In this document: one piece after another, positions 1-64,000 of the stretch
How positions within the stretch are numbered: position 1 is the stretch's first letter
How the letters are laid out: every line of letters begins with the position of its first letter
Assembly (NCBI GenBank): GCA_900317295.1
Contig: ONGB01000003.1
Span: forward strand, 12,245 to 76,244
Direction: 5' to 3'
Length of the DNA: 64,000 bases
Origin: an uncultured Erysipelotrichaceae bacterium
Lineage (GTDB): Bacteria; Bacillota_I; Bacilli_A; RFN20; CAG-826
Notes under the pieces: model-generated
Databases searched by the model: none
Told to the model about the DNA's origin: nothing
The model's input: the letters and a program-made list of their open reading frames with translations, nothing else
Translations under genes and position numbers: made by a program

Positions 1-1
1 G

Positions 2-118
2 GACCTCATCTCCCATAGCCTCCAATTGGCCTACGCCAAAGTGAAAGAACTCTTCGGGGAAGAGGCCACCCAGGATTTGGAAGACGAAATCTTCTCCCGT
101 TTCTGCGTAGGGAAATAA
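2..118 (+). CDS. 3' end of upstream CDS (partial; product not identifiable, by Bacillus-type synteny could be metG)
   Basis: Open frame running in from the window edge, ending ...EDEIFSRFCVGK with TAA at 116-118 immediately before the tatD ATG. Confidence 0.3.
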   Translation, partial: DLISHSLQLAYAKVKELFGEEATQDLEDEIFSRFCVGK

Positions 119-904
119 ATGAAATACTTCGATTCGCATTGCCATCTCAATGATTCCGCCTTTGATGGGGACGCCAAGGAGGCGTTTCTCCGCGCGAAAG
201 AGGCGGGGGTTTTGCCGATTATCATCATCGGTTGGGATTTAGAATCCTCCAAAAAGGCCATCGCCATGGCGGAGTCTTTTGGCGAAGGCGTTTATGCGGC
301 GATCGGATATCATCCCGAAAACCTTGAAGGGATCACCGAAGAGGGATTAAGGGAAATCGAAAAGCTCGCTCTTTCTTCCTCTAAGGTCGTCGCGATTGGC
401 GAAATCGGGCTGGATCACCATTGGTTCAAAGACCCCAAAGACCACGAAAACCAAAAAGTTTGGTTCGTTCGCCAAATCGAATTGGCCAACCGCGTGGGGT
501 TGCCCATCTCGATCCACGCCAGAGACGCGATGGGTGATATGCTGCAGATCCTAAAAGAACACCCCGTGGATAAAGGCGGGGTCCTTCATTGCTATTCCGG
601 CTCCGTCGAGACGATGAAAGAATTGCTTAAACTTGGCTTTTATTTCGGTTTCGATGGTCCGATCACTTATAAAAACGCGAAAGAGCCAAAGGCCTGCGTA
701 GCCGAATGCCCCACGGACCGCCTTTTGGTGGAAACCGACTGCCCGTACCTCTCCCCGGTTCCGCTACGTGGAACACGAAACGAGCCGCAAAACATCCCTC
801 ACATCGTAAAGGCCGTCGCGGAACTTAAGGAAACGTCGGAAGAAGCGGTGGCCGCCGCCTTAAAAGAGAATCTTTTTAGATTGTTCCACGTGAAACATGA
901 TTGA
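119..904 (+). CDS. tatD: TatD-family metal-dependent DNase/hydrolase
   Basis: 261-aa ORF; N-terminal FDSHCHL motif and later GEIGLDHHW / HARDA / ETDCPYL motifs typical of TatD (YabD); conserved position before rnmV-rsmA. Confidence 0.85.
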   Translation: MKYFDSHCHLNDSAFDGDAKEAFLRAKEAGVLPIIIIGWDLESSKKAIAMAESFGEGVYAAIGYHPENLEGITEEGLREIEKLALSSSKVVAIGEIGLDHHWFKDPKDHENQKVWFVRQIELANRVGLPISIHARDAMGDMLQILKEHPVDKGGVLHCYSGSVETMKELLKLGFYFGFDGPITYKNAKEPKACVAECPTDRLLVETDCPYLSPVPLRGTRNEPQNIPHIVKAVAELKETSEEAVAAALKENLFRLFHVKHD

Positions 905-1436
905 ACAAAAGTACCCTGATATTATCGTGGTGGAAGGAGCCACAGACGAAGCGCTTCTACGCACGTTTTTAGATGCGGATATCGTTACGACGAACGGCTC
1001 AGATGTTCCACATGAAACCCTTGAATTCTTGAAGGAAGCCAGCAAGGTACGCGGGATCGTCGTCTTAACCGACCCCGATTCCCCCGGGAAAAGGATCCGC
1101 GACCGCATCGCCGAGGAAATCCCCGAGGTCAAACACGCTTTCGTTAGAAAAGAGAAGTCCATCAAACACGGCAAAGTGGGGGTCGCCGAATCTTCTAAAG
1201 AAGAGGTTCTTGAGGCCTTATCCCATGTCATTCCCTCGACTAAGGCGGCAAAAGGGGAATTGACCCATGCCGATTTGGTGGATCTTGGGTTGCTTGGGGA
1301 TGACGGGGCACAAAAGAGGAGAGAAGCGATAGAAAACAAGCTTCATCTAGGCCACGGCAACGCGAAGACCTTCCTTAAACGCGCGAATGCGTTAGGATTA
1401 AATAAAGAAAAGGTTTTGGAGGCAATGAAGGAATGA
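897..1436 (+). CDS. rnmV: ribonuclease M5 (Toprim domain, 5S rRNA maturase)
   Basis: 179-aa ORF, IIVVEGATDE...VVLTDPDSPG Toprim signature; overlaps tatD stop by 8 nt; conserved tatD-rnmV-ksgA order. Confidence 0.8.
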   Translation: MIEQKYPDIIVVEGATDEALLRTFLDADIVTTNGSDVPHETLEFLKEASKVRGIVVLTDPDSPGKRIRDRIAEEIPEVKHAFVRKEKSIKHGKVGVAESSKEEVLEALSHVIPSTKAAKGELTHADLVDLGLLGDDGAQKRREAIENKLHLGHGNAKTFLKRANALGLNKEKVLEAMKE

Positions 1437-2242
1437 AATCCGAAAGCCGTTTTTTTGAAGAAGTTGCCTCGCTAGAAAAACTCGCCAAGAAAGAAGTCGG
1501 GCAGAATTTCCTCATCGACCCCGAGGTGTGCCGCCGCATCGCCGGCCTTTTGGATTGCCAAGAAGGCGAAAAGGGCTTGGAAGTCGGCTTCGGGGCCGGA
1601 TCGCTTTCCTATTTCCTCGCGCAAACCAAAGGCGATTTCGACCTGATCGATATCGATGAGGCGATGCTTGCCCGCGCCGAAGAGGAATTCGAAGGGGCCG
1701 CCAACCTTCATCCCCAATATGGCAACGCCGCCAAATGGGATTATTCCCCTTATGACAAAATCGTGGGGAATCTGCCTTATTACATCACTTCATTGCTTTT
1801 GGAAAAGGCGTTCTTAGGCTCGGAAAAAGCCAAAAAGGCCGTCTTCATGGTCCAAAAGGAATTCGCCGCGCGCATTTTTTCCAAACCCGGGACCAAAGAC
1901 TATGGCCCTTTGACGGTCTTGATGAACATCCGCGGGACCGCGAAAAGGGAATTCCACGTCCCAAGAAGCGCCTTCGCCCCCGCGCCGCACGTCGATTCGG
2001 TCGTCTTTTCGGTCGAATTCGAAAAAGGCCAGGACCTACCCCGCATTTACGAAATCTACCGCTTCGTGAATTCGCTTTTCCTCAACCGCAGGAAAACGAT
2101 CCTTAATAACCTGAAATCGATGGTCCGCGACGGCGAAAAAGCCAAGACCATCCTAAAAGAAGCCGACATTTTGCCCTCCGCCAGGCCAGAAGAGCTCACC
2201 CCGGAGGATTATTGTTCCCTTTACGCCCTATGCAAGGATTAG
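1433..2242 (+). CDS. rsmA: 16S rRNA (adenine1518/1519-N6)-dimethyltransferase
   Basis: 269-aa ORF; GQNFLIDPEV start motif and SAM-MTase fold motifs (EVGFGAGSLS, GNLPYYITS); ATGA overlap with rnmV. Confidence 0.85.
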   Translation: MKSESRFFEEVASLEKLAKKEVGQNFLIDPEVCRRIAGLLDCQEGEKGLEVGFGAGSLSYFLAQTKGDFDLIDIDEAMLARAEEEFEGAANLHPQYGNAAKWDYSPYDKIVGNLPYYITSLLLEKAFLGSEKAKKAVFMVQKEFAARIFSKPGTKDYGPLTVLMNIRGTAKREFHVPRSAFAPAPHVDSVVFSVEFEKGQDLPRIYEIYRFVNSLFLNRRKTILNNLKSMVRDGEKAKTILKEADILPSARPEELTPEDYCSLYALCKD

Positions 2243-2259
2243 AATAAAGCCGCTCCACC

Positions 2260-3099
2260 ATGAACGTTAAAAGTTGCGCGAAGATCAACCTCGCCTTACA
2301 GATCACCGGGAAACGGGAAGATGGCTACCACACCCTCCGGATGATCAACCTCCCCTTGGACCTCCACGACGTGATCGAAATCACCCCGCTTTCGGGAACG
2401 GATTCCTATATCACCTGCGATGATATCCGCCTGATGGGCCTAAGGGCCAATCTTTGCACGCGCGCTTTGCAGGCGCTCCGCGACCGCTGCGGATTCAAGG
2501 AGAATTTCCGCATCCACATCCATAAGGAAATCCCTTTCGCCGCCGGGTTAGGCGGAGGGTCGAGCAACGCCGCCGCGGTTTTGCTCGCACTCAATTCGAT
2601 GCTCAAGCTGAAACTCAGCAAAGAAGAGCTCGCCGAAATCGGTTTGACCCTAGGGTCTGACGTGCCCTTCTTCCTCGACCCCAAACCGAGCGTTTTGGAA
2701 GGAATCGGAGAAAAAATCACCCCGATTTCCGTCAAAAAGAAATACATCTGCCTCCTCGTGAAGCCCGATGAGGGCCTATCGACGAAAGACGTCTACGCCG
2801 CCTGCGACAACGCTCCGCGGGAAAAGATTAATATCGACGCGGTGATTCAAGCCCTCGCCGACGGGGATGACAAAGCCATCGCGATGAACCGCGGGAACGA
2901 CCTCTATCCCCCCGCGAAGGAATTGCTCCCCTTGATCGGGAGACTCGCCGAAGAGCTGGCCTTCGCCTTCCCGATCTCCGGGATGACGGGGTCGGGGTCT
3001 TGCCTCTTCGCCCTCACCACCGACCTCAAAAAGGCGAAAGAGGCGGAAAAACATTATGAAAAAGCCGGATACATCACCCGGTTGACCCATGTTCTATAA
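2260..3099 (+). CDS. ispE: 4-diphosphocytidyl-2-C-methyl-D-erythritol kinase
   Basis: 279-aa ORF; AKINLALQITGKREDGYH and PFAAGLGGGSSNAAAVLLALN GHMP-kinase motifs. Confidence 0.85.
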   Translation: MNVKSCAKINLALQITGKREDGYHTLRMINLPLDLHDVIEITPLSGTDSYITCDDIRLMGLRANLCTRALQALRDRCGFKENFRIHIHKEIPFAAGLGGGSSNAAAVLLALNSMLKLKLSKEELAEIGLTLGSDVPFFLDPKPSVLEGIGEKITPISVKKKYICLLVKPDEGLSTKDVYAACDNAPREKINIDAVIQALADGDDKAIAMNRGNDLYPPAKELLPLIGRLAEELAFAFPISGMTGSGSCLFALTTDLKKAKEAEKHYEKAGYITRLTHVL

Positions 3100-3110
3100 G
3101 GAGGAAATCT

Positions 3111-4085
3111 ATGGGACGCTATGCCGTAATTCTCGCCGCGGGCAAAGGAACCCGCATGAAAAGCAAAAGGGATGACATTTCCAAGGTCTCTTTCCCGGTT
3201 TTGGGAAGGCCGATGGTCCGCTATGTGCTCGAAGCCCTCAAACCGCTAGGTTTAGAAAAGATCGTCACCGTCGTCGGCTTCGGCGGCGAAATGACCAAAA
3301 GCCTCGTCGAGGATTCTTCGGAAGTCGTTTGGCAAAAAGAACAGAAAGGCACCGGCCACGCCGTGATGATGGCCGCCCCAAACCTCGAGATGGAAGACGG
3401 GGAAACGATCATCTGCTGCGGCGACACCCCGTTATTGACCGATAAGACCCTGGAAGCCCTCTTCAATTCCCACGAAGCCAATCACAACGACCTCACCATC
3501 CTCACCGCGGAAGTCGATAACCCCTATGGTTATGGTCGCATCGTGAAGAAAGACGGCAACGTCCTCCGCATCGTCGAGCAGAAGGACTGCTCCCCCGATG
3601 AGGCGGCGATTCACGAGATCAACGCGGGGGTCTACATCTTCGATAACAAAGAGCTCTTCCGCGACTTGAAGGAACTCAAGCCCAACAACGCCCAAGGCGA
3701 ATACTATCTCACCGATGTCATCGCGATGTTCGTCTCCGCGGGGAAGCGCGTGAAAACCTTCTCCGTCGCCGATGTCAACGAGACGATGGGGGTCAATGAC
3801 CGCTACCAGCTTTCCAAGGCCGCGAAGATCATTCGCGCCCGCATCAACAAGAAATGGATGCTCTCCGGCGTCTCCATCGAAGACCCCGACACCACCTATA
3901 TCGGCCCGGATGCCGAAATCGGGCAAGACACCACGATCCGCCCCAATAGCCACATCCTTGGCCACGCGAAAGTGGGGCAGGGCTGCGTCATCGGGCCCGA
4001 CGCCTATGTCGAAGACGTCGAGATCGAAGACGGGGAAGTCATCGAATTCGGCTATATCCGTCCCGAAGACGAAGACGAGGATTAA
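3111..4085 (+). CDS. GlmU-like sugar-1-phosphate nucleotidyltransferase with truncated left-handed beta-helix domain
   Basis: 324-aa ORF with GGAGG RBS; N-terminus MGRYAVILAAGKGTRMKS matches the GlmU uridyltransferase G-loop; only about 80 aa of hexapeptide repeats follow, then an acidic EDEDED tail (GlmU is normally about 450 aa). Confidence 0.7.
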   Translation: MGRYAVILAAGKGTRMKSKRDDISKVSFPVLGRPMVRYVLEALKPLGLEKIVTVVGFGGEMTKSLVEDSSEVVWQKEQKGTGHAVMMAAPNLEMEDGETIICCGDTPLLTDKTLEALFNSHEANHNDLTILTAEVDNPYGYGRIVKKDGNVLRIVEQKDCSPDEAAIHEINAGVYIFDNKELFRDLKELKPNNAQGEYYLTDVIAMFVSAGKRVKTFSVADVNETMGVNDRYQLSKAAKIIRARINKKWMLSGVSIEDPDTTYIGPDAEIGQDTTIRPNSHILGHAKVGQGCVIGPDAYVEDVEIEDGEVIEFGYIRPEDEDED

Positions 4086-4103
4086 ACCCAAAACAAACGA
4101 AAG

Positions 4104-4127
4104 GCCTAGGAAAACCTAGGCTTTTTT
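4104..4127. terminator. bidirectional intrinsic terminator (GCCTAGG-AAAA-CCTAGGC + T-run) shared by glmU-like (+) and ppdK (-)
   Basis: Perfect 7-bp palindromic stem and T6 on + strand; T-rich tract also follows on the - strand. Confidence 0.7.
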
Positions 4128-4186
4128 CGTGTGAAGAGCAAAAGAAAACGCGCCCAGAAGAACTGGACGCGTTTCCGAGAAACGGC

Positions 4187-6841
4187 TTATTTCGCTTCCT
4201 TCTCGTGGAGGATGCTCGCTTGGGCCGCGGCAAGGCGGGCAAGCGGGACGCGGAAGGGCGAGCAAGAGACGTAGTCGAGACCGACTTCATCATAGAACAT
4301 GATGGAGGCGGGGTCGCCACCGGTCTCGCCGCAGACACCGATGAGGAGGTCCGGGCGGGCGGCGCGGCCGCGCTCGACAGCGATGCGAACGAGTTCGCCG
4401 ACGCCATCGACGTCGATGGTCTGGAACGGATCGAATTCGTAGATCTTCGCGTTGTAGTAGTACGGCAAGAACTGGCCGGAGTCATCACGGGAGAAGCCCA
4501 TGGTGAGCTGGGTGAGGTCGTTGGTGCCGAAGCTGAAGAACTCAGCGTCTTTGGCCAACTTGCCAGCCTGGAGGGCGCCTCTCGGGACCTCGATCATCGT
4601 ACCGACGTGGTAGACGAGCTTCTTGCCCTGCTTCTTGAGTTCGTCTTCGACGGTGTCGACGACGACCTTCTTAGCGAAGAGGTATTCTTTGCTCTCGCCG
4701 GCGAGCGGGATCATGATCTCGGGTTCGACGTCATGGCCGAGCTCTTTGGATGCCTTGATGGCGGCCTGGATGATGGCGCGGGCCAACATCGCATAGATTT
4801 CCGGATAAGCAACGCAGAGGCGGACGCCACGGAAGCCCATCATCGGGTTGGCCTGCTGGAGCTGGCCGATGCGATCGATGACCTTCTGTTCGGGGACGCC
4901 GAGCTTCGAGGCGAGGGCCTTGATGTTCTCTTTGTCGCCGATTTCCGGGAGGAATTCGTGTAGAGGCGGGTCGAGGAGGCGGATGTTAACCATCGAATCC
5001 GGGTTGGCGATGTACATATCGTAGAAGTCGCCAGCGAGGAACGGACGGATGCGCTCCAAGGCAGCTTCGCGCTGTTCGGTGGTATCAGAGAGAATCATCG
5101 AACGCATATTGAGGATGCGATCCTCGGCGAAGAACATACGCTCAGTGCGGCAGAGGCCGATGCCTTCGGCGCCGAAGCGGCGGGCATTGTGGGCATCTTC
5201 CGGCGTGTTGCAGTTCGCGCGGACTTTGAGACGGCGATACTTGTCGGCCCAATCCATAAGACGGCCGAAGTCACCACCCAAGTCGGCGGGGACCATCTTG
5301 ATTTCGCCTTCGTAGACGAGACCGGTGGAGCCGTTGACGGAGAGGACATCGCCTTCGTGGAAGACGCGATCGCCGACCTTGACGGTCTTGGCTTCTTCGT
5401 TAACGACGATTTCGGTGGCGCCGGCGACGCAGCACTTACCCATGGAGCGGGCGACGACGGCGGCGTGGGAAGTCATACCGCCGCGAGCGGTGAGAATGGC
5501 TTCGGAGTTGACCATGCCGATGATGTCCTCAGGAGAGGTTTCGGCGCGGACCAAGACGACTTTCTTGCCGGCATCATGCCAGGCTTTGCATTCTTCGGCG
5601 GTGAAGACGATCTGACCGGTGCCAGCGCCCGGGGAGGCGGGGAGACCGTGGATAACAGGTTCGTGCTTCTTGAGATCGGCGTCGTCGAAGGTCGGGTGGA
5701 GCAGGTCGTTGAGCTGCTTCGGCTCGACGCGGCAGACGGCGGTCTTTTCGTCGATGAGGCCTTCATCAACGAGGTCGCAGGCGATCTTCAAAGCGGCGCG
5801 AGCGGTGCGCTTGCCGTTGCGGGCCTGCAAGAAGTAGAGGGTGCCGCGTTCGATGGTGTATTCCATATCCTGCATATCGTGGAAATAGTTTTCCATGCGG
5901 GTGATGGTGGCCATGAACTCTTTGTAGACCTCGGGCATGCGGCGCGCGAGCTCATCGATGTGCAGCGGGGTGCGGACGCCAGCGACGACGTCTTCGCCCT
6001 GCGCGTTGGGAAGGAATTCGGCGTAGATCTTCTTTTCGCCGGTCGAGGGCGAGCGGGAGAAGGCGACGCCAGTGCCGGAATCTTCGCCCATGTTGCCGAA
6101 GACCATCGACTGGACGTTGACGGCGGTGCCCCATTCGTAGGGGATGCCGTTCATTTGACGATAGACGTTGGCGCGGGGGTTGTCCCAGCTGCGGAAGACG
6201 GCCGCGACGGCCTCTTTGAGCTGAACATACGGATCCTGCGGGAATTCCTCGCCAAAGACCTTCTTGTAGTATTCCTTGTAGGCTTTGACGAGCTCTTTGA
6301 GCTCTTCGGTCTTGACTTCGGTGTCAAGCTTGTAGCCCTTCTTTTCCTTGAGTTCGTCGAGCATCTTGTCCATCTCGGTGCGCGGATGGCCTTTGGCGAT
6401 GTTCGTGAACATCAAGCAGAAGCGGCGATAGGAGTCCCAAGCGAACCTCTCATTGCCGGAAGCTTCGGCGAGTTCCAAGACGGTCTTGTCGTTGGTGCCG
6501 AGGTTGAGGATGGTGTCCATCATGCCCGGCATGGACGTGCGGGCGCCGGAACGGACGGAGACGAGCAAGGGCATGCCGCTGCCGCCGCCGAATTTCTTGC
6601 CATTCAGTTTTTCGATTTCGTGGACGTGGGCCACGATGTCCTCCCAAACGAAATCGGGGATGGCTTTCCCGGATTCGTAGTAGAGCGTGCAGGCTTCAGT
6701 GGAGATGGTGAAACCGGCGGGGATGTTAACCCCGGCGGCGGTCATCTCGGCCAGACCGAAGCCCTTTCCGCCAAGGATTTCCTTGCCGAGTTTGAGCTCG
6801 TGGGCTTCCTTGAAGGAGTAGACGTACTTCTTATCTGCCAT
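4187..6841 (-). CDS. ppdK: pyruvate, phosphate dikinase
   Basis: 884-aa ORF, MADKKYVYSF...GGKGFGLAEM, central phosphohistidine region (GGMTSHAAVVARSMGKCCV) and C-terminal PEP-utilizing domain; GGAGGAAAAAATG RBS. Confidence 0.9.
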   Translation of the reverse strand: MADKKYVYSFKEAHELKLGKEILGGKGFGLAEMTAAGVNIPAGFTISTEACTLYYESGKAIPDFVWEDIVAHVHEIEKLNGKKFGGGSGMPLLVSVRSGARTSMPGMMDTILNLGTNDKTVLELAEASGNERFAWDSYRRFCLMFTNIAKGHPRTEMDKMLDELKEKKGYKLDTEVKTEELKELVKAYKEYYKKVFGEEFPQDPYVQLKEAVAAVFRSWDNPRANVYRQMNGIPYEWGTAVNVQSMVFGNMGEDSGTGVAFSRSPSTGEKKIYAEFLPNAQGEDVVAGVRTPLHIDELARRMPEVYKEFMATITRMENYFHDMQDMEYTIERGTLYFLQARNGKRTARAALKIACDLVDEGLIDEKTAVCRVEPKQLNDLLHPTFDDADLKKHEPVIHGLPASPGAGTGQIVFTAEECKAWHDAGKKVVLVRAETSPEDIIGMVNSEAILTARGGMTSHAAVVARSMGKCCVAGATEIVVNEEAKTVKVGDRVFHEGDVLSVNGSTGLVYEGEIKMVPADLGGDFGRLMDWADKYRRLKVRANCNTPEDAHNARRFGAEGIGLCRTERMFFAEDRILNMRSMILSDTTEQREAALERIRPFLAGDFYDMYIANPDSMVNIRLLDPPLHEFLPEIGDKENIKALASKLGVPEQKVIDRIGQLQQANPMMGFRGVRLCVAYPEIYAMLARAIIQAAIKASKELGHDVEPEIMIPLAGESKEYLFAKKVVVDTVEDELKKQGKKLVYHVGTMIEVPRGALQAGKLAKDAEFFSFGTNDLTQLTMGFSRDDSGQFLPYYYNAKIYEFDPFQTIDVDGVGELVRIAVERGRAARPDLLIGVCGETGGDPASIMFYDEVGLDYVSCSPFRVPLARLAAAQASILHEKEAK

Positions 6842-6967
6842 TTTTTCCTCCTAATGACATATGTGGGGCATTACCCCGACGTCGATAATGATAACACAGC
6901 CACCCTTGTTCTTAGAACAAGAAAGAGAAAAAAGAAGTGAAAAGGGATTATTGGTAAGGCAAAAGCC

Positions 6968-8251
6968 TTATTTAAGGATGTATTCGACGGCTTCTAGCGT
7001 GGTGGAGAAGGTGGCTTCAGGCACGGCGTCCGCGCACTTTTTCGCTGGACGGGGATCCCCGCAGGTGACGAGGAGGGGGTGCGCCCCGGCGTTGATCCCG
7101 GTTTGCACGTCTTGGAGGGTATCGCCGATGAAATACGATTTCGTTAGGTCGATGTTGAAGGCGGCTTTGGCCTTTTCTAGCATCCCGGTCTTCGGCTTTC
7201 GGCAGGAACAGGAAATCAAATAAGCATCATCGCCCTTCCCGTGGAAATGTTCTTTCGGGAAATGCGGACAGACATACAAAGCGTCCAAATACGCGCCTTC
7301 CGCCCCGAGCAACTTGCCCATATAGGCATGAATATCGTTGACCTGGGCTAGACTCGCTTCCCCGCGGGCAACGAGGGGTTGGTTGGTGGCACAGATGCAA
7401 AGATAGGGGGATTCATTGATTTTCTTAACGGCTTCCGAGGCGAAAGGGAGCAGGGTCAGCATCTCTGGGCGGACGACATAGTCGCCGAAAACATTGATGG
7501 TCCCATCGCGATCCAAAAAGATGGCCCGTTGAGGGTTCTTGAGGTTGCGGGCCTCCATGCGGCCGGAAAGATAGTCTTTTTCCGCGGGGATTAGGCCCTC
7601 GTCATCCAAACGATGGACGATTTCTGGGGAAGAGTAGTAGCAGGCGAGGCCCGATTCGACGGTCGGGAGCAACACCCCGTCATGGAACGGGAAGGCCTCT
7701 TCTTCCTCAGGGTCGAAGGTTTCGGATAGGTCAGAAGACACGAAGCATAGATCAAGTGGCACGAGGTTTTGATAATTAAAGTCCGCGCGCCCATCCGCGC
7801 CTTTGGGCATGATGGCGGAGACGTGTTTCCCATCCGGGGAGAGCGCGATGTCTTCCGCTTCCGGATAAGGCTTTGGCTGTGCGAAAAGCGTTAAGAAGCC
7901 ATCGCCTTTGTTATGAGCTTTATAGAAGCGCGAAAAATCAAGGCACGGGAGCAGGTTGCCCGGGACGAACAAAAACCCTCCCAAAGATGCGGCGACTTTG
8001 GCGAGGGAGCCTCCACCTCCTAGGGGCTTCTTGAGATAGACGTATCTGATTTGCTTTCCTTCGGGAAACGAACTCTTATCCGCCCCTTTTGGAAGCAAAA
8101 CGACAATCTCGTCTGCCCCACCATACAAAAGCAGAGAGATTTGGGCCTCCAAAAGCGTTTTCCCTGCGAAAGAAGCGAGGGCGGAGGTTTGCCCATAACC
8201 CGGGGTTTTAAAATCGGGAGAATAGGCAGCGTGATCTAGAAGGATTTTCAT
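6968..8251 (-). CDS. bifunctional-type protein: sugar-phosphate nucleotidyltransferase-like domain fused to D,D-heptose-1,7-bisphosphate phosphatase (GmhB-like HAD-IIIA) domain
   Basis: C-terminal half has FLDRDGTIN, CATNQP, CPH..H...CSCRKPKTGM (Zn site) and IGDTLQDVQTGINAGA motifs of GmhB; N-terminal about 230 aa align to the RmlA/HddC NTP-transferase fold (AGKTLLE...DEIVVL, PLGGGGSL, GDGFLTL). Confidence 0.6.
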   Translation of the reverse strand: MKILLDHAAYSPDFKTPGYGQTSALASFAGKTLLEAQISLLLYGGADEIVVLLPKGADKSSFPEGKQIRYVYLKKPLGGGGSLAKVAASLGGFLFVPGNLLPCLDFSRFYKAHNKGDGFLTLFAQPKPYPEAEDIALSPDGKHVSAIMPKGADGRADFNYQNLVPLDLCFVSSDLSETFDPEEEEAFPFHDGVLLPTVESGLACYYSSPEIVHRLDDEGLIPAEKDYLSGRMEARNLKNPQRAIFLDRDGTINVFGDYVVRPEMLTLLPFASEAVKKINESPYLCICATNQPLVARGEASLAQVNDIHAYMGKLLGAEGAYLDALYVCPHFPKEHFHGKGDDAYLISCSCRKPKTGMLEKAKAAFNIDLTKSYFIGDTLQDVQTGINAGAHPLLVTCGDPRPAKKCADAVPEATFSTTLEAVEYILK

Positions 8252-8335
8252 ATTATGACTCGCCTATTATCCCAAAAAGAGCGGGGCCATTCATCTGTTT
8301 TCAAAAGAAAGGCCCGCTTTTTCGCGGGCCGTTCG

Positions 8336-8920
8336 TTATTTCTTCGTGAAGAGTTGTTCTAGAGAATCCGATGCGATGACGAGACCGTTTTTCTCGATGG
8401 CCGCCATGGCGGAGCAATAGAAGATCGCGGCGAGGATCAGCGCCAACTGATGGGGATCGCCATCGACGAACACGCCCTTTTTCTGCGATTCGATGATCGC
8501 GGATTCATAGGTGAGAATCGGATCGAAGCGGACGCGGATATCCGTATTTGCGCGGTCGATGGTGCGGGCTTCGCGGGCACGGATGACGACTTGGATAATC
8601 AACATCGTGCGCTGATCGGCGGTCTCAATGTCTTTGATTATCTTGCCAAAAGCCTTGGGGAAATTCTCGGCGACGGCCGCTTTGTCTTGGGCGAAAAGGG
8701 CCAGCGGAAGGATGATTTCGTTATACAAAGCGCGGAACACGTCTTCTTTAGAATCAAAATAATGATAGAAAAGACCATGGGAGCATCGGGCTTGGTTGGT
8801 AATGGAGTCGACAGAGACCTCGTCATAGCCAAGGCGGGCAAAGACCTTAATGGCGGCTTCCAAAAGCTTACCGCGGCGGCGGTCTTTGATCGCTTGGTTT
8901 TGCGCGGGGGTGCGAGGCAT
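8336..8920 (-). CDS. TetR/AcrR-family transcriptional regulator
   Basis: Start assigned to MPRTPAQ (GGAG 8 nt upstream) rather than the longer ORF; HTH region VSVDSITNQARCSHGLFYHYFDSKEDV is the TetR signature. Confidence 0.7.
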   Translation of the reverse strand: MPRTPAQNQAIKDRRRGKLLEAAIKVFARLGYDEVSVDSITNQARCSHGLFYHYFDSKEDVFRALYNEIILPLALFAQDKAAVAENFPKAFGKIIKDIETADQRTMLIIQVVIRAREARTIDRANTDIRVRFDPILTYESAIIESQKKGVFVDGDPHQLALILAAIFYCSAMAAIEKNGLVIASDSLEQLFTKK

Positions 8921-9020
8921 AGAAAATACTCCTATTTCTTGTGTACCATTATTGTTTCTTCTAGACCTTTTTTCGTCAATAGAAAAGCGCCGGGAAATTA
9001 TTTTTACGCGTGCTAACGGC

Positions 9021-9995
9021 TTATTTGATTTCGGATATAAGAGCGCGTTTTTCCGCCTTTTTGATAGCAAAAAATGTCAAAGCGGCCACGCCGAGGAAAA
9101 GAACGACACCGGCGACGAACTGCCACCATTGGTTGGTGTGGGGGTTAACGTAAACGCCATGCATGTCGTTGTTTACGAACATGGATATGACCGAGCCTAG
9201 GACGAAGCCCAGGACGACCCCGAAAGTCCCTCTTCTGTGGTTCTCGAGAAGGGATTTCATCGCTTTTGAAACGGCGATCAAACCCACGAAGATCCCGATG
9301 AGCAAAACAAGGATAATCAATAGCCCGCCACCCAATTTCGATTTGTCGTGGAAGATCGATTCGTTGACGATATTTCCTTCCACATCATATTGGTTCATAA
9401 ATAGGTTAACGACAGGGTTATATAAACCAAAAATAAAGAGAACCATTGAGCCAGAAATACCCGGAATCAAGCAGGCGACCGCCGCTAAGAAACCAACGAA
9501 AAGCACAACGAAGAAGATCCACCAAGACTGGAACGGGGCATTAAACGCGGCCTGGAAATCCAAATTGGTGTTTATAATCCCCGCGGCGGAAAGGAAGGAA
9601 AGAACGCCAATCGAAGCAGCCAGCAAAAACCCTATCAAAATCCTTCCAAAGTCCGCAAAACCCAACTTTTCTCCACGCAATTCTTTTGTGATCACAGGCA
9701 ACCCGCCCGCTACAAAACCAGCTAAAGCGCCAATCACGATGAAAGGGAAATAGACATAGGCCAGTTTTTTCCAAAAGATGAGCAAGGCCACCGCAGAGAC
9801 GATGCAACCCAAAGCGATGGGAAGCAACGCCAAAAACGACCGTTTGAAATCCTTCCTCAAAGAGCTGATAGCTTCAATGAGTCGATCATATACATTGACG
9901 ATAATTCCAACCGTCCCGACGGAGACGCCCGGGAGGATTCCGGTGCCCAATGCGGCGCCACGGCCAAATTCCAAAAACCAGTCTTTCGCTTTCAT
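9021..9995 (-). CDS. polytopic membrane protein with internal duplication (DUF368-like; PGVSxG / PGISGS repeats)
   Basis: 324-aa hydrophobic ORF; two repeats each carrying a P-G-(V/I)-S motif; family assignment from memory of the DUF368 pattern. Confidence 0.45.
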   Translation of the reverse strand: MKAKDWFLEFGRGAALGTGILPGVSVGTVGIIVNVYDRLIEAISSLRKDFKRSFLALLPIALGCIVSAVALLIFWKKLAYVYFPFIVIGALAGFVAGGLPVITKELRGEKLGFADFGRILIGFLLAASIGVLSFLSAAGIINTNLDFQAAFNAPFQSWWIFFVVLFVGFLAAVACLIPGISGSMVLFIFGLYNPVVNLFMNQYDVEGNIVNESIFHDKSKLGGGLLIILVLLIGIFVGLIAVSKAMKSLLENHRRGTFGVVLGFVLGSVISMFVNNDMHGVYVNPHTNQWWQFVAGVVLFLGVAALTFFAIKKAEKRALISEIK

Positions 9996-10059
9996 TCGCG
10001 GATTAGTATATGCGTTTGCAATCCAATTGCGAAGGACGATGTGATACGATTATTTCGCT

Positions 10060-10605
10060 ATGCGAACCCTAGTTTTATATAAATCCAACACCGGCTGCAC
10101 AAAAGAATACGCCGAAAAGATCGCCAAGGCTTTCCAGACCGAGGCCGTCCCGCTTAAAAAAGGAGAATTTAAAAAGATCAACTTCGAGGACTATGACACC
10201 ATCGTTTTCGGTGGCTGGATCCTCGGTAGCCAAATCCAAGGGATCGATGATTTCCTATGGCGGTGGGACGAGATGTCTGAGAAAAACGTCATCGTTTTCG
10301 CCGTCGGGATGTCCTTCGCTACCAAGGAGTCGCGGAACAACCTGATCTCCGCGAACCTTTTGGATATGTATCATCTCCGCTTTTATCAATTGCGCGGCGG
10401 ATTTGATTATCAAAAACTCGGCCCGATTCAAAAATTTATGTTCAACATCGGCATTTCCCAAGCCAAACGCGAAACCGACGGGAAGACCGATGTCGATTTC
10501 CTCACGACCATTAAAGAGACCCCCTTTGAATATAGCGACGAAGCCGGCGTGAACCGCATCATCGGCGTTATGCAAAGCATCGAAAACGGGACCCCTAAGG
10601 CATAA
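10060..10605 (+). CDS. flavodoxin-like protein
   Basis: 181 aa; N-terminus MRTLVLYKSNTGCTKEYAEKIAKAF resembles the flavodoxin FMN-binding start. Confidence 0.55.
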   Translation: MRTLVLYKSNTGCTKEYAEKIAKAFQTEAVPLKKGEFKKINFEDYDTIVFGGWILGSQIQGIDDFLWRWDEMSEKNVIVFAVGMSFATKESRNNLISANLLDMYHLRFYQLRGGFDYQKLGPIQKFMFNIGISQAKRETDGKTDVDFLTTIKETPFEYSDEAGVNRIIGVMQSIENGTPKA

Positions 10606-10615
10606 ATCGGACAAC

Positions 10616-11203
10616 ATGAAGCTCATCGTCGGTTTAGGAAACCCCGGACGGGAATACGAAGGAACGAGGCACAATGCCGGTTATTTGGTATTGGACCAAT
10701 TCGCGGAAATGTGCCGCGCCGATTTTGACCGCTCCGGATTCAAAGGAATCTATGCTTTGGTGAAGAACCCCTCGTTTGCTGAGCCGATTCTGCTTTTGAA
10801 GCCCGAAACCTTCATGAATTTATCCGGGGAATCCGTCCGCGCCGCGATGGATTTCTATAAATTGAGCCCGGAAGACGTGCTCGTCATCTATGATGACATG
10901 GCCATTGAACCGGGCCGCATCCGACTGCGTCCTTTTGGAAGCTCTGGCGCGCATAAAGGCATGCAGAATATCATCGATTTGCTGGGCACGGACCGCATTA
11001 AGCGTATCCGTATCGGCATCGGAGAACCTCCATTCTCCGGGGTTGACTGGGTGTTGACCAAGCCCAAGGGCGAAGAAAAAGAAAAAGTCGAATCCGCCGC
11101 AGGCGAGGCCGCGAAGGCGATTCGCGACTACTTACTTAACGGTTGGGACTACGCGATGAACCACTACAATCAAAAGGAGGGGCACATTGAAAGAACTGCT
11201 TGA
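10616..11203 (+). CDS. pth: peptidyl-tRNA hydrolase
   Basis: 195 aa; MKLIVGLGNPGREYEGTRHNAGY is the canonical Pth N-terminus; precedes mfd as in Bacillus. Confidence 0.9.
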   Translation: MKLIVGLGNPGREYEGTRHNAGYLVLDQFAEMCRADFDRSGFKGIYALVKNPSFAEPILLLKPETFMNLSGESVRAAMDFYKLSPEDVLVIYDDMAIEPGRIRLRPFGSSGAHKGMQNIIDLLGTDRIKRIRIGIGEPPFSGVDWVLTKPKGEEKEKVESAAGEAAKAIRDYLLNGWDYAMNHYNQKEGHIERTA

Positions 11204-14200
11204 TCAGATTTATTCGTTGCCCATCACCTCCCCCCTCCTTGAGAAAAAGGGGTCTTTCGTCGTGGAAGAAACTCTCGGAACCGGACTCCTTTTTGCCTCG
11301 ATTTATCAAAAAGAGCCGCGAAATTATGCATTAATCGCCACAAACCTATATTCCGCCCAACGGCTTTATGAGTTCCTTTTGAACTTCCTTTCCGAAGAGG
11401 ATGTCGCCTTCTTCCCCGGCGACGAACTGCTCCGCGCGGAGACGCTTGCCAGCTCCCGCGAACTGCTCTCCCAACGTCTTTATGCCTTGGGGCAAATCAC
11501 CGCGGGCAAAAAGGGAAAAATCCTTGTTACGCATCCCGGGGCCCTGCTTCGTTATCTGCCTGACCCCGCCCTCTTTAAAAAGAAGACCCTGAAACTAAAA
11601 ATTGGGGATCATCTCGACTTTAGGCAGTTGAAGGCGGATCTGCTGGACATCGGCTATCAGGCCGTGGGCAAGGTGGAGCGCTCTCTCCAATACGCCTCAC
11701 GCGGGGACATATTGGATATTTATTCGGTTTCTTCCCTCGACCCCATCCGGATCGAATTCTTCGACGACGAGATCGAATCGATCCGCCTCTTTGATGTCAG
11801 AACCCAACAAAGCAAAGGCAATTTGAAAGAATGTTTGATCCTGCCAGCCACGGACATGCTGCTAAGCGACGAGGAGATCACCTCCTTTGCCCAAAGGGCA
11901 AGCGACGCTATTGAAGAAGAAGGCAAGCTAAAAGATCAGGCGGGCAAAAAATGGATGGATATGTTCCGCGCCTCGGTTTCTTTGGCGATGGAAGACATCG
12001 TTGGGAAGACCTATCGCAGCGATCTATATAAATACTATGGTTTCGCCTGCGCCCGCCCGCATTCGGTTTTGGAGTATTTCTCGCCGGAAATCATCTACGT
12101 CACATCGAAAGACGCCTTCTACGACGGCTCCAGCCGCCTGATCCATGAGGCCGAGGGCTTTTATCGCGAGCTTTATTTGGAAGGAAGGCTCCTCCCTGGC
12201 TGCCGTGCCTATATGGATATCGGGGATGCCTTAAAGCCCAAGACCAAAGTCATCTATTCGACGCCTTTCTCTACTTCGGGCGACGACCATCGTTTCCAAG
12301 CCCACAAGATTTCTTTGACGGGAACTTCCATCGCCTCTGTCCTGCCGTCGGTCCAAAGCTATTTGGCGATGAACGACAAAGTGGTGCTGTCCTTGCCTGA
12401 CGCCAAGCAGCGGTCCGCGGTTGTTTCTTTATTGGAAGAAAACGGGATTCCGTACGAGAAAACAACGGGTTTTCAGCTTCCGGAGGGGAAACTCTGCATC
12501 CAAGAAACCGCGATTTCCGAGGGGTTTGAGATCCCTTCTTTGCGCATCGCCTTCATCTCTTCTGCGGAGCTTTTCCGTCATAAATCCGTCGCCTCCAGAT
12601 TCGTTTCCAGATTCAAGGAAGGCACGGTGCTGCGGAGCTATGAAGAGTTGAAGCCGGGCGATTACGTGGTCCACGAATATAACGGGATCGGCCAGTTCCT
12701 CGACATCAAAACCATCGAAAGCGAAGGCGTGCACCGGGATTACCTCCATCTGGCCTACGCGAACAACGAATTCCTCTATGTTCCTTTGGAACAATTCCGT
12801 TTGGTCCGGAAATACGCCGGAAGAGAAGGGGTTGCCCCCAAGCTCTCCCGTCTTTCCACCCACGATTGGGAAAAACGGAAAGCCAAGATCAAAGACCGCG
12901 TCAACGAATTGGCGGATCGCCTTGTTTCCTTATATGGGGACCGCGCCAAGTCCGCCGGGTTTGCCTTCCCGCCGGATGACGAATTGCAAAAACCCTTCGA
13001 AGACGAATTCCCCTATGCCCTGACCCCCGATCAGCAAAAAGCCTTGGATGACATCAAGGCTGACATGGAAAAGCCCTTGATCATGGATCGCCTCCTGTGC
13101 GGGGATGTCGGATTTGGCAAAACCGAGGTGGCCTTCCGCGCCGCCTTCAAGGCGATATCCGCGGGGAAACAGGTAGCATTGCTCTGCCCGACCACCCTTT
13201 TGGCGAGGCAGCATTATGAAGTGGCCGCGGAAAGGTTTGGGCAATACGGGGTCCATTTGGCGTTGTTCTCTCGCCTGGTTCCCGAAAAGGAACAAAAGGC
13301 CTCCGCCGCGCTTCTAGCGGAAGGGAAGATCGACTTCGCCATCGGCACGCACCGCCTACTATCCAAGGAAATCTCCTTCAAAGACCTTGGTCTATTGATC
13401 GTCGACGAAGAGCAGCGCTTCGGCGTCGAGCAGAAAGAAAGAATCAAGGAAATCAAACGGAACGTCGATGTTTTGACCCTTTCGGCTACGCCGATCCCCA
13501 GGACCTTGCAGATGTCTTTGGTGGGCATTCGGCCCTTGTCGGAGATCAACACCGCGCCGGCTTTCCGCATGCCGATCCAAACCTATGTCACCCCCTTCAA
13601 AGAGGATGTCATACGAGAATTGATCGAACGGGAATTAGCGAGGCACGGCCAGGTTTATTACGTTCATAACAAAGTCGAAAGCATCTATGCGGTCGCCAAT
13701 CGCTTGGCGGCTAAGATCCCTGGCGCGGAAGTCGGGGTCGTCCATGGGAAGATGGACAAAGAGGAAGTGGAAGACGTCATGGAACGATTCTATGAAGGCT
13801 CTGTGAACCTTTTGGTCTGCACTTCCATCATCGAAAACGGCATCGACGTCCCCAACGCGAACATGTTGATCGTTGAAGACGCCGACCACTTTGGTTTGGC
13901 GCAGCTTTATCAAATCAAAGGAAGGGTGGGGCGCGGAAACCGCATCGCCTACGCCTATCTGACTTACCGCGAAAGAAAAGAAATGAATGACGAAGCGCAG
14001 AAGCGATTGACGGCCATTCAGGAGTTCACCGAGCTGGGCTCGGGATACAAAATCGCCCAACGCGATTTGATGATCCGCGGGGCGGGCGACATCCTCGGCC
14101 CCGAGCAAGCGGGCTTCATCGATTCGGTGGGCCTTGACCTTTACTTGAAGATGCTTAACGAGGCCGTCGAGGCCAGGAAGACGGGTGTCGAACCGGAGCC

Positions 14201-14669
14201 GCCCAAGGCGAAAAAGATGTTTTCCATCGATGCCTATATTCCCGCCGAATACGCCTCAAAAGGCGACAAGTTGGAACTCTATCAAGAACTCGAAGATGCC
14301 AAATCCGATGGAGAAATCGCTGCGTTTTCCAAAAAAATCCGCGATATTTATGGTAAAGTTCCGCCTGAGGTCAACCTGCTGATCTCCAAGAAGCGCATCG
14401 ACCTCTTAAGCGAAAACGAGGAGTTTGAAACCATCACCGAACAGCCCGATCGGATCGACGTGGACATGAGCCCGCTATTCACCCGCGTCGACGGAATCGC
14501 CACCGAGCTATTCGACGCGTTGGTCCCGTTCTTGCAAACCCTCAAGGTTTCCTTCTCGGGCAAGAAACTTAGGCTTTCTTTGTTCAAGAAGGGCGAATGG
14601 CTCATCACTTTAGAAAAGATGATGAAGGCGACCCATCGAACTTATGAGAAACACCGCACAATACCTTAA
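11187..14669 (+). CDS. mfd: transcription-repair coupling factor
   Basis: 1160 aa; UvrB-homology N-terminus, RNAP-interacting domain, DEAD/DEAH helicase motifs (GDVGFGKTEVA, LIVDEEQRFG, TATPIPRTL); TTG start with AAGGAGG RBS 6 nt upstream, overlapping the pth 3' end. Confidence 0.9.
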   Translation: MKELLDQIYSLPITSPLLEKKGSFVVEETLGTGLLFASIYQKEPRNYALIATNLYSAQRLYEFLLNFLSEEDVAFFPGDELLRAETLASSRELLSQRLYALGQITAGKKGKILVTHPGALLRYLPDPALFKKKTLKLKIGDHLDFRQLKADLLDIGYQAVGKVERSLQYASRGDILDIYSVSSLDPIRIEFFDDEIESIRLFDVRTQQSKGNLKECLILPATDMLLSDEEITSFAQRASDAIEEEGKLKDQAGKKWMDMFRASVSLAMEDIVGKTYRSDLYKYYGFACARPHSVLEYFSPEIIYVTSKDAFYDGSSRLIHEAEGFYRELYLEGRLLPGCRAYMDIGDALKPKTKVIYSTPFSTSGDDHRFQAHKISLTGTSIASVLPSVQSYLAMNDKVVLSLPDAKQRSAVVSLLEENGIPYEKTTGFQLPEGKLCIQETAISEGFEIPSLRIAFISSAELFRHKSVASRFVSRFKEGTVLRSYEELKPGDYVVHEYNGIGQFLDIKTIESEGVHRDYLHLAYANNEFLYVPLEQFRLVRKYAGREGVAPKLSRLSTHDWEKRKAKIKDRVNELADRLVSLYGDRAKSAGFAFPPDDELQKPFEDEFPYALTPDQQKALDDIKADMEKPLIMDRLLCGDVGFGKTEVAFRAAFKAISAGKQVALLCPTTLLARQHYEVAAERFGQYGVHLALFSRLVPEKEQKASAALLAEGKIDFAIGTHRLLSKEISFKDLGLLIVDEEQRFGVEQKERIKEIKRNVDVLTLSATPIPRTLQMSLVGIRPLSEINTAPAFRMPIQTYVTPFKEDVIRELIERELARHGQVYYVHNKVESIYAVANRLAAKIPGAEVGVVHGKMDKEEVEDVMERFYEGSVNLLVCTSIIENGIDVPNANMLIVEDADHFGLAQLYQIKGRVGRGNRIAYAYLTYRERKEMNDEAQKRLTAIQEFTELGSGYKIAQRDLMIRGAGDILGPEQAGFIDSVGLDLYLKMLNEAVEARKTGVEPEPPKAKKMFSIDAYIPAEYASKGDKLELYQELEDAKSDGEIAAFSKKIRDIYGKVPPEVNLLISKKRIDLLSENEEFETITEQPDRIDVDMSPLFTRVDGIATELFDALVPFLQTLKVSFSGKKLRLSLFKKGEWLITLEKMMKATHRTYEKHRTIP

Positions 14670-14694
14670 GGGATTGTGATAAACTTTACTAAGC

Positions 14695-14982
14695 ATGCGG
14701 CTGGATAAGTTCCTAAAAGTCTCCCGTTTGGTGAAAAGAAGAGAAGTTGCCAAAGAGCTTTGCGATGATGGGGATGTCCTCATCAATGGCAAGGTTGGCA
14801 AACCCTCCTCCGAAGTCGTCCCCGGGGACAAGTTGGTCCTCTACTTAGGACGCCACACCGTCACCGCGGAAGTGTTAGAAACCAGGCCGTTTGCGAATAA
14901 AGACCAAGCCGGGGAGCTCTATCGGATCCTCTCCGACGAAGTCAAAGAAAGGACAGACGAAAATGTTCAACTTCACCCTTGA
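14695..14982 (+). CDS. S4-domain RNA-binding protein (Hsp15/YabO-like)
   Basis: 95 aa; MRLDKFLKVSRLVKRREVAKELCDDGDVLINGK is an S4 domain; synteny with Bacillus yabO downstream of mfd. Confidence 0.7.
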   Translation: MRLDKFLKVSRLVKRREVAKELCDDGDVLINGKVGKPSSEVVPGDKLVLYLGRHTVTAEVLETRPFANKDQAGELYRILSDEVKERTDENVQLHP

Positions 14983-16216
14983 TCCCGAAGCGACGTATTT
15001 GGTCGCTTGCACCTATGGGGCCGATTCCATGGCCTTGCTGGATATGCTTTTGAAGAAGGGCGCCAAACCCGTCGTCGTTTCTTTGGACTATCACAAATTC
15101 GATTCTTCCCCCGCCGATTTCGCCGGGTTGGAGGCTTTCTGCAAAGAAAAAGGCCTTCCTTTTGAGCTTTTGGATGCGGCTAAACTCCCCGAAGAGAAGC
15201 AATATCACGAAGGGCAAGACTTCAAGGCTTGGGCGAGGAAGACCCGTTACGACTTCTTCAAGGAAATCTATAAGAAATACGACGCCAAGGCGCTTTATCT
15301 CGCCCATCAGCAGGATGATTTGCTCGCCGACTACCTCCGTCAGAAGAGGCTCAACAAATTCGAAGAGACCAGCTTCTCTGAAATCCGCACCGTCCGCGGG
15401 ATGGTCGTCGTCCGCCCGTTGATTCACTATTCCCACGAAGACTTGGTGGAATATAACCGCGAGAATCAGGTGCCTTATTCCCGTCGCAGCGACGCCTTCG
15501 AAGCTTTCCACGTACAAGATCCCATCCGCCAGGAAATCGCCGACCTCAACGAGATCGACCGCGGCCGTTTGGAGGAGGAAATGCAGGCGAAAAACGAGAA
15601 CCAACTCCGTCTCAGCTCCGAGCTTCAAGAGAAGGCCGGGCGAAGCGAAGAACTCGAAATCCGCGCGCTTTTCGCCTTGCCAAAGGACGATTTCTCCGCG
15701 ACGCTCATCCGTTTCGTTAACTCTGGGGACGCGAAGGTCCACCTTGGCGACGAAGACATTCAAAAGATCCGTCAATTCCTTTTGACCCCCCAAGCCAGCG
15801 CCGTTTATAAACTCAAAGGCAACACCCATCTCGTGAAACAATACGATGTCGTCTTCTTGGGAAAACGCTTTGACAAATTGCCCTATAGCTACACGTTGGA
15901 AAAACCGGGCAAACTCTCCACGGAGCAATTTGACCTCGACTTCTCCATGGGCGCGGAAGACCGCTTCATCAAAGAAAGCGACTACCCCCTGACCATCCGC
16001 ACCGCCTTGCCCGCGGATACCTTCGTTTTCGCCGGCTACCTGATGAACGTCCTCGAAGCCTATTCTTCTTGGAAAATGCCGGTAAAACTAAGGTATGTCT
16101 GGCCTGTATTCGTGAATAAGGACGGAAAGATCGTCTATGTCCCGCGTTATCGCGAGCACTTCCAGGAATATCATTCCTCCATCCTTCAGATGCACATTGA
16201 GGACAAAGAGCAGTAA
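14963..16216 (+). CDS. tilS: tRNA(Ile)-lysidine synthetase
   Basis: Start assigned to MFNFTLDP; LAHQQDDLLADYL / VRPLIHYSHEDL motifs fit TilS; the PP-loop reads ACTYGADS instead of the canonical SGGxDS. Confidence 0.65.
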   Translation: MFNFTLDPEATYLVACTYGADSMALLDMLLKKGAKPVVVSLDYHKFDSSPADFAGLEAFCKEKGLPFELLDAAKLPEEKQYHEGQDFKAWARKTRYDFFKEIYKKYDAKALYLAHQQDDLLADYLRQKRLNKFEETSFSEIRTVRGMVVVRPLIHYSHEDLVEYNRENQVPYSRRSDAFEAFHVQDPIRQEIADLNEIDRGRLEEEMQAKNENQLRLSSELQEKAGRSEELEIRALFALPKDDFSATLIRFVNSGDAKVHLGDEDIQKIRQFLLTPQASAVYKLKGNTHLVKQYDVVFLGKRFDKLPYSYTLEKPGKLSTEQFDLDFSMGAEDRFIKESDYPLTIRTALPADTFVFAGYLMNVLEAYSSWKMPVKLRYVWPVFVNKDGKIVYVPRYREHFQEYHSSILQMHIEDKEQ

Positions 16217-16316
16217 GCAATACGATTGACATCTTTCTCCGCGCGTTTAGATTCTTTACGCAACCGCGCGGAGATACTCCGCTTAGGCGGATTGAGACGA
16301 AAGGAAAGCAAGTAGC

Positions 16317-18455
16317 ATGAATGACGGAAAGCAAAAAAGAAGCATAATCGGGTATATCCTCCCGTACATTTTGGGCCTCGCCTTGGTCGGGTTATTCGTT
16401 TACCTGATCGTTGGCAACCTATTCAACACCACCGAAACATGGGCCGAATCCGTTTTGGATGACTATCTCGGTACTTACGTCGACGTTTCCGGAGGCGAAG
16501 GTGAGATCAAGATGCTTTCTTATGAAGACTATCGGAACAACGACGCTTCGAAGACTCACATCCTCCGTAGTTTTTCTGTTTCCGAAAGTTATAAGTCCGT
16601 TGGCGTTACCGGTCGCTATTTGAACCGAAACACTGGGAAAACTGGCGCCTTCACCGTTCGTATTCAGGCCGAGAAATGGAATTCCGAATTCGTTTTGTCG
16701 TTTGATGACCACGGAACGGTTTCTACTGTAAAGCACCTTTCCTATTCCTCGATGTTTACCTCTCGTGTTGATCAAGGTCGCGCGGCCGCAGAAAGTCCCG
16801 CGGAAGCCAAAACCTTCTATTACACCGTTTCCGATGCCTTCCAGGTCAGCTGGTGGGACACTTGGGGACCCACGATCATCATGACTGGTATCACCGTCAT
16901 TGTGGCGATTTTCCTCTTCTCCCGCCTGAGTCGCGCCGTAGGTGGTGGACGCGATGGCATCACCAGCTTCAACAAATCTCCTGCGCGCCGCGCGGACAAT
17001 ACGAAGGTGAAATTCACCGACGTCGCGGGTTGTGAAGAAGAAAAGCAGGAGATGGTCGAACTCGTCGAATATCTCAAAGACCCGAAGAAATACTCCAAAT
17101 TGGGCGCTCGCTTGCCCAAAGGCATCCTTTTGATCGGCCCGCCTGGCACTGGCAAAACCTTGCTGGCCAAAGCGGTCGCTGGCGAGGCTGGCGTTCCTTT
17201 CTACAGCATTTCCGGATCCGATTTTGTTGAGATGTATGTCGGCGTTGGCGCAGGACGCGTCCGCGATATGTTCCACCAGGCCAAGGCCACGGCTCCGTGC
17301 TTGATCTTCATCGATGAAATCGACGCCGTCGGTCGCCAGCGCGGCGCTGGCTTGGGCGGCGGCAACGATGAACGCGAGCAAACCCTGAACCAGTTGCTCG
17401 TCGAAATGGATGGTTTCGAGGCCAATTCCGGCATCCTCGTCATCGCCGCGACCAACCGTGACGACGTCCTCGACCCCGCGCTTCGTCGTGCTGGTCGATT
17501 TGACCGCACCGTCACCGTTTCTTTGCCAGACCGGGCGGGGCGTGAAGCGATTTTCCGTGTCCACGCCAGAGGAAAGAGTATCGATCCGAGTGTTGACTTC
17601 GATGCGCTTGCCAAGCGTACCGTCGGCTTCTCCGGCGCGGATATTGATTCCGTTTTGAACGACGCTGCGATTCTGGCTGTCCGCGGGAACAAGAGCGCGA
17701 TCACCCTTGCGGATATTGATGAGGCTATCGACCGCCGCATCTCTGGCCCTGCCAAATCTTCTAAAGGCATGTCGGAGAAAGAGCGCAAGCAGGTTGCTTA
17801 CCATGAAGCGGGCCACGCCGTCATCGGCATCAATCTGCCTTATAGCGATAAGGTGCAGAAGATCACGATCGTCCCGCGCGGCAACACCGGTGGGCACGTG
17901 CTCATGACCCCGGAAGACGACCGTTTCTTGATGACCAAGAACGAATTGATCGCCAGAATCACGGGCCTTTTGGGCGGCCGCACCTCCGAAGAGATCTTCT
18001 TCCAGGACGTTTCGACGGGCGCTTCTAACGACATTTCCGAAGCCACCAGGCTCGCTCGTTTGATGGTTACGGAATTCGGTATGAGCGAGCTCGGCCCAAT
18101 CCAATATGAGCGCGATACCGGATCGGTCTTCCTCGGCCGCGACTATGCGAATACCCAAAGGAATTTCTCCACCCAGGTGGCCTTTGAGATCGACAAAGCC
18201 GTTCGCAAGATCATCGAAGAAGCTCACGCGAACGCCGAAAAGCTTCTTCTTGAGCACAAGGATCAAGTGATCCTCGTCGCGGAACGCCTCCTCGATAAGG
18301 AAACCATCACCGCCGAGGAGATCGAATACCTCTGCAAGAACGGCCGCCTTCCTGACGCCGATAAGCCTGCGGAAGAACCAAAGCCTGAAAAACCGGCCGA
18401 AGAACCGAAGTCTGAAGAGTCCGCCAAGGAAGAGGACGCCCCCTCTAAAGAGTAA
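16317..18455 (+). CDS. ftsH: ATP-dependent zinc metalloprotease FtsH
   Basis: 712 aa; N-terminal TM plus periplasmic domain, AAA+ Walker [19 protein letters not shown], second region of homology, zinc motif HEAGHA; K/E/P-rich C-tail. Confidence 0.92.
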
Positions 18456-18679
18456 GGGCGATTACTGACGGTAAACTATGGCCACAAGATTTTTGAGTGA
18501 CGAAAAACACAATTGGAATTCACTCGCTTCTTGTGGCCGTTTTTCTTTTCGCGTTTTTAGTTCGAGAACAAGGGGCCGCATGATCTCGTTTTGGAGAGAA
18601 TTCGTAACCATCAGGTCAGTGGACAACCCTGCCTTTGATGACTATCGGGAGCGCTCCGCCTGTGTCTTGGAGGGCCAAT

Positions 18680-19657
18680 ATGTTTAAGGTTGGCGACGTC
18701 GAAATCCAAAAGCGCGTTCTCCTTGGGCCGATGGCTGGCATCACCACCATGTCCTACCGAGAATTCATGAAACCCTTCGGCGTAGGACTAAGCTTCTCTG
18801 AGATGGTTTCTGACTGCGGGATCGATTTCAATAACCGCAGGACTTTTGAGTATCTGAAGACTTCAAAAATCGATACGCCTGTCGCAATTCAGCTTTTCGG
18901 GTTTTCTGCCGAAAACACCACAAAAGCGATCAAAATAATCGAGAACGAAGCAGATTTTGATATTTTGGACATCAATTTAGGCTGCCCTGTTTTGAAAGTT
19001 ACCAAGACGGGTGCCGGGTCGGCCTGGCTAAAAGACAGGGACAAACTTCGCGCCTATATGAAGGCCGTCTGCGAGACCTCTTCGAAACCCGTCAGCGCGA
19101 AGATCCGCCTGGGCTGGGACGAGAACTCCATCAACGTTTATGAGGTCTCCAAAGACCTGGAAGAGGCCGGCGTTAAGCTGATCACCATCCATTGTAGAAC
19201 CAAAGCCCAAGGCTATTCCGGAATTGCCGATTATACCAAGGTAGCCAACATGAAGAACGTTATTTCGGTCCCGTTTGCCATCTCGGGAGATATCTTCACT
19301 CCCCAGAAGGCCAAAGAGGCAATCGACATCACGGGGGCCGATGCCGTCATGGTGGCCAGAGGCGGGGTTGGAAATCCTTTTCTATTGACACAAATCAATG
19401 AATATTTGGAAACGGGGAATCTCCTTCCTGACCCTACCGTGAAACAACAAGCGGAATGGGCGCTGGAATACGCGAAAAAACTCTGCGAAGAACATGGGGA
19501 ATCCGTCGCGATGAGAGAGCTTAGAGGCATCATCCCGCATTTCTTCTCCGGCTCCCCGGGATATAAAAAAGTCCGCGTTCAGATCGCCTCCTCTTTGACG
19601 ACGATGGACCAACTAGAAAAGATCCTGGAGGGGATAAAGTCCCGTGAACATTGCTGA
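18680..19657 (+). CDS. dus: tRNA-dihydrouridine synthase
   Basis: Start at MFKVGDVEIQ (GGAGGG RBS); LGPMAGITT, TIM-barrel FMN motifs; conserved Bacillus position after ftsH region. Confidence 0.8.
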   Translation: MFKVGDVEIQKRVLLGPMAGITTMSYREFMKPFGVGLSFSEMVSDCGIDFNNRRTFEYLKTSKIDTPVAIQLFGFSAENTTKAIKIIENEADFDILDINLGCPVLKVTKTGAGSAWLKDRDKLRAYMKAVCETSSKPVSAKIRLGWDENSINVYEVSKDLEEAGVKLITIHCRTKAQGYSGIADYTKVANMKNVISVPFAISGDIFTPQKAKEAIDITGADAVMVARGGVGNPFLLTQINEYLETGNLLPDPTVKQQAEWALEYAKKLCEEHGESVAMRELRGIIPHFFSGSPGYKKVRVQIASSLTTMDQLEKILEGIKSREHC

Positions 19658-20165
19658 ACGGCACGACCACGAATTTCCTCCGCTGATATTCCCGGATTCT
19701 GAGATTCTTATCCTTGGTTCTTTTCCTAGTGTCGCCTCCAGAGCCCAAAAGTTCTTTTATGGATATCCCATGAATCGGTTTTGGGGGATGCTGGCCGCCG
19801 TATACCAAGAGGACAAACCCAACTCCATAGAAGAAAAGACCGCTTTCTGCAAAAAACACCGCCTCGCGCTCTATGACGTCATCGAATCCTGCACCATCGT
19901 CGGCAGCAGCGATTCATCCATAAAAGATATCGTTTTCGCGGATATTTTCGGTTTATGTCAACAAGCGGGCATCAAAAAGATCCTGCTAAACGGGAAGACC
20001 GCTGGAAAGACTTTTCAAAAATACTTAGCGACCTTAGACAATCCTCAAGGATTCCCCGAGTTTGTCGTTTTGCCTTCCACATCCCCCGCCAATGCGGCTT
20101 GTTCGATGGACAAATTGGTCGAGGCCTGGCGCGCTGTTTTGATTGATTTCGCAACTTTTAAGTAG
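19644..20165 (+). CDS. Mug/TDG-family uracil/deoxyinosine DNA glycosylase
   Basis: 173 aa; ILILGSFPS, NRFW, VLPSTSPAN, LVEAWR align to the E. coli Mug motifs (GINPG, NRFW, VLPNPSG, LVEAYR). Confidence 0.7.
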   Translation: MNIAERHDHEFPPLIFPDSEILILGSFPSVASRAQKFFYGYPMNRFWGMLAAVYQEDKPNSIEEKTAFCKKHRLALYDVIESCTIVGSSDSSIKDIVFADIFGLCQQAGIKKILLNGKTAGKTFQKYLATLDNPQGFPEFVVLPSTSPANAACSMDKLVEAWRAVLIDFATFK

Positions 20166-20189
20166 TAAAAGTTCGTAAGCGAACAAAAG

Positions 20190-20639
20190 ATGGAAAACCA
20201 ACAAGGCTCTATTGGAAAACAAATCGGCAGAACCGCGAAGAAGATCCGGCGAGAGCTGGACCTTCTTTATGATGCGAATTTCGGAGAAGAGGGGATCACC
20301 CGTCAGCAAGCCCGCGTCCTGCGTTATCTGCACGAGCATCCTAATGCGACCGCCTTTGATGTCCAACAAGAGTTCTTTTTAGTGAAATCCTCCACCTCAG
20401 ATTTGTTGAACGGATTGGCCAAAAGACGCTTGATTGAGCATAGAAAAGCGGAAAAAGATCGTCGCCGTAAGACGATCGCTTTAACGGAAGCGGGTCGCGA
20501 GTTCGTTTATCGAGTCTCTGTTGTGTTTTCCCGTTTTGAGGAGGCCCTTTCTGTCTCAATAAGTGCGGAAGAAAAAGACGAACTTTCCCGCTTGCTTGAC
20601 AAGGTAGAGGCCGGTTTGGGAGTGAAATACGATGAGTAG
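20190..20639 (+). CDS. MarR-family transcriptional regulator
   Basis: 149 aa; winged-HTH region ITRQQARVLRYLHEH...DRRRKTIALTEAGRE typical of MarR; directly precedes two ABC exporter genes. Confidence 0.8.
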   Translation: MENQQGSIGKQIGRTAKKIRRELDLLYDANFGEEGITRQQARVLRYLHEHPNATAFDVQQEFFLVKSSTSDLLNGLAKRRLIEHRKAEKDRRRKTIALTEAGREFVYRVSVVFSRFEEALSVSISAEEKDELSRLLDKVEAGLGVKYDE

Positions 20640-22482
20640 CAACGACGATATCTTCATTCAGCGGGCCGAAGAACGGGCCGAAAGGGAACTTGCGGAAGCA
20701 AAAAAATCCCGCGCTTTCACGCGTCTATTGAAATACACCAAGGGTTATCGTGGCCAAATCGTCCTCGCGTGGATCTTCTGCGTGTTGGAAGTCGCTTGCG
20801 AGGTCGCCATCCCCACCTTGACTCGCCAGGTCATCAATATCATCGAGGGTGCCGGGGCCGTGCCCGCGGTCCCCATCGATTTTTCCCAGCTTTGGCTTTG
20901 GAGTGGCATTACCATGGGTCTTGCCATCTTCAGCGCCTTCTGCGGCATCGTCGCCGGTCAATTCGCCGCGGTCGCCAGCGCCGGTTACGGCCGTAACCTC
21001 CGTAAGGAGATGTATTACAAAATCCAAGACTATTCCTTCACCAACATCGACAAATTCTCTACCGCTTCCCTGGTCACGAGGATGACGACGGATGTCTCCA
21101 ATGTCCAATTCTCCTTGCAGATGATCCTTAGAACGGTCGTTCGTTCGCCGTTGATGCTCGTGTTTGCTTTGACCATGGCCCTCATCACCAAATGGGAGCT
21201 TGGACTTATCTTCCTCGCCGTCCTTCCCTTCCTCGCGTTTGCCTTGTTTGGCATCGCGATAATCGTCCACCCGACTTTCGTTCGCGTCTTCAATGCTTAT
21301 GACGACCTCAACGCCTCCGTTCAAGAGAACCTCAACGGTATTCGCGTCGTCAAATCCTTCGGTCGCGAAGAGTTCGAGAAAGAGAAGTTCGGGCGCGTGT
21401 CTTATTACATTTACCGCGGGTTCATCCACGCGGAGAAAATCTTGGCTTGGAATAACCCCTCCATGCAGATCGCCATGTATACCGCGACGCTTTTATTAGC
21501 GTATTTCGGGGCTAAATTCATCGTCGCAGGCGGAGGAGCGGGGGATTTCCAAGTGGGCCAATTGACCTCGATGTTCAGCTATTCGGGGCAGATTTTGATG
21601 TCCTTGATGATGCTGTCGATGTCCTTCGTCATGCTGACGATCTCCCGCAACTCCGCGGAGCGTATCTACGCCGTCATGAAAGAAGAACAGGACATCGTTT
21701 CCCCGGAGAACGCCTTGACCGAAGTCCCCGACGGATCGGTCGACTTCAATCACGTCCATTTCAAATATTTCAAAGACAGCGAAAAGGACGTCTTAAACGA
21801 CATCGATTTACATATTCCCAGCGGCTCCACCGTTGGCATTATCGGTGTAACGGGGTCCTCCAAAACGACTTTGATCTCCTTGATCGCCCGTCTTTATGAC
21901 GCGACGGAAGGAAACGTCCAAGTCGGTGGGAACGACGTCAAAGCATATGACCTCCATGTTCTTAGGGACGCGGTCGCCGTGGTGTTGCAGAAGAACACCT
22001 TGTTCACCGGGACGATCAAATCCAATTTGCTTTGGGGCAACGAAAACGCCACCGACGAGGAAATTAAAGAAGCCTGCCATTTGGCGTGCGCCGATGAGTT
22101 CATCGAACGCTTCCCCGAAGGATATGACACCAAAATCGAGGAGGGGGGCACCAATGTTTCCGGCGGTCAGAAGCAACGCCTTTGCATCGCCAGGGCGCTT
22201 CTGAAGAAGCCCAAGATCCTCATTTTGGACGATTCCACCAGCGCGGTGGATACCCACACCGACGCCTTAATCCGCGCCTCTTTCGCGACCAAAATCCCCC
22301 ATGTGACGAAATTCATCGTCGCCCAAAGACTTTTATCGATCAAAGAAAGCGACATCATCCTCATTTTGGAGGATGGCCGCATCATCGCTCAGGGCACCAA
22401 CGACGAATTGATGGAATCCTCGCCGGTTTACCGCGAGCTATATGAAACGCAGCTGGGAGGAGGTGACTTCGATGCCGAGTAA
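20632..22482 (+). CDS. ABC exporter, fused permease/ATP-binding subunit (half-transporter 1)
   Basis: 616 aa; 6-TM N-domain then Walker A GVTGSSKTTL, signature VSGGQKQRLCIARAL, Walker B ILILDDSTSAVD. Confidence 0.85.
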   Translation: MSSNDDIFIQRAEERAERELAEAKKSRAFTRLLKYTKGYRGQIVLAWIFCVLEVACEVAIPTLTRQVINIIEGAGAVPAVPIDFSQLWLWSGITMGLAIFSAFCGIVAGQFAAVASAGYGRNLRKEMYYKIQDYSFTNIDKFSTASLVTRMTTDVSNVQFSLQMILRTVVRSPLMLVFALTMALITKWELGLIFLAVLPFLAFALFGIAIIVHPTFVRVFNAYDDLNASVQENLNGIRVVKSFGREEFEKEKFGRVSYYIYRGFIHAEKILAWNNPSMQIAMYTATLLLAYFGAKFIVAGGGAGDFQVGQLTSMFSYSGQILMSLMMLSMSFVMLTISRNSAERIYAVMKEEQDIVSPENALTEVPDGSVDFNHVHFKYFKDSEKDVLNDIDLHIPSGSTVGIIGVTGSSKTTLISLIARLYDATEGNVQVGGNDVKAYDLHVLRDAVAVVLQKNTLFTGTIKSNLLWGNENATDEEIKEACHLACADEFIERFPEGYDTKIEEGGTNVSGGQKQRLCIARALLKKPKILILDDSTSAVDTHTDALIRASFATKIPHVTKFIVAQRLLSIKESDIILILEDGRIIAQGTNDELMESSPVYRELYETQLGGGDFDAE

Positions 22483-24427
22483 GATGAAACGCGGGGGCGG
22501 AAGAAAACGCCTGACCGGCAAAGAAGCCGCCCGCATCCTAAAGCGTCTTTTGAAGACGATGTTCTCCCTCTATCCGTGGCAGATTCCTTTGGCGTTGATC
22601 GTGATGTTCATCAACTCCGGCGCCGCGGTCATCGGGTCGCTTTTCACCGGCCAAATCGTCATCGGGCATTATCTAAGCCTGGCTTTGGGCCATCAAAGCG
22701 AAATCACGAACCCCTTATTGCTCGCTTTGCTTCCGAAGCAGGACTTCCCCGAGGGGCTGACCGTCGCCATCCTCATCATGGCGGGCATCTACCTCGTGGG
22801 CATCGCCTCCGCCTATTTCTATCAGATCATGACCTCGATCATCGGGCAGGGGACGCAGAAGAAGATTCGCGACGAAGTGTTCATGCACATGGAATCGCTG
22901 CCCCTATCCTATTTTGATTCCCGCACGCACGGGGACATCATGTCCATCTACACCAATGACATCGATACCTTGCGCGAAATGATCAGCCGCGTGATGCCGA
23001 TGCTCATCAACTCGTTGGTCACCATGGCGGTCGTTTTGATCGGCATGCTGCTCTCCAGTTGGGTCCTTGCTTTGGTGGTCTTGGGCTTCGGCCTCATCAT
23101 TTTGCTCATCGTCTTCTACGTCACCTCCCAGTCCGCGAAATTCTTCATCGGGCAGCAGCGCGCCCTTGGGGCAACCGATGGCTATATCGAGGAAATGATC
23201 TCCGGCCAAAAGGTCATCAAGGTGTTCAACCACGAAGAAGCCGCCAAAGAAGGCTTCGACAAGCTTAACGATGAACTTTGCTACTACACGACGAAGGCCC
23301 AACGTTTCTCGATGATTCTCGGCCCCGTGGTCAACAACATGTCCAACCTCCTTTACGTCGTCATCGGCGTGGTAGGGGCCTATGGATACGCGAACGCCTG
23401 GCCGACCATCGGTGTCGGCATCATCGTCTCCTTCTTCGGGATGGGCCGTTCCTTCACGATGCCGATCATGCAGATATCCAACCAAATCAACATGCTGACC
23501 ATGGCTCTTGCCGGGGCCCAGCGCATCTTCGAATTGATGGATGCCACCCCCGAAACCGATGAAGGTTATGTCACCCTCGTCATGGCCAAAGAAGATGAAT
23601 CCGGGCGACCCATACCATCGGATTCCTTCACGGGGAAGTGGGCGTGGAAGCATCCGCATACCGATGGATCCGGCACCGATTACGTGTGGATGAAGGGCAA
23701 GGTCAATCTCTATGATGTCGACTTTGGCTATCGCCCAGATAAGCTCGTCCTCCATGACATCACCCTCTACGCCAAGCCCGGGCAGAAAGTCGCTTTCGTC
23801 GGCCCGACGGGCGCGGGAAAGACCACGGTCACCAACCTCTTGAATCGCTTCTATGACATCGCCGACGGGAAGATCCGCATCGACGACATCAACGTGAACA
23901 AGATCAAGAAACACGATCTGCGACGCACGATGGCCGTCGTTTTGCAGGAGACGAACCTTTTCACCGCGACGGTCAAAGACAATATCCGTTATGGCAACCC
24001 CGAAGCGACTGACGAAGAAGTCATCCAGGCCGCGAAGCTCGCCAACGCGCATAATTTTATTGAGATGCTCCCGCAGGGGTATGACACGATGCTCGATGGG
24101 GCGGGCGCAGGGTTATCGCAAGGCCAACGCCAATTGATTTCCATCGCCAGGGCCGCCTGCACCAACCCGCCGATCTTGATTCTCGACGAGGCCACCTCTT
24201 CCATCGATAGCCGCACCGAAAAGCTGGTGCAGCAGGGGATGGACGCCATCATGAAGGGGCGCACCGTCTTCGTGATCGCCCACCGTCTAAGCACGGTTAA
24301 GAATTCCGACGTCATCATGGTCCTCGAATCCGGAAGGATCATCGAGCGCGGATCCCATGACGAGCTGATCGCCGCGAAGGGCAAATACTATCAGCTCTAT
24401 ACCGGCGGGAAAGAGGATTTGGCCTAA
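22472..24427 (+). CDS. ABC exporter, fused permease/ATP-binding subunit (half-transporter 2)
   Basis: Start at MPSKMKRGG after GGAGG; TMD plus NBD (GPTGAGKTTV, LSQGQRQLISIARA, ILILDEATSSID); about 50-aa insertion between TMD and NBD. Confidence 0.85.
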   Translation: MPSKMKRGGGRKRLTGKEAARILKRLLKTMFSLYPWQIPLALIVMFINSGAAVIGSLFTGQIVIGHYLSLALGHQSEITNPLLLALLPKQDFPEGLTVAILIMAGIYLVGIASAYFYQIMTSIIGQGTQKKIRDEVFMHMESLPLSYFDSRTHGDIMSIYTNDIDTLREMISRVMPMLINSLVTMAVVLIGMLLSSWVLALVVLGFGLIILLIVFYVTSQSAKFFIGQQRALGATDGYIEEMISGQKVIKVFNHEEAAKEGFDKLNDELCYYTTKAQRFSMILGPVVNNMSNLLYVVIGVVGAYGYANAWPTIGVGIIVSFFGMGRSFTMPIMQISNQINMLTMALAGAQRIFELMDATPETDEGYVTLVMAKEDESGRPIPSDSFTGKWAWKHPHTDGSGTDYVWMKGKVNLYDVDFGYRPDKLVLHDITLYAKPGQKVAFVGPTGAGKTTVTNLLNRFYDIADGKIRIDDINVNKIKKHDLRRTMAVVLQETNLFTATVKDNIRYGNPEATDEEVIQAAKLANAHNFIEMLPQGYDTMLDGAGAGLSQGQRQLISIARAACTNPPILILDEATSSIDSRTEKLVQQGMDAIMKGRTVFVIAHRLSTVKNSDVIMVLESGRIIERGSHDELIAAKGKYYQLYTGGKEDLA

Positions 24428-24453
24428 TCCGGCCGCGAAATGAGGCAGTTTTT

Positions 24454-25692
24454 ATGAAAGACGAAGCAATTAAGCAACTGATGAACCGCGAAGTCGAAAG
24501 GCAGAATCGCGGGATTGAGCTCATCGCCTCGGAGAACTATCCGTCCAAGGATGTGCGCGAGGCTTGCTCCTCGATTTTCATGGCCAAATACGCCGAAGGA
24601 TATCCCGGAAAACGGTATTACGGCGGCTGCGAGACCGTGGACGAAATGGAAACTCTCTCCATTGAAAGGGCCAAGGCGCTTTTTCGTTGCCGTTACGCGA
24701 ACGTCCAACCCCATAGCGGTTCCCAAGCCAATTTCGCCGCCTACCGCGCCATGCTCAACCCCGGGGATAAGGTTTTGTCTCTCGCCTTAAATGACGGAGG
24801 CCACCTCACCCACGGTTCCCCGGTGTCCTTCTCTTCCGCGGACTACACGTTTGTCCATTACGATTTGGGAAACGACGGACGTTTGGATCTGGAGATCATC
24901 AAACGGCGGCTTCATGAAGAAAAACCACGCCTATTCTTGGCCGGTTATAGCGCCTATCCCTTCGCTATCGACTTCGCCGCGATGCGGAAAATCATCGATG
25001 ACTATAACGCCCAGGCGGAAACCCCATGCCTTTTCATGGTGGATATGGCCCACATCGCCGGGATCGTCGCCGCAGGGCTATGCCAGAATCCCTGCGATTA
25101 TGCGGATGCGGTTACCTCGACCACCCACAAGACCCTCCGCGGGCCTAGAGGAGGCTTGATCCTCACCAATCGTGAAGACTTGGCCAAAAAGATCAATTTC
25201 GCCGTTTTCCCCTATTCCCAAGGCGGCCCCTTGGAACACATCATCGCCGGGAAGGCCGTGTGCTTCCTAGAAGACTCCAAACCAGAATTCAGGGCATACA
25301 TGCAGTTGGTTTTGGATAATACCAAGGCCTGCTGCGATGAGTTGATGAAGCTTGGATGCGTCTGCTCCGGAACCGAGAACCACCTGTTCCTGCTCGATGT
25401 GTTATCTTCCTTCGGCATCAATGGGAAAGAAGCTCAAGAGAGACTGGGGGAGATCGACATCACCGCGAACAAGAACATGATTCACGGCGATACCTTGCCC
25501 CCTCAGCAAGCTTCCGGCGTCCGTTTCGGATTCGCCGCCGCGACCACGCGGGGCTGCACCAAAGAAGACGCGAAGGAAATCGCCCACATCATCTATGACG
25601 CCTTAAAAGGCGAGGCAGACAAACAAAAGCTTATTTCTCGGGTGCAAAGCATCGTTTCCCGTTGGAAAAACGTATTGGAACTCGAAGCGTAG
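24454..25692 (+). CDS. glyA: serine hydroxymethyltransferase
   Basis: 412 aa; IELIASENY, PLP-lysine region VTSTTHKTLRGPRGG. Confidence 0.92.
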   Translation: MKDEAIKQLMNREVERQNRGIELIASENYPSKDVREACSSIFMAKYAEGYPGKRYYGGCETVDEMETLSIERAKALFRCRYANVQPHSGSQANFAAYRAMLNPGDKVLSLALNDGGHLTHGSPVSFSSADYTFVHYDLGNDGRLDLEIIKRRLHEEKPRLFLAGYSAYPFAIDFAAMRKIIDDYNAQAETPCLFMVDMAHIAGIVAAGLCQNPCDYADAVTSTTHKTLRGPRGGLILTNREDLAKKINFAVFPYSQGGPLEHIIAGKAVCFLEDSKPEFRAYMQLVLDNTKACCDELMKLGCVCSGTENHLFLLDVLSSFGINGKEAQERLGEIDITANKNMIHGDTLPPQQASGVRFGFAAATTRGCTKEDAKEIAHIIYDALKGEADKQKLISRVQSIVSRWKNVLELEA

Positions 25693-25759
25693 AACCCAAA
25701 GCGTGTGCCCGTTCCCAAATGGGCGCGTGTAGAGTAAGATAACCCACGACCTTAGGCAG

Positions 25760-27253
25760 GTGAGAATTATGGAAGAAAAACTGAACGACCAAGAACAAGC
25801 GCGCGTAGACAAGCTTGCCAAATACGAAGAACTCGGCATCGACCCCTTCGGATCCCGTTATGACTGGAAGGATCGCCTTTGCGACATCCGTCGTGAATAC
25901 GGCGACCTCTCCGCGGAGGAAATCGAAGCCAAACAGGTCCGCGTGAAAGCCGCGGGCCGCTTGATGGCCATCCGCCGCATGGGGAAGGCGAGCTTTGTCA
26001 ACCTTCAAGACGAATATGGGACCATCCAAGGTTGGATTGGGATCAATATCGTCGGGGAGTTCGACTACTCCGTTTTCAAGTTGGCCGACCTCGGCGACAT
26101 CGTCGGGCTAGAAGGCATCTTGATGAAGTCCCGCACTGGCGAATTGACGATTCGAGTGGAGAAATACACGCATATTTGCAAATGCCTCAAGCCGCTTCCT
26201 GAGAAATTTCATGGCTTAACCGACACCGAAGACCGTTATCGTCATCGCTATGTCGACATGATCGTCAACGAGGATTCCCGCCACATCGCGATCCTCCGTC
26301 CGCGCATCGTCAAAGAGATTCGCGACTACTGCGATAGCCTCGGCTTCGTCGAAGTGGAAACTCCGGTTCTTGACCCCGTTGCCGGCGGCGCGGCCGCTCG
26401 CCCGTTCATCACGCACCATAACGCTTTGGACAAAGACTTCCATCTTCGCATCGCCACCGAGCTTAACCTCAAGAAGGCGATGATTGGCGGCATCGATCGC
26501 GTCTATGAGATCGGCCGCATCTTCCGCAACGAAGGCATCGATACCCGCCACAATCCGGAATTCACGACCATTGAGCTCTACCAAGCCTATGGCGACCTCC
26601 AATCCATGCGCGAATGGACCGAAGGACTGTTCAAAGACATCGCCACCAAGGTTCTAGGCACGGAAAAGGTGCGGTGGGGCGACATCGAAATTGACTTCTC
26701 CAAGCCCTTCCGCTGGATTTCCATGGCGGAGGCCATCAAAGAGAAGACCGGCATCGACTTCACCCAGGACATTTCCTTCGAGGAAGCCGTCCGCCTCGCC
26801 AAGGAACACAAAGTCCCCTTGGAGAAGAGCTGGAACAGCACCGGTTACATCATGCAGGCCTTCTTCGACGAGTTCGTCGAGAAAGACCTCATCCAACCGA
26901 CCTTCATCCATACCTATCCGATCGAAGTGAGCCCGCTCACCAAGAAAGGACCGGACCCCCGTTTCGTGGAGCGCTTCGAGTTCTTCATCGGCGGATTCGA
27001 GTTCGGCAATGCCTATAGCGAGCTGAACAACCCCTTCGATCAGATGGAGCGCTTCCAGGCGCAGCTCGCGGCGAAGAACCGCGGCGACGAAGAGGCCAAC
27101 GACATCGACCACACCTTCATGGACGCCATGCGTTACGGCATGCCTCCCGCGGGTGGAATTGGGGTCGGTATCGACCGCCTCTGCATGCTCTTCTGCAACG
27201 TTCAGAACATCAGGGAAGTCATCCTCTTCCCCACGATGAAGGACGAGAAATAA
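25760..27253 (+). CDS. lysS: lysine--tRNA ligase (class II)
   Basis: 497 aa; N-terminal OB anticodon-binding domain, class II motifs (FRNEGID, GGIGVGIDRLCM). Confidence 0.92.
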   Translation: MRIMEEKLNDQEQARVDKLAKYEELGIDPFGSRYDWKDRLCDIRREYGDLSAEEIEAKQVRVKAAGRLMAIRRMGKASFVNLQDEYGTIQGWIGINIVGEFDYSVFKLADLGDIVGLEGILMKSRTGELTIRVEKYTHICKCLKPLPEKFHGLTDTEDRYRHRYVDMIVNEDSRHIAILRPRIVKEIRDYCDSLGFVEVETPVLDPVAGGAAARPFITHHNALDKDFHLRIATELNLKKAMIGGIDRVYEIGRIFRNEGIDTRHNPEFTTIELYQAYGDLQSMREWTEGLFKDIATKVLGTEKVRWGDIEIDFSKPFRWISMAEAIKEKTGIDFTQDISFEEAVRLAKEHKVPLEKSWNSTGYIMQAFFDEFVEKDLIQPTFIHTYPIEVSPLTKKGPDPRFVERFEFFIGGFEFGNAYSELNNPFDQMERFQAQLAAKNRGDEEANDIDHTFMDAMRYGMPPAGGIGVGIDRLCMLFCNVQNIREVILFPTMKDEK

Positions 27254-27262
27254 AAACGTGCA

Positions 27263-27297
27263 AAAAACCGGATTTCGTTGCAGAAGCCCGGTTTTTG
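27263..27297. terminator. bidirectional terminator between convergent lysS (+) and LTA-synthase-family gene (-)
   Basis: AAAAAACCGG ... CCGGTTTTTG hairpin flanked by A-run and T-run. Confidence 0.5.
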
Positions 27298-27305
27298 TTA
27301 TCGAT

Positions 27306-29243
27306 TTATAGGTTGATCGTGCCGACTTTGTATTCGTTCTTCGACCGCCCGACAAGATAGAAATTCAACTCAACCCCAGCGGGGATTGGGGCAACCTTTT
27401 CATAGTCGTCGCCCACCTTGTTGAGACGCAGCGAGACGAGGTCTCCGCCTTGCTCATATTCGACTTTGGCATAGGAGAAATATTCGGGGTCGTTCTTGAT
27501 GGAAGAGATGGATAAATGGCAACCATCTTCCTCAACCAAAGCAGACACTTCCGCCTTAGGCAGACGATGGGTCTTTTCCAGATGGGTCATATCCAAATTG
27601 CGGAGGCGGAGGAGTTTCTCCATGATCGGGGTTTCTTTTTGGACGTCCGCGGAGAGGCGGGCAAAGCCATATTTTTCGACCAGGGTTTCTTCGTTAGAGA
27701 ACAGGTTGGCGCCTAAGCCCAGGCGGTTCCCGTCGATTGTGCAGCCCAAGGCCGCCAAAGTGGTGGGGAAGGCATCGAAGGAGGAATACTCTCTTCTGGC
27801 GTTGGTGTCATAAGCGGAGACGGGCGCGGCGTTGATATAGGAAGCATAGGTGCGGCGTTGATAACCCTTGGGGGCGCCGTCAGCGAAATTCTTCGCCATC
27901 GAGGGGTGATCCCCCATTAGAACGAAAGCGGTATTGGCCTTGACCAAAGGATCGATTTCCGTATTCGTGGGATCATAGAACCATTCCACGAATTCGCTGA
28001 CTTGCTTGGAGTCGCAATGGAGGGCCTTTTCGTATTGGCGGTCATATTCGGGGTCGTCGCGGCAAAGATCGCATAGGTGCCCGTCGCCGCTGAAGATGTC
28101 CCCAAAATGGCTATCGACGGTGATGGCGGTCATATTGAACGGGCGGCCTTCGTCCACATAGGTTTGGCTCTTTTCGATGAGGTCTTCTTTCATGAAACGG
28201 AGAAGATCTTGGTCGTTGAAGCCCCACCACCCATCGTAATCAACGTGATTGGGGTCCTCTTCCGGGAGGGAGTGATAGTATTCGTAATCCTTGAACTCGA
28301 ATTCGCCGTGTCCGCTTAGGAACAATGCGCGCCCGCCGAAAGTCGCCGCGGAACCGCAGTAGAAAGTCTGGTCATACCCTTCGGTTTCTAATAGATCGCC
28401 AAGGCTCGTGACGCCGCCGAAGAAATCGACTTTGTTGCCGATCGCGGTCTCGAATAGGCCGATTTTGCAGGGAAGCCCGGTGCTCGTGGAGAAAATTCCG
28501 GCGGTGGTCCAGTTGGTGAGGGGAAGGGACAAGGCGCCGTTTAGCTTGGGGTCGGTTCCGCCGAAATCCTCGCCCATACTCTCGTTAAGCGCCGTGAGTT
28601 CGGGGATGATGTTTTTCTCGAAGATCCCGCCGTGGGCCGGGTCGGTGAAAGTGACTTCCGTCGATTCGAGATAGATGAAGACGAGGTTACGCTTCATCGT
28701 GGGGAAGAAAACGCGGGGATTGTCTTCTTCGTCATAGGGATCGACGTAATTCTCATCGAGCAACAGGGTCTTTTGGGAAGATAAGGCGATGTAGCCAGAG
28801 ACATCGAGGAAGTTCCAGGTGATCGTCCCAATGACCACGATGCCGATGAGGGCGAGGGCCCCAGCGCTATAGAAGGGAAATTTCTTTTGGGTGGGCCGTC
28901 TCCACCAAAGGGCATAAAGCATGACGGGGACGGAAAGCAAAAGCAAAGGCGCGACGACCGCGGACATGCAGAACCAGAAGACGGAACGCGCCGCGGTGCC
29001 GTCGAGCATCTTGAGCTGGGTGATGACCTCGACAAGGCCGACGTCATCCCAGTTCACGAGCATGTAAACGCAGGCACCGCAAACGAAAAGCAAAGCAAAG
29101 CAGCCAAGGAAAAAAGCAACGGATCCAATGATCCTCCAGACCATTTTCTTGCGACTTTGCTTAAGGTCTTTTTGGGGTTCTCCGGCGTTTTCCGCGGGAG
29201 TTTCCCCTTCGTTTTCCAATTTGGGCTCTTCTTCGTTCGGCAC
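27306..29243 (-). CDS. LTA-synthase-family protein (N-terminal multi-TM domain + extracellular sulfatase/alkaline-phosphatase-like domain, extra C-terminal domain)
   Basis: 645 aa; 4-5 N-terminal TM helices followed by a sulfatase-fold region, then about 120 extra C-terminal residues. Confidence 0.65.
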   Translation of the reverse strand: MPNEEEPKLENEGETPAENAGEPQKDLKQSRKKMVWRIIGSVAFFLGCFALLFVCGACVYMLVNWDDVGLVEVITQLKMLDGTAARSVFWFCMSAVVAPLLLLSVPVMLYALWWRRPTQKKFPFYSAGALALIGIVVIGTITWNFLDVSGYIALSSQKTLLLDENYVDPYDEEDNPRVFFPTMKRNLVFIYLESTEVTFTDPAHGGIFEKNIIPELTALNESMGEDFGGTDPKLNGALSLPLTNWTTAGIFSTSTGLPCKIGLFETAIGNKVDFFGGVTSLGDLLETEGYDQTFYCGSAATFGGRALFLSGHGEFEFKDYEYYHSLPEEDPNHVDYDGWWGFNDQDLLRFMKEDLIEKSQTYVDEGRPFNMTAITVDSHFGDIFSGDGHLCDLCRDDPEYDRQYEKALHCDSKQVSEFVEWFYDPTNTEIDPLVKANTAFVLMGDHPSMAKNFADGAPKGYQRRTYASYINAAPVSAYDTNARREYSSFDAFPTTLAALGCTIDGNRLGLGANLFSNEETLVEKYGFARLSADVQKETPIMEKLLRLRNLDMTHLEKTHRLPKAEVSALVEEDGCHLSISSIKNDPEYFSYAKVEYEQGGDLVSLRLNKVGDDYEKVAPIPAGVELNFYLVGRSKNEYKVGTINL

Positions 29244-29410
29244 GACGCTATTTTATTAGCCTTCTCCCTTCAGTGCGAAAACTTTTGTTCTTTCCTATGG
29301 AAAAACGAAGCGGTTTTTACAATTTCGCCCGTTCATGGGTATAGGAAAGGTGTAGAGGGTTTGACGCCGCCCTCTACGCAAACAACGGGAAGGAGAAAGA
29401 AAAACCTAGG

Positions 29411-29439
29411 TTGCCTAATCGCGTATGCGCTTGTATAAT
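29411..29439 (+). promoter_or_regulatory. sigma-A type promoter of rpsF-ssb-rpsR operon (TTGCCT-17-TATAAT)
   Basis: -35 TTGCCT at 29411-16, 17-bp spacer, -10 TATAAT at 29434-39; about 90-nt leader follows. Confidence 0.6.
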
Positions 29440-29446
29440 CCCATAG

Positions 29447-29535
29447 CCGTTTTGAAGGAAACGGCACACACTTCTATGGTCGCACGGTGCCAACCGAGGC
29501 GACCCATAGTCCGAAATTAGGAGGTGCACACAGCT
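29447..29535 (+). promoter_or_regulatory. structured rpsF 5' leader (possible S6:S18 autoregulatory element)
   Basis: Nested helices (CCATAG...CTATGG enclosing CCGTTT..AAACGG) and a second CCATAG copy before the AGGAGG RBS; identity with the described S6:S18 leader not verified. Confidence 0.3.
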
Positions 29536-29823
29536 ATGGAAAAGTACGAACTCATGTACATCATCTCCGCTGACCTGGACGAAGCGTCCCGCAAAGCTGA
29601 GATCGAGAAACTCCACAAGATCCTCACCGACAACAAAGCGGTCATCCGCGATGTCAAGGAATGGGGGGTCCGCGAGTTCGCGAGCCCGATTCACAAGCTC
29701 ACCAAAGGCTACTATGTCGTTCTTAAATTGGACGGCGAACACGCCGGGTTGCTCGAGTTTGAACGTCTTGCTCGCCTTGACAACCAAGTTATCCGTTTCC
29801 TGTTAACCGTTGATAAAGACTAA
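29536..29823 (+). CDS. rpsF: 30S ribosomal protein S6
   Basis: ATG 12 nt after AGGAGG; MEKYELMYIISADLDE... typical S6. Confidence 0.9.
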   Translation: MEKYELMYIISADLDEASRKAEIEKLHKILTDNKAVIRDVKEWGVREFASPIHKLTKGYYVVLKLDGEHAGLLEFERLARLDNQVIRFLLTVDKD

Positions 29824-29843
29824 GCTCTTAGGAGGATAACAAA

Positions 29844-30302
29844 ATGCTTAACAATGTCGTTCTAGTCGGTCGCCTTACCCGCGATCCCGAAATCCGTCAA
29901 ACCACCAGCGGCAACAGCGTGGCTTCCTTCACCCTCGCTTCCGATGATAGCCGCCGTGGCCCCAACAACGAAAAACAGACGGTGTTCATCAACGTCTCGA
30001 TCTTCGGTAAACAGACCGATGTCGTCAGCCGCTTCACGCGCAAAGGTTCCTTGGTGGGCATCACGGGTCGTTTGATCCAGCGCAAATACACCAACCGCGC
30101 CGGCGTGGAAGTCACCGCCACCGAAATCGTTGCCGAACGCATTGAACTCATGGACCCGAAAGGCGCCGGCGTCTCTGACGCGGAAGCCGGATATCAATCC
30201 GACCGTCCCGCCCCCGCCGCCCCCGCTTCCCAGGTTCGCCCCGAACCCGAAGAGAACGGAGGAAACCTCGATCCTCTCCTTGAGGACGACCTCCCCTTCT
30301 AA
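29844..30302 (+). CDS. ssb: single-stranded DNA-binding protein
   Basis: 152 aa; OB-fold N-terminus [16 protein letters not shown], Gly/Pro-rich linker and acidic C-tail ...DDLPF. Confidence 0.92.
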
Positions 30303-30325
30303 GTTCAGAAAGGATTAAAAAAAAT

Positions 30326-30550
30326 ATGGCTTTCCGTAAAATGCGGTCCCGCCGCAAGGCCTGCTACTTCAAGAAAAACCACATCAAATACGTCGATTAC
30401 AAAGACGTGGAGCTTCTCTCCCGCTTCATCGGCGCCGATGGGAAAATCACCCCGCGTTCCATCACCGGAACCTCGGCGAAGTATCAGCGTCAGCTTGCCG
30501 TCGCGATCAAGAACGCTCGCTTCATGGGCCTGCTCCCCGACGTCAAATAA
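30326..30550 (+). CDS. rpsR: 30S ribosomal protein S18
   Basis: 74 aa; [25 protein letters not shown]... canonical S18. Confidence 0.92.
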
Positions 30551-30639
30551 GTGCGAACCCGCTGTGTTAGGACGAGACCGATTCCCCTCGTTAATACGAA
30601 GACCGTTCTCCCCGAAGCACGAAGCAACAAACCAATAAG

Positions 30640-30662
30640 ACCGTCCATCGCTGGGCGGTTTT
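30640..30662 (+). terminator. intrinsic terminator of rpsF operon (ACCGTCC-loop-GGGCGGT + T-run); member of repeated terminator family
   Basis: 7-bp stem with one T.G wobble, 6-nt loop, TTTT; preceded by GAAGCAACAAACCAATAAG which recurs at 32030. Confidence 0.75.
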
Positions 30663-30699
30663 CTTATGTTTCTCCTCTTGCTAGTAGTATAATTGGCTT

Positions 30700-30815
30700 G
30701 GGAATGATGTCTCCCATCTAGAAATAGAGAACCGCAATGAAGTGCTGATGACGTCTATGACTTGTTTTGTCATAGAAATCAGCGCTTTTGTTTCTATGGC
30801 AGATGGGAGGTATCG
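30700..30815 (+). promoter_or_regulatory. structured 5' leader of the cation:proton antiporter gene with alternative hairpins and SD sequestration (riboswitch/attenuator-like)
   Basis: TATAAT at 30688-93; TCTCCCATCT (30710-19) pairs with AGATGGGAGG (30800-09), which contains the SD 7 nt before the ATG; inside, GTCATAGA can pair either with upstream TCTATGAC or downstream TTTCTATGGC (mutually exclusive hairpins). Confidence 0.45.
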
Positions 30816-32006
30816 ATGAATATATTTCTGTCTTTGTTTATTATTTTTGGTGGTGGGATCCTCGGTGGGTTTTTATTTGAGAAGATCAAACTCCCCAAAC
30901 TGGTGTGGTATATCATTCTCGGGATTCTTATTGGACCATCTTTGTTCAATATCGTTGATGATACGTTGCTGTCGGTTTCGTCTCATCTAAGGCAAATCGC
31001 TTTGGTCATCATATTGACCAGGTCAGGCCTATCTTTGAACATTAAGAACCTAAAGAAAATAGGGCGACCTGCGATATTGATGTGCTTTTTACCCGCTTGT
31101 TTTGAAATTGCGGGCATCACGATATTTGGCCCAATGCTCCTCGGGATATCCTATTTCGAAGCCTTGCTTCTTGGCTCGGTCTTGGCGGCCGTTTCGCCGG
31201 CGGTAGTGGTTCCGAGAATGATTCGCCTAATGGAAGAAGGATATGGAAAAGAACACTGCGTGCCCGAACTTGTGATGGCGGGGGCATCTTGTGACGACAT
31301 CTTTGTAATCGTCCTTTTCTATTCGTTCAAGAATCTGGTCGCAACGTCCGCCTTTGACGCTTGGAGCGTCGGGCAAATCCCCATTTCGATCGTCTCCGGT
31401 GTCATTTTGGGCATCGGAGTAGGCTTCTTGATGGTTTTAGCCATTCGATACATGAAACTAAATAGAATCGTCCATGTCATTTTGATGCTCGGTCTCTCCT
31501 TCGGGATGCTCGCCCTCGAGAATGCCTTGAAACCGTATTTCAGCGTTTCGTCTCTATTAGCCATCATCGTCATGGCATTTGTGGTGGGCGTCTTTAAAAA
31601 AGAGGAAGCGAAGGAGATGCAGAAATCCTATAACGGCTTATGGCAAGGTTTTGAAATCCTATTGTTCGCTCTCGTTGGCATTGCGGTCGATGTTCGTTAC
31701 GCTTTTTCAAAAGAAGGGGCAATCATCGTTGGGCTGGTTTTCATTGCGTTGGTATTTAGAAGTTTAGGCGTGTTTTGCAGCATAATTGCAACGAAATTCA
31801 CTTGGAAAGAAAAACTATATATCGTCATTTCTTATCTCCCTAAGGCGACCGTTCAAGCATCGATTGGGGCGATTGCTTTGTCCGAAGGCCTTGCTTGCGG
31901 CACGTTGGTGCTGACCGCTGCGGTGGTGGCAATATTGATAACCGCTCCATTGGGTGCGATATTGATGGATAACCTGAAAAACAAATTGCTTAAGAGGGAG
32001 GCGTAG
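30816..32006 (+). CDS. cation:proton antiporter (Na+/H+ exchanger-fold, CPA family)
   Basis: Start at MNIFLSLF after GGGAGG; about 396 aa, 11-13 TM helices, conserved TM-crossover discontinuous helices with Asp residues, typical of PF00999-type exchangers. Confidence 0.7.
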   Translation: MNIFLSLFIIFGGGILGGFLFEKIKLPKLVWYIILGILIGPSLFNIVDDTLLSVSSHLRQIALVIILTRSGLSLNIKNLKKIGRPAILMCFLPACFEIAGITIFGPMLLGISYFEALLLGSVLAAVSPAVVVPRMIRLMEEGYGKEHCVPELVMAGASCDDIFVIVLFYSFKNLVATSAFDAWSVGQIPISIVSGVILGIGVGFLMVLAIRYMKLNRIVHVILMLGLSFGMLALENALKPYFSVSSLLAIIVMAFVVGVFKKEEAKEMQKSYNGLWQGFEILLFALVGIAVDVRYAFSKEGAIIVGLVFIALVFRSLGVFCSIIATKFTWKEKLYIVISYLPKATVQASIGAIALSEGLACGTLVLTAAVVAILITAPLGAILMDNLKNKLLKREA

Positions 32007-32049
32007 TTCCTTCGACTCTTTTATAGGCAAGAAGCAACAAATCAACAGG

Positions 32050-32073
32050 ACCGTCCCTCGTGGGCGGTTTTTT
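32050..32073 (+). terminator. intrinsic terminator of antiporter gene (ACCGTCC-CTCGT-GGGCGGT + T6), repeat-family member
   Basis: Same stem as 30640 and 32326; preceded by AAGAAGCAACAAATCAACAGG (near-identical to the 30620 flank). Confidence 0.75.
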
Positions 32074-32325
32074 CATGCTCGTCCGTCCCTCGTCCCGGAT
32101 CTACTTAGAACCATCGACGTCGAAGCGACCTTATATATTTCATATATAACTCATTCTAACTAACCCCGGTCGGTCCACGTCACACGATCGTCCTTGTGGC
32201 TGGCAAATTGTTAGGCGTCGTCCGAATCGAGTCCCACGGGTCGAATATGGGCTTCGTCGGAGAGAGCGGAGTTTGTTCTTTTTCGGAGAATTGGCGTCGT
32301 CGTCGAACACCCGCTACAAAAACAA

Positions 32326-32350
32326 ACCGTCCCTCGTGGGCGGTTTTCTT
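32326..32350. terminator. bidirectional terminator (ACCGTCC-CTCGT-GGGCGGT, A-run upstream and T-run downstream) abutting the stop of the minus-strand ABC-2 permease
   Basis: Identical stem-loop to 32050; AAAAACAAA 5' and TTTT 3'. Confidence 0.7.
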
Positions 32351-33141
32351 TATGATCCGGTCGATTCGTATCGCCTGGCGCACAAGGTCCAAATAAGCAC
32401 GGACAACGCGAAGAACGCCACCGAAGCCCCGAAGATGATCAAGCTGAGCCAATAGGGGTTATAGCTTCCGTAGAGCAATGTGTCGATCGGTAAGGAGATG
32501 AACAACCCGAACGGCAGGATGAAAATCAAAATGAAGCGGATGGCCGCCGGGAAGATGGCGATCGGGTATTTCGCGTAGATGGTGAAGTTGTAGACGATCT
32601 GAAGAAGCGGGCCGCTGCGCTTGAAGATGAACGCCAATGACGAAATGGCGATTTTGAAGGAAGTGATGATCATCGCGCCGAAGATCGCCCCCACGACCAA
32701 AACGAAGATCGCCCCAAAGGAAACAGATACTTGAAGGTTTACCCCGCAGATGACGATCATCGTGATGCCGACGATGACTTCGCCGAACCCGTCGGGCTGG
32801 AACGTCTCCGCGAACATCTGGAAAATGACGGGGATCGGCCGCAGAAAGTGGCGGTCCATGTCGCCTAACTGGACGCGGCGATAGGCCACCAGCCAGAACT
32901 CGTCGCTGAAGAGGTGGTCCAAGGCGATGGGGATCATCGAGAAGCCATAAAAGAAACCGACTTCCGCAGGGGTGTACCCCTTCAACGAGGGAATCGTCTG
33001 CAAAATGAAGAAAATGGAGGCCAAAGAGCACGCGTTGGAAATCAAGAAGGACAGAATGGAAATGATCGTGTCCTTTTTGTATTCCAGGCGGGACAGCATG
33101 CTGCGCTTGATGCAGGTGAAATAGAGCTTGACGTACCGCAT
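32350..33141 (-). CDS. ABC-2 family transporter permease
   Basis: 263 aa, 6 TM; same operon as next permease and ATPase. Confidence 0.55.
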   Translation of the reverse strand: MRYVKLYFTCIKRSMLSRLEYKKDTIISILSFLISNACSLASIFFILQTIPSLKGYTPAEVGFFYGFSMIPIALDHLFSDEFWLVAYRRVQLGDMDRHFLRPIPVIFQMFAETFQPDGFGEVIVGITMIVICGVNLQVSVSFGAIFVLVVGAIFGAMIITSFKIAISSLAFIFKRSGPLLQIVYNFTIYAKYPIAIFPAAIRFILIFILPFGLFISLPIDTLLYGSYNPYWLSLIIFGASVAFFALSVLIWTLCARRYESTGS

Positions 33142-33142
33142 G

Positions 33143-34003
33143 CTATCCTCCCTGAACCGTCACGATTTTTATTGCGTGGTTGAAAAGCAATTTGGCCAAC
33201 AGCTCCAATAAAATGAGCCAGCCAAAGGAAATCAAAAGAACTTTCCCACATTCGAGGTAGTCGTACTTCATCATCAGAATCAGGACGGGGTTTTGGCTCA
33301 TCCCGGCGAAGGGCATATAGGAAACGATTTCCCGGAAGATGTTCGGGAAGAAGGCGATGGGGAGCAACGTGCCCGACAGAAAGGAGACCACGGTCGTCTT
33401 CAAGGCGTTGAGCCCCCATGCGGCGGAGGTGTAGAAGCAGAGGATCCCGAAGATGTAGGAGATGGCCCCGTTGAGCATGCAGGCGAGGACGCTGGCAACC
33501 AAGAACAGACCGAGGTGGGCGATGAAATCCCATACGGAAGGCACGGGCAAATAACCGATGCCGATAAGCACGCCCAATGCGCACGTGTATAAGGCAATCC
33601 CAAACACGACGAACATCATAAAGAACGCCCCGAGGGTCGATGCGATGAACTTGCCGCGATAGGAAATCGGCTTGATCAGGAAGTTTCCGATCGTCCCTTG
33701 GCGGACGTCATGATTGATGGACCACAGGGTATCGTCGTTGAACGTCACGAACCCGAATATCGTCGTCAGCACGACGTAGACGATCATCTCTTTGTACGTG
33801 AATCCGTTGATGGCGGCGTCGATCCCGCCTTCGCTGCTTTGATAGACGGCGAGCCAAAGGAAAACCAAGCACGCCACCTCGAAGACGGTGACGATCGCCC
33901 ACGTGATGATGTTGAAGCGGTACGCCATCATGTCGATGGCCGCCGCGCGGGCGAACGGCTTATATTTTCTTAGCCATTGCATGTTCTTCCTCTTGCTGTT
34001 CAA
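33143..34003 (-). CDS. ABC-2 family transporter permease
   Basis: 286 aa, 6 TM, paralogous architecture to the downstream permease; 1-nt gap between the two. Confidence 0.55.
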   Translation of the reverse strand: MNSKRKNMQWLRKYKPFARAAAIDMMAYRFNIITWAIVTVFEVACLVFLWLAVYQSSEGGIDAAINGFTYKEMIVYVVLTTIFGFVTFNDDTLWSINHDVRQGTIGNFLIKPISYRGKFIASTLGAFFMMFVVFGIALYTCALGVLIGIGYLPVPSVWDFIAHLGLFLVASVLACMLNGAISYIFGILCFYTSAAWGLNALKTTVVSFLSGTLLPIAFFPNIFREIVSYMPFAGMSQNPVLILMMKYDYLECGKVLLISFGWLILLELLAKLLFNHAIKIVTVQGG

Positions 34004-34970
34004 GAATCTGCTTTACGACATCTTCGATGGAAATATCCGCGATTTTCATATCTAAAGCGCGGTATTGGGAGAAGGCGTATTGAACGACGTGCTCAAGCAC
34101 GACCTTGTCCGCGTCGAAGGATAGCAAAACCTTGTCTTGGTCCATGGTCATCGTGACATCGTCAGAGAATGGTTTGACCGCGTTCGGGTCGAGATTCGGC
34201 GGAATGGTCAGCGTCAAAGTTTTGATGTTGCCGAAACGACGTTTGATATCACCTAACGGTCCGTCATAGATGATTTTGCCCCTCTCGATCATGATGATGC
34301 GGGAACAGAGGTTTTCGATGTCGGCCATATCGTGGGTGGTGAGGACGACGGTGGTGTGATATTTCGCATTAAGGGCATGGATCGCCGTGCGGATCTTGTC
34401 TTTGACAAGGACATCCATGCCGATGGTAGGTTCATCAAGGAAGAGGATCTTCGGGTTATGAAGCATCGAGGCGGCCAGGTCCGCGCGCATCCTTTGCCCC
34501 AAAGATAGGGTGCGGACGGGCTGGGTCATGAACTCATCGATGCCCAGGACGGAGGATAAGAAAGCGATCCGCTCCTCATAATCCGCATCGCTGATTTGAT
34601 AGATTTCCTTGAGGACTTTGAAGGACTCGACCAACGGAATGTCCCACCAAAGCTGGGTCTTCTGCCCGAAGACGACGCCGATGTCCTTGGCGACGACCCG
34701 GCGCTTCAGGTAAGGCTCTAAACCATCGATTAAGACCTTTCCGGAAGTGGGGGTGAGGATGCCGCACATCATCTTGATGGTCGTGGATTTGCCGGCGCCG
34801 TTGGAGCCGATATACCCCACGATTTCACCCTCGGATATGTCAAAGGACACATCATCGACGGCGCGGATTTCCGTGTATTTGCGCGAAAATAAAGTGGCGA
34901 ACATGCCGATAAGGCCTTTGCCCCGGATCGGCTTACGGAAAATTTTGACGAGGTTTTGAACTTGAATCAT
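33960..34970 (-). CDS. ABC transporter ATP-binding protein
   Basis: 336 aa; Walker A GSNGAGKST, signature LSLGQRMR, Walker B ILFLDEPTIGMD, plus C-terminal extension; 44-nt overlap with the permease gene. Confidence 0.8.
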   Translation of the reverse strand: MIQVQNLVKIFRKPIRGKGLIGMFATLFSRKYTEIRAVDDVSFDISEGEIVGYIGSNGAGKSTTIKMMCGILTPTSGKVLIDGLEPYLKRRVVAKDIGVVFGQKTQLWWDIPLVESFKVLKEIYQISDADYEERIAFLSSVLGIDEFMTQPVRTLSLGQRMRADLAASMLHNPKILFLDEPTIGMDVLVKDKIRTAIHALNAKYHTTVVLTTHDMADIENLCSRIIMIERGKIIYDGPLGDIKRRFGNIKTLTLTIPPNLDPNAVKPFSDDVTMTMDQDKVLLSFDADKVVLEHVVQYAFSQYRALDMKIADISIEDVVKQILEQQEEEHAMAKKI

Positions 34971-35051
34971 GGTTTGGAGAACTCGAATCGCTTTATTTTA
35001 GCGAAATAAAGAAACGAGATAAACGGACGGCCTATTTGTTATCATTTTCCC

Positions 35052-35729
35052 ATGACGGAAATACAGAAATATTTACTTTCTCAAGCCGATCAGAAATACC
35101 GCGACTTCACTTTGCCGCTTATCCCTACCGTCGATCCGGATACCTTCATCGGGGTCCGTCTTCCCGTCCTCAAGAAACACGCGAAAGTCTTAGGGACAGA
35201 GGAAGGAGAGGCTTTTCTCAATTCGTTGCCCCATAAATACCACGAAGAAAACATCCTGCACGCCTTCATCCTTTCCAACATCAAGGATTACGAAGAATTC
35301 ATTAGAAAAGTTGATGCGTTCCTGCCTTATGTCCAGAACTGGTCCGTATGCGACACGATCTGCAATAAGCACCTGGTCAAATACAGGGAGCCGTTATTAA
35401 AAGAAATCTATGCCTGGCTCAAAAGCGATGAGGTTTACCGGGCGCGTTACGCGATTAAGTGCCTGATGAATTACTACCTTGGCGAGGATTTCGCCCCCGA
35501 ACATATAGTGAAAGTGAAGGCCGTGAAGCTCACGGATTACTATGTGCGCATGATGATTGCCTGGTACCTCGCCACCGGGTTAGCCAAGAACTATGAGGAT
35601 TTCATTAAACCCATTGAGGAGAAGTGGTTCGACGACTTTACTCACAACAAGGCAATCCAAAAGGCAATCGAGTCCTATCGCGTCAGCGATGAGCACAAAG
35701 CCTATTTGAAAACATTGAAGGTCAAATAA
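35052..35729 (+). CDS. DNA alkylation repair protein (AlkD/AlkC-like HEAT-repeat family)
   Basis: 225 aa, all-helical; matches the PF08713 family pattern. Confidence 0.55.
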   Translation: MTEIQKYLLSQADQKYRDFTLPLIPTVDPDTFIGVRLPVLKKHAKVLGTEEGEAFLNSLPHKYHEENILHAFILSNIKDYEEFIRKVDAFLPYVQNWSVCDTICNKHLVKYREPLLKEIYAWLKSDEVYRARYAIKCLMNYYLGEDFAPEHIVKVKAVKLTDYYVRMMIAWYLATGLAKNYEDFIKPIEEKWFDDFTHNKAIQKAIESYRVSDEHKAYLKTLKVK

Positions 35730-35770
35730 CCGCCCATTGATGCGTACCCAATTTGCTGGACCGAATCGTT

Positions 35771-36439
35771 TTATTCGACAACAGGCAATTCTACCGATGT
35801 GGCGCCATAGTCGCTGACCGCGGTTTTCGAACTCCAGTGCACATCGGGACTATATGTGGCGTAGTAGTCATAGGATTGATAGAGGATCCGTCCGTTTTCG
35901 AATTTGGCTCTGATATTGGAATAAACGTAATTGCCAACCGTTTTGGTTTCGGCGATCAACTCGTAACGGCGCGTGCTGCCGTTATATTTCATTTCGTTGA
36001 AAGCGACCCAATCGGCGATGGTCGGGAAAACCATATCATCGGGCAGGGAGTCGTTTTCATATGTCTGTTTTACCATCGCGCCCTCTTCTTCGTAATAGAC
36101 GTCATATGTCCAAGTGCGATCCGTCTCGCTATAGGTGCCTTCATGGAATTGGAGATAACCCACCCCATACGAAGTCTCCATACAGACTTTTCCGTTATCG
36201 TATTTGGTGCGATAGGTATACGTTTTTTCCCCATTGTTTTCGGTCCATTCCGCGGTGAAATTCAGCGTTGCCATTTGGGCGACGAACGTCCTATAAGAGA
36301 ATTGATTATATTGTTCTTCCGTCACCACGTGATTGACCTTGGGCGCGGCCGACTTGCTGCTCGCGGTTTCGCCGCTTTGGCCGCAACCCGCCATCAAAGC
36401 GCCCGCGGCCGTCAGAAGAATAAAGTGACTCAATTTCAT
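35771..36439 (-). CDS. lipoprotein of unknown function
   Basis: Start at MKLSHFILLTAAGALMAGCG (AAGAGGAAGCC RBS); signal peptide with LMAGC lipobox; rest is Tyr/Thr-rich and probably beta-rich. Confidence 0.55.
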   Translation of the reverse strand: MKLSHFILLTAAGALMAGCGQSGETASSKSAAPKVNHVVTEEQYNQFSYRTFVAQMATLNFTAEWTENNGEKTYTYRTKYDNGKVCMETSYGVGYLQFHEGTYSETDRTWTYDVYYEEEGAMVKQTYENDSLPDDMVFPTIADWVAFNEMKYNGSTRRYELIAETKTVGNYVYSNIRAKFENGRILYQSYDYYATYSPDVHWSSKTAVSDYGATSVELPVVE

Positions 36440-36562
36440 AATGGCTTCCTCTTTAATCATTATATCCCATGCGTGCATTCTTAATTCCTTGCTTTATTGT
36501 TGGCTCACCGATGGCCCCTCTTTTCTACACGTCCCGAAATGCGTGGTAAAATATCGATTAAC

Positions 36563-37363
36563 ATGAGTTTTTACGATTGGTTTTTCCTTGAAAAAGACCG
36601 CCCGGCGGCCGGGCTTTTTTCTTGGTCCCATCTATTAAGCGTCACCATCATCCTTGCCGGGCTGATGGTTTGGGCGTATTTCCTTGGAAAGAAGCATAAA
36701 GATAATCCGAAGGGCCAACGAATCGTCTTGATCGTCGCTTCCGGCGCTCTGATCGCTCTCTACATCATGAAAATGGCCTTCCTTTTGGCGACCACCGATG
36801 ACGTCGTTAATACGTGGCGCGAAAACATCCCCCTCTTCTTTTGCGATGCCATCATCTTCGTCGTTCCGATTGCGGCTTTTGCAAAAGGCAGGGCGCAGGA
36901 TATCTGTTTCGATTTCATCGCGATATGCGGTTTCTTGATGGGATTCATGGGAAATTATTTCGCGGGGAACGTCTATAGCTACCACCCCGCGTTTAGCTAT
37001 CTGTCTTTGATCAGCGCCTTCAATCACGGCATCGCGGCATTTGCGGCGATGTTCGTCTTCGTGGCGAGGCTGAACAAGATGGAGAAACGGAATATCCCTT
37101 TCGTCATTGGCATCCTTTTCGTGTTGATGACCATCGCTTTGATCGTCGACTACATCACCGGGGAGAATTACGTGTTCTTCCTCGGCGGAAGCGGCACCCC
37201 ATTTGGCCTGATTTTTGACTGGGTGCAGCATAACCTCATCATCTACCAAATCATCATCTACGTCATGCAATGCGGGTATATCGGCCTCTTCTACGTGGTC
37301 TATTACCCCATCAAGAAATGGATGGATGGCAGAAAGAAAGTAGAAGCGCCCAATGAGCAGTGA
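36563..37363 (+). CDS. integral membrane protein, uncharacterized (about 7 TM)
   Basis: Start at MSFYDWFF; 266 aa, hydrophobic throughout; overlaps the next gene start by 11 nt. Confidence 0.45.
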   Translation: MSFYDWFFLEKDRPAAGLFSWSHLLSVTIILAGLMVWAYFLGKKHKDNPKGQRIVLIVASGALIALYIMKMAFLLATTDDVVNTWRENIPLFFCDAIIFVVPIAAFAKGRAQDICFDFIAICGFLMGFMGNYFAGNVYSYHPAFSYLSLISAFNHGIAAFAAMFVFVARLNKMEKRNIPFVIGILFVLMTIALIVDYITGENYVFFLGGSGTPFGLIFDWVQHNLIIYQIIIYVMQCGYIGLFYVVYYPIKKWMDGRKKVEAPNEQ

Positions 37364-38477
37364 CCTAAACCAAACGAGCCTAGAAAAGCGCAGGTATTAC
37401 CCGGTTTTGGATTTGGTGCGGTTCCTCGCCGCGCTTTTGATCGTCGGGGTGCACATCTTCCCCGAAGGATCCACCACGGAAGGAATCGGATTAGATCGTT
37501 CCGTCCCCACGTTGCTTGGATTGTCATTTATGAATGCCTGCCTGCGCATCGCCGTCCCCGCGTTCTTCCTCATCAGCGGTTTCCTTCTTTTCAAGAAGAT
37601 CGGGGATGATCCAGAACATAAATGGCAACACATTGGGGCTTTCTGTCTCAGAATCTTGTTCCTCCACATCTTTTGGTATGCGGTGGGTTTGCCGTTAACC
37701 ATCAGGGATATCACCGGCTTTGTCTCCCAAAGTGACACGAATGGGCTGATCAGGTACATCGTGATCACTTTGTGGAAAGGGGCCCCCAGGGGGTATTGGT
37801 TCCTGGTGTCCTTGGTCCTGTCGGTGGTGATCACCGCTTCCTGCCGCTCCAAGAAATCCATGACCGTCTTAGCCGTCATCGCGGGCACGCTATATGTTTA
37901 TGGCTGCCTCAACAGCGCGTATTTTGGGATTTTTCTCTTAAATAATGATCCCGTTTCGAAGGCGTTTTACCAAGTCGGGGAATACCTTGAATTAAGTTTC
38001 TGCCCGTTGCAGGCCCTCTTATTCGTCGTCCTTGGGCGGTTCTTCGCGGAACACGGGTCTTTTAAGATCAAGGGCAACGCCGTAATCCTTCCCGCGGTCT
38101 TTCTCCTGATGATGGGGGAATTGTTCTTAACCATGTATGGGAACCTTTACGTCTATCCTGACGCGTTCTTTTCTCTGCCGATCTTTGCTTTTTTCCTGAT
38201 GAATCTATTGCTTGGCATCAACGTGGAAAATGAAAAGTTCACCGAAGTGGCGAAAAAGCTGAAACGGGTCGGAAGCTTCTCCTATCTATTCCATTTCCAG
38301 TTCTTCTGTTACATGCATTGGATTTTAGACGCCACGGGGAACAACATCTTCCGCGATCAATATGGCTGGCTGTTCATCCCTTATTTGATCTGCGTGGCTT
38401 TGTGCTTCGGGCTGCAAACCCTCTTCGAATACCTATCGAAAAATAAATACCTGGGATTCCTCCGATATTCTTATTGA
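37353..38477 (+). CDS. acyltransferase family 3 (OafA/YrhL-like) membrane protein
   Basis: 374 aa, 10 TM; N-terminal YPVLDLVRFLAALLIVGVHI matches the acyltransferase-3 start. Confidence 0.65.
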   Translation: MSSDLNQTSLEKRRYYPVLDLVRFLAALLIVGVHIFPEGSTTEGIGLDRSVPTLLGLSFMNACLRIAVPAFFLISGFLLFKKIGDDPEHKWQHIGAFCLRILFLHIFWYAVGLPLTIRDITGFVSQSDTNGLIRYIVITLWKGAPRGYWFLVSLVLSVVITASCRSKKSMTVLAVIAGTLYVYGCLNSAYFGIFLLNNDPVSKAFYQVGEYLELSFCPLQALLFVVLGRFFAEHGSFKIKGNAVILPAVFLLMMGELFLTMYGNLYVYPDAFFSLPIFAFFLMNLLLGINVENEKFTEVAKKLKRVGSFSYLFHFQFFCYMHWILDATGNNIFRDQYGWLFIPYLICVALCFGLQTLFEYLSKNKYLGFLRYSY

Positions 38478-38544
38478 ATTTACTTTGTGACGCTTTTGTG
38501 ACCGGAAACCTGACACCATAGAAACAACAAAAGAGGTCGCCATT

Positions 38545-38807
38545 ATGAGAAAAGATCTACTGAAAGGCCTGAGCGAAGAACAAATCCAAAAAGCCAGCCG
38601 TTGCGAAAATCCCGAAGAGCTTTGGCCCTCGCCAAAAAGGAAGGCGTCGAACTGACGACGGATGAGTAACTCGAAGCCGTCAGCGGCGGATGCGGCTGGT
38701 TTACCACGTTGCCTTCTTGCCCCGAATGCGGCAACAAATGGGTCTACGAAATCGACGAAGGAAAACGGTGGAAGTGCTCCTCCTGCGGCAAGAAGTGGCA
38801 TAAATAG
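38545..38807 (+). pseudogene. disrupted RiPP-type precursor peptide gene (Nif11-like leader with GG cleavage motif + 38-aa 6-Cys core); -1 frameshift near 38620 and in-frame TAA at 38667-38669
   Basis: AAGAGG RBS 8 nt before ATG; frame 1 gives MRKDLLKGLSEEQIQKASRCENPEEL then derails (stop 38653). Shifting -1 continues LALAKKEGVELTTDE*LEAVSGG-CGWFTTLPSCPECGNKWVYEIDEGKRWKCSSCGKKWHK*, i.e. a canonical ...ELLALAKKEGVEL..DEELEAVSGG leader interrupted by TAA where GAA is expected; followed by a family terminator at 38825-38856. Confidence 0.6.
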
Positions 38808-38824
38808 AATTGCAAACAAGAATA

Positions 38825-38856
38825 AATCCACCCGTTGCTGGGCGGATTTTTCTTTT
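38825..38856. terminator. bidirectional intrinsic terminator (AATCCACCC-GTTGCT-GGGCGGATT + T-run), repeat-family variant
   Basis: 9-bp stem with one mismatch and T5; convergent with the AKR gene ending at 38859. Confidence 0.65.
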
Positions 38857-38858
38857 CC

Positions 38859-39641
38859 TCAAAGCGTCTTTACGCGGTCGAGTTTTTCTTTGTCTTCTTG
38901 GGTCAATTCGAAGTCGAACTCGAAGTTGTCCTTCATATGGTCTTTGCTGCGGCTTCTAGGAAGCGGGACCGTCCCTAACATATCCGCGTATTTGATGCAG
39001 ACCTTCGCTGGGGAAACGTTGTATTTCTTAGCGATTTCCCCAACGGTTTCGTTTCCCAATAGCCTGCCGACGCCCAAGGGAGAATAGGCTTCGACGAGGA
39101 TGTTCTTCTCGTGGCAGTAATCGATGACTTCCTGCGGAACGTGGCCGACGTGTATGCGAATTTGGTTGGCGAAGATTGGCTCCGAAGAATGCTCTTCGAT
39201 GTTCTTGATGTCCTTGACGGTGAAATTAGAGACCCCGATGTTTTTGATTCTGCCTTCCTTCTTCGCCTCGGTCAGGGCGCGCCAGACTTCGAGGTTGCCT
39301 TTGTGGAAGCGGGGGCCCGGGAGCAGCATCAGCGCCCAAGGCTTCGGCGCGTGGATGAGCATGAGGTCTAGATAATCCACTCCAAGGCGTTCTAAGGATT
39401 CATCGATTGCCTTCTTGGCGTCCTTGTAGTTTTTGATCTCTGCGGGGATCTTCGAGGTGATCCAGATCTCTTCCCGCTTCAGGCCGAGTTCTTTGATGGC
39501 CTCGCCGATCTCGCTTTCGTTGCGGTAGGCGATCGCGGTGTCGAAGTGGCGGTACCCGATTTCGTAGCCTTCGATGAAGACGCGCTTCGCATCTTCCTTC
39601 GCGATTTGCCAGAAGCCGAGGCCGGGATTGGTGATTTCCAT
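38859..39641 (-). CDS. aldo/keto reductase
   Basis: 260 aa; GYRHFDTAIAYRNE and the rest of the AKR catalytic tetrad context, NADPH-binding C-terminus. Confidence 0.8.
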   Translation of the reverse strand: MEITNPGLGFWQIAKEDAKRVFIEGYEIGYRHFDTAIAYRNESEIGEAIKELGLKREEIWITSKIPAEIKNYKDAKKAIDESLERLGVDYLDLMLIHAPKPWALMLLPGPRFHKGNLEVWRALTEAKKEGRIKNIGVSNFTVKDIKNIEEHSSEPIFANQIRIHVGHVPQEVIDYCHEKNILVEAYSPLGVGRLLGNETVGEIAKKYNVSPAKVCIKYADMLGTVPLPRSRSKDHMKDNFEFDFELTQEDKEKLDRVKTL

Positions 39642-39823
39642 AGACGTTCTCCTTGGGGGTGATGGCCTAAATATAAAGTATCGCGCGGAATAGGAAAGGC
39701 ATATGCACCCGTCCCCACGCCTTCGCGGTTTTTATAATAAAAACCAAATATGACGAAGATCCGTTAGCCTACCAAGAGGAAAAAAGAATAACCCCCTTTG
39801 CCAAATAAGAGGATAATCCTTGC

Positions 39824-41134
39824 TTGTCCGTTATGTTGGCGACCCTGATCATTGCTCTAGTTACCTTCGTTCTGATGGCGGTGTCCATCGTCTTTTTCCC
39901 GATGGTCTCCATTGGGAAGGTGAAAATAGGGACTTATTGGATCGTCGCGGTGATCGGCGCGGTCATTTTACTATCCACGTCCTTATCCCCGATTCAAGAG
40001 GTCTATCGAGAATTGACCGCGCCCACCAGCATCAATCCGTTGAAGATCCTGATCCTATTCTTCTCAATGACGATCCTCTCGATCTATCTGGATGAGGTAG
40101 GGCTGTTCCGTTTCTTGGCGGGCGTCGCCACCAAAAAGGCCAAGGGTAATCAATTGGGTTTGTTCTTCGCCATCTATGGCCTCACCTCGATTTTGACCAT
40201 CTTCACCTCCAACGACATCGTCATTTTGACGTTGACCCCCTTTATTTGCTTCTTCGCCAAAAACGCGAAAATCAACCCCCTTCCCTACCTGATCACGGAA
40301 TTCGCCGCGGCGAACACGTGGTCGATGATGCTGATCATCGGGAACCCGACCAACATCTACCTCGCTTCCTCCGCGGGCATCGATTTCCTCGGTTATTTCA
40401 AAGTCATGCTCATCCCGACTTTGTTTGCTGGCTTGACGGAACTTTTGGTGGTTTTCTTGGTGTTCCGGAAACAGCTGAAGGCGCCGATGTGCGCGGAAGG
40501 CGAGGAATATCGCATCGAAAGCAAACCGGATTTGATCCTCGGGCTCGCGTTATTGACGGTGTGTTTGGTCTTGATGGCGATTTCCAGTTATGTGCCTTTT
40601 GAAATGTGGATGATCTCCGCCGGATGCGCGGTCGCTTTGATCGTCGGGGCGCTAGTGGAACGGCTTTTGACCCACCGCCACTGGGAATACCTCATCGATT
40701 CCTTCAAGCGACTTCCCTATTCGTTGATCCCCTTCGTCCTTTCGATGTTCGTGATCGTCGTCGGACTGAACGCCCAAGGCGTCACCGCGGAATTCGGGAG
40801 TTTCCTTAACGCGGGCAGCCCCATTTGGGTTTATGGGTATTCTTCCTTCTTGGCCTCCAACCTCATCAATAACATCCCGATGAGCATCTGGTTCTCTTCT
40901 TTGCTTTCGGGGTTAGAGGGAAGAGCGTATACCCAAGCCGTATTCGCGAGCATCATCGGCAGCAACATCGGGGCGTTCCTGACCCCCATCGGCGCTTTGG
41001 CGGGAATCATGTTCTCCGCGACGCTTCATAAATATGAGGTCAAATACACGTTCTTCGATTTCGCCAAGCACGGGGCTTTGATTGCCATCCCGACCATCTC
41101 CGTCGCCTTGCTTGGGCTGCTTCTTGTTTCTTAA
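39824..41134 (+). CDS. anion permease of the ArsB/NhaD (CitMHS-like) superfamily
   Basis: 436 aa, about 12 TM, two-repeat topology; TTG start 12 nt after AAGAGG (ATG alternative at 39833). Confidence 0.5.
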   Translation: MSVMLATLIIALVTFVLMAVSIVFFPMVSIGKVKIGTYWIVAVIGAVILLSTSLSPIQEVYRELTAPTSINPLKILILFFSMTILSIYLDEVGLFRFLAGVATKKAKGNQLGLFFAIYGLTSILTIFTSNDIVILTLTPFICFFAKNAKINPLPYLITEFAAANTWSMMLIIGNPTNIYLASSAGIDFLGYFKVMLIPTLFAGLTELLVVFLVFRKQLKAPMCAEGEEYRIESKPDLILGLALLTVCLVLMAISSYVPFEMWMISAGCAVALIVGALVERLLTHRHWEYLIDSFKRLPYSLIPFVLSMFVIVVGLNAQGVTAEFGSFLNAGSPIWVYGYSSFLASNLINNIPMSIWFSSLLSGLEGRAYTQAVFASIIGSNIGAFLTPIGALAGIMFSATLHKYEVKYTFFDFAKHGALIAIPTISVALLGLLLVS

Positions 41135-41140
41135 GCCGCG

Positions 41141-41175
41141 AAAAAAGGGGCGTGGTTTTTTGCCCCCTTTCATTT
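41141..41175. terminator. bidirectional terminator between convergent permease (+) and secreted-protein gene (-)
   Basis: AAAAAAGGGGC ... GCCCCCTTTCATTT hairpin with flanking A and T runs. Confidence 0.5.
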
Positions 41176-41199
41176 CGTTTTAGCCTAGACGTGTATCGA

Positions 41200-41934
41200 T
41201 TAATTGCAGGTATAGGTGAATTTCAGTTCTTTGAACATGCAGCTGAGCTTATGGCCCGCCTGGATGAATTTGCTTTCGTAGTAGGTGAACTGGAAGCCCA
41301 TCAAATTGAAGCCGCTGGCGCTATATTCGATGGAATCCGTGATGGAGAGCATGTTCACGGCCTTGTGGGTGTTTTTGTAAGAGCCGCTGTCGTAGAACCC
41401 GCCGAGGGAAGGGATTTTGACGAGGCTATCATAGGAAACCCCTTTGAGGTTGTTATAGAAGTTCGCGCCGTCCAAATTCGCGTATTTGAGCTGAACGCAG
41501 TATTCCTCGCTGCTGTTGTTGCTGTTGGAAGTCACGTCGAACGTGGCCTTCATGCCGACATTTCCCTCGAAAGAGAAAAGGACATTGAAGTTATAGGCGT
41601 TCGCGCCCGCGCTTCCCGAGTTGTCAATGCCAAACGGGTCGCCCAAGGAGCTTCCGGTCGATTGCAGCCCGCAGTCATTGAAGATGATCGCCCCAAGGAT
41701 GAAACAGCCATTGGCTAAGGGAATGGTGAACTTTTTGTCGGCTTTGCCGGCGGTGTGCTCCCAGTCTTCTAGCGCGACGGTCTTCAGGGTGTTGTTGTCG
41801 AGGGTGACGGATTTCTCTACTCCCGCGCCCCGAAGAAGTTGGGATTGATGTCTGCCGAGCGCGGCGACGCCGACGGCGGCGATGGCGGAGACGGCGGCGA
41901 GGGCCGTTAATCCGATTTTGAGGGTTCTTTTCAT
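41200..41934 (-). CDS. secreted protein of unknown function (signal peptide)
   Basis: Start at MKRTLKIGLTALAAVSAIAA (GGAGG 7 nt upstream); Ser/Asn/Gly-rich, probably beta-rich; no recognizable catalytic motif. Confidence 0.5.
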   Translation of the reverse strand: MKRTLKIGLTALAAVSAIAAVGVAALGRHQSQLLRGAGVEKSVTLDNNTLKTVALEDWEHTAGKADKKFTIPLANGCFILGAIIFNDCGLQSTGSSLGDPFGIDNSGSAGANAYNFNVLFSFEGNVGMKATFDVTSNSNNSSEEYCVQLKYANLDGANFYNNLKGVSYDSLVKIPSLGGFYDSGSYKNTHKAVNMLSITDSIEYSASGFNLMGFQFTYYESKFIQAGHKLSCMFKELKFTYTCN

Positions 41935-42160
41935 GGTGTGCCTCCAAAAATACAAGGGATAGTATGGGAATTTGAGAAAGCATTGCAACAATAAAATTAC
42001 TTTTAGTAATCCGAAGAATGGCCTTTTAAGACATTTCGTTTGGAAATGAACAACTTCTCAAAGCAAAGGCGGCGAAAAAGGGGAATGATGGAACCCCCTC
42101 GTCCTAAATTCTTGTTTTTATAAAACACCTAAGGGCTTTTGGGTATAATAGAGCCCGCCT

Positions 42161-43069
42161 ATGAACATCGTTGAAACGAAAGATTTAGTGAAGAAATACG
42201 GCGGCCACCCCGCGGTGGACCACGTGAACATGCACATCCCAGAAGGGGCGATTTATGGTTTTGTTGGGGAGAATGGCAGCGGCAAGACGACCATTATGCG
42301 CGTCTTGACCGGTTTGGCCGAGCCTAGCGAAGGCACTTATTACCTCTGCGGGATCGAAAGGAAGGACAAGGCCATCTACGCGGCGAGGAAGCAAATGTCC
42401 GCGCTCGTGGAAGTCGCCTCCCTCGTCCCGACGATGACCGCGAAGGAGAACATGGCCTACCAAGAGCTTTATCTCGGCATTCGCCTGACCGATGCGGAAC
42501 GGGACGAATTGCTTCGCCAAGTGCATTTGGAAAACGTCGCGAAAAAGAAGGTCAAAAACTTCTCCTTGGGCATGCGTCAGCGCCTCGCGATCGCCCTGTG
42601 CTTGATGAACAAGCCCAAATTCCTGATGCTCGATGAGCCGATGAACGGCCTTGACCCCCAAGGCATCGCCGAACTCCGCGACCTCATCGTGGAACTCAAT
42701 AAAACCACCGGGGTCACCGTGCTGATCTCCTCCCATATCCTTTCGGAGCTCGAGAAGATCGCCACCCATTATGGTTTCATTTCCCATGGCCGGCTCTTAG
42801 AAGAATTGACCGTGGAGGAACTAAACGAAAAAGGCCGTAAATCCTTGATGGTTTTGGTCGATAACGTGAAAAAGGCGGCGGCCTGCTTGGCCGCCGCGGG
42901 ATTAAAGGAAGTCCAAAGCGCCCCCAACGGGGAGGTGCGGATCTACGACGATTGCGATATCGCCTCGACCGTCGCCGCCTTGGCCAAAGACGGCATCAAG
43001 ATCCTTTCGATCCGCTCCAATGACGAAAGCGTCGAGGATTATTACCTCGATTTGGTGAAGGGGAGGTAA
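42161..43069 (+). CDS. ABC transporter ATP-binding protein (ABC-2/BcrA-like)
   Basis: 302 aa; Walker A GENGSGKTT, signature FSLGMRQRLAIALCL, Walker B FLMLDEPMNGLD; TATAAT only 11 nt upstream of ATG (leaderless candidate). Confidence 0.8.
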   Translation: MNIVETKDLVKKYGGHPAVDHVNMHIPEGAIYGFVGENGSGKTTIMRVLTGLAEPSEGTYYLCGIERKDKAIYAARKQMSALVEVASLVPTMTAKENMAYQELYLGIRLTDAERDELLRQVHLENVAKKKVKNFSLGMRQRLAIALCLMNKPKFLMLDEPMNGLDPQGIAELRDLIVELNKTTGVTVLISSHILSELEKIATHYGFISHGRLLEELTVEELNEKGRKSLMVLVDNVKKAAACLAAAGLKEVQSAPNGEVRIYDDCDIASTVAALAKDGIKILSIRSNDESVEDYYLDLVKGR

Positions 43070-43073
43070 GACC

Positions 43074-43907
43074 ATGAGAAATCTAATGCGTGCCTTCTTC
43101 TTCAAGCTCTTCCGCGATTGGACCTTCCGCATCACGTTGTTCATCGGGCTTGGCCTCGCCGTGTTCTTGACCTTGATCTATTGGGCGATCGACCACGGTT
43201 TCGGCTCCGCGGCGGAGGATGGTCTATTCTGCACGGGCGAGAATTTATTGATCAGCTCGCTTAGCCCCGCGCAGAACTTCGGCATCGCCGTCCCCATCAA
43301 CCTCATCAGTTTCACCGTCCTTGAATTCACCCACGGCACGATCCGCAACAAGATCATCGCGGGCAATTCTAAAGGAAAGATTTATCTTAGCCTCCTTTTA
43401 AGCGGGCTGACCTTCACCTTCCTTTTGATCATCGCCTATGCCGGGCTTTGCACCGGGCTCGCCTCCCTCTTGGGCGGATTCCATATCAACGGAAGCGTCT
43501 TGGGCATGGCCATGGGGAAGCTCAACGCCGAATATCTCTGGAAATACCTGGTTTTGATTGTCTTGGCCTATGCTTTGATCACCTTCATCGCCGTGTTCTT
43601 CGCGACGCTGTTCCGCAGCATTGGGCCCTGCATCCCCATCGTCATCATTCTCGTCTTGTTTGCCTATTTCAGCGCGACGATCATCGGCGGCTTGACCTCG
43701 AGCCTTCCCCAGCTCGACGGCGCCCGCGAGGTCCTGCGCATCGTCAACCCCTTCTATTCGATCGGGGCCTTCGCCGTCGACACGGAAGGCGGGAACCTCG
43801 TCATCTCTAACGAAGCCTTCTTCTCCGAGATCATCAACACCGCCGTCTATTCCTTCATCTTTGTCTTCTTCGGGTTCCTCCTGTTCAAGAAGCGCGACGT
43901 CAAATAA
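43074..43907 (+). CDS. ABC-2 type permease
   Basis: 277 aa, 6 TM, follows ATPase with 4-nt gap. Confidence 0.6.
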   Translation: MRNLMRAFFFKLFRDWTFRITLFIGLGLAVFLTLIYWAIDHGFGSAAEDGLFCTGENLLISSLSPAQNFGIAVPINLISFTVLEFTHGTIRNKIIAGNSKGKIYLSLLLSGLTFTFLLIIAYAGLCTGLASLLGGFHINGSVLGMAMGKLNAEYLWKYLVLIVLAYALITFIAVFFATLFRSIGPCIPIVIILVLFAYFSATIIGGLTSSLPQLDGAREVLRIVNPFYSIGAFAVDTEGGNLVISNEAFFSEIINTAVYSFIFVFFGFLLFKKRDVK

Positions 43908-43928
43908 AGAAACAATTCGCGGAAAACT

Positions 43929-44606
43929 ATGCGAAATCAGCCATATTTTGATCCTAAACCGCGCCGCTACCCCTTCCCGGAATTGACCGATCAGCATTAT
44001 CTGGTCGTCAAGAAAGACCGGGGCATCGTTTTCGATGAGAAGTATCCCTATATCGATCATTCGAAAACTTTTTTGCGCAAGCAGTGGTGGACCCGCTTGC
44101 TGCTCCGCACCATCGTTTTCCCGATGACCAAGGTGAAGCTTAGCCTCCGCATCAAAGGGAAGGAAAACCTCAAGAAATACAAAGACGTCATCCAAAACGG
44201 CGTCGTCGGGGTCTCCAACCACGTCAACATGTGGGACTACCTCGCCATCCTTTCCGCGGTGAAGCCCAAACACCCCGGGCTGATCGCCTGGGCGAAGAAC
44301 GTCAATGGCGAAAGCGGGACTCTGGTTCGCCTCGTCGGCGGCATCCCCATCCCCGAGAAGAATTTCAAGGCGACCAAAGCCTTCATGGAGACCGTCGTCG
44401 ACCATGTCAAAAACGGCGGGTTCCTGCAGATCTACGCCGAAGGCAGCATGTGGGAGTATTATGCCCCCATCCGCCCCTTCAAAAGCGGGGCGGCCTATTT
44501 CTCCGTCAAAAGCGGAAAGCCGATACTCCCGATGGCCTTTTCCTATAGGAAATCCACTTGGATCAGGCGGCTATTCGGCCCGCTTGCCTCCCTCAGCTCA
44601 CGATGA
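43929..44606 (+). CDS. 1-acyl-sn-glycerol-3-phosphate acyltransferase-family (PlsC-like) protein
   Basis: 225 aa; HX4D motif in VSNHVNMWD, downstream EGS and P motifs (IYAEGSMWEYYAPIRPFKSGAAY). Confidence 0.65.
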   Translation: MRNQPYFDPKPRRYPFPELTDQHYLVVKKDRGIVFDEKYPYIDHSKTFLRKQWWTRLLLRTIVFPMTKVKLSLRIKGKENLKKYKDVIQNGVVGVSNHVNMWDYLAILSAVKPKHPGLIAWAKNVNGESGTLVRLVGGIPIPEKNFKATKAFMETVVDHVKNGGFLQIYAEGSMWEYYAPIRPFKSGAAYFSVKSGKPILPMAFSYRKSTWIRRLFGPLASLSSR

Positions 44607-44767
44607 AGTGTGCCGCCTCGCCGGGATCGATCCGAAGAAAAACATCTATCCCGCGGTTTATAACCACGACCACCGCATCGATTACTATTGAAAACCCCGC
44701 GGAATCGCGGACGGATGCGATTATCCCTCGCATTTCCTTCCGCTGAAGCGGATAATGTCCAAGCCCT

Positions 44768-44890
44768 ATGTCACACACCCTTATCGCCACATCGAACATC
44801 ATCGGCATCGTCGTGCTGGTCGCCATCCTCGCGGTGACGATCGCCGTGTGCTTCTATTTGATATCGCTGAAAGATAAGGGCGACAAATAA
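44768..44890 (+). CDS. possible small single-TM protein (40 aa)
   Basis: MSHTLIATSNIIGIVVLVAILAVTIAVCFYLISLKDKGDK; no convincing SD; kept as low-confidence. Confidence 0.2.
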   Translation: MSHTLIATSNIIGIVVLVAILAVTIAVCFYLISLKDKGDK

Positions 44891-44952
44891 CCTTTCTTTA
44901 TTCCAATAAGGTGTTTGCACTCTCCGCGCCTGCGCCTATAATTTTCTCGCTT

Positions 44953-47028
44953 ATGCCCAAATCCACGTATTCCAGCAAAAAGAAAGCCCCAAAGACCTCG
45001 ATGTCGGTCGTTTTGCGCCGCATCGTCATCCAGACCGCCGTTTGGCTACTTTCCGAAGCGGTATTGCTCGCCACGCTTTCTTTGCTTTATTTCTTCGATA
45101 TCCCCACCGGCTTTAAGGCCGCGATGGTCGACTGGTATTGGCTCTTCATCGCCATCGCTATCACCGTCATCAACATGGTGTTCCTTTTGATCGCCGAGGT
45201 GCGGATCTTCCGCATCCGCCGCCGCAGCGACATCGAAGCCGCTACCGTTGTCGGCAGCGATATCCAGGAAGCCTATAACTTCGGCCAGCTCGGCCTCGTG
45301 GTCACCGACGACAACGACATGGTGCTTTGGACCAACAATCTCTTCAAAGAACGCCAAGTCGACTTGCTCGACCAAAACATTCTCGAATGGCAACCCGCCC
45401 TCGCCGAACTGAAGAACGCCCCGGCGGAAATGACCCAAAAGCTCGAGATCAATAGCCATAACTACGTCGTCAAATACCTCGCCGATGCCCGCCTTTATAT
45501 CTTCAAAGACACCACCGACTACGAATCCGTCAGCGAATATAACCGCCAGCAGGCGATCTGCATCGGCGTCATCATGCTCGACAACTATAGCGACCTCGCC
45601 GGCAAGACCGAAGACGACAACAATGACCTCATCACTAAGGTCCGCACCGTCATCATCGATTACGCGAAGAAGATGGGCATGCTGCTCCGCCGTTACCGTT
45701 CCGACTCCTATTTCGCGATCTGCAACTTCGAAAGCCTTGATCGCATGGAGGCCGATGGTTTCTCCGTTCTACAGGAAGTCCGTTCCTTAGGAAAAGGCCA
45801 GCAGGTCATCCCGACCCTTTCCATCGGTTTCGCCCACCACATCGATGACGTGAACAAGCTCTCCGAAATGGCTTCGAACGCCATCGACATCGCCAACTCC
45901 CGCGGCGGCGACCAGGCGGTCGTCTCCCATTATGGCGAAGAGCTTCGCTATTTTGGCGGCAAAGTCGCCGCGATGGAGAACACGGGCCGCGTGCAGTTCC
46001 GTTCCGTCGCCGACTCCCTCATCGGCATGATCCGCGGCGCTTCCAACGTCTATGTTTCCGGTCACCTTGACGCGGATATGGACGCGCTAGGCTCCTGCTT
46101 GGGCATCATGGCGATCTGCGACTATTGCAAAGTGCCCTGCGAAATCATCTATGACCCCAAAATCACCGAGAAAAAGACCCGTTTGGCTTTCCAAAGCTCC
46201 TTCCCCAAAGCCGCTTTGGAACGCATGACGATCTCCCCGAGGGACGCCGAAGAAAAGATCCGTCCGTCCACCTTGTTCGTGGTCGTCGACGTCTCCGTTC
46301 CGAGCTTGGTTATGGGGCACCGCGCGCTTGAGAAGAGCGCCAAGACGGTCGTCATCGACCACCATCGCCGCGGCGAGACCTTCATCGATAAGCCCGTCTT
46401 GAGCTACATCGACCCCTCCGCTGGCAGCGCCTCGGAAATCGTTGCCGAAATGATTAAGTACGCGACCGCGAACCCGCGCATTGAAGTGCACCCGACCTTC
46501 GCGACCATCATGCTCTCGGGCATCTTCCTCGACACCTCGTTCTTCAAATCCAAATCCACCGGCATCCGCAGCTTCGAAGCCGCGGAAATCCTCAAGGAAT
46601 TCGGCGCGGATAACTCCAAGGCCGACGACTTCCTTAAGGATGAGATCGAGGAATACAACCTCGTTACCCGTATCGCCGCGACCATGCGCACGCCTTATAC
46701 CGGCATCGTCTATTGCCTCTCTGAGGATAGCGAAATCATCGAGAAGGCATCCTTGGCGAAGGTCGCCAACCAGGTGCGCGAGCTACGCGGCATCAACGCC
46801 TCGTTCGTCATCGGGCGCACCAAACAGAACGAAATTGGCATCTCCGCCCGCTCGGATGGGTCGGTCAACGTTCAACTATTGATGGAAAAAATGGGTGGGG
46901 GCGGCCACTTCGGCATCGCCGCGGCCACCTTCACGAACTCCAGCGTCGCCGTGGTGGAGGCTAAGCTCCTCGACACCTTGGAGATGTATCTGGAAGAAGC
47001 AAAAGCGGATCTGGGAGGTAATCGATAA
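44953..47028 (+). CDS. gdpP: cyclic-di-AMP phosphodiesterase GdpP (2 TM + PAS-like + degenerate GGDEF + DHH/DHHA1)
   Basis: DHH motif SGHLDADMDALGSCLG, DHHA1 GGGGHFGIAAATF; TTTGCA-17-TATAAT promoter places the TSS a few nt before ATG 44953 (alternative start 45001); conserved position before rplI-dnaB. Confidence 0.8.
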   Translation: MPKSTYSSKKKAPKTSMSVVLRRIVIQTAVWLLSEAVLLATLSLLYFFDIPTGFKAAMVDWYWLFIAIAITVINMVFLLIAEVRIFRIRRRSDIEAATVVGSDIQEAYNFGQLGLVVTDDNDMVLWTNNLFKERQVDLLDQNILEWQPALAELKNAPAEMTQKLEINSHNYVVKYLADARLYIFKDTTDYESVSEYNRQQAICIGVIMLDNYSDLAGKTEDDNNDLITKVRTVIIDYAKKMGMLLRRYRSDSYFAICNFESLDRMEADGFSVLQEVRSLGKGQQVIPTLSIGFAHHIDDVNKLSEMASNAIDIANSRGGDQAVVSHYGEELRYFGGKVAAMENTGRVQFRSVADSLIGMIRGASNVYVSGHLDADMDALGSCLGIMAICDYCKVPCEIIYDPKITEKKTRLAFQSSFPKAALERMTISPRDAEEKIRPSTLFVVVDVSVPSLVMGHRALEKSAKTVVIDHHRRGETFIDKPVLSYIDPSAGSASEIVAEMIKYATANPRIEVHPTFATIMLSGIFLDTSFFKSKSTGIRSFEAAEILKEFGADNSKADDFLKDEIEEYNLVTRIAATMRTPYTGIVYCLSEDSEIIEKASLAKVANQVRELRGINASFVIGRTKQNEIGISARSDGSVNVQLLMEKMGGGGHFGIAAATFTNSSVAVVEAKLLDTLEMYLEEAKADLGGNR

Positions 47029-47489
47029 TGAAAGTCATTATGTTGCAAGACGTGAAGAAAATCGGAAAGAAAGGCGAGACCGTCGTCGTTTCCGATGGCT
47101 ATGGGGTCAACTATCTGATTCCCCGTGGCTTGGCCAAAGCCTCCACGGACTCCTCCCAAAAGCAACTCGCCCGCGATAACGCCGCGGAAGAGGCCCGTCA
47201 GAAAGAGCTGAAGGCCGAGGCAGAGAAAGTCAAAGCCAAGCTCGAAGGACTCACCGTCGAGTTCGCTTTGAACGTCGGCTCCGACGGCCGCGTCTTCGGC
47301 TCCATCAGCACCAAAGAGATCGCCGAAGGGCTTTTGAAGCAGCACGGCATCGAAATCGACAAACGCAAATTCATCGATAAAACCCCCGCGAATGCGCTTG
47401 GCTATACCCGTTTGAAGATCGAACTCTATAAGGGCAGCCAAGGCCAAGTCGTCGGCACGGTCAACGTCCATGTTTCGGAGCAGGAATAA
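47028..47489 (+). CDS. rplI: 50S ribosomal protein L9
   Basis: 153 aa; MKVIMLQDVKKIGKKGETVVVSDGY; TAATG overlap with gdpP. Confidence 0.92.
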   Translation: MKVIMLQDVKKIGKKGETVVVSDGYGVNYLIPRGLAKASTDSSQKQLARDNAAEEARQKELKAEAEKVKAKLEGLTVEFALNVGSDGRVFGSISTKEIAEGLLKQHGIEIDKRKFIDKTPANALGYTRLKIELYKGSQGQVVGTVNVHVSEQE

Positions 47490-49006
47490 TGGCGAACTCC
47501 ATCCTTTTGCCCTCCAACTTAGAAGCCGAGCGCGCCGTCTTGGGCTCGATGCTCATCGAAGCTAGCGCCACCGACATCGCTTTGGCCACGCTCCGCACAG
47601 AGGATTTTTCCGACGCCGATCCGCGCAACCGCCTCGTCTTCGAAGCGATGAAGGAACTCCATTCCCGGAAGATCCCCGTGGATGCCGAAACCGTCATCGG
47701 CCAGCTCATCAACGCGAAGAAGGATGAAATCGCCGGGGGCGTCCCCTATTTGCTAGAACTCGTCAACACCACCATCACCCCGGAGAACATCAACCAATAC
47801 GTGGAGATGGTCAAAGAGGAAAGCGTCCTCCGTCAGTTGCTTTTGAAAGCCAATCAGATCATCGAGCAATATGGCAAAGGCGTCCCGAGCGTCAGCGATT
47901 TTATTGTCGAAGCCAATAACGAGATCACCAAGATCGCCCAACAACGCACCGTTGGGGGCATGCGTTCCGCCCAGGAAGTCGCCATCACCGTCGAGAACAT
48001 GATCGCCGAGAAGATGAACGCGGATAACCGCGGCGTCACCGGCATCTCCTCCGGTTACCGGAGTTTGGATAACTTCACCCATGGCTGGCAAAAAGGCGAC
48101 CTCATCATCTTGGCCGCCCGCCCTTCCGTCGGGAAAACCGCGCTAGGGATGAATTTCGCCTATAATGCCGCCTACGAATCGAAGGTCCCCGTGGGCTTCT
48201 TCAGCCTTGAAATGGGCGCGGAGAAGGTCATGGAGCGCTTGATCGCCTCGCGCGCCACGGTCCCCAACGACAAGATCCAGACCGGGTTCTTGAAATCCAA
48301 TGAACAGGTCAAGGTGCACGCCGCCGTCCAAGAGATCGCGACCACCAACCTCTATATCGACGATACTTCCGACTCCTTGCTAGGCGACTTGCTCGCCAAA
48401 GCGACGAGGCTCAAGACCATGCATCCCGACCTCGGGCTCATCGTCATCGACTACTTAGGCAAAATCCGTTACCAGGAGAAGGCTGATCTTTCCCAGCGTC
48501 AGCAGGAAGTCTCCTATGTCTCCACCGCGTTGAAATCCTTGGCCAGAAGGCTTAACGTCCCGGTCATCTGCTTAGCCCAGCTCAACCGTAACGTCGACCA
48601 AAACGAAGACAAGCGCCCCTCGCTTTCCAACCTCCGCGAATCCGGTGCCATTGAGCAGGACGCCGACATGGTCCTTTTGATGTATCGCCCCGACTATTAC
48701 ACCAATCTCGGCATCTCCACCAAAACCCGCGGGCAGCGCCGCGCCGCGGAGCATGGGGAAGAGGACAAGGCCCAGGAACAAAACGCGCTATCCCCCGAAG
48801 AGAGGGAAAAAAACGGCGACGCCTCCGACACCGAGATCATCGTCGCGAAGAACCGCAACGGGAAGACCGGCACCATTCACCTGTTGTTCACCAAGTCCTA
48901 TTCCCGCTTCTCCGAACCGACCCCGGATTACATCGAGAAGCAGGCCGCCATCGAATACGCCGCCACGACGGGCACCAATCCTTTCGGCGACGATTCCAAT
49001 GATTAA
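47489..49006 (+). CDS. dnaB: replicative DNA helicase
   Basis: 505 aa; N-terminal LPSNLEAERAVLGSML, Walker A ARPSVGKTALG, Walker B LIVIDYL. Confidence 0.92.
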   Translation: MANSILLPSNLEAERAVLGSMLIEASATDIALATLRTEDFSDADPRNRLVFEAMKELHSRKIPVDAETVIGQLINAKKDEIAGGVPYLLELVNTTITPENINQYVEMVKEESVLRQLLLKANQIIEQYGKGVPSVSDFIVEANNEITKIAQQRTVGGMRSAQEVAITVENMIAEKMNADNRGVTGISSGYRSLDNFTHGWQKGDLIILAARPSVGKTALGMNFAYNAAYESKVPVGFFSLEMGAEKVMERLIASRATVPNDKIQTGFLKSNEQVKVHAAVQEIATTNLYIDDTSDSLLGDLLAKATRLKTMHPDLGLIVIDYLGKIRYQEKADLSQRQQEVSYVSTALKSLARRLNVPVICLAQLNRNVDQNEDKRPSLSNLRESGAIEQDADMVLLMYRPDYYTNLGISTKTRGQRRAAEHGEEDKAQEQNALSPEEREKNGDASDTEIIVAKNRNGKTGTIHLLFTKSYSRFSEPTPDYIEKQAAIEYAATTGTNPFGDDSND

Positions 49007-49760
49007 TCTTTGCTTTGTCGCCTCCGGTTCCAAAGGGAACGCCACGCTGCTTAGCGATGGCGATACTTTGATTCAAATCGATATGGGGGTTTCTTTGAAA
49101 ACCCTGCGCACGGGATTGGTCCATTTTGGCAAATCCGTCAGCGAAATCGATGCGTTATTCATCACACATGGCCATGCCGATCACATCTCCGGCGTGCCTT
49201 TGTTCCGCGGGAAGATCCCTATTTTCGCCACGGAAGGCACCTTGGATGAAGCTGAGGTTTTCGAAGTGATCGAACCCTATGTGGGAGTCAATGTGGGCAA
49301 CATCTCCATTTTCCCTTTCTCCACCTCCCATGACGCGCCTAATCCCGTGGGATATCTCATCTCCGCCGGGGAGACGAAACTCGGTTATGTGACCGACACG
49401 GGGACATTGGATGACACCGCGCTTAGCCTGCTTCATGACTGCGACTATTACCTATTCGAGAGCAATCATGACCTGGAGATGTTATTAAAGAGCAACCGCC
49501 CCAAGATCCTCAAAGACAGGATCCGCGGGGATTATGGCCACCTATCTAACGCGGATTCCGCCTCTTTCCTCTCCTCTTTGGTCGGACCAAAGACCAAGGC
49601 CATCTACCTCGCCCATCTTTCCGAAGAATGCAACACCCCTGACAAAGCCTTATCCACCCAACGTAGGATTCTAGAAGAAAGAGGCGTCGATTTAGGAAGG
49701 GTGAAAGTCGTTTTGACCAACCAATGGAAAGAAGTACTCGGAGGGGATTGGGCGATATGA
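48999..49760 (+). CDS. MBL-fold metallo-hydrolase (YycJ/WalJ-like)
   Basis: Start at MINLCFVASGSKGN (8-nt overlap with dnaB); HGHADHISG metallo-beta-lactamase motif. Confidence 0.75.
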   Translation: MINLCFVASGSKGNATLLSDGDTLIQIDMGVSLKTLRTGLVHFGKSVSEIDALFITHGHADHISGVPLFRGKIPIFATEGTLDEAEVFEVIEPYVGVNVGNISIFPFSTSHDAPNPVGYLISAGETKLGYVTDTGTLDDTALSLLHDCDYYLFESNHDLEMLLKSNRPKILKDRIRGDYGHLSNADSASFLSSLVGPKTKAIYLAHLSEECNTPDKALSTQRRILEERGVDLGRVKVVLTNQWKEVLGGDWAI

Positions 49761-50236
49761 AGATCACGCTTTATTGCATCGGCTTCCTTAAGGAAACCTA
49801 TTGGAAGACCGCCTGCGCGGAATATCTGAAGCGCCTTAAGCCCTACGCCGAAGTGAATATCGTCGAATGCCCCGATTTCCCCTGCCCGGAGAAATGCTCC
49901 CTCGCCGAAGAAGAGGCGATCAAAGACAAAGAGGGGAAGAAGGTATTGGAGAAGCTTTCCCCAAGCGATTACCTCATCGCCTTGGATCTCCATCATCCAG
50001 AATGCGACTCCCCCACCTTCTCCAAGCGCCTTGAAGCCGCCTTCGTGAAGGGCAAAAGCAAAGTCTCCTTTGTCATCGGGGGATCGCTGGGGCTATCGGA
50101 TGAATTAAAGAAACGCGCGAACGAATTCCTGACCTTCGGGGAGATGACTTTCCCCCATTCCTTGGCCCGGGTGATGCTATTAGAGCAGATCTATCGCGCC
50201 TTCCGGATATCCCGAAACGAACCCTACCATAAATGA
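49757..50236 (+). CDS. rlmH: 23S rRNA (pseudouridine1915-N3)-methyltransferase
   Basis: Start at MKITLYCIGFLKE; SPOUT-fold YbeA family; ATGA overlap with MBL gene. Confidence 0.8.
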   Translation: MKITLYCIGFLKETYWKTACAEYLKRLKPYAEVNIVECPDFPCPEKCSLAEEEAIKDKEGKKVLEKLSPSDYLIALDLHHPECDSPTFSKRLEAAFVKGKSKVSFVIGGSLGLSDELKKRANEFLTFGEMTFPHSLARVMLLEQIYRAFRISRNEPYHK

Positions 50237-50267
50237 AAACACCCGCGATTTCGCGGATGTTTTCTCT

Positions 50268-51080
50268 TTAAGGACGGATTTTGTCGATGAGCCCGAAGTG
50301 GAGGCAGGCGGAAGCCCAGCCATCTTCATCAATGTCGGGCGCGGTATACTCCGCGACCTTCTTGGCTTTGGGAGATCCGGCGCCCATGCAGGCAGAATGG
50401 CCGCAGTAGAGCATCATCTCCACATCGTTTTCCCCGTCCCCCAAGCACGCGGCTTCTTCGGGGGAGTAACCGTAATATTCCAAGACGGATTGGATGCCTT
50501 TGGATTTGTCGGAATCGTTGAGCATGATATCGACCGCGTATTCATCCCACCTGGCGGATTTGCAGCCCTGCAAGTGGGGGAGGAAGAGCGATTCGTCGAA
50601 GGCATCGCAGAAGGCGATCATCTGATAGACCACGCGGTCATAATGATCAGGGAAGGTGCGCGGTTGGGGGAAGCGGGTGCCGTATTTCTCGTGGGCGGAG
50701 ATGACGCGCTCATCGATCATGTTGATGTGGCCTTCGCTTTCTTCGATTAGGGTAAGTCCGAAACGGAGCCGCTTCGCGAAGGTGATCATCTTATCGACGA
50801 CTTCGCTGGGAATCGGGTATTTGTAGATGATGTTCCCGTCGATGATGGCGTTGCTGCCATTCATCGTCACAAGGCCATCGGGGGTGACGTAGCTAAGGAT
50901 CCCCGATTTGCGGATTAGGTAATAATTCCTGCCGGAGCAAAGGAACACCTTGATGCCTTTCCGCTGCATGTCCTCAAAAGCGTGGATCGCGGAGCGGGGC
51001 ACTTGATGCGTGACGTGGGAAAAAAGCGTGCCGTCGATATCGGTGAACACGATTTTGATGTCTTTCTTCCCGTTTTTCAT
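50268..51080 (-). CDS. Cof-type HAD-IIB hydrolase
   Basis: 270 aa; IVFTDIDGTLF motif I, GDGENDVEMM motif IV. Confidence 0.8.
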   Translation of the reverse strand: MKNGKKDIKIVFTDIDGTLFSHVTHQVPRSAIHAFEDMQRKGIKVFLCSGRNYYLIRKSGILSYVTPDGLVTMNGSNAIIDGNIIYKYPIPSEVVDKMITFAKRLRFGLTLIEESEGHINMIDERVISAHEKYGTRFPQPRTFPDHYDRVVYQMIAFCDAFDESLFLPHLQGCKSARWDEYAVDIMLNDSDKSKGIQSVLEYYGYSPEEAACLGDGENDVEMMLYCGHSACMGAGSPKAKKVAEYTAPDIDEDGWASACLHFGLIDKIRP

Positions 51081-51138
51081 AAATCTTTTTCGCTTAAAAC
51101 AGGCTTATTGACCACAAGAACGCGCCAAGGGTGTAAAC

Positions 51139-51495
51139 TTGTTTGGCGAGTATTTTATGCTTTACGACGCGTTTGACAAGTACCAACCCTTCGTGGATGA
51201 GCGCAATAAGCTCGTGCATGCCTATAAAGATGAAGAAGGCAATACCTTTTACGTCGAGCCTGGATTCTATGAAGGATTGATGGGCTTCAAGGAAAAGCGC
51301 GCGGACGATTTCCCCCGCATTATGGAGGCGATCGACCAGGTGATCAAAAAAGAAAAGAAGGTCATCTTCACCGCGGATTTCGAAAATCCATGGATCACGA
51401 GAGACGGCTTCATCTACCGCGAGATATCCGACATCACCGATCCCCTGCTGATCTTTGTGGAGGACAAATCCCGCGGATCGGATTACGGAGACTAA
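51139..51495 (+). CDS. hypothetical protein
   Basis: 118-aa ORF (alternative start 51157) between divergent promoter region and terminator; no recognizable motif. Confidence 0.4.
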   Translation: MFGEYFMLYDAFDKYQPFVDERNKLVHAYKDEEGNTFYVEPGFYEGLMGFKEKRADDFPRIMEAIDQVIKKEKKVIFTADFENPWITRDGFIYREISDITDPLLIFVEDKSRGSDYGD

Positions 51496-51524
51496 AAAGC
51501 ACGGCGGACCGTGCTTTTTGTTTT
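51496..51524. terminator. bidirectional terminator (AAAAAGCACGG-CGGA-CCGTGCTTTTT)
   Basis: Perfect 7-bp stem with A5/T5 flanks between convergent genes. Confidence 0.7.
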
Positions 51525-52725
51525 ACTTGGCCGGCGCTTGTGTGCTTAGCGATTTCATCGACAGCCACATGATGCGGATGCCGTAGAGGAAGACGAAGGC
51601 GAACAAGGCGAACTGCGGCAACAAGAAGCCGACGCCGAGGGCGAGGATGCCAGGAGCCAAGGCCGCATAGAAGGCGATCTTCCAGCAATCCCAGATCGTG
51701 AAGATGCGGTAGGGGTTGCGCTTGCCGCGGGTCAATAAGAACAGGATGAGACCGAAGAGAAGTTCCACGCCGGCGAAGATCCCGGCGGCGATGCCGGTGT
51801 AGGCCCAAGCGGTGGAGATGCGGGTTTGATCGGTCGAGCGGTTGATGATCGACTTGTATTTCTTGACGACGGCGGTCTTCAATTCGTCACCGGTGAGGTG
51901 GGCGCCGCCTTCCCCGGTCGCGGAATCATAGATGTCCTTGAAGTCCGTGCCTTTGAGGGCGGAGTAGGAGCCTGCGGGAGCGGAGTAGGAGAGCGCCCCG
52001 TTGGCTTTATAACGGATGAAGTAGATGTGGGAATCGCCGAAGGCCAACGCGTTGATACCTTCGATATCGGAACTATATTGGTCGACGAAGTTCGGGTTGT
52101 TCCCTTTGGTGATGGATTTCACGAAAGCCGCGTCGGAGAATTCCTTGTAATCCCCGGTTCCATCGGCTTTGTAATGCTCTTTGACGAAGACGTTGAAGAT
52201 CGGAGCGCCGGCGGAGGTGGATTGATCGCAATACCACGGATAATCCTCGGCGGAACCGAGGAAGTCGGCCCAGGCCTGGACGTTTTGCTTGGCGCGCGCT
52301 TCTTCCGTGGTGGTTTCCGCGTTATAGGTGGCGGTGGTGATTTCGAGCTTGCCCTCATCGTTGATGAGGATGGTGCATCCCTTCTCGCTTAGGGCTTTGG
52401 AGAAATTGACCAAGCCCTGGTCATAGGAGAAGGTGGGGGCCTTAAGCAACCCCGACCCGTAGTTGACATTAAGACGGGTGACGAGGTTCGGGACCGCGGA
52501 GGTGACGACGCCGGTGAGGGCGAAGCCAACCGCGAGGAAAACGAATCCGAGCCCGCGGAATTCGCGTCCCGCCTTGATGCAGGCGTCATTATTGACGAGG
52601 GTCAGGAAACTGGTTTTGATCCGGTCTTTGGCCTCGGGGCTAAGGGGTTTCTTTTCCTTCTTCGGCCCGTTATTGACCGGAGTGGCCCTGACGGTTCTGT
52701 TGTTCTTCTTCTTTTTCTTCGACAT
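51523..52725 (-). CDS. membrane-anchored protein of unknown function (N-terminal basic region, TM, large extracytoplasmic domain, C-terminal multi-TM)
   Basis: Start at MSKKKKKNNRT; about 400 aa; no recognizable catalytic motif. Confidence 0.45.
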   Translation of the reverse strand: MSKKKKKNNRTVRATPVNNGPKKEKKPLSPEAKDRIKTSFLTLVNNDACIKAGREFRGLGFVFLAVGFALTGVVTSAVPNLVTRLNVNYGSGLLKAPTFSYDQGLVNFSKALSEKGCTILINDEGKLEITTATYNAETTTEEARAKQNVQAWADFLGSAEDYPWYCDQSTSAGAPIFNVFVKEHYKADGTGDYKEFSDAAFVKSITKGNNPNFVDQYSSDIEGINALAFGDSHIYFIRYKANGALSYSAPAGSYSALKGTDFKDIYDSATGEGGAHLTGDELKTAVVKKYKSIINRSTDQTRISTAWAYTGIAAGIFAGVELLFGLILFLLTRGKRNPYRIFTIWDCWKIAFYAALAPGILALGVGFLLPQFALFAFVFLYGIRIMWLSMKSLSTQAPAK

Positions 52726-52796
52726 CTTCTCTAGCCTTTTGCTAAAAGCAAAGTAAAAGATACACGCAACCGGGATAATTTGCCACATAAAAAGAA

Positions 52797-53330
52797 ATGA
52801 GGTTTATAATCCCCTTCATGCGAGACAAAAGAAGCGACTATAACCGCCACGGCTGGTCTTGCTATGTCGCCGGGGGCCTTTTGCTTTCTTCCGCGGTCTT
52901 TTTCTTCTTCCCGTTCGTCGGGTCTTTCCTCGAAGGCGGGAAGTTCGTTTCTTTCCCCGTGAATGCTTTGATTTTCGGCGGAGAAGCGACTTACGAAAAC
53001 CTCGGATACACGACCTCTTTTTCCTTCTCGGAGAACTATTGGCTTTTTGCCTTTGCGATCTGCTTGGTCTTGGGGGCGCTAGGGGCTTTCCTAAGCCGGA
53101 ACGCCACAAGGGAGCTGACCATCTCGCTTTTCCTATCTTCGATTGGATTCATCGGTATCGCGATGGCTTTGCTGATCCTGCATTGGGTCAACCCCGGTCT
53201 TCCTTTGATGTCTTTGCGTTTCGGTTGGGCGTTCTTCGTTTGGGATAGTCTTGCCGGCGCTGCGTTAATTATCCTTTTGGTTTCGATCATCCGTTCCCGC
53301 CTCTACTGGCGGAATCGGAGCGTGAAATAA
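52797..53330 (+). CDS. hypothetical membrane protein
   Basis: 177-aa ORF with 4-5 hydrophobic helices; weak RBS; start ambiguous (52797 or 52818). Confidence 0.35.
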   Translation: MRFIIPFMRDKRSDYNRHGWSCYVAGGLLLSSAVFFFFPFVGSFLEGGKFVSFPVNALIFGGEATYENLGYTTSFSFSENYWLFAFAICLVLGALGAFLSRNATRELTISLFLSSIGFIGIAMALLILHWVNPGLPLMSLRFGWAFFVWDSLAGAALIILLVSIIRSRLYWRNRSVK

Positions 53331-53383
53331 TAGGGTTTTCGCTTATTTTCCATCTTCCTTTGTCTAGCGGAGGCGGTATAATG

Positions 53384-53398
53384 CTCCTCGCCTTTAAG
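53384..53398 (+). promoter_or_regulatory. promoter -10 region (TATAAT at 53387-92) for ssrA
   Basis: GGTATAATG about 20 nt upstream of the mature tmRNA 5' end; the precursor leader would be removed by RNase P. Confidence 0.5.
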
Positions 53399-53410
53399 GC
53401 AGTTGTTCTT

Positions 53411-53820
53411 TGATAACGTGGGGACGTACTGGTTTTGATTCGGAAGGTCGGTCATCGACTGCAGTGGTCTGGTAGACCCTAAGACCGAAAAACAATAACT
53501 GACAACTCTGTCAAACCCTGGATGGTGCGTAACAACGCCGTCCTCGCTCGCGCCTAATTAGAGCACCCCTCGATGGGTTCCCGCCAAGCGGGACGAGCAC
53601 GTCCGCCCCTCATTTCTCGCCTATTGAGGGAGCGGGCGCAACACCAAGGCGATAAGCGCGTAGCGTTGGCTAGCGCGTAACGTCGAAAACCTTACCAGCC
53701 ATGGGTCATGCGCTTTGGGGCGTATCTTCAACCATGACCCGAGACTTGAAACGCCATAAACTGTAGGCGTCGATGGTTAGTCTTCCGAAGACCGGAGTTC
53801 GACTCTCCGCGTCTCCACCA
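53411..53820 (+). ncRNA. ssrA: transfer-messenger RNA (tmRNA)
   Basis: 5' GGGGACG pairs with 3' CGUCUCCACCA (acceptor stem with G3.U), T-arm GGAGUUCGACUCUCC, ends in CCA; starts and ends like B. subtilis tmRNA; tag ORF GAC(53492)...GCC-TAA(53546-48) preceded by AAUAACU as in B. subtilis; followed by terminator 53834-53866. Confidence 0.93.
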
Positions 53821-53833
53821 CGTTGAATCAAAA

Positions 53834-53866
53834 AGCCGAGCACTTGATTGTGTTCGGCTTTTGCTT
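53834..53866 (+). terminator. intrinsic terminator of ssrA
   Basis: AGCCGAGCAC-TTGATT-GTGTTCGGCT 10-bp stem (one G.U) followed by TTTT. Confidence 0.8.
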
Positions 53867-53875
53867 TCTGATCCT

Positions 53876-54064
53876 TTAATCGGCCAGCCTGAATTCATTC
53901 ACTTGAAGGGTGAAGACATCTATTGTCTTGCCATTTGAATCAAAGAGCTCAACTTCATAAAGCTCGCCCGGACGCCAGATTTCAACGACTGCGCCCTGGG
54001 TGCCCTTTTTAACCGACCCTTTGTCAACGGTTGTAACAACCGAATCAAACAGTTTAATTTCCAT
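53876..54064 (-). CDS. small DUF4926-like protein (putative antitoxin/immunity partner)
   Basis: 62 aa; KKGTQGAVVEIWRPGELYEVELFDSNGKTIDVFTL pattern resembles the DUF4926 family; 11 nt downstream of the 166-aa gene on the same strand. Confidence 0.45.
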   Translation of the reverse strand: MEIKLFDSVVTTVDKGSVKKGTQGAVVEIWRPGELYEVELFDSNGKTIDVFTLQVNEFRLAD

Positions 54065-54075
54065 AAAAACTCCTT

Positions 54076-54576
54076 TTACTTGATGTAGTTGGTAATCATT
54101 CGAGGTTCTTTTGAAGTTTTTTCAATGCCATAGACGGCGACTACCGTTGCGGTTCTTCCGTTTGCCCCGGTTACTTCTATTCCATATGCGTATTTTATTA
54201 CACCGAATTTGTTTTCGTGTATTTTCAATAGACTCGCTGTTCCAGAAATAATCGCGACATGAATCTGGTTTTTCAAAGAAAGGTAGTTTTCCTTTGTATA
54301 CCCTAGCAGTTTTTCGTACAAAACCGCTTTGTCCCTCCCATTTGGGTTATTAAAATCAAGCGAATACTTTAGAAACTTTTCGTCAGGAGTAATTGCCTTC
54401 TTATAATTGGGCATTATTCGACTGGTTGATCCTTCCTTGGGATAGGTTTTAACATCGCTAATTTGCGAATGGCCCTTTTTGTAATTAGATGAAGCGTCTT
54501 TTTCACCACCTCCATATCTTCCGTTTGACGAATCATAGGGCTGGAGCTGATGCCCTCCGCCGATTTTCACTGGCAT
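54076..54576 (-). CDS. hypothetical protein, Gly-rich N-terminus + about 110-aa C-terminal domain (putative toxin-like partner)
   Basis: 166 aa; no match to a housekeeping family; lies in a low-GC islet next to tmRNA, tightly coupled to the DUF4926-like gene. Confidence 0.4.
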   Translation of the reverse strand: MPVKIGGGHQLQPYDSSNGRYGGGEKDASSNYKKGHSQISDVKTYPKEGSTSRIMPNYKKAITPDEKFLKYSLDFNNPNGRDKAVLYEKLLGYTKENYLSLKNQIHVAIISGTASLLKIHENKFGVIKYAYGIEVTGANGRTATVVAVYGIEKTSKEPRMITNYIK

Positions 54577-54664
54577 AAAGAAGCCTCCTTTTTATAGCCA
54601 ATAATCTAGAAGGAGATTGGTTGAGTTGACAATCTATGGGAAGTTGATGAAAAATTGATGTGAA

Positions 54665-55837
54665 ATGGACGAAAAAACAGAAAATCATAAATTCAACATC
54701 GGAGCTTTTTTGAAAGTGCTGTTTCAGTACCTATCAGACAAATACACAAAAGCTACCGCCACGAACGAGCTGTTTGACCCGTTTTTTAAATACATCGACA
54801 GCTCCTACGATTTTGATAAGGCCATCGTCAGCAAACTCGCTTCGCACAAAATCAATATTCCACAAAAGGTTATCAAGGCGGTTTTGAAATTCGGTAATGC
54901 GAGCAAAAAGGAGTTCGAACGCGCGATTCAAGACATCACTGATGAAAAGTTTTTTCTTTTTCTGGAAGGCTTAGCGGAAGAAATCGAAACACACAAGACC
55001 GAAAGCGCCAAAGAGCTCTCGAGGGTTTTGGATTTTTATAAAGGAAGCGAGGTGAGCGATTTTCTAAATGCGGCGTTTGTTTATGCTGTCCTTTCTCCCA
55101 ACGCGCCAAGCGAGAAAAAACAAAAAACGGGAAGACCAAAAGGAGGCACACACGAATACATTTTTTATCTCTCTCAGACAGAAAAAGAGGAACAGGCCAA
55201 GGTCTTAAAAAACAAAATCCTCAAAAGCGTAAAAAAGTTGACGCTCGACGATCTTCGCGACATTTTGGCTTTAATGACATATACAACGGTTTGTTTTTCA
55301 AAAGAAGAAAAAGTGAAAGCCTCCCTAAGATTTCTTCAAGGATGGAAAGTCCTTTATGGTTTGACCCCGACCCAAGAGCTGTTACAAACAATAAAGGACA
55401 TAGGTAGGTTCAGCGAACCGGATGTTCGTGAAATATTCGTGGGATGGGAGGAAGCGGTTTATGAGGCCAATGATACGAAAAAGGCCAACCATCTAAAAAA
55501 CCTTTTTACCCGAGCAAAAAGAATGAATAGTTTTGCCAACATATCCAAATACGCAGACAGTTTGGTTGATGAAGAAGACTTAGGAAAATCCGGTGCGTTC
55601 TCTGCTTCTTTAGTGAGAAACAAATTCTTTCTCCCAAACTTTTTGGATCATTTGACTAGTTCGTTATGGAGTTATTGTTGCTCGGTGGCTAGGCTGGCGC
55701 ACAAAGCGGGAGTCCAAAAGGATTTTGAGAAAAAGCTTGACGATATGATGGCGGTGACTCCTAAAAACAAAACAACAACCGAGCGGATTGAATACCTCAG
55801 GGAGCTAGCAACACAAGAGATTTCGCGACATTTCTGA
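54665..55837 (+). CDS. hypothetical protein (390 aa, helical, K/E-rich), low-GC accessory gene
   Basis: Long ORF in an AT-rich segment, no Walker or other recognizable motifs. Confidence 0.45.
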   Translation: MDEKTENHKFNIGAFLKVLFQYLSDKYTKATATNELFDPFFKYIDSSYDFDKAIVSKLASHKINIPQKVIKAVLKFGNASKKEFERAIQDITDEKFFLFLEGLAEEIETHKTESAKELSRVLDFYKGSEVSDFLNAAFVYAVLSPNAPSEKKQKTGRPKGGTHEYIFYLSQTEKEEQAKVLKNKILKSVKKLTLDDLRDILALMTYTTVCFSKEEKVKASLRFLQGWKVLYGLTPTQELLQTIKDIGRFSEPDVREIFVGWEEAVYEANDTKKANHLKNLFTRAKRMNSFANISKYADSLVDEEDLGKSGAFSASLVRNKFFLPNFLDHLTSSLWSYCCSVARLAHKAGVQKDFEKKLDDMMAVTPKNKTTTERIEYLRELATQEISRHF

Positions 55838-56069
55838 CCCGCCAATTAAGAAATGTGCAACGACCAACTTGCAATAAAAGTCCAATCTTTTTTCGCAAGG
55901 ATATTGAAAACAAAAACCTTTAAAAAATAAAAAAGAAATTTTTTGAAAATATTTATCGCGCGTGTTTCCTATATATAAAAAGATTAAAGGTGATTTTTAA
56001 GAAAAAAGTTCGATGATTCCTAAGTTTTTGCACATTTTGAAAATTTTTAAAAAAATGTGGAAAAAAGTG

Positions 56070-56097
56070 TTGACATGCGTTTCGAGAGGCGTATAGT
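56070..56097 (+). promoter_or_regulatory. strong sigma-A type promoter (TTGACA-16-TATAGT) driving the large ncRNA candidate
   Basis: -35 TTGACA 56070-75, -10 TATAGT 56092-97; AT-rich UP-like region with inverted repeat CACATTTT/AAAATGTG at 56039-56064. Confidence 0.65.
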
Positions 56098-56103
56098 AAT
56101 GTG

Positions 56104-57568
56104 TTCCGCGGGGAACGCTGAGCTTCGGCTCTGCGAAACCGCGAAACCTCAGATCTTGGTTCTACAAGTTCTGTGAAGGGAATGCACGATGCCCCCAGGG
56201 CTCCTTGCCTCAAAGGTCGGCTGCCTCGAAAGAGACAAAGGCGATGCGGAATCTTGACCCCGCACCTCTACGGAGCGCTTCTCCGTTCGGTAAACCGATA
56301 AAACGAAGGTGGACGGTTAAACCTCTTGGCTACGGCCTTCTGGTGGACCCGCTCACAAAGGGCTCCTCTTCTTGGGTTGAGGAAAGCCACCGCCGAAGCG
56401 CTACCCTGGCGGCCAGTGAACTGGTGAGAAAGGGCGCTGCGAGAAAGCTTGAAAAAGCCAACCTCGCGATCTGGAGACAACGGACTTCGCCGAATCTCCA
56501 AGCGGAATTCATCCCTCCGCCTCGTGCACGAGAAAAAGCGATGATGCCCCGCGTAAACGCTTGCCAAAGCGGTAGCAACGGGCGAAGGGCAACCCTCGGA
56601 AGGAATCCTGCCTTCCCCAGTAAACTGGGAAAACCAAGGGTGACGGGCCAAACCGGACCATCAATCCCGGTCAACCGTCTAAGCCAGAGGAAGCGATTCC
56701 TCTCCGTGGAACACCCCATCCACCCGATAATCATCGCGAAACATGGGACCCAGCAAGGACCTAACCCCGCAAGGGAACGGACGACCTGGTCAACGGGCTG
56801 CATCGAAAGATGATGTCCGCGGCGCTTCTGCCCCGCCGCCAAGTAGAACTTGGATAAAGTCTCAGGTGGATGAACCGCAAGGTTCGAAGAGGTGAAAAAC
56901 CTCCGGCCCCGAGAGAAGGCCCCGGTAAACCGATAACTTCCCTCTCCGACCGCATCATGGCATGGCCCAATCCGCCCTCTGCCGCGGAAGGTAGTCACCT
57001 ACATCAGGTGCGACGATAGCCTCGCCGTCAGTGAAACTGGAAATGAGGCTGCGAATCCGTCGGTTCCCTTCGGGGCTCAGGCTGATCCGTGAACTCCTAG
57101 GAATTCATAACTAGGATGGTGCCAAAAGAGGCTCGGCGCGCGGTAAACCGCTGGAAAAGCCTCGAACCCAGACGCAAGCCTGGGGGAGATCAGAGACGCA
57201 AGTCCCTGAAGGAAGTCGTTCCACCCTGCAATTCGTGAAGTCGGAACGTGGTAGAGATACCTGAGCGAACGAAGATGTACCTCAGGATCGACATCGAGAC
57301 CTACTAGGAGCGATCCGAAATAGGCCTAGGAAGATAAGAGTTCTTCTCAGCGGTACACCGCGAAATCAAAAACTTGTTCCTGAATGCCTTCCTTGATCAA
57401 GCAAGGTCCGCGGTAAGGATCGATCATCCTCGGATGAGTGGTTGGTTGGAATCTCCCACGAGGTAAACCTCGAATACGAAATATCCCGACGCAATTGGAG
57501 CTATACGAGTCGTTAAACAGGAAAGCCAAGCGACACCACGCAGCGATGCGTGGCGTTTTCTTTTTTAG
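56104..57568 (+). ncRNA. candidate large (about 1.47 kb) GC-rich structured noncoding RNA of unknown class
   Basis: Bounded by a consensus promoter and an intrinsic terminator (CCACGCA-GCGA-TGCGTGG + TTTTCTTTTTT at 57535-57568); no T-runs inside; only overlapping Arg/Pro-rich low-complexity ORFs on both strands; many hairpins capped by UUCG/GNRA loops (GAGC-UUCG-GCUC 56119-30, CCC-UUCG-GGG 57067-76, several GCGAAA); CGGUAAACCG occurs 3 times. Confidence 0.55.
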
Positions 57569-57571
57569 GGC

Positions 57572-58093
57572 TTATTTGTCGATGTAGAACACCCGTCCGG
57601 GCTTTCTTTCTTTCGCCGGAGCGGGTTGGCCATAGCCTAAGGCGCAGTGGCCAATGCCTTCATAATCCCCTTCAATCCCGTGGGCTTTGAGCCAGGCCTT
57701 GCCTTCTTCGGAATCGAATTCCTCTTTCGCACGATGGATCCAAATCGATTGGACGCCTTCCGCTTGGGCGGCGTTCATGAGGTTGCCTAAAGCCAACGAG
57801 CCATCATAGATGTAGCAGAACGCGTCTTTCCTGGCCAAGACGATGACGATGACCGGGGCGCCATAGAAGGGGTCAATGTCTCCTCTTCCTAGGATGCCCG
57901 CGTTAAGCTTGCGCAGCCATTCCCTTTCTTTCTTATCGCGGACCACGACGAAGATCGGGCTTTGGGAGCCGACGCCGGTGGGGGCGTATAACCCCGCTTC
58001 GAGGATGCGGTCGAGTTTCTCTTGCTCCACCGTTTTCTCTGGATCGAAAGCGCGGCAGCTCCTCCGCGTGAGTAAGGCTTCTAATGCTTCCAT
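57572..58093 (-). CDS. nitroreductase-family protein
   Basis: 173 aa; LLTRRSCRAF N-terminal motif and FMN-binding fold motifs. Confidence 0.8.
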   Translation of the reverse strand: MEALEALLTRRSCRAFDPEKTVEQEKLDRILEAGLYAPTGVGSQSPIFVVVRDKKEREWLRKLNAGILGRGDIDPFYGAPVIVIVLARKDAFCYIYDGSLALGNLMNAAQAEGVQSIWIHRAKEEFDSEEGKAWLKAHGIEGDYEGIGHCALGYGQPAPAKERKPGRVFYIDK

Positions 58094-58149
58094 GATGTTT
58101 TCTCCTATCTGCCTTATTTTAAGACGGCTTTCGTTCTATACTAAAGCCC

Positions 58150-58845
58150 ATGGATTTCTCTGGCTGGGAAAAACTGTCTCTCGTCGACTTCGACGACAAC
58201 CTCACGACCACTCTTTTCATGGCGGGCTGCCCATTCCGCTGCCCCTTTTGCCATAACGGGGACTTGGTCCTTCATCCGGAAAACGCCCCGAAGATCCCGT
58301 GGGAAGAGATCCTAGACTATCTAAAAAAGCGTAGAGGCATGTTAGACGCCGTCTGCGTCTCCGGTGGCGAGCCGACCTTGATGCCCGACCTCAAAGAGAA
58401 AATCCGCGAGATCAAAGAGCTTGGCTATATCGTCAAATTGGATTCCAATGGCTGGCGGCCCGATTTATTGAAAGGGCTTATCGAAGAGAAGCTCGTCGAC
58501 CACATCGCGATGGATATCAAGAACTCCAAAGAGAAATATTCCGCGACCGCGGGGGTGGAAGTCGATATGAGCCAAATCACCCAATCCGTGGACCTATTGA
58601 TGCATTCGGGGATCAGCTATGAATTCCGCACGACGATCATTGAGGAATTCCATGACGAAGACGACATCCGCCGCATCGGGGAATGGATTAAGGGGGCAAA
58701 GATGTATCGGTTGCAAAGATTCATCGACGGGGAAACCTGCATCTACCGTGGCCTTCATCCCATTAGCTTAGATAAGGCCGAAGGATTCATAGAGATTCTC
58801 AAACCCTATATCGAAAATGTCGATTTAAGGGGATACGACAAATAA
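58150..58845 (+). CDS. nrdG: anaerobic ribonucleoside-triphosphate reductase activating protein (radical SAM)
   Basis: 231 aa; CPFRCPFCHN CX3CX2C cluster motif in NrdG context; convergent with trxB-nrdD. Confidence 0.8.
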   Translation: MDFSGWEKLSLVDFDDNLTTTLFMAGCPFRCPFCHNGDLVLHPENAPKIPWEEILDYLKKRRGMLDAVCVSGGEPTLMPDLKEKIREIKELGYIVKLDSNGWRPDLLKGLIEEKLVDHIAMDIKNSKEKYSATAGVEVDMSQITQSVDLLMHSGISYEFRTTIIEEFHDEDDIRRIGEWIKGAKMYRLQRFIDGETCIYRGLHPISLDKAEGFIEILKPYIENVDLRGYDK

Positions 58846-58846
58846 A

Positions 58847-58886
58847 AAAGAGCGGAATTCCGATGCATGGGTCCGCTCTTTTCGTT
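58847..58886. terminator. bidirectional terminator between nrdG (+) and trxB (-)
   Basis: AAAAAGAGCGGA ... TCCGCTCTTTTCG hairpin. Confidence 0.6.
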
Positions 58887-59793
58887 ATTTCGAATTCAGG
58901 TAATTGGCCGCGCTCATCGCCGCGATCGCCCCATCGCTGGTGGCGGTGATGACCTGGCGGATTTTCTTCACGCGGCAATCACCCGCGGCGTAGATCCCAG
59001 GGGTCTTCGTCGCCATGCCTTCGTCAACGACGATGAAGCCTTTATCTAGATCCACCCAGGAGGCGAAACGATCGTTATCGGGGATCTGGCCGATCGCGAT
59101 GAAGCAACCGTCGCAGGGGAAGGTCTTAAGTTCCCCGGTCTTCTTGTCTTTGAAGGTGACCCCGACGAGCTCTTCTTCGCCTTCGAACCGCACGGCTTCA
59201 TACTCATGGACGAAGTCGATGTTTTGGATTTGATTCATCCGTTTGATGAGGATGTCATCGGCGAAGAATTTGTCGAAAAGAGTGACCACCTGCACGTGTT
59301 TTGAGGTCTCCGAGAGCATGATCGCATATTGAAGGGCGGTGTTCGCGTCCCCGATGAGGAGGACGTCTTTCCCCGTGTAGAAAGCCCCATCGCAGACGGC
59401 GCAGTAGGAGATGCCTTTCCCGGTGAGTTCCTCTTCGCGGTCCAGCCCGAGTTTGCGGTGCTTGCATCCGGTAGCGATGATGATGGTCTTGCTCTCTTTC
59501 TCGCCATAATCGGTGATGACCTTGAAGCCTTCTTCGGTCTTCGTAACGCTTTGGACATCACAGACATCGAATTCCACCCCTAGCGCGCTGATCTGCTCAA
59601 AAAGATGATCGGAGAAATCTAGCCCCGAGATCGAGGCGACGGAGGGGAAGTTCTCTAGGCGCGGGCTTTCGGCGATTTGCCCGCCGAAGGCTTCGCGTTC
59701 GAGGATGAGGACGCTTTTGCCGGCGCGCAATAGATATAAGGCCGCGGTCATTCCCGCGGGGCCGCCGCCGATGACGATGCTATCGTAGATCAT
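58885..59793 (-). CDS. trxB: thioredoxin-disulfide reductase
   Basis: 302 aa; FAD GGGPAG motif, redox-active CAVC, NADPH-binding GGGDSA-like motif. Confidence 0.85.
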   Translation of the reverse strand: MIYDSIVIGGGPAGMTAALYLLRAGKSVLILEREAFGGQIAESPRLENFPSVASISGLDFSDHLFEQISALGVEFDVCDVQSVTKTEEGFKVITDYGEKESKTIIIATGCKHRKLGLDREEELTGKGISYCAVCDGAFYTGKDVLLIGDANTALQYAIMLSETSKHVQVVTLFDKFFADDILIKRMNQIQNIDFVHEYEAVRFEGEEELVGVTFKDKKTGELKTFPCDGCFIAIGQIPDNDRFASWVDLDKGFIVVDEGMATKTPGIYAAGDCRVKKIRQVITATSDGAIAAMSAANYLNSK

Positions 59794-59862
59794 GGTTGTC
59801 GTTCCTTTCTTAGTGAGAAGAAAGCCCTCTCCGTTTCGGGAAAGGGCTTGAGGTTTCTGGGC

Positions 59863-62244
59863 TTACGCCTTCTTCGATTCGATGAAGCCCTTGATGTTGC
59901 TGGCGTTCTCGTAGATCTTGTAGCCCTCTCCGTCAGGAGCGACGAGGGTCGGGGCTTGCTTGATTCCGAAGGAGTTCGTCAAATCGCGGTTGGTGGCCGC
60001 GTCGATGTTCTGATAGGCGATGCCGGCTTTGTCGAGGAGCATCTTCGCCATCTTGCAGTTCGGGCAGGTCGGGGAGGTGAAGAGCATCACTTCGGTGACC
60101 TTCGGCGCTTCCTTGTTCACGTGGTCATGACCGCATGCGCAGGAGGCTCCGTCATGGGCGTGGGGCATCTGGGAGTCGCGGATTTCGTAGGTTTTGCGCA
60201 TCTTGAACTCCTGGACTTTGCCCGCGTTCCAGTTCTTGACCGGGCGGTAGTAGCCGGTGATGCGGGAGTAGACCTCAGCCTCTTTGCCGCAGATCGGGCA
60301 CTTCCATTGCTCGCCGCTGAGATAGCCATGGTCGGCGCAGACCGAGTAGGTCGGGGACATGGTGTAGTAGGGGAGCTTGTAGTTCTCCGCGATCTTGCGG
60401 ACGAGCTTCATGCAGGATTCCCAGTTCGGGAGGCGCTGGCCAAGGAAGGCATGGAAGACGGTGCCGGAGGTATAGAGGGTCTGGAAGCGGTCTTCGATGT
60501 CGAGGGCGTTGAAGATGTCATCCGTGAAGCCGACGGGGAGGTGGCTCGAATTGGTGTAATACGGGGTCTCGCCGTTTTTGGAGGCGGTGATGATGTCCGG
60601 GTAACGCTCCTTGTCGTGCTTGGCAAGACGGTAGGAGGTGGATTCCGCCGGGGTGGCCTCGAGGTTATAGAGGTCGCCATAACGCTCCTGGTAGTCGGAG
60701 AGTTTATTCCTCATGTGGTTGAGGACCTCTTCGGTGAATTCCTGGGCGGCCGGCTGAGTGAGGTCGGCGCGGATCCAACGGGCATTGAGGCAGGCTTCGT
60801 TCATCCCAACCAAACCGATGGTGGAGAAGTGGTTGTTGAAGGTGCCGAGGTAATGCTTGGTGTAGGGGTAGAGGCCAGCTTCCAAGAGCTTGGAGATGGT
60901 CTGCCTCTTAACGCGGAGCGAACGGGCGGAGATGTCCATCAAGCGATCGAGGCGGGCATAGAAGTCTTCTTTGTCGGTCGCGAGGTAGGCGATGCGCGGC
61001 ATGTTGATCGTGACGACGCCGACGGAGCCGGTGGATTCGCCAGAACCGAAGTAGCCGCCGCTCTTTTTGCGGAGCTCGCGGAGGTCGAGGCGGAGACGGC
61101 AGCACATCGAACGGACATCGCTAGGCTTCATGTCGGAGTTGATGTAGTTGGAGAAGTAGGGGGTGCCGAACTTCGCGGTCATCGTGAAGAGAAGCTTGTT
61201 GTTCTCGGTCGCGGACCAGTCGAAGTCGCGGGTGATGGAATAGGTCGGGATCGGGTATTGGAAGCCGCGGCCATTCGCGTCGCCTTCGATCATGACTTCG
61301 AGGAAGGCTTTGTTGACCATCGCCATTTCTTCTTTGCAATCGGCGTAGGTGAAGGGCATTTCCTTGCCGCCCACGATCGCGGGGAGGTTGGCCATGTCAT
61401 CGGGGACGGTCCAGTCGAGGGTGACGTTGGTAAACGGCGCCTGGGTGCCCCAGCGGGACGGGGTGTTGACTCCATAGATGAAGGACTGGATGCACTGCTT
61501 GACCTCTTTGTAGGAGAGGTTATCGACTTTGACGAACGGAGCGAGATAGGTATCAAAAGAAGAGAATGCCTGCGCGCCCGCCCACTCGTTCTGCATGATG
61601 CCGAGGAAGTTGACCATCTGGTTGCAGAGGGTCATCAAGTGGTTGGCGGGGGAGGAAGTGATCTTCCCGGGGACGCCGCCTAGGCCTTGCTGGATGAGCT
61701 GCTTCAGCGACCAACCGGCGCAATAGCCGGTGAGCATGGAGAGGTCATGGATATGGATGTCCGCGTTGCGGTGGGCGTCGCCGATCTCCTTGTCATAGAT
61801 CTCGGAGAGCCAGTAGTTCGCGGTGACGGCGCCGGAGTTGGAGAGGATGAGGCCGCCGACGGAATAGGTGACGGTGGAATTCTCTTTGACGCGCCAGTCG
61901 GAGATGCGGAGGTAGTTATCAACCACGTTCTTGAAGTCGAGATTGGTGTTCTTGACTTGGCGGAGCGCCGCATGCTTGGAACGATATTCCATGTAGGACT
62001 TGGCCACATCGACGTAGTTGGCCTGGATCAAGGCGATTTCGACAGCGTCCTGGATGTCTTCGACCGCGACTTTCTCATCCTTGATCTTGTTGTTGAAGAT
62101 CGAGGTCACGCGGAGGGCGAGGAGCTCGACGATGTCGGGGGTGCAATCCTTGTGTTCGGCGAGGAAAGCACGCTCGATGGCGCTTTCGATTTTCTTGAGG
62201 TCGAACGGCACGACGGTGTTGTCTCTTTTGATGACTTGAAGCAT
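59863..62244 (-). CDS. nrdD: anaerobic ribonucleoside-triphosphate reductase (class III) with C-terminal glutaredoxin/NrdH-like CxxC domain
   Basis: 793 aa; N-terminal ATP-cone, glycyl-radical motif RITGYY, Zn-ribbon CPICG; His/Cys-rich linker HAHDGASCACGHDH, then about 80-aa thioredoxin-fold domain MLFTSPTCPNCKMAKMLLDKAGIAYQNID...; AAGGAG RBS. Confidence 0.85.
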   Translation of the reverse strand: MLQVIKRDNTVVPFDLKKIESAIERAFLAEHKDCTPDIVELLALRVTSIFNNKIKDEKVAVEDIQDAVEIALIQANYVDVAKSYMEYRSKHAALRQVKNTNLDFKNVVDNYLRISDWRVKENSTVTYSVGGLILSNSGAVTANYWLSEIYDKEIGDAHRNADIHIHDLSMLTGYCAGWSLKQLIQQGLGGVPGKITSSPANHLMTLCNQMVNFLGIMQNEWAGAQAFSSFDTYLAPFVKVDNLSYKEVKQCIQSFIYGVNTPSRWGTQAPFTNVTLDWTVPDDMANLPAIVGGKEMPFTYADCKEEMAMVNKAFLEVMIEGDANGRGFQYPIPTYSITRDFDWSATENNKLLFTMTAKFGTPYFSNYINSDMKPSDVRSMCCRLRLDLRELRKKSGGYFGSGESTGSVGVVTINMPRIAYLATDKEDFYARLDRLMDISARSLRVKRQTISKLLEAGLYPYTKHYLGTFNNHFSTIGLVGMNEACLNARWIRADLTQPAAQEFTEEVLNHMRNKLSDYQERYGDLYNLEATPAESTSYRLAKHDKERYPDIITASKNGETPYYTNSSHLPVGFTDDIFNALDIEDRFQTLYTSGTVFHAFLGQRLPNWESCMKLVRKIAENYKLPYYTMSPTYSVCADHGYLSGEQWKCPICGKEAEVYSRITGYYRPVKNWNAGKVQEFKMRKTYEIRDSQMPHAHDGASCACGHDHVNKEAPKVTEVMLFTSPTCPNCKMAKMLLDKAGIAYQNIDAATNRDLTNSFGIKQAPTLVAPDGEGYKIYENASNIKGFIESKKA

Positions 62245-62869
62245 GGCTTGTCTCCTTGATGATGATTTTCCAAGAGGGGCTAAGAAAGGTCAGGACCCCT
62301 TTCCCTCTTATGTCAGGCAATAGCCCCCTTCGGGGCTGTGCTCGATAATTATGGTGAATGGAGAAGCAAAATCAAGGGCAATGCGCAGCCATGAAAAATG
62401 GGGTCGAAAAGTGCCCCTTGAAAATTCTTTTCCACATTTTTTCCACACGACATCGGAACATTTTGAAAACTCGTTTTGAAAAGGGGCGCGAAAAAGGCGA
62501 AAAAACAGCCTATTTTTTATATAAAAAATGTTGTCAGTGTCCAAACATTTCATAAAAAAACCTGGAACCATCGAAAGTTTTCGTTTTTGCACTTTTTGAC
62601 AGAGCCCTATACCAACAAACTACTAACTTGACGATCCGCGGAAAAAAGAGACCTCCTGGGAAACCCTAGGCTTTTCCACATTTTCGAACCGCCGATTTCT
62701 TAAATTGACGGAAAAACGGAACGCCGTTTTGCCCCTTTTTATCGACGGGTCGGCTTAAGGTGAAGAAAAAACCGTTTTCGGAAAAAATTTTCTTAACGAA
62801 ACTTAAACCCCCGTTTGCTTTATGCAAAATGGGTTTTATTATATTTGCCGTATCCTAAAGGAGTGTCTT

Positions 62870-63640
62870 ATGACAAAAGAAGAAAAGAAAGCCGCGAAGG
62901 CCCAAAGAAGGGCCGAGCGCAAAGAAAAAGGAAAAGGTCTCTGGGCCGAATTCAAGGAGTTCATTAACAAGGGCAACGCCTTCATGCTTGCCGTTGGCGT
63001 CGTCATCGGCGGCGCGTTCTCCGCGATCGTCAACGCGTTCGTCAACATCCTGACCTCGCTCGCCACCTGGCCGGTCCCTGGCGGACTTGCCGGTCTCGTG
63101 AGCCCGCTCCCCGCGATCACGGATGTCCAAAAAGGCCTTGGCGCTGGTGCCCATCTTGATATCGGCATCGGCCAGCAATTCGCCGCTGCTGACCTCCTCG
63201 ACAAAGCCGATGCCCTCGCCACCAAGCTTTATGGCGCTGGCTATAGCGATGTCCAGTTCGTCGACGCCAAAGGGATGTTGACCTCCAACTACACCCTCTA
63301 TGGCAAGGTCTACTACTACAACGCCACCGCCCTCATCAACTGGGGCACCCTCCTCAACGCCGTCATCGCCTTCGTCATCATCGCCGTCGTCCTCTTCATC
63401 ATCGTGAAGGTCGCCAACAGCGCCGCCGCGAAGAAGGCCCAGATGGAAGAAGAAGCCCTCGAGCGCTACTACCTCAAGCATCCGGAAGAAAGGCCGGCCC
63501 CCGAGGATCCCGCGAAGCCGAAGCCCACGACCGAAGAACTCTTGGCCTCCATCCTTGTCGAGCTTAAGAAAGCCAATGGCGAAGAAGCTCCCGAGCCCGA
63601 AGAGATCGTCGCTCCGGAAACCGAAGCCGCCGAGGAATAA
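62870..63640 (+). CDS. mscL: large-conductance mechanosensitive channel MscL homolog with expanded periplasmic loop and long acidic/Pro-rich C-tail
   Basis: Start at MTKEEKK (AGGAG 8 nt upstream); EFKEFINKGNAFMLAVGVVIGGAFSAIVNAFV matches the MscL TM1 signature; about 115 aa between TM1 and TM2 (usual about 30); 256 aa total. Confidence 0.7.
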   Translation: MTKEEKKAAKAQRRAERKEKGKGLWAEFKEFINKGNAFMLAVGVVIGGAFSAIVNAFVNILTSLATWPVPGGLAGLVSPLPAITDVQKGLGAGAHLDIGIGQQFAAADLLDKADALATKLYGAGYSDVQFVDAKGMLTSNYTLYGKVYYYNATALINWGTLLNAVIAFVIIAVVLFIIVKVANSAAAKKAQMEEEALERYYLKHPEERPAPEDPAKPKPTTEELLASILVELKKANGEEAPEPEEIVAPETEAAEE

Positions 63641-63658
63641 AACCTTAAACCAACAGAA

Positions 63659-63680
63659 GACCGCCCTTGTGGCGGTTTTC
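63659..63680 (+). terminator. intrinsic terminator of mscL (ACCGCC-CTTGT-GGCGGT + T-run), repeat-family member
   Basis: Preceded by AACCAACAGAAG like the other family members. Confidence 0.7.
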
Positions 63681-63705
63681 TTTCTGTTTCGTTGCCCTTA
63701 AACTT

Positions 63706-64000
63706 ATGGGCATGCGAAACGTGATGCTAGAAAAGATAGAGAATTTCCGCGATTTGGGCGGATATGCCTGCGATTATGGCGAGACCTCCTTCGGGGTCGT
63801 TTACCGTTCGGCGACCATCGCTTATGCCAGCGATGACGACAAAGCGAAAATCCGTTCCTTGGGCATCAAGACGATCATCGATCTCCGCGAAGAGAAAACC
63901 AAAGAGGCTTTGCCTTGCCCCTTCAAAGGCGAGGAGGGCATCACTTTATTGGAGCTTCCCGTTAATGGGAACGGGCGCATCGCCACGCATTACGAAGACT
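63706..64000 (+). CDS. tyrosine-phosphatase-family protein (Y_phosphatase3-like), 5' partial in window
   Basis: IENFRDLGGY motif characteristic of the PF13350-type phosphatase N-terminus; ORF continues past the window end. Confidence 0.55.
   Translation, partial: MGMRNVMLEKIENFRDLGGYACDYGETSFGVVYRSATIAYASDDDKAKIRSLGIKTIIDLREEKTKEALPCPFKGEEGITLLELPVNGNGRIATHYED

Follow-up and report, generated by a model that had tools for sequence, protein, structure and literature searches.

The 64,000-nt stretch of DNA analyzed here (the window), from an uncultured Erysipelotrichaceae bacterium, encodes the catalytic subunit of a class III ribonucleotide reductase (RNR), NrdD, with a glutaredoxin-fold (Grx) domain fused to its C-terminus, together with a thioredoxin reductase (TrxR)-family flavoprotein in which both NAD(P)H motifs are replaced, and the activase, NrdG. 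With moderate confidence, we read these genes as a three-gene class III RNR module, in which the tethered redoxin would re-reduce NrdD and would in turn be recharged by the flavoprotein that lacks an NADPH site. One Grx:NrdD fusion appeared in a 2018 listing and received no further study; the fusion described here appears to be a variant of the redoxin-dependent class III RNR. The genes and the signals around them are as follows:

59863..62244, reverse strand: nrdD-grx fusion ORF (793 aa plus stop codon)
58885..59793, reverse strand: TrxR-family flavoprotein disulfide reductase without NADPH motifs (302 aa)
58150..58845, forward strand: nrdG, radical-SAM activase (231 aa; TIGR02495 NrdG2, 216 bits against a cutoff of 131)
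57572-58093, reverse strand: nitroreductase-family gene
62348..62375, reverse strand: promoter-like site TTGATT-16-CATAAT, 5' of nrdD-grx (weak consensus match only)
59822..59849, reverse strand: 11-bp hairpin located after the stop codon of nrdD-grx and before the start of the reductase gene (RNA folding energy -24.8 kcal/mol, z -2.5)
58846..58884, both strands: bidirectional intrinsic terminator common to the reductase gene and the convergent nrdG

The fusion protein, which is 100% identical to an NrdD-Grx present in Candidatus Enteromonas MAGs, has the following layout:

61969..62238, reverse strand: ATP-cone, aa 3-92 (Pfam PF03477, 77.6 bits)
60187..61884, reverse strand: class III RNR barrel and glycyl-radical domain, aa 121-686 (PF13597, 641 bits)
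61720..61722, reverse strand: Cys175, the betaA cysteine, corresponding to Thermotoga maritima C125 (alignment to 4coi)
61096..61107, reverse strand: finger loop M380-C381-C382-R383, a double Cys plus Met (alignment)
60658..60660, reverse strand: Glu529, corresponding to T. maritima E495 (alignment)
60253..60255, reverse strand: Gly664, the glycyl-radical site in YSRITGYYRP (motif conserved in 71 fusions)
60091..60186, reverse strand: Glu/His/Cys-rich linker, aa 687-718 (32 aa; predicted disordered, pLDDT 59-73)
60139-60141, reverse strand: linker C702
60133-60135, reverse strand: linker C704
59866..60090, reverse strand: glutaredoxin-fold redoxin domain, aa 719-793 (75 aa; PF00462, AlphaFold2, Foldseek)
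60055-60066, reverse strand: redoxin active site C727-P-N-C730

The protein is a class III RNR catalytic subunit, and all NrdD family models score above their cutoffs: PF13597 (NRDD) has a cutoff of 26 bits, TIGR02487 scores 531 bits (cutoff 326), and NF006126, the NCBIfam NrdD equivalog of 684 positions, scores 1119 bits (cutoff 548). Because the match to NF006126 spans aa 2-688, about 105 residues lie beyond the NrdD model. A Cys-rich Zn-ribbon (C636-x-x-H and C649-x-x-C652) precedes Gly664 and is conserved in the 71 full-length fusions, which are also the basis of all active-site and linker counts given below.

The initial annotation had proposed an NrdD with a fused C-terminal CxxC redoxin, and this is borne out by Pfam, AlphaFold2, and Foldseek. 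The two strings that it quoted, HAHDGASCACGHDH and MLFTSPTCPNCKMAK, lie at aa 695-708 and aa 720-734, respectively, and its interval 59863-60140 corresponds to aa 702-793 plus the stop codon. Glutaredoxin (PF00462) matches aa 719-756 with 35.3 bits (cutoff 22.9, E 1.4e-8), and Thioredoxin (PF00085) barely exceeds its own cutoff on this domain. From aa 686-793 and an alignment of 133 sequences, AlphaFold2 predicts a beta-alpha-beta-alpha-beta-beta-alpha thioredoxin fold (block pLDDT 94-98) with CPNC at the start of helix 1 and the cis-Pro at aa 765, so the absence of such a fold, named beforehand as one outcome that would refute the proposal, was not what was found. The nearest folds identified by Foldseek are the NrdH-redoxins 4hs1 and 4fiw (TM 0.74, rmsd 2.0 A) and thioredoxins, and the motifs TCPNC and APTL are at least 90% conserved among the 133 homologues. 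The term "glutaredoxin-like" holds for the fold and the CxxC, but not in the sense of a GSH-type glutaredoxin. The classical Grx equivalogs are missed (TIGR02181, 30 bits against a cutoff of 90; NF007923, 26 bits against 129), and direct reading finds CPNC, not CPYC, and NASNIKGF after strand 4, with no GG-x-DD-type stretch. The NrdH family model TIGR02194 reaches 32 bits against a cutoff of 85.75, and on direct reading CVQC and WSGFRP are absent. Family scores and motifs place the domain outside both the classical GSH-type glutaredoxins and the NrdH family; only its fold is NrdH-like.

The linker had been described as His/Cys-rich, and the enrichment is real: Cys makes up 6.8% of linker residues against 1.7% of the core, and His 7.1% against 2.0%. 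What it lacks is a conserved motif, since both its length (28-49 aa) and its sequence vary across fusions. A C-x(0-2)-C pair occurs in 38 of the 71 linkers, and five of them contain no Cys at all; therefore, a shuttle through linker cysteines is not general.

By alignment, the active-site signature is that of the thioredoxin-using NrdD2 enzymes, yet the formate-linked Met is kept. The residues that define NrdD2 (sensu Wei 2014) were taken from PMC4493059 and PMC9669993, and both the third active-site Cys and the Glu equivalent to E495, for which a role as proton source has been proposed in NrdD enzymes that work without formate (PMC9669993), are present. C381-C382 align with T. maritima C329-C330; TGYCAGW, around Cys175, occurs in 70 of the 71 fusions, NLEATPA, around Glu529, in 71/71, and RSMCCRLR is invariant (71/71). 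The formate-type NrdD of P. copri aligns with an MGCR loop and a Leu at the Glu529 position. With MCCR in all 71, however, the fusions fall outside the "thioredoxin-only" NrdD2 subclades, which have no finger-loop Met (SCCR; Burnim 2022). The initial annotation had looked to a Cys pair versus a Met to tell thioredoxin-dependent from formate-dependent enzymes: the Cys pair and the Glu are indeed present as in NrdD2, but the two types do not separate here, and the diagnostic is indecisive because the MCCR loop carries both. Met and double Cys occur together in 83% of double-Cys class III RNRs, for which the reductant was left open (Burnim et al., 2022; PMC9669993).

A survey of how often the Grx fusion occurs, as had been suggested, recovered it in all 80 of the best species-level genome matches, which are uncultured Bacilli and Clostridia from gut and rumen; the arrangement in the window is thus not due to chance. 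These loci were scanned with a 12-sequence Grx alignment, the 133-sequence alignment being too diverse for this purpose. The reductase gene lies directly 3' of the fusion on the same strand in 77 of the 80 loci; the median gap is about 1-2 nt, and in many relatives the two genes overlap. As previously noted, nrdG is convergent on the other strand, and this orientation is conserved in relatives (58 of the 60 loci where nrdG was found). Beyond these genes, no family shows consistent linkage to the module across the 80 loci, where only MscL and housekeeping genes recur. The nitroreductase gene that had been reported beside nrdG is present in the window, but it is not a conserved neighbor; its absence from the other 80 loci rules it out as part of the system. 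On viral contigs, the NrdD-Grx fusion is present and the adjacent reductase absent, so the fusion does not require a dedicated flavoprotein. A search of 50%-identity representatives returned no full-length fusion and is therefore unusable for counting fusions, likely because fused and unfused NrdDs share cluster representatives. Most "standalone" relatives of the Grx domain are broken fusions, interrupted by a scaffold gap (L083), by frameshifts (L084), or by the end of a contig (L087), and only L085 is clearly a free-standing gene. Outside the clade, members of the same Grx subfamily adjoin TrxR genes with intact HRR motifs (L084, L085), which points to TrxR-type enzymes as the physiological reductants of the Grx domain.

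The stem of the bidirectional terminator has a folding energy near -19.6 kcal/mol on each strand (z -3.6 and -3.4), with an A-run on one side and a T-run on the other. The hairpin at 59822..59849 was not flagged as a terminator, and it may act as an attenuator or as an mRNA stability element. Sites resembling the promoter at 62348..62375 are no commoner than in shuffled sequence, and reading the region upstream of nrdD by eye for an NrdR box yielded nothing convincing.

The downstream flavoprotein contains three motifs that bear on its function:

59392..59403, reverse strand: redox-active C131-A-V-C134
59335..59352, reverse strand: G148-D-A-N-T-A153, replacing the GGGDSA/GxGxxA dinucleotide motif (alignment to NTR structures)
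59263..59283, reverse strand: T171-L-F-D-K-F-F177, replacing HRRxxxR, the NADPH 2'-phosphate site (alignment to NTR structures)

Its FAD site is intact (Pyr_redox_2, 155 bits; N-terminal GGGPAG, conserved in 77/77), and CA[VLTI]CDG is kept in all 77 orthologues beside fusions. The replacements are equally uniform: the same 77 orthologues carry GD[AG]N[TS]A and TLFD[KRH]FFA, and GxGxxA and HRRxxxR are likewise replaced in 120/120 metagenomic homologues. All three arginines of HRRxxxR have given way to a conserved hydrophobic TLFDxFF, and the GGG of the dinucleotide loop reads G-D-A. Because GxGxxA and HRRxxxR are the criterion for an NTR (PMC10880999), the loss of both makes this reductase a non-NTR by that definition, and it combines the TrxR fold and CxxC without NAD(P)H motifs that characterize the FFTR type. 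The TrxB equivalog TIGR01292 scores 306.4 bits, below its trusted cutoff of 343.45, and PGAP names the protein only "FAD-dependent oxidoreductase." The earlier identification of the next gene as a thioredoxin reductase thus stands as to family, FAD, and the CAVC pair; judged from its motifs, however, the protein is not a canonical NADPH-dependent TrxB, and the name "trxB" fits the gene only loosely.

In the mechanism that we propose, NrdG (by homology) would install the glycyl radical on Gly664, and each turnover would draw two reducing equivalents from Cys175 and either C381 or C382, leaving an active-site disulfide, with Glu529 as the proton source; this disulfide chemistry is suggested by the NrdD2 signature. 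The Grx domain, held on a flexible acidic linker of roughly 30-50 residues immediately after the glycyl-radical domain, would act as a tethered redoxin at high local concentration, and its C727-P-N-C730 site would re-reduce the active-site disulfide, possibly via the linker Cys pair. A Grx domain fused to NrdB offers a precedent as a functional RNR reductant (PMC6187632). The co-transcribed and often translationally coupled flavoprotein would then recharge the oxidized Grx domain through its FAD and CAVC disulfide, a step suggested by the conserved synteny and by the pairing of related Grx domains with TrxR genes. Together, these features suggest an MCCR-type enzyme that is reduced by a protein and not by formate.

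The electron donor of the flavoprotein is the weakest step of this scheme. By analogy with the FFTRs, electrons most likely come from a low-potential carrier, for example ferredoxin or flavodoxin, and not from NADPH; the sole basis for this view is the loss of the NADPH-binding residues, and NADH may be a further candidate. A complete pyridine-nucleotide-independent wire reserved for making DNA precursors, from ferredoxin or flavodoxin to the TLFDxFF-type flavoenzyme, on to Grx (and perhaps the linker Cys pair), and finally to the C175/C381 disulfide, is a possibility that we put forward only tentatively. A search of the 80 loci turned up no linked ferredoxin or flavodoxin gene, apart from one CxxCxxCxxxCP ORF, and by pairwise score the reductase is far closer to NADPH-type TrxRs (NTR 7aaw, 232 bits) than to the solved clostridial FFTRs 6gna and 6gnc (103-106 bits) or to 5j60 (137 bits); neither observation favors a ferredoxin donor. 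The same closeness favors the relay from NADPH through TrxB and the Grx domain to NrdD that the initial annotation had drawn, with the flavoprotein using NADPH as a canonical TrxR would: the reductase is 43-46% identical, end to end, to bona fide NTRs, its homologues carry the JGI label "thioredoxin reductase (NADPH)," and Grx domains related to this one have genuine NTRs as partners at other loci. We nevertheless regard this relay as improbable, given that the TLFDxFF and G-D-A replacements are without exception in both sets of homologues, and that neither the TIGR01292 score nor the PGAP name places the protein with TrxB; with GDANTA/TLFDKFF-type motifs in every orthologue examined, NADPH is left unsupported as the start of the relay.

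A further possibility is that formate is the turnover reductant, through a thiosulfuranyl route involving Met380 and Cys175, and that the redoxin and the reductase serve maintenance, either by keeping cysteines of the Zn-ribbon/glycyl-radical domain or of the finger loop reduced for activation by NrdG, or by repair after transient O2 exposure in the gut. The redoxin is attached directly after the Zn-ribbon/glycyl-radical domain, which would suit such a role, and Padovani and colleagues reportedly found in 2001 that the thioredoxin system can stand in for DTT when E. coli NrdD is activated. Met380 is invariant, E. coli NrdD relies on the equivalent Met for its formate chemistry, and MCCR enzymes are regarded as able to use either reductant (Burnim et al.; PMC9669993), so that formate-dependent or dual-mode turnover is conceivable. 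Yet every fusion examined has the extra Cys and Glu529, which are absent from formate-type enzymes, the fusion was seen on a double-Cys background only, and a stoichiometric, translationally coupled reductase suits turnover better than occasional repair; we accordingly hold maintenance with formate-driven turnover to be about as doubtful as the NADPH relay. Far less probable still is that the flavoprotein is no partner of the Grx domain, and instead feeds the [4Fe-4S] cluster of NrdG as a TrxR-fold ferredoxin/flavodoxin reductase. Its gene does lie between nrdD and nrdG, and 3lzw is among the distant structure matches in the PDB, but YumC-type structures score 89 bits against 232, and YumC-type enzymes use NAD(P)H. 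To our knowledge, these enzymes also have no redox-active CxxC, whereas the invariant CA[VLTI]CDG found here is the hallmark of a disulfide reductase. A link between YumC-type TrxR-fold ferredoxin/flavodoxin reductases and ribonucleotide reduction is drawn in PMC4626851.

The preferred reading, a tethered redoxin recharged by the TrxR-family flavoprotein, has partial counterparts in several known systems. Among these, NrdD3 of Methanosarcina barkeri is served by a dedicated small redoxin of the Grx/NrdH fold and a pyridine-nucleotide-independent reductase, encoded nearby; Wei and colleagues are said to have described it in Biochemistry in 2015, with an NrdH-like redoxin and a ferredoxin:disulfide reductase. 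Both systems combine a class III RNR with a dedicated Grx-fold redoxin and a nearby dedicated reductase, but the M. barkeri reductase is an iron-sulfur protein of the FTR type and its redoxin is unfused, whereas here a TrxR-fold flavoprotein accompanies a fused redoxin. M. barkeri NrdD3 also has neither the Met nor the Glu (QCCR; PMC9669993), and the fusion has both. The NrdD2 enzymes of Neisseria bacilliformis and T. maritima draw on thioredoxin, TrxR, and NADPH (Wei et al., 2014, as relayed in PMC4493059 and PMC9669993). They share with the fusion the betaA Cys, the double-Cys loop, the Glu, and an NrdG activase, and they use a protein disulfide reductant rather than formate, as we propose here. 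However, they rely on a separate, general-purpose thioredoxin and have SCCR without Met, in contrast to the fused redoxin, the MCCR loop, and the dedicated neighboring reductase without an NADPH site. The NrdH-redoxin of class Ib RNR (NrdHIEF), the best structural match, is likewise a small Grx fold dedicated to an RNR and is recharged by thioredoxin reductase, similar to the TrxR-family recharging suggested here, but it differs in having CVQC instead of CPNC, in its RNR class (class III here), and in not being fused.

Fusion of a Grx domain to an RNR subunit is itself not new. In Facklamia ignava, the Grx domain of Grx::ATP-cone::NrdB acts as the RNR reductant (Rozman Grinberg et al., 2018; PMC6187632), although in that class I case the domain is N-terminal, GSH-dependent, and attached to the radical-generating subunit, while here it is C-terminal in a class III enzyme. 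Table S1 of the same paper already includes one Glutaredoxin:NrdD, from Lachnospiraceae bacterium TWA4 (subclass NrdDd), which is only listed there, with no prevalence, partner reductase, or active-site type described. As for the flavoprotein, the ferredoxin-dependent flavin thioredoxin reductases (FFTR/DTR) of Clostridium and cyanobacteria (PMC10880999, PMC8154056, PMC12796991) also have a low-molecular-weight TrxR fold that keeps FAD and CxxC and lacks GxGxxA and HRRxxxR. The reductase described here nonetheless has low similarity to the solved FFTRs (103 bits), lacks the C-terminal aromatic tail seen in the cyanobacterial enzymes, and carries a replacement motif, TLFDxFFA, specific to its clade.

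The fusion of a redoxin to an MCCR enzyme, together with a translationally coupled and dedicated reductase, is strong genomic evidence for protein-disulfide reduction, and it offers a single-polypeptide system for the question of which reductant the double-Cys class III RNRs use. The hosts are abundant uncultured Bacilli and Clostridia of the gut and rumen (Enteromonas-like organisms), and the identity of the flavoprotein's donor would reveal how their central redox metabolism is coupled to dNTP synthesis. If the proposed electron wire is true, bacteria would possess a flavoprotein-based counterpart to the NrdD3-NrdH-FDR system of methanogens, and there would be evidence from in vivo that most double-Cys class III RNRs, namely those with "MCCR + Glu," are driven by redoxins and not by formate.

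The class III ribonucleotide reductase (RNR) in the window carries a C-terminal glutaredoxin-like (Grx) domain (NrdD-Grx), and the genes for a flavoprotein reductase and the activase NrdG lie beside it:

59863-62244, minus strand: nrdD-grx, one ORF of 793 aa
aa 3-92 of NrdD-Grx: ATP-cone (Pfam)
aa 121-686 of NrdD-Grx: NRDD class III RNR family (Pfam, 641 bits)
aa 719-756 of NrdD-Grx: Glutaredoxin domain (Pfam, 35.3 bits; gathering score 22.9)
58885-59793, minus strand: reductase gene, 302 aa, low-molecular-weight thioredoxin reductase family
58150-58845, plus strand: nrdG (TIGR02495, 216 bits), convergent to the reductase gene
57572-58093, minus strand: nitroreductase-family gene, adjoining nrdG

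Residues 2-688 of NrdD-Grx cover the full length of the NCBIfam NrdD equivalog NF006126 (684 positions, 1119 bits), and the protein is thus an ordinary family member with ∼105 additional C-terminal residues. The strings quoted in the initial annotation for the linker and the redoxin, HAHDGASCACGHDH and MLFTSPTCPNCKMAK, were located at aa 695-708 and 720-734, respectively. An AlphaFold2 run on aa 686-793 (alignment of 133 sequences) predicts a beta-alpha-beta-alpha-beta-beta-alpha fold for aa 720-792 (block pLDDT 94-98), with CPNC at the N-terminus of helix 1, preceded by 34 residues without secondary structure (pLDDT 59-73). Foldseek searches of the PDB with this domain returned NrdH-redoxins, thioredoxins, and PDI domains, including the NrdH-redoxins of Corynebacterium glutamicum (4fiw; TM 0.74, rmsd 2.0 Å) and Mycobacterium tuberculosis (4hs1). 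The absence of a thioredoxin fold had been named as grounds for rejecting the redoxin reading; since such a fold is predicted, the observation is confirmed. Pfam Thioredoxin (PF00085) is also matched, barely over threshold, and by family-model scores the domain falls below membership of the classical Grx and NrdH families.

An identical NrdD protein is found in Candidatus Enteromonas MAGs, and the Grx domain is present in all of the more than 120 clusters (90% identity level) that are 82-100% identical to it. Scanning one genome per species (GTDB) for the TCPNCK pattern confirmed at least 582 relatives of the C-terminal part, and the best 80 of them were used for locus analysis. These belong to uncultured Bacilli (labeled Enteromonas, Alloenteromonas, Onthovivens, Fiminaster, "Erysipelotrichaceae," and "Bacillales") and Clostridia/Christensenellales. 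How often the fusion occurs had been left for a survey: among these best 80 of at least 582 relatives it is present in every locus, one of them cut by a contig end. A thioredoxin reductase-like gene lies immediately downstream on the same strand in 77 of the 80, at a median spacing of ∼1-2 nt and frequently with overlapping stop and start codons. The convergent, opposite-strand nrdG of the initial annotation also recurs: of the 60 loci that contain nrdG, 58 have it in this orientation directly past the reductase gene. In the best 80 loci, neither a ferredoxin or flavodoxin gene nor another non-housekeeping neighbor recurs around the module. Upstream of nrdD-grx, ∼27 of the 80 have an MscL neighbor; in the window this homolog (62822-63640, plus strand, 272 aa) is divergent from nrdD and bears a long Ala/Glu/Pro-rich C-terminal extension.

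The 39-nt gap between nrdG and the reductase gene folds, whichever strand is read, as a hairpin with an A-run on one side and a T-run on the other (z ∼ -3.5) and is a bidirectional terminator. Another hairpin, with an 11-bp stem, separates nrdD-grx from the reductase gene. The nitroreductase-family gene occurs only in the window and in a contig of the same species (L001); its absence from the other 80 loci rules it out as a member of the RNR module.

Key active-site residues were placed by HMMER alignments to solved structures. Cys175 corresponds to the betaA cysteine of Thermotoga maritima (Cys125), M380-C381-C382-R383 to S328-C-C-R331, and Glu529 to Glu495. In the formate-dependent enzyme of Prevotella copri (8p23), M-G-C-R and Leu occupy the equivalent sites. 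The NrdD2 type is defined by a third Cys together with this Glu, and its representative from N. bacilliformis is reduced by thioredoxin (Aurelius et al., 2015, PMC4493059; Burnim et al., 2022, PMC9669993). NrdD-Grx has both, and the second ground named for rejection, residues diagnostic of strictly formate-dependent enzymes, does not hold either. The proposed test of a Cys pair against Met does not discriminate here because the MCCR finger loop carries both, a combination present in 83% of the class III sequences with a double Cys (Burnim et al., 2022, PMC9669993). Across 71 full-length fusions, TGYCAGW, RSMCCRLR, NLEATPA, RITGYY, and TCPNCK are near-invariant. The linker is unconserved; its length ranges over 28-49 aa, and its composition is 16% Glu, 7% His, and 6.8% Cys (core Cys 1.7%). 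Of the 71 linkers, 5 lack cysteine, 25 have a single one, 26 have two, and 15 have at least three; a C-x(0-2)-C pair is present in 38.

The claim that a thioredoxin reductase follows holds in that the downstream gene belongs to this family, but the protein falls outside the NADPH-dependent thioredoxin reductase (NTR) equivalog. It aligns over its full length with NTR structures (7aaw, 232 bits), and both the FAD motif near its N-terminus and the redox-active C131-A-V-C134-D-G are retained; its TIGR01292 score is under the trusted cutoff (306 vs. 343 bits) because both NADPH motifs are replaced, V-I-G-G-G-D-S-A by L-I-G-D-A-N-T-A and V-H-R-R-D-x-L-R-A by V-T-L-F-D-K-F-F-A. Anjou et al. (2024, PMC10880999) recognize NAD(P)H-dependent TrxB by GxGxxA and HRRxxxR, and they class proteins that lack these motifs as non-NTR, probably ferredoxin-dependent flavin thioredoxin reductases (FFTR). 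The NCBI pipeline labels the protein "FAD-dependent oxidoreductase," with nothing more specific. All 77 reductases adjoining fusions keep CxxC and carry GD[AG]N[TS]A and TLFD[KRH]FFA at the NADPH motifs, as do 120 of 120 metagenomic homologs (HRRxxxR in 0/120); this uniformity indicates a conserved new motif and not decay. No other thioredoxin-fold or thioredoxin reductase gene was found in the 64-kb window.

Homology identifies three components: a class III RNR served by the activase NrdG, a redoxin of Grx/NrdH fold with CxxC on a predicted flexible tether, and a flavoprotein disulfide reductase, whose gene shares a transcription unit with nrdD-grx, often with translational coupling. The NrdD2 signature suggests that in turnover Cys175 would become disulfide-linked to one finger-loop cysteine and that Glu529 would supply the proton. 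The tethered redoxin would re-reduce this disulfide and in turn be recharged by the adjacent flavoprotein, as suggested by the fusion, the synteny, and the precedent of F. ignava Grx-NrdB (PMC6187632). The frequent linker cysteine pair may shuttle electrons, akin to the C-terminal cysteines of class I and II RNRs, although the cysteine-free linkers indicate that such a shuttle cannot be essential. Motif loss suggests that the flavoprotein does not take NADPH; by analogy with FFTR, our best guess for the donor would be a low-potential protein (ferredoxin or flavodoxin), and NADH may also serve. Taken as a whole, we consider the relay moderately probable, with the donor as its weakest link.

In an unlikely alternative, turnover would still depend on formate, acting through Met380, and the redoxin would help to activate or repair the enzyme. 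Met380 is invariant, and the thioredoxin system can replace DTT when activating E. coli NrdD, but in the fusions examined the Cys-plus-Glu background was the only one seen. Similarly improbable is the NADPH-driven relay of the initial annotation: all three 2'-phosphate-binding arginines are replaced in 77/77 and 120/120 reductases, which speaks against NADPH as its starting point. That the flavoprotein is a reductase supplying NrdG is very improbable, given its invariant CxxC.

Grx-domain relatives outside the main clade pair with canonical NADPH-type reductases. One locus (L085) has a free-standing 90-aa Grx gene (53-325), its product bearing an N-terminal MESCC leader, with a thioredoxin reductase gene 2 nt later (327-1232; GGGNTA and HRRDAYR). 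Another (L084) has a frameshifted nrdD with Grx (5001-5237) and a canonical reductase two genes downstream (6696-7604; GGGSTA and HRREAFR); its nrdG lies upstream and co-directional. These pairings tie the redoxin subfamily to thioredoxin reductase-type enzymes generally. In three short metagenomic proteins (P0124, P0133, P0259), a reductase-like N-terminal piece (50-180 aa; without HRR in P0259) is joined directly to the TCPNCK Grx domain; these could be real fusions, with Rosetta-stone support for the partnership, or assembly/gene-calling chimeras.

The fusion also occurs in 15 of 18 IMG/VR viral loci, with no thioredoxin reductase-like gene within 6 kb. Viral NrdD-Grx genes (L097, 2278-6261; L105, 2098-6249; L092, 2746-6267) encode 1174-1384 aa because intein-like insertions sit exactly at the catalytic cysteines. 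One ends just ahead of the betaA Cys (window C175; ...FVHN/CAGWSLK, slash at the junction) and another starts at the first Cys of MCCR (SDVRSM/CVLPNTMVW); in a further locus (L088), nrdD is broken into several pieces.

Elsewhere in the window, a tmRNA gene (53420-53820, 105 bits) is directly followed by a low-GC island (38-43% vs. ∼55%) encoding DUF4926 (53876-54064, minus strand), DUF6883 (54076-54576, minus strand), and a 390-aa hypothetical protein (54665-55837, plus strand); the island resembles a small element that inserted at ssrA. The ∼1.4 kb at 56000-57500 (58% GC, plus strand A-rich) holds only overlapping low-complexity Arg/Pro/Ser ORFs, is shared with L001, and is missing from the other 80 loci; Rfam returned nothing there at gathering thresholds, and at E ≤ 1 only a chance-level mir-287 hit (24 bits; gathering score 80). 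A fluoride riboswitch (crcB motif) lies at 30691-30764 (plus strand; 37.5 bits; gathering score 34).

Precedents for redoxin dependence among class III RNRs are NrdD2, which uses thioredoxin, and NrdD3, which relies on an NrdH-like protein together with a ferredoxin:disulfide reductase. RNR subunits fused to Grx have likewise been described (F. ignava Grx-NrdB, PMC6187632), and the Grx-NrdD fusion as such was noted earlier: one "Glutaredoxin:NrdD" (Lachnospiraceae bacterium TWA4, NrdDd) is tabulated without further analysis in a supplementary table (Rozman Grinberg et al., 2018, PMC6187632). Literature searches found no published account of the fusion's prevalence, active-site type, or partner reductase. 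What is new is the conserved module of nrdD-grx, TLFD-type reductase, and convergent nrdG, its wide distribution in uncultured gut and rumen Firmicutes, the fusion in viral contigs, and the predicted loss of the NADPH site in a dedicated reductase. The module has a direct bearing on which reductant MCCR-type enzymes use, and it offers a tractable test system.
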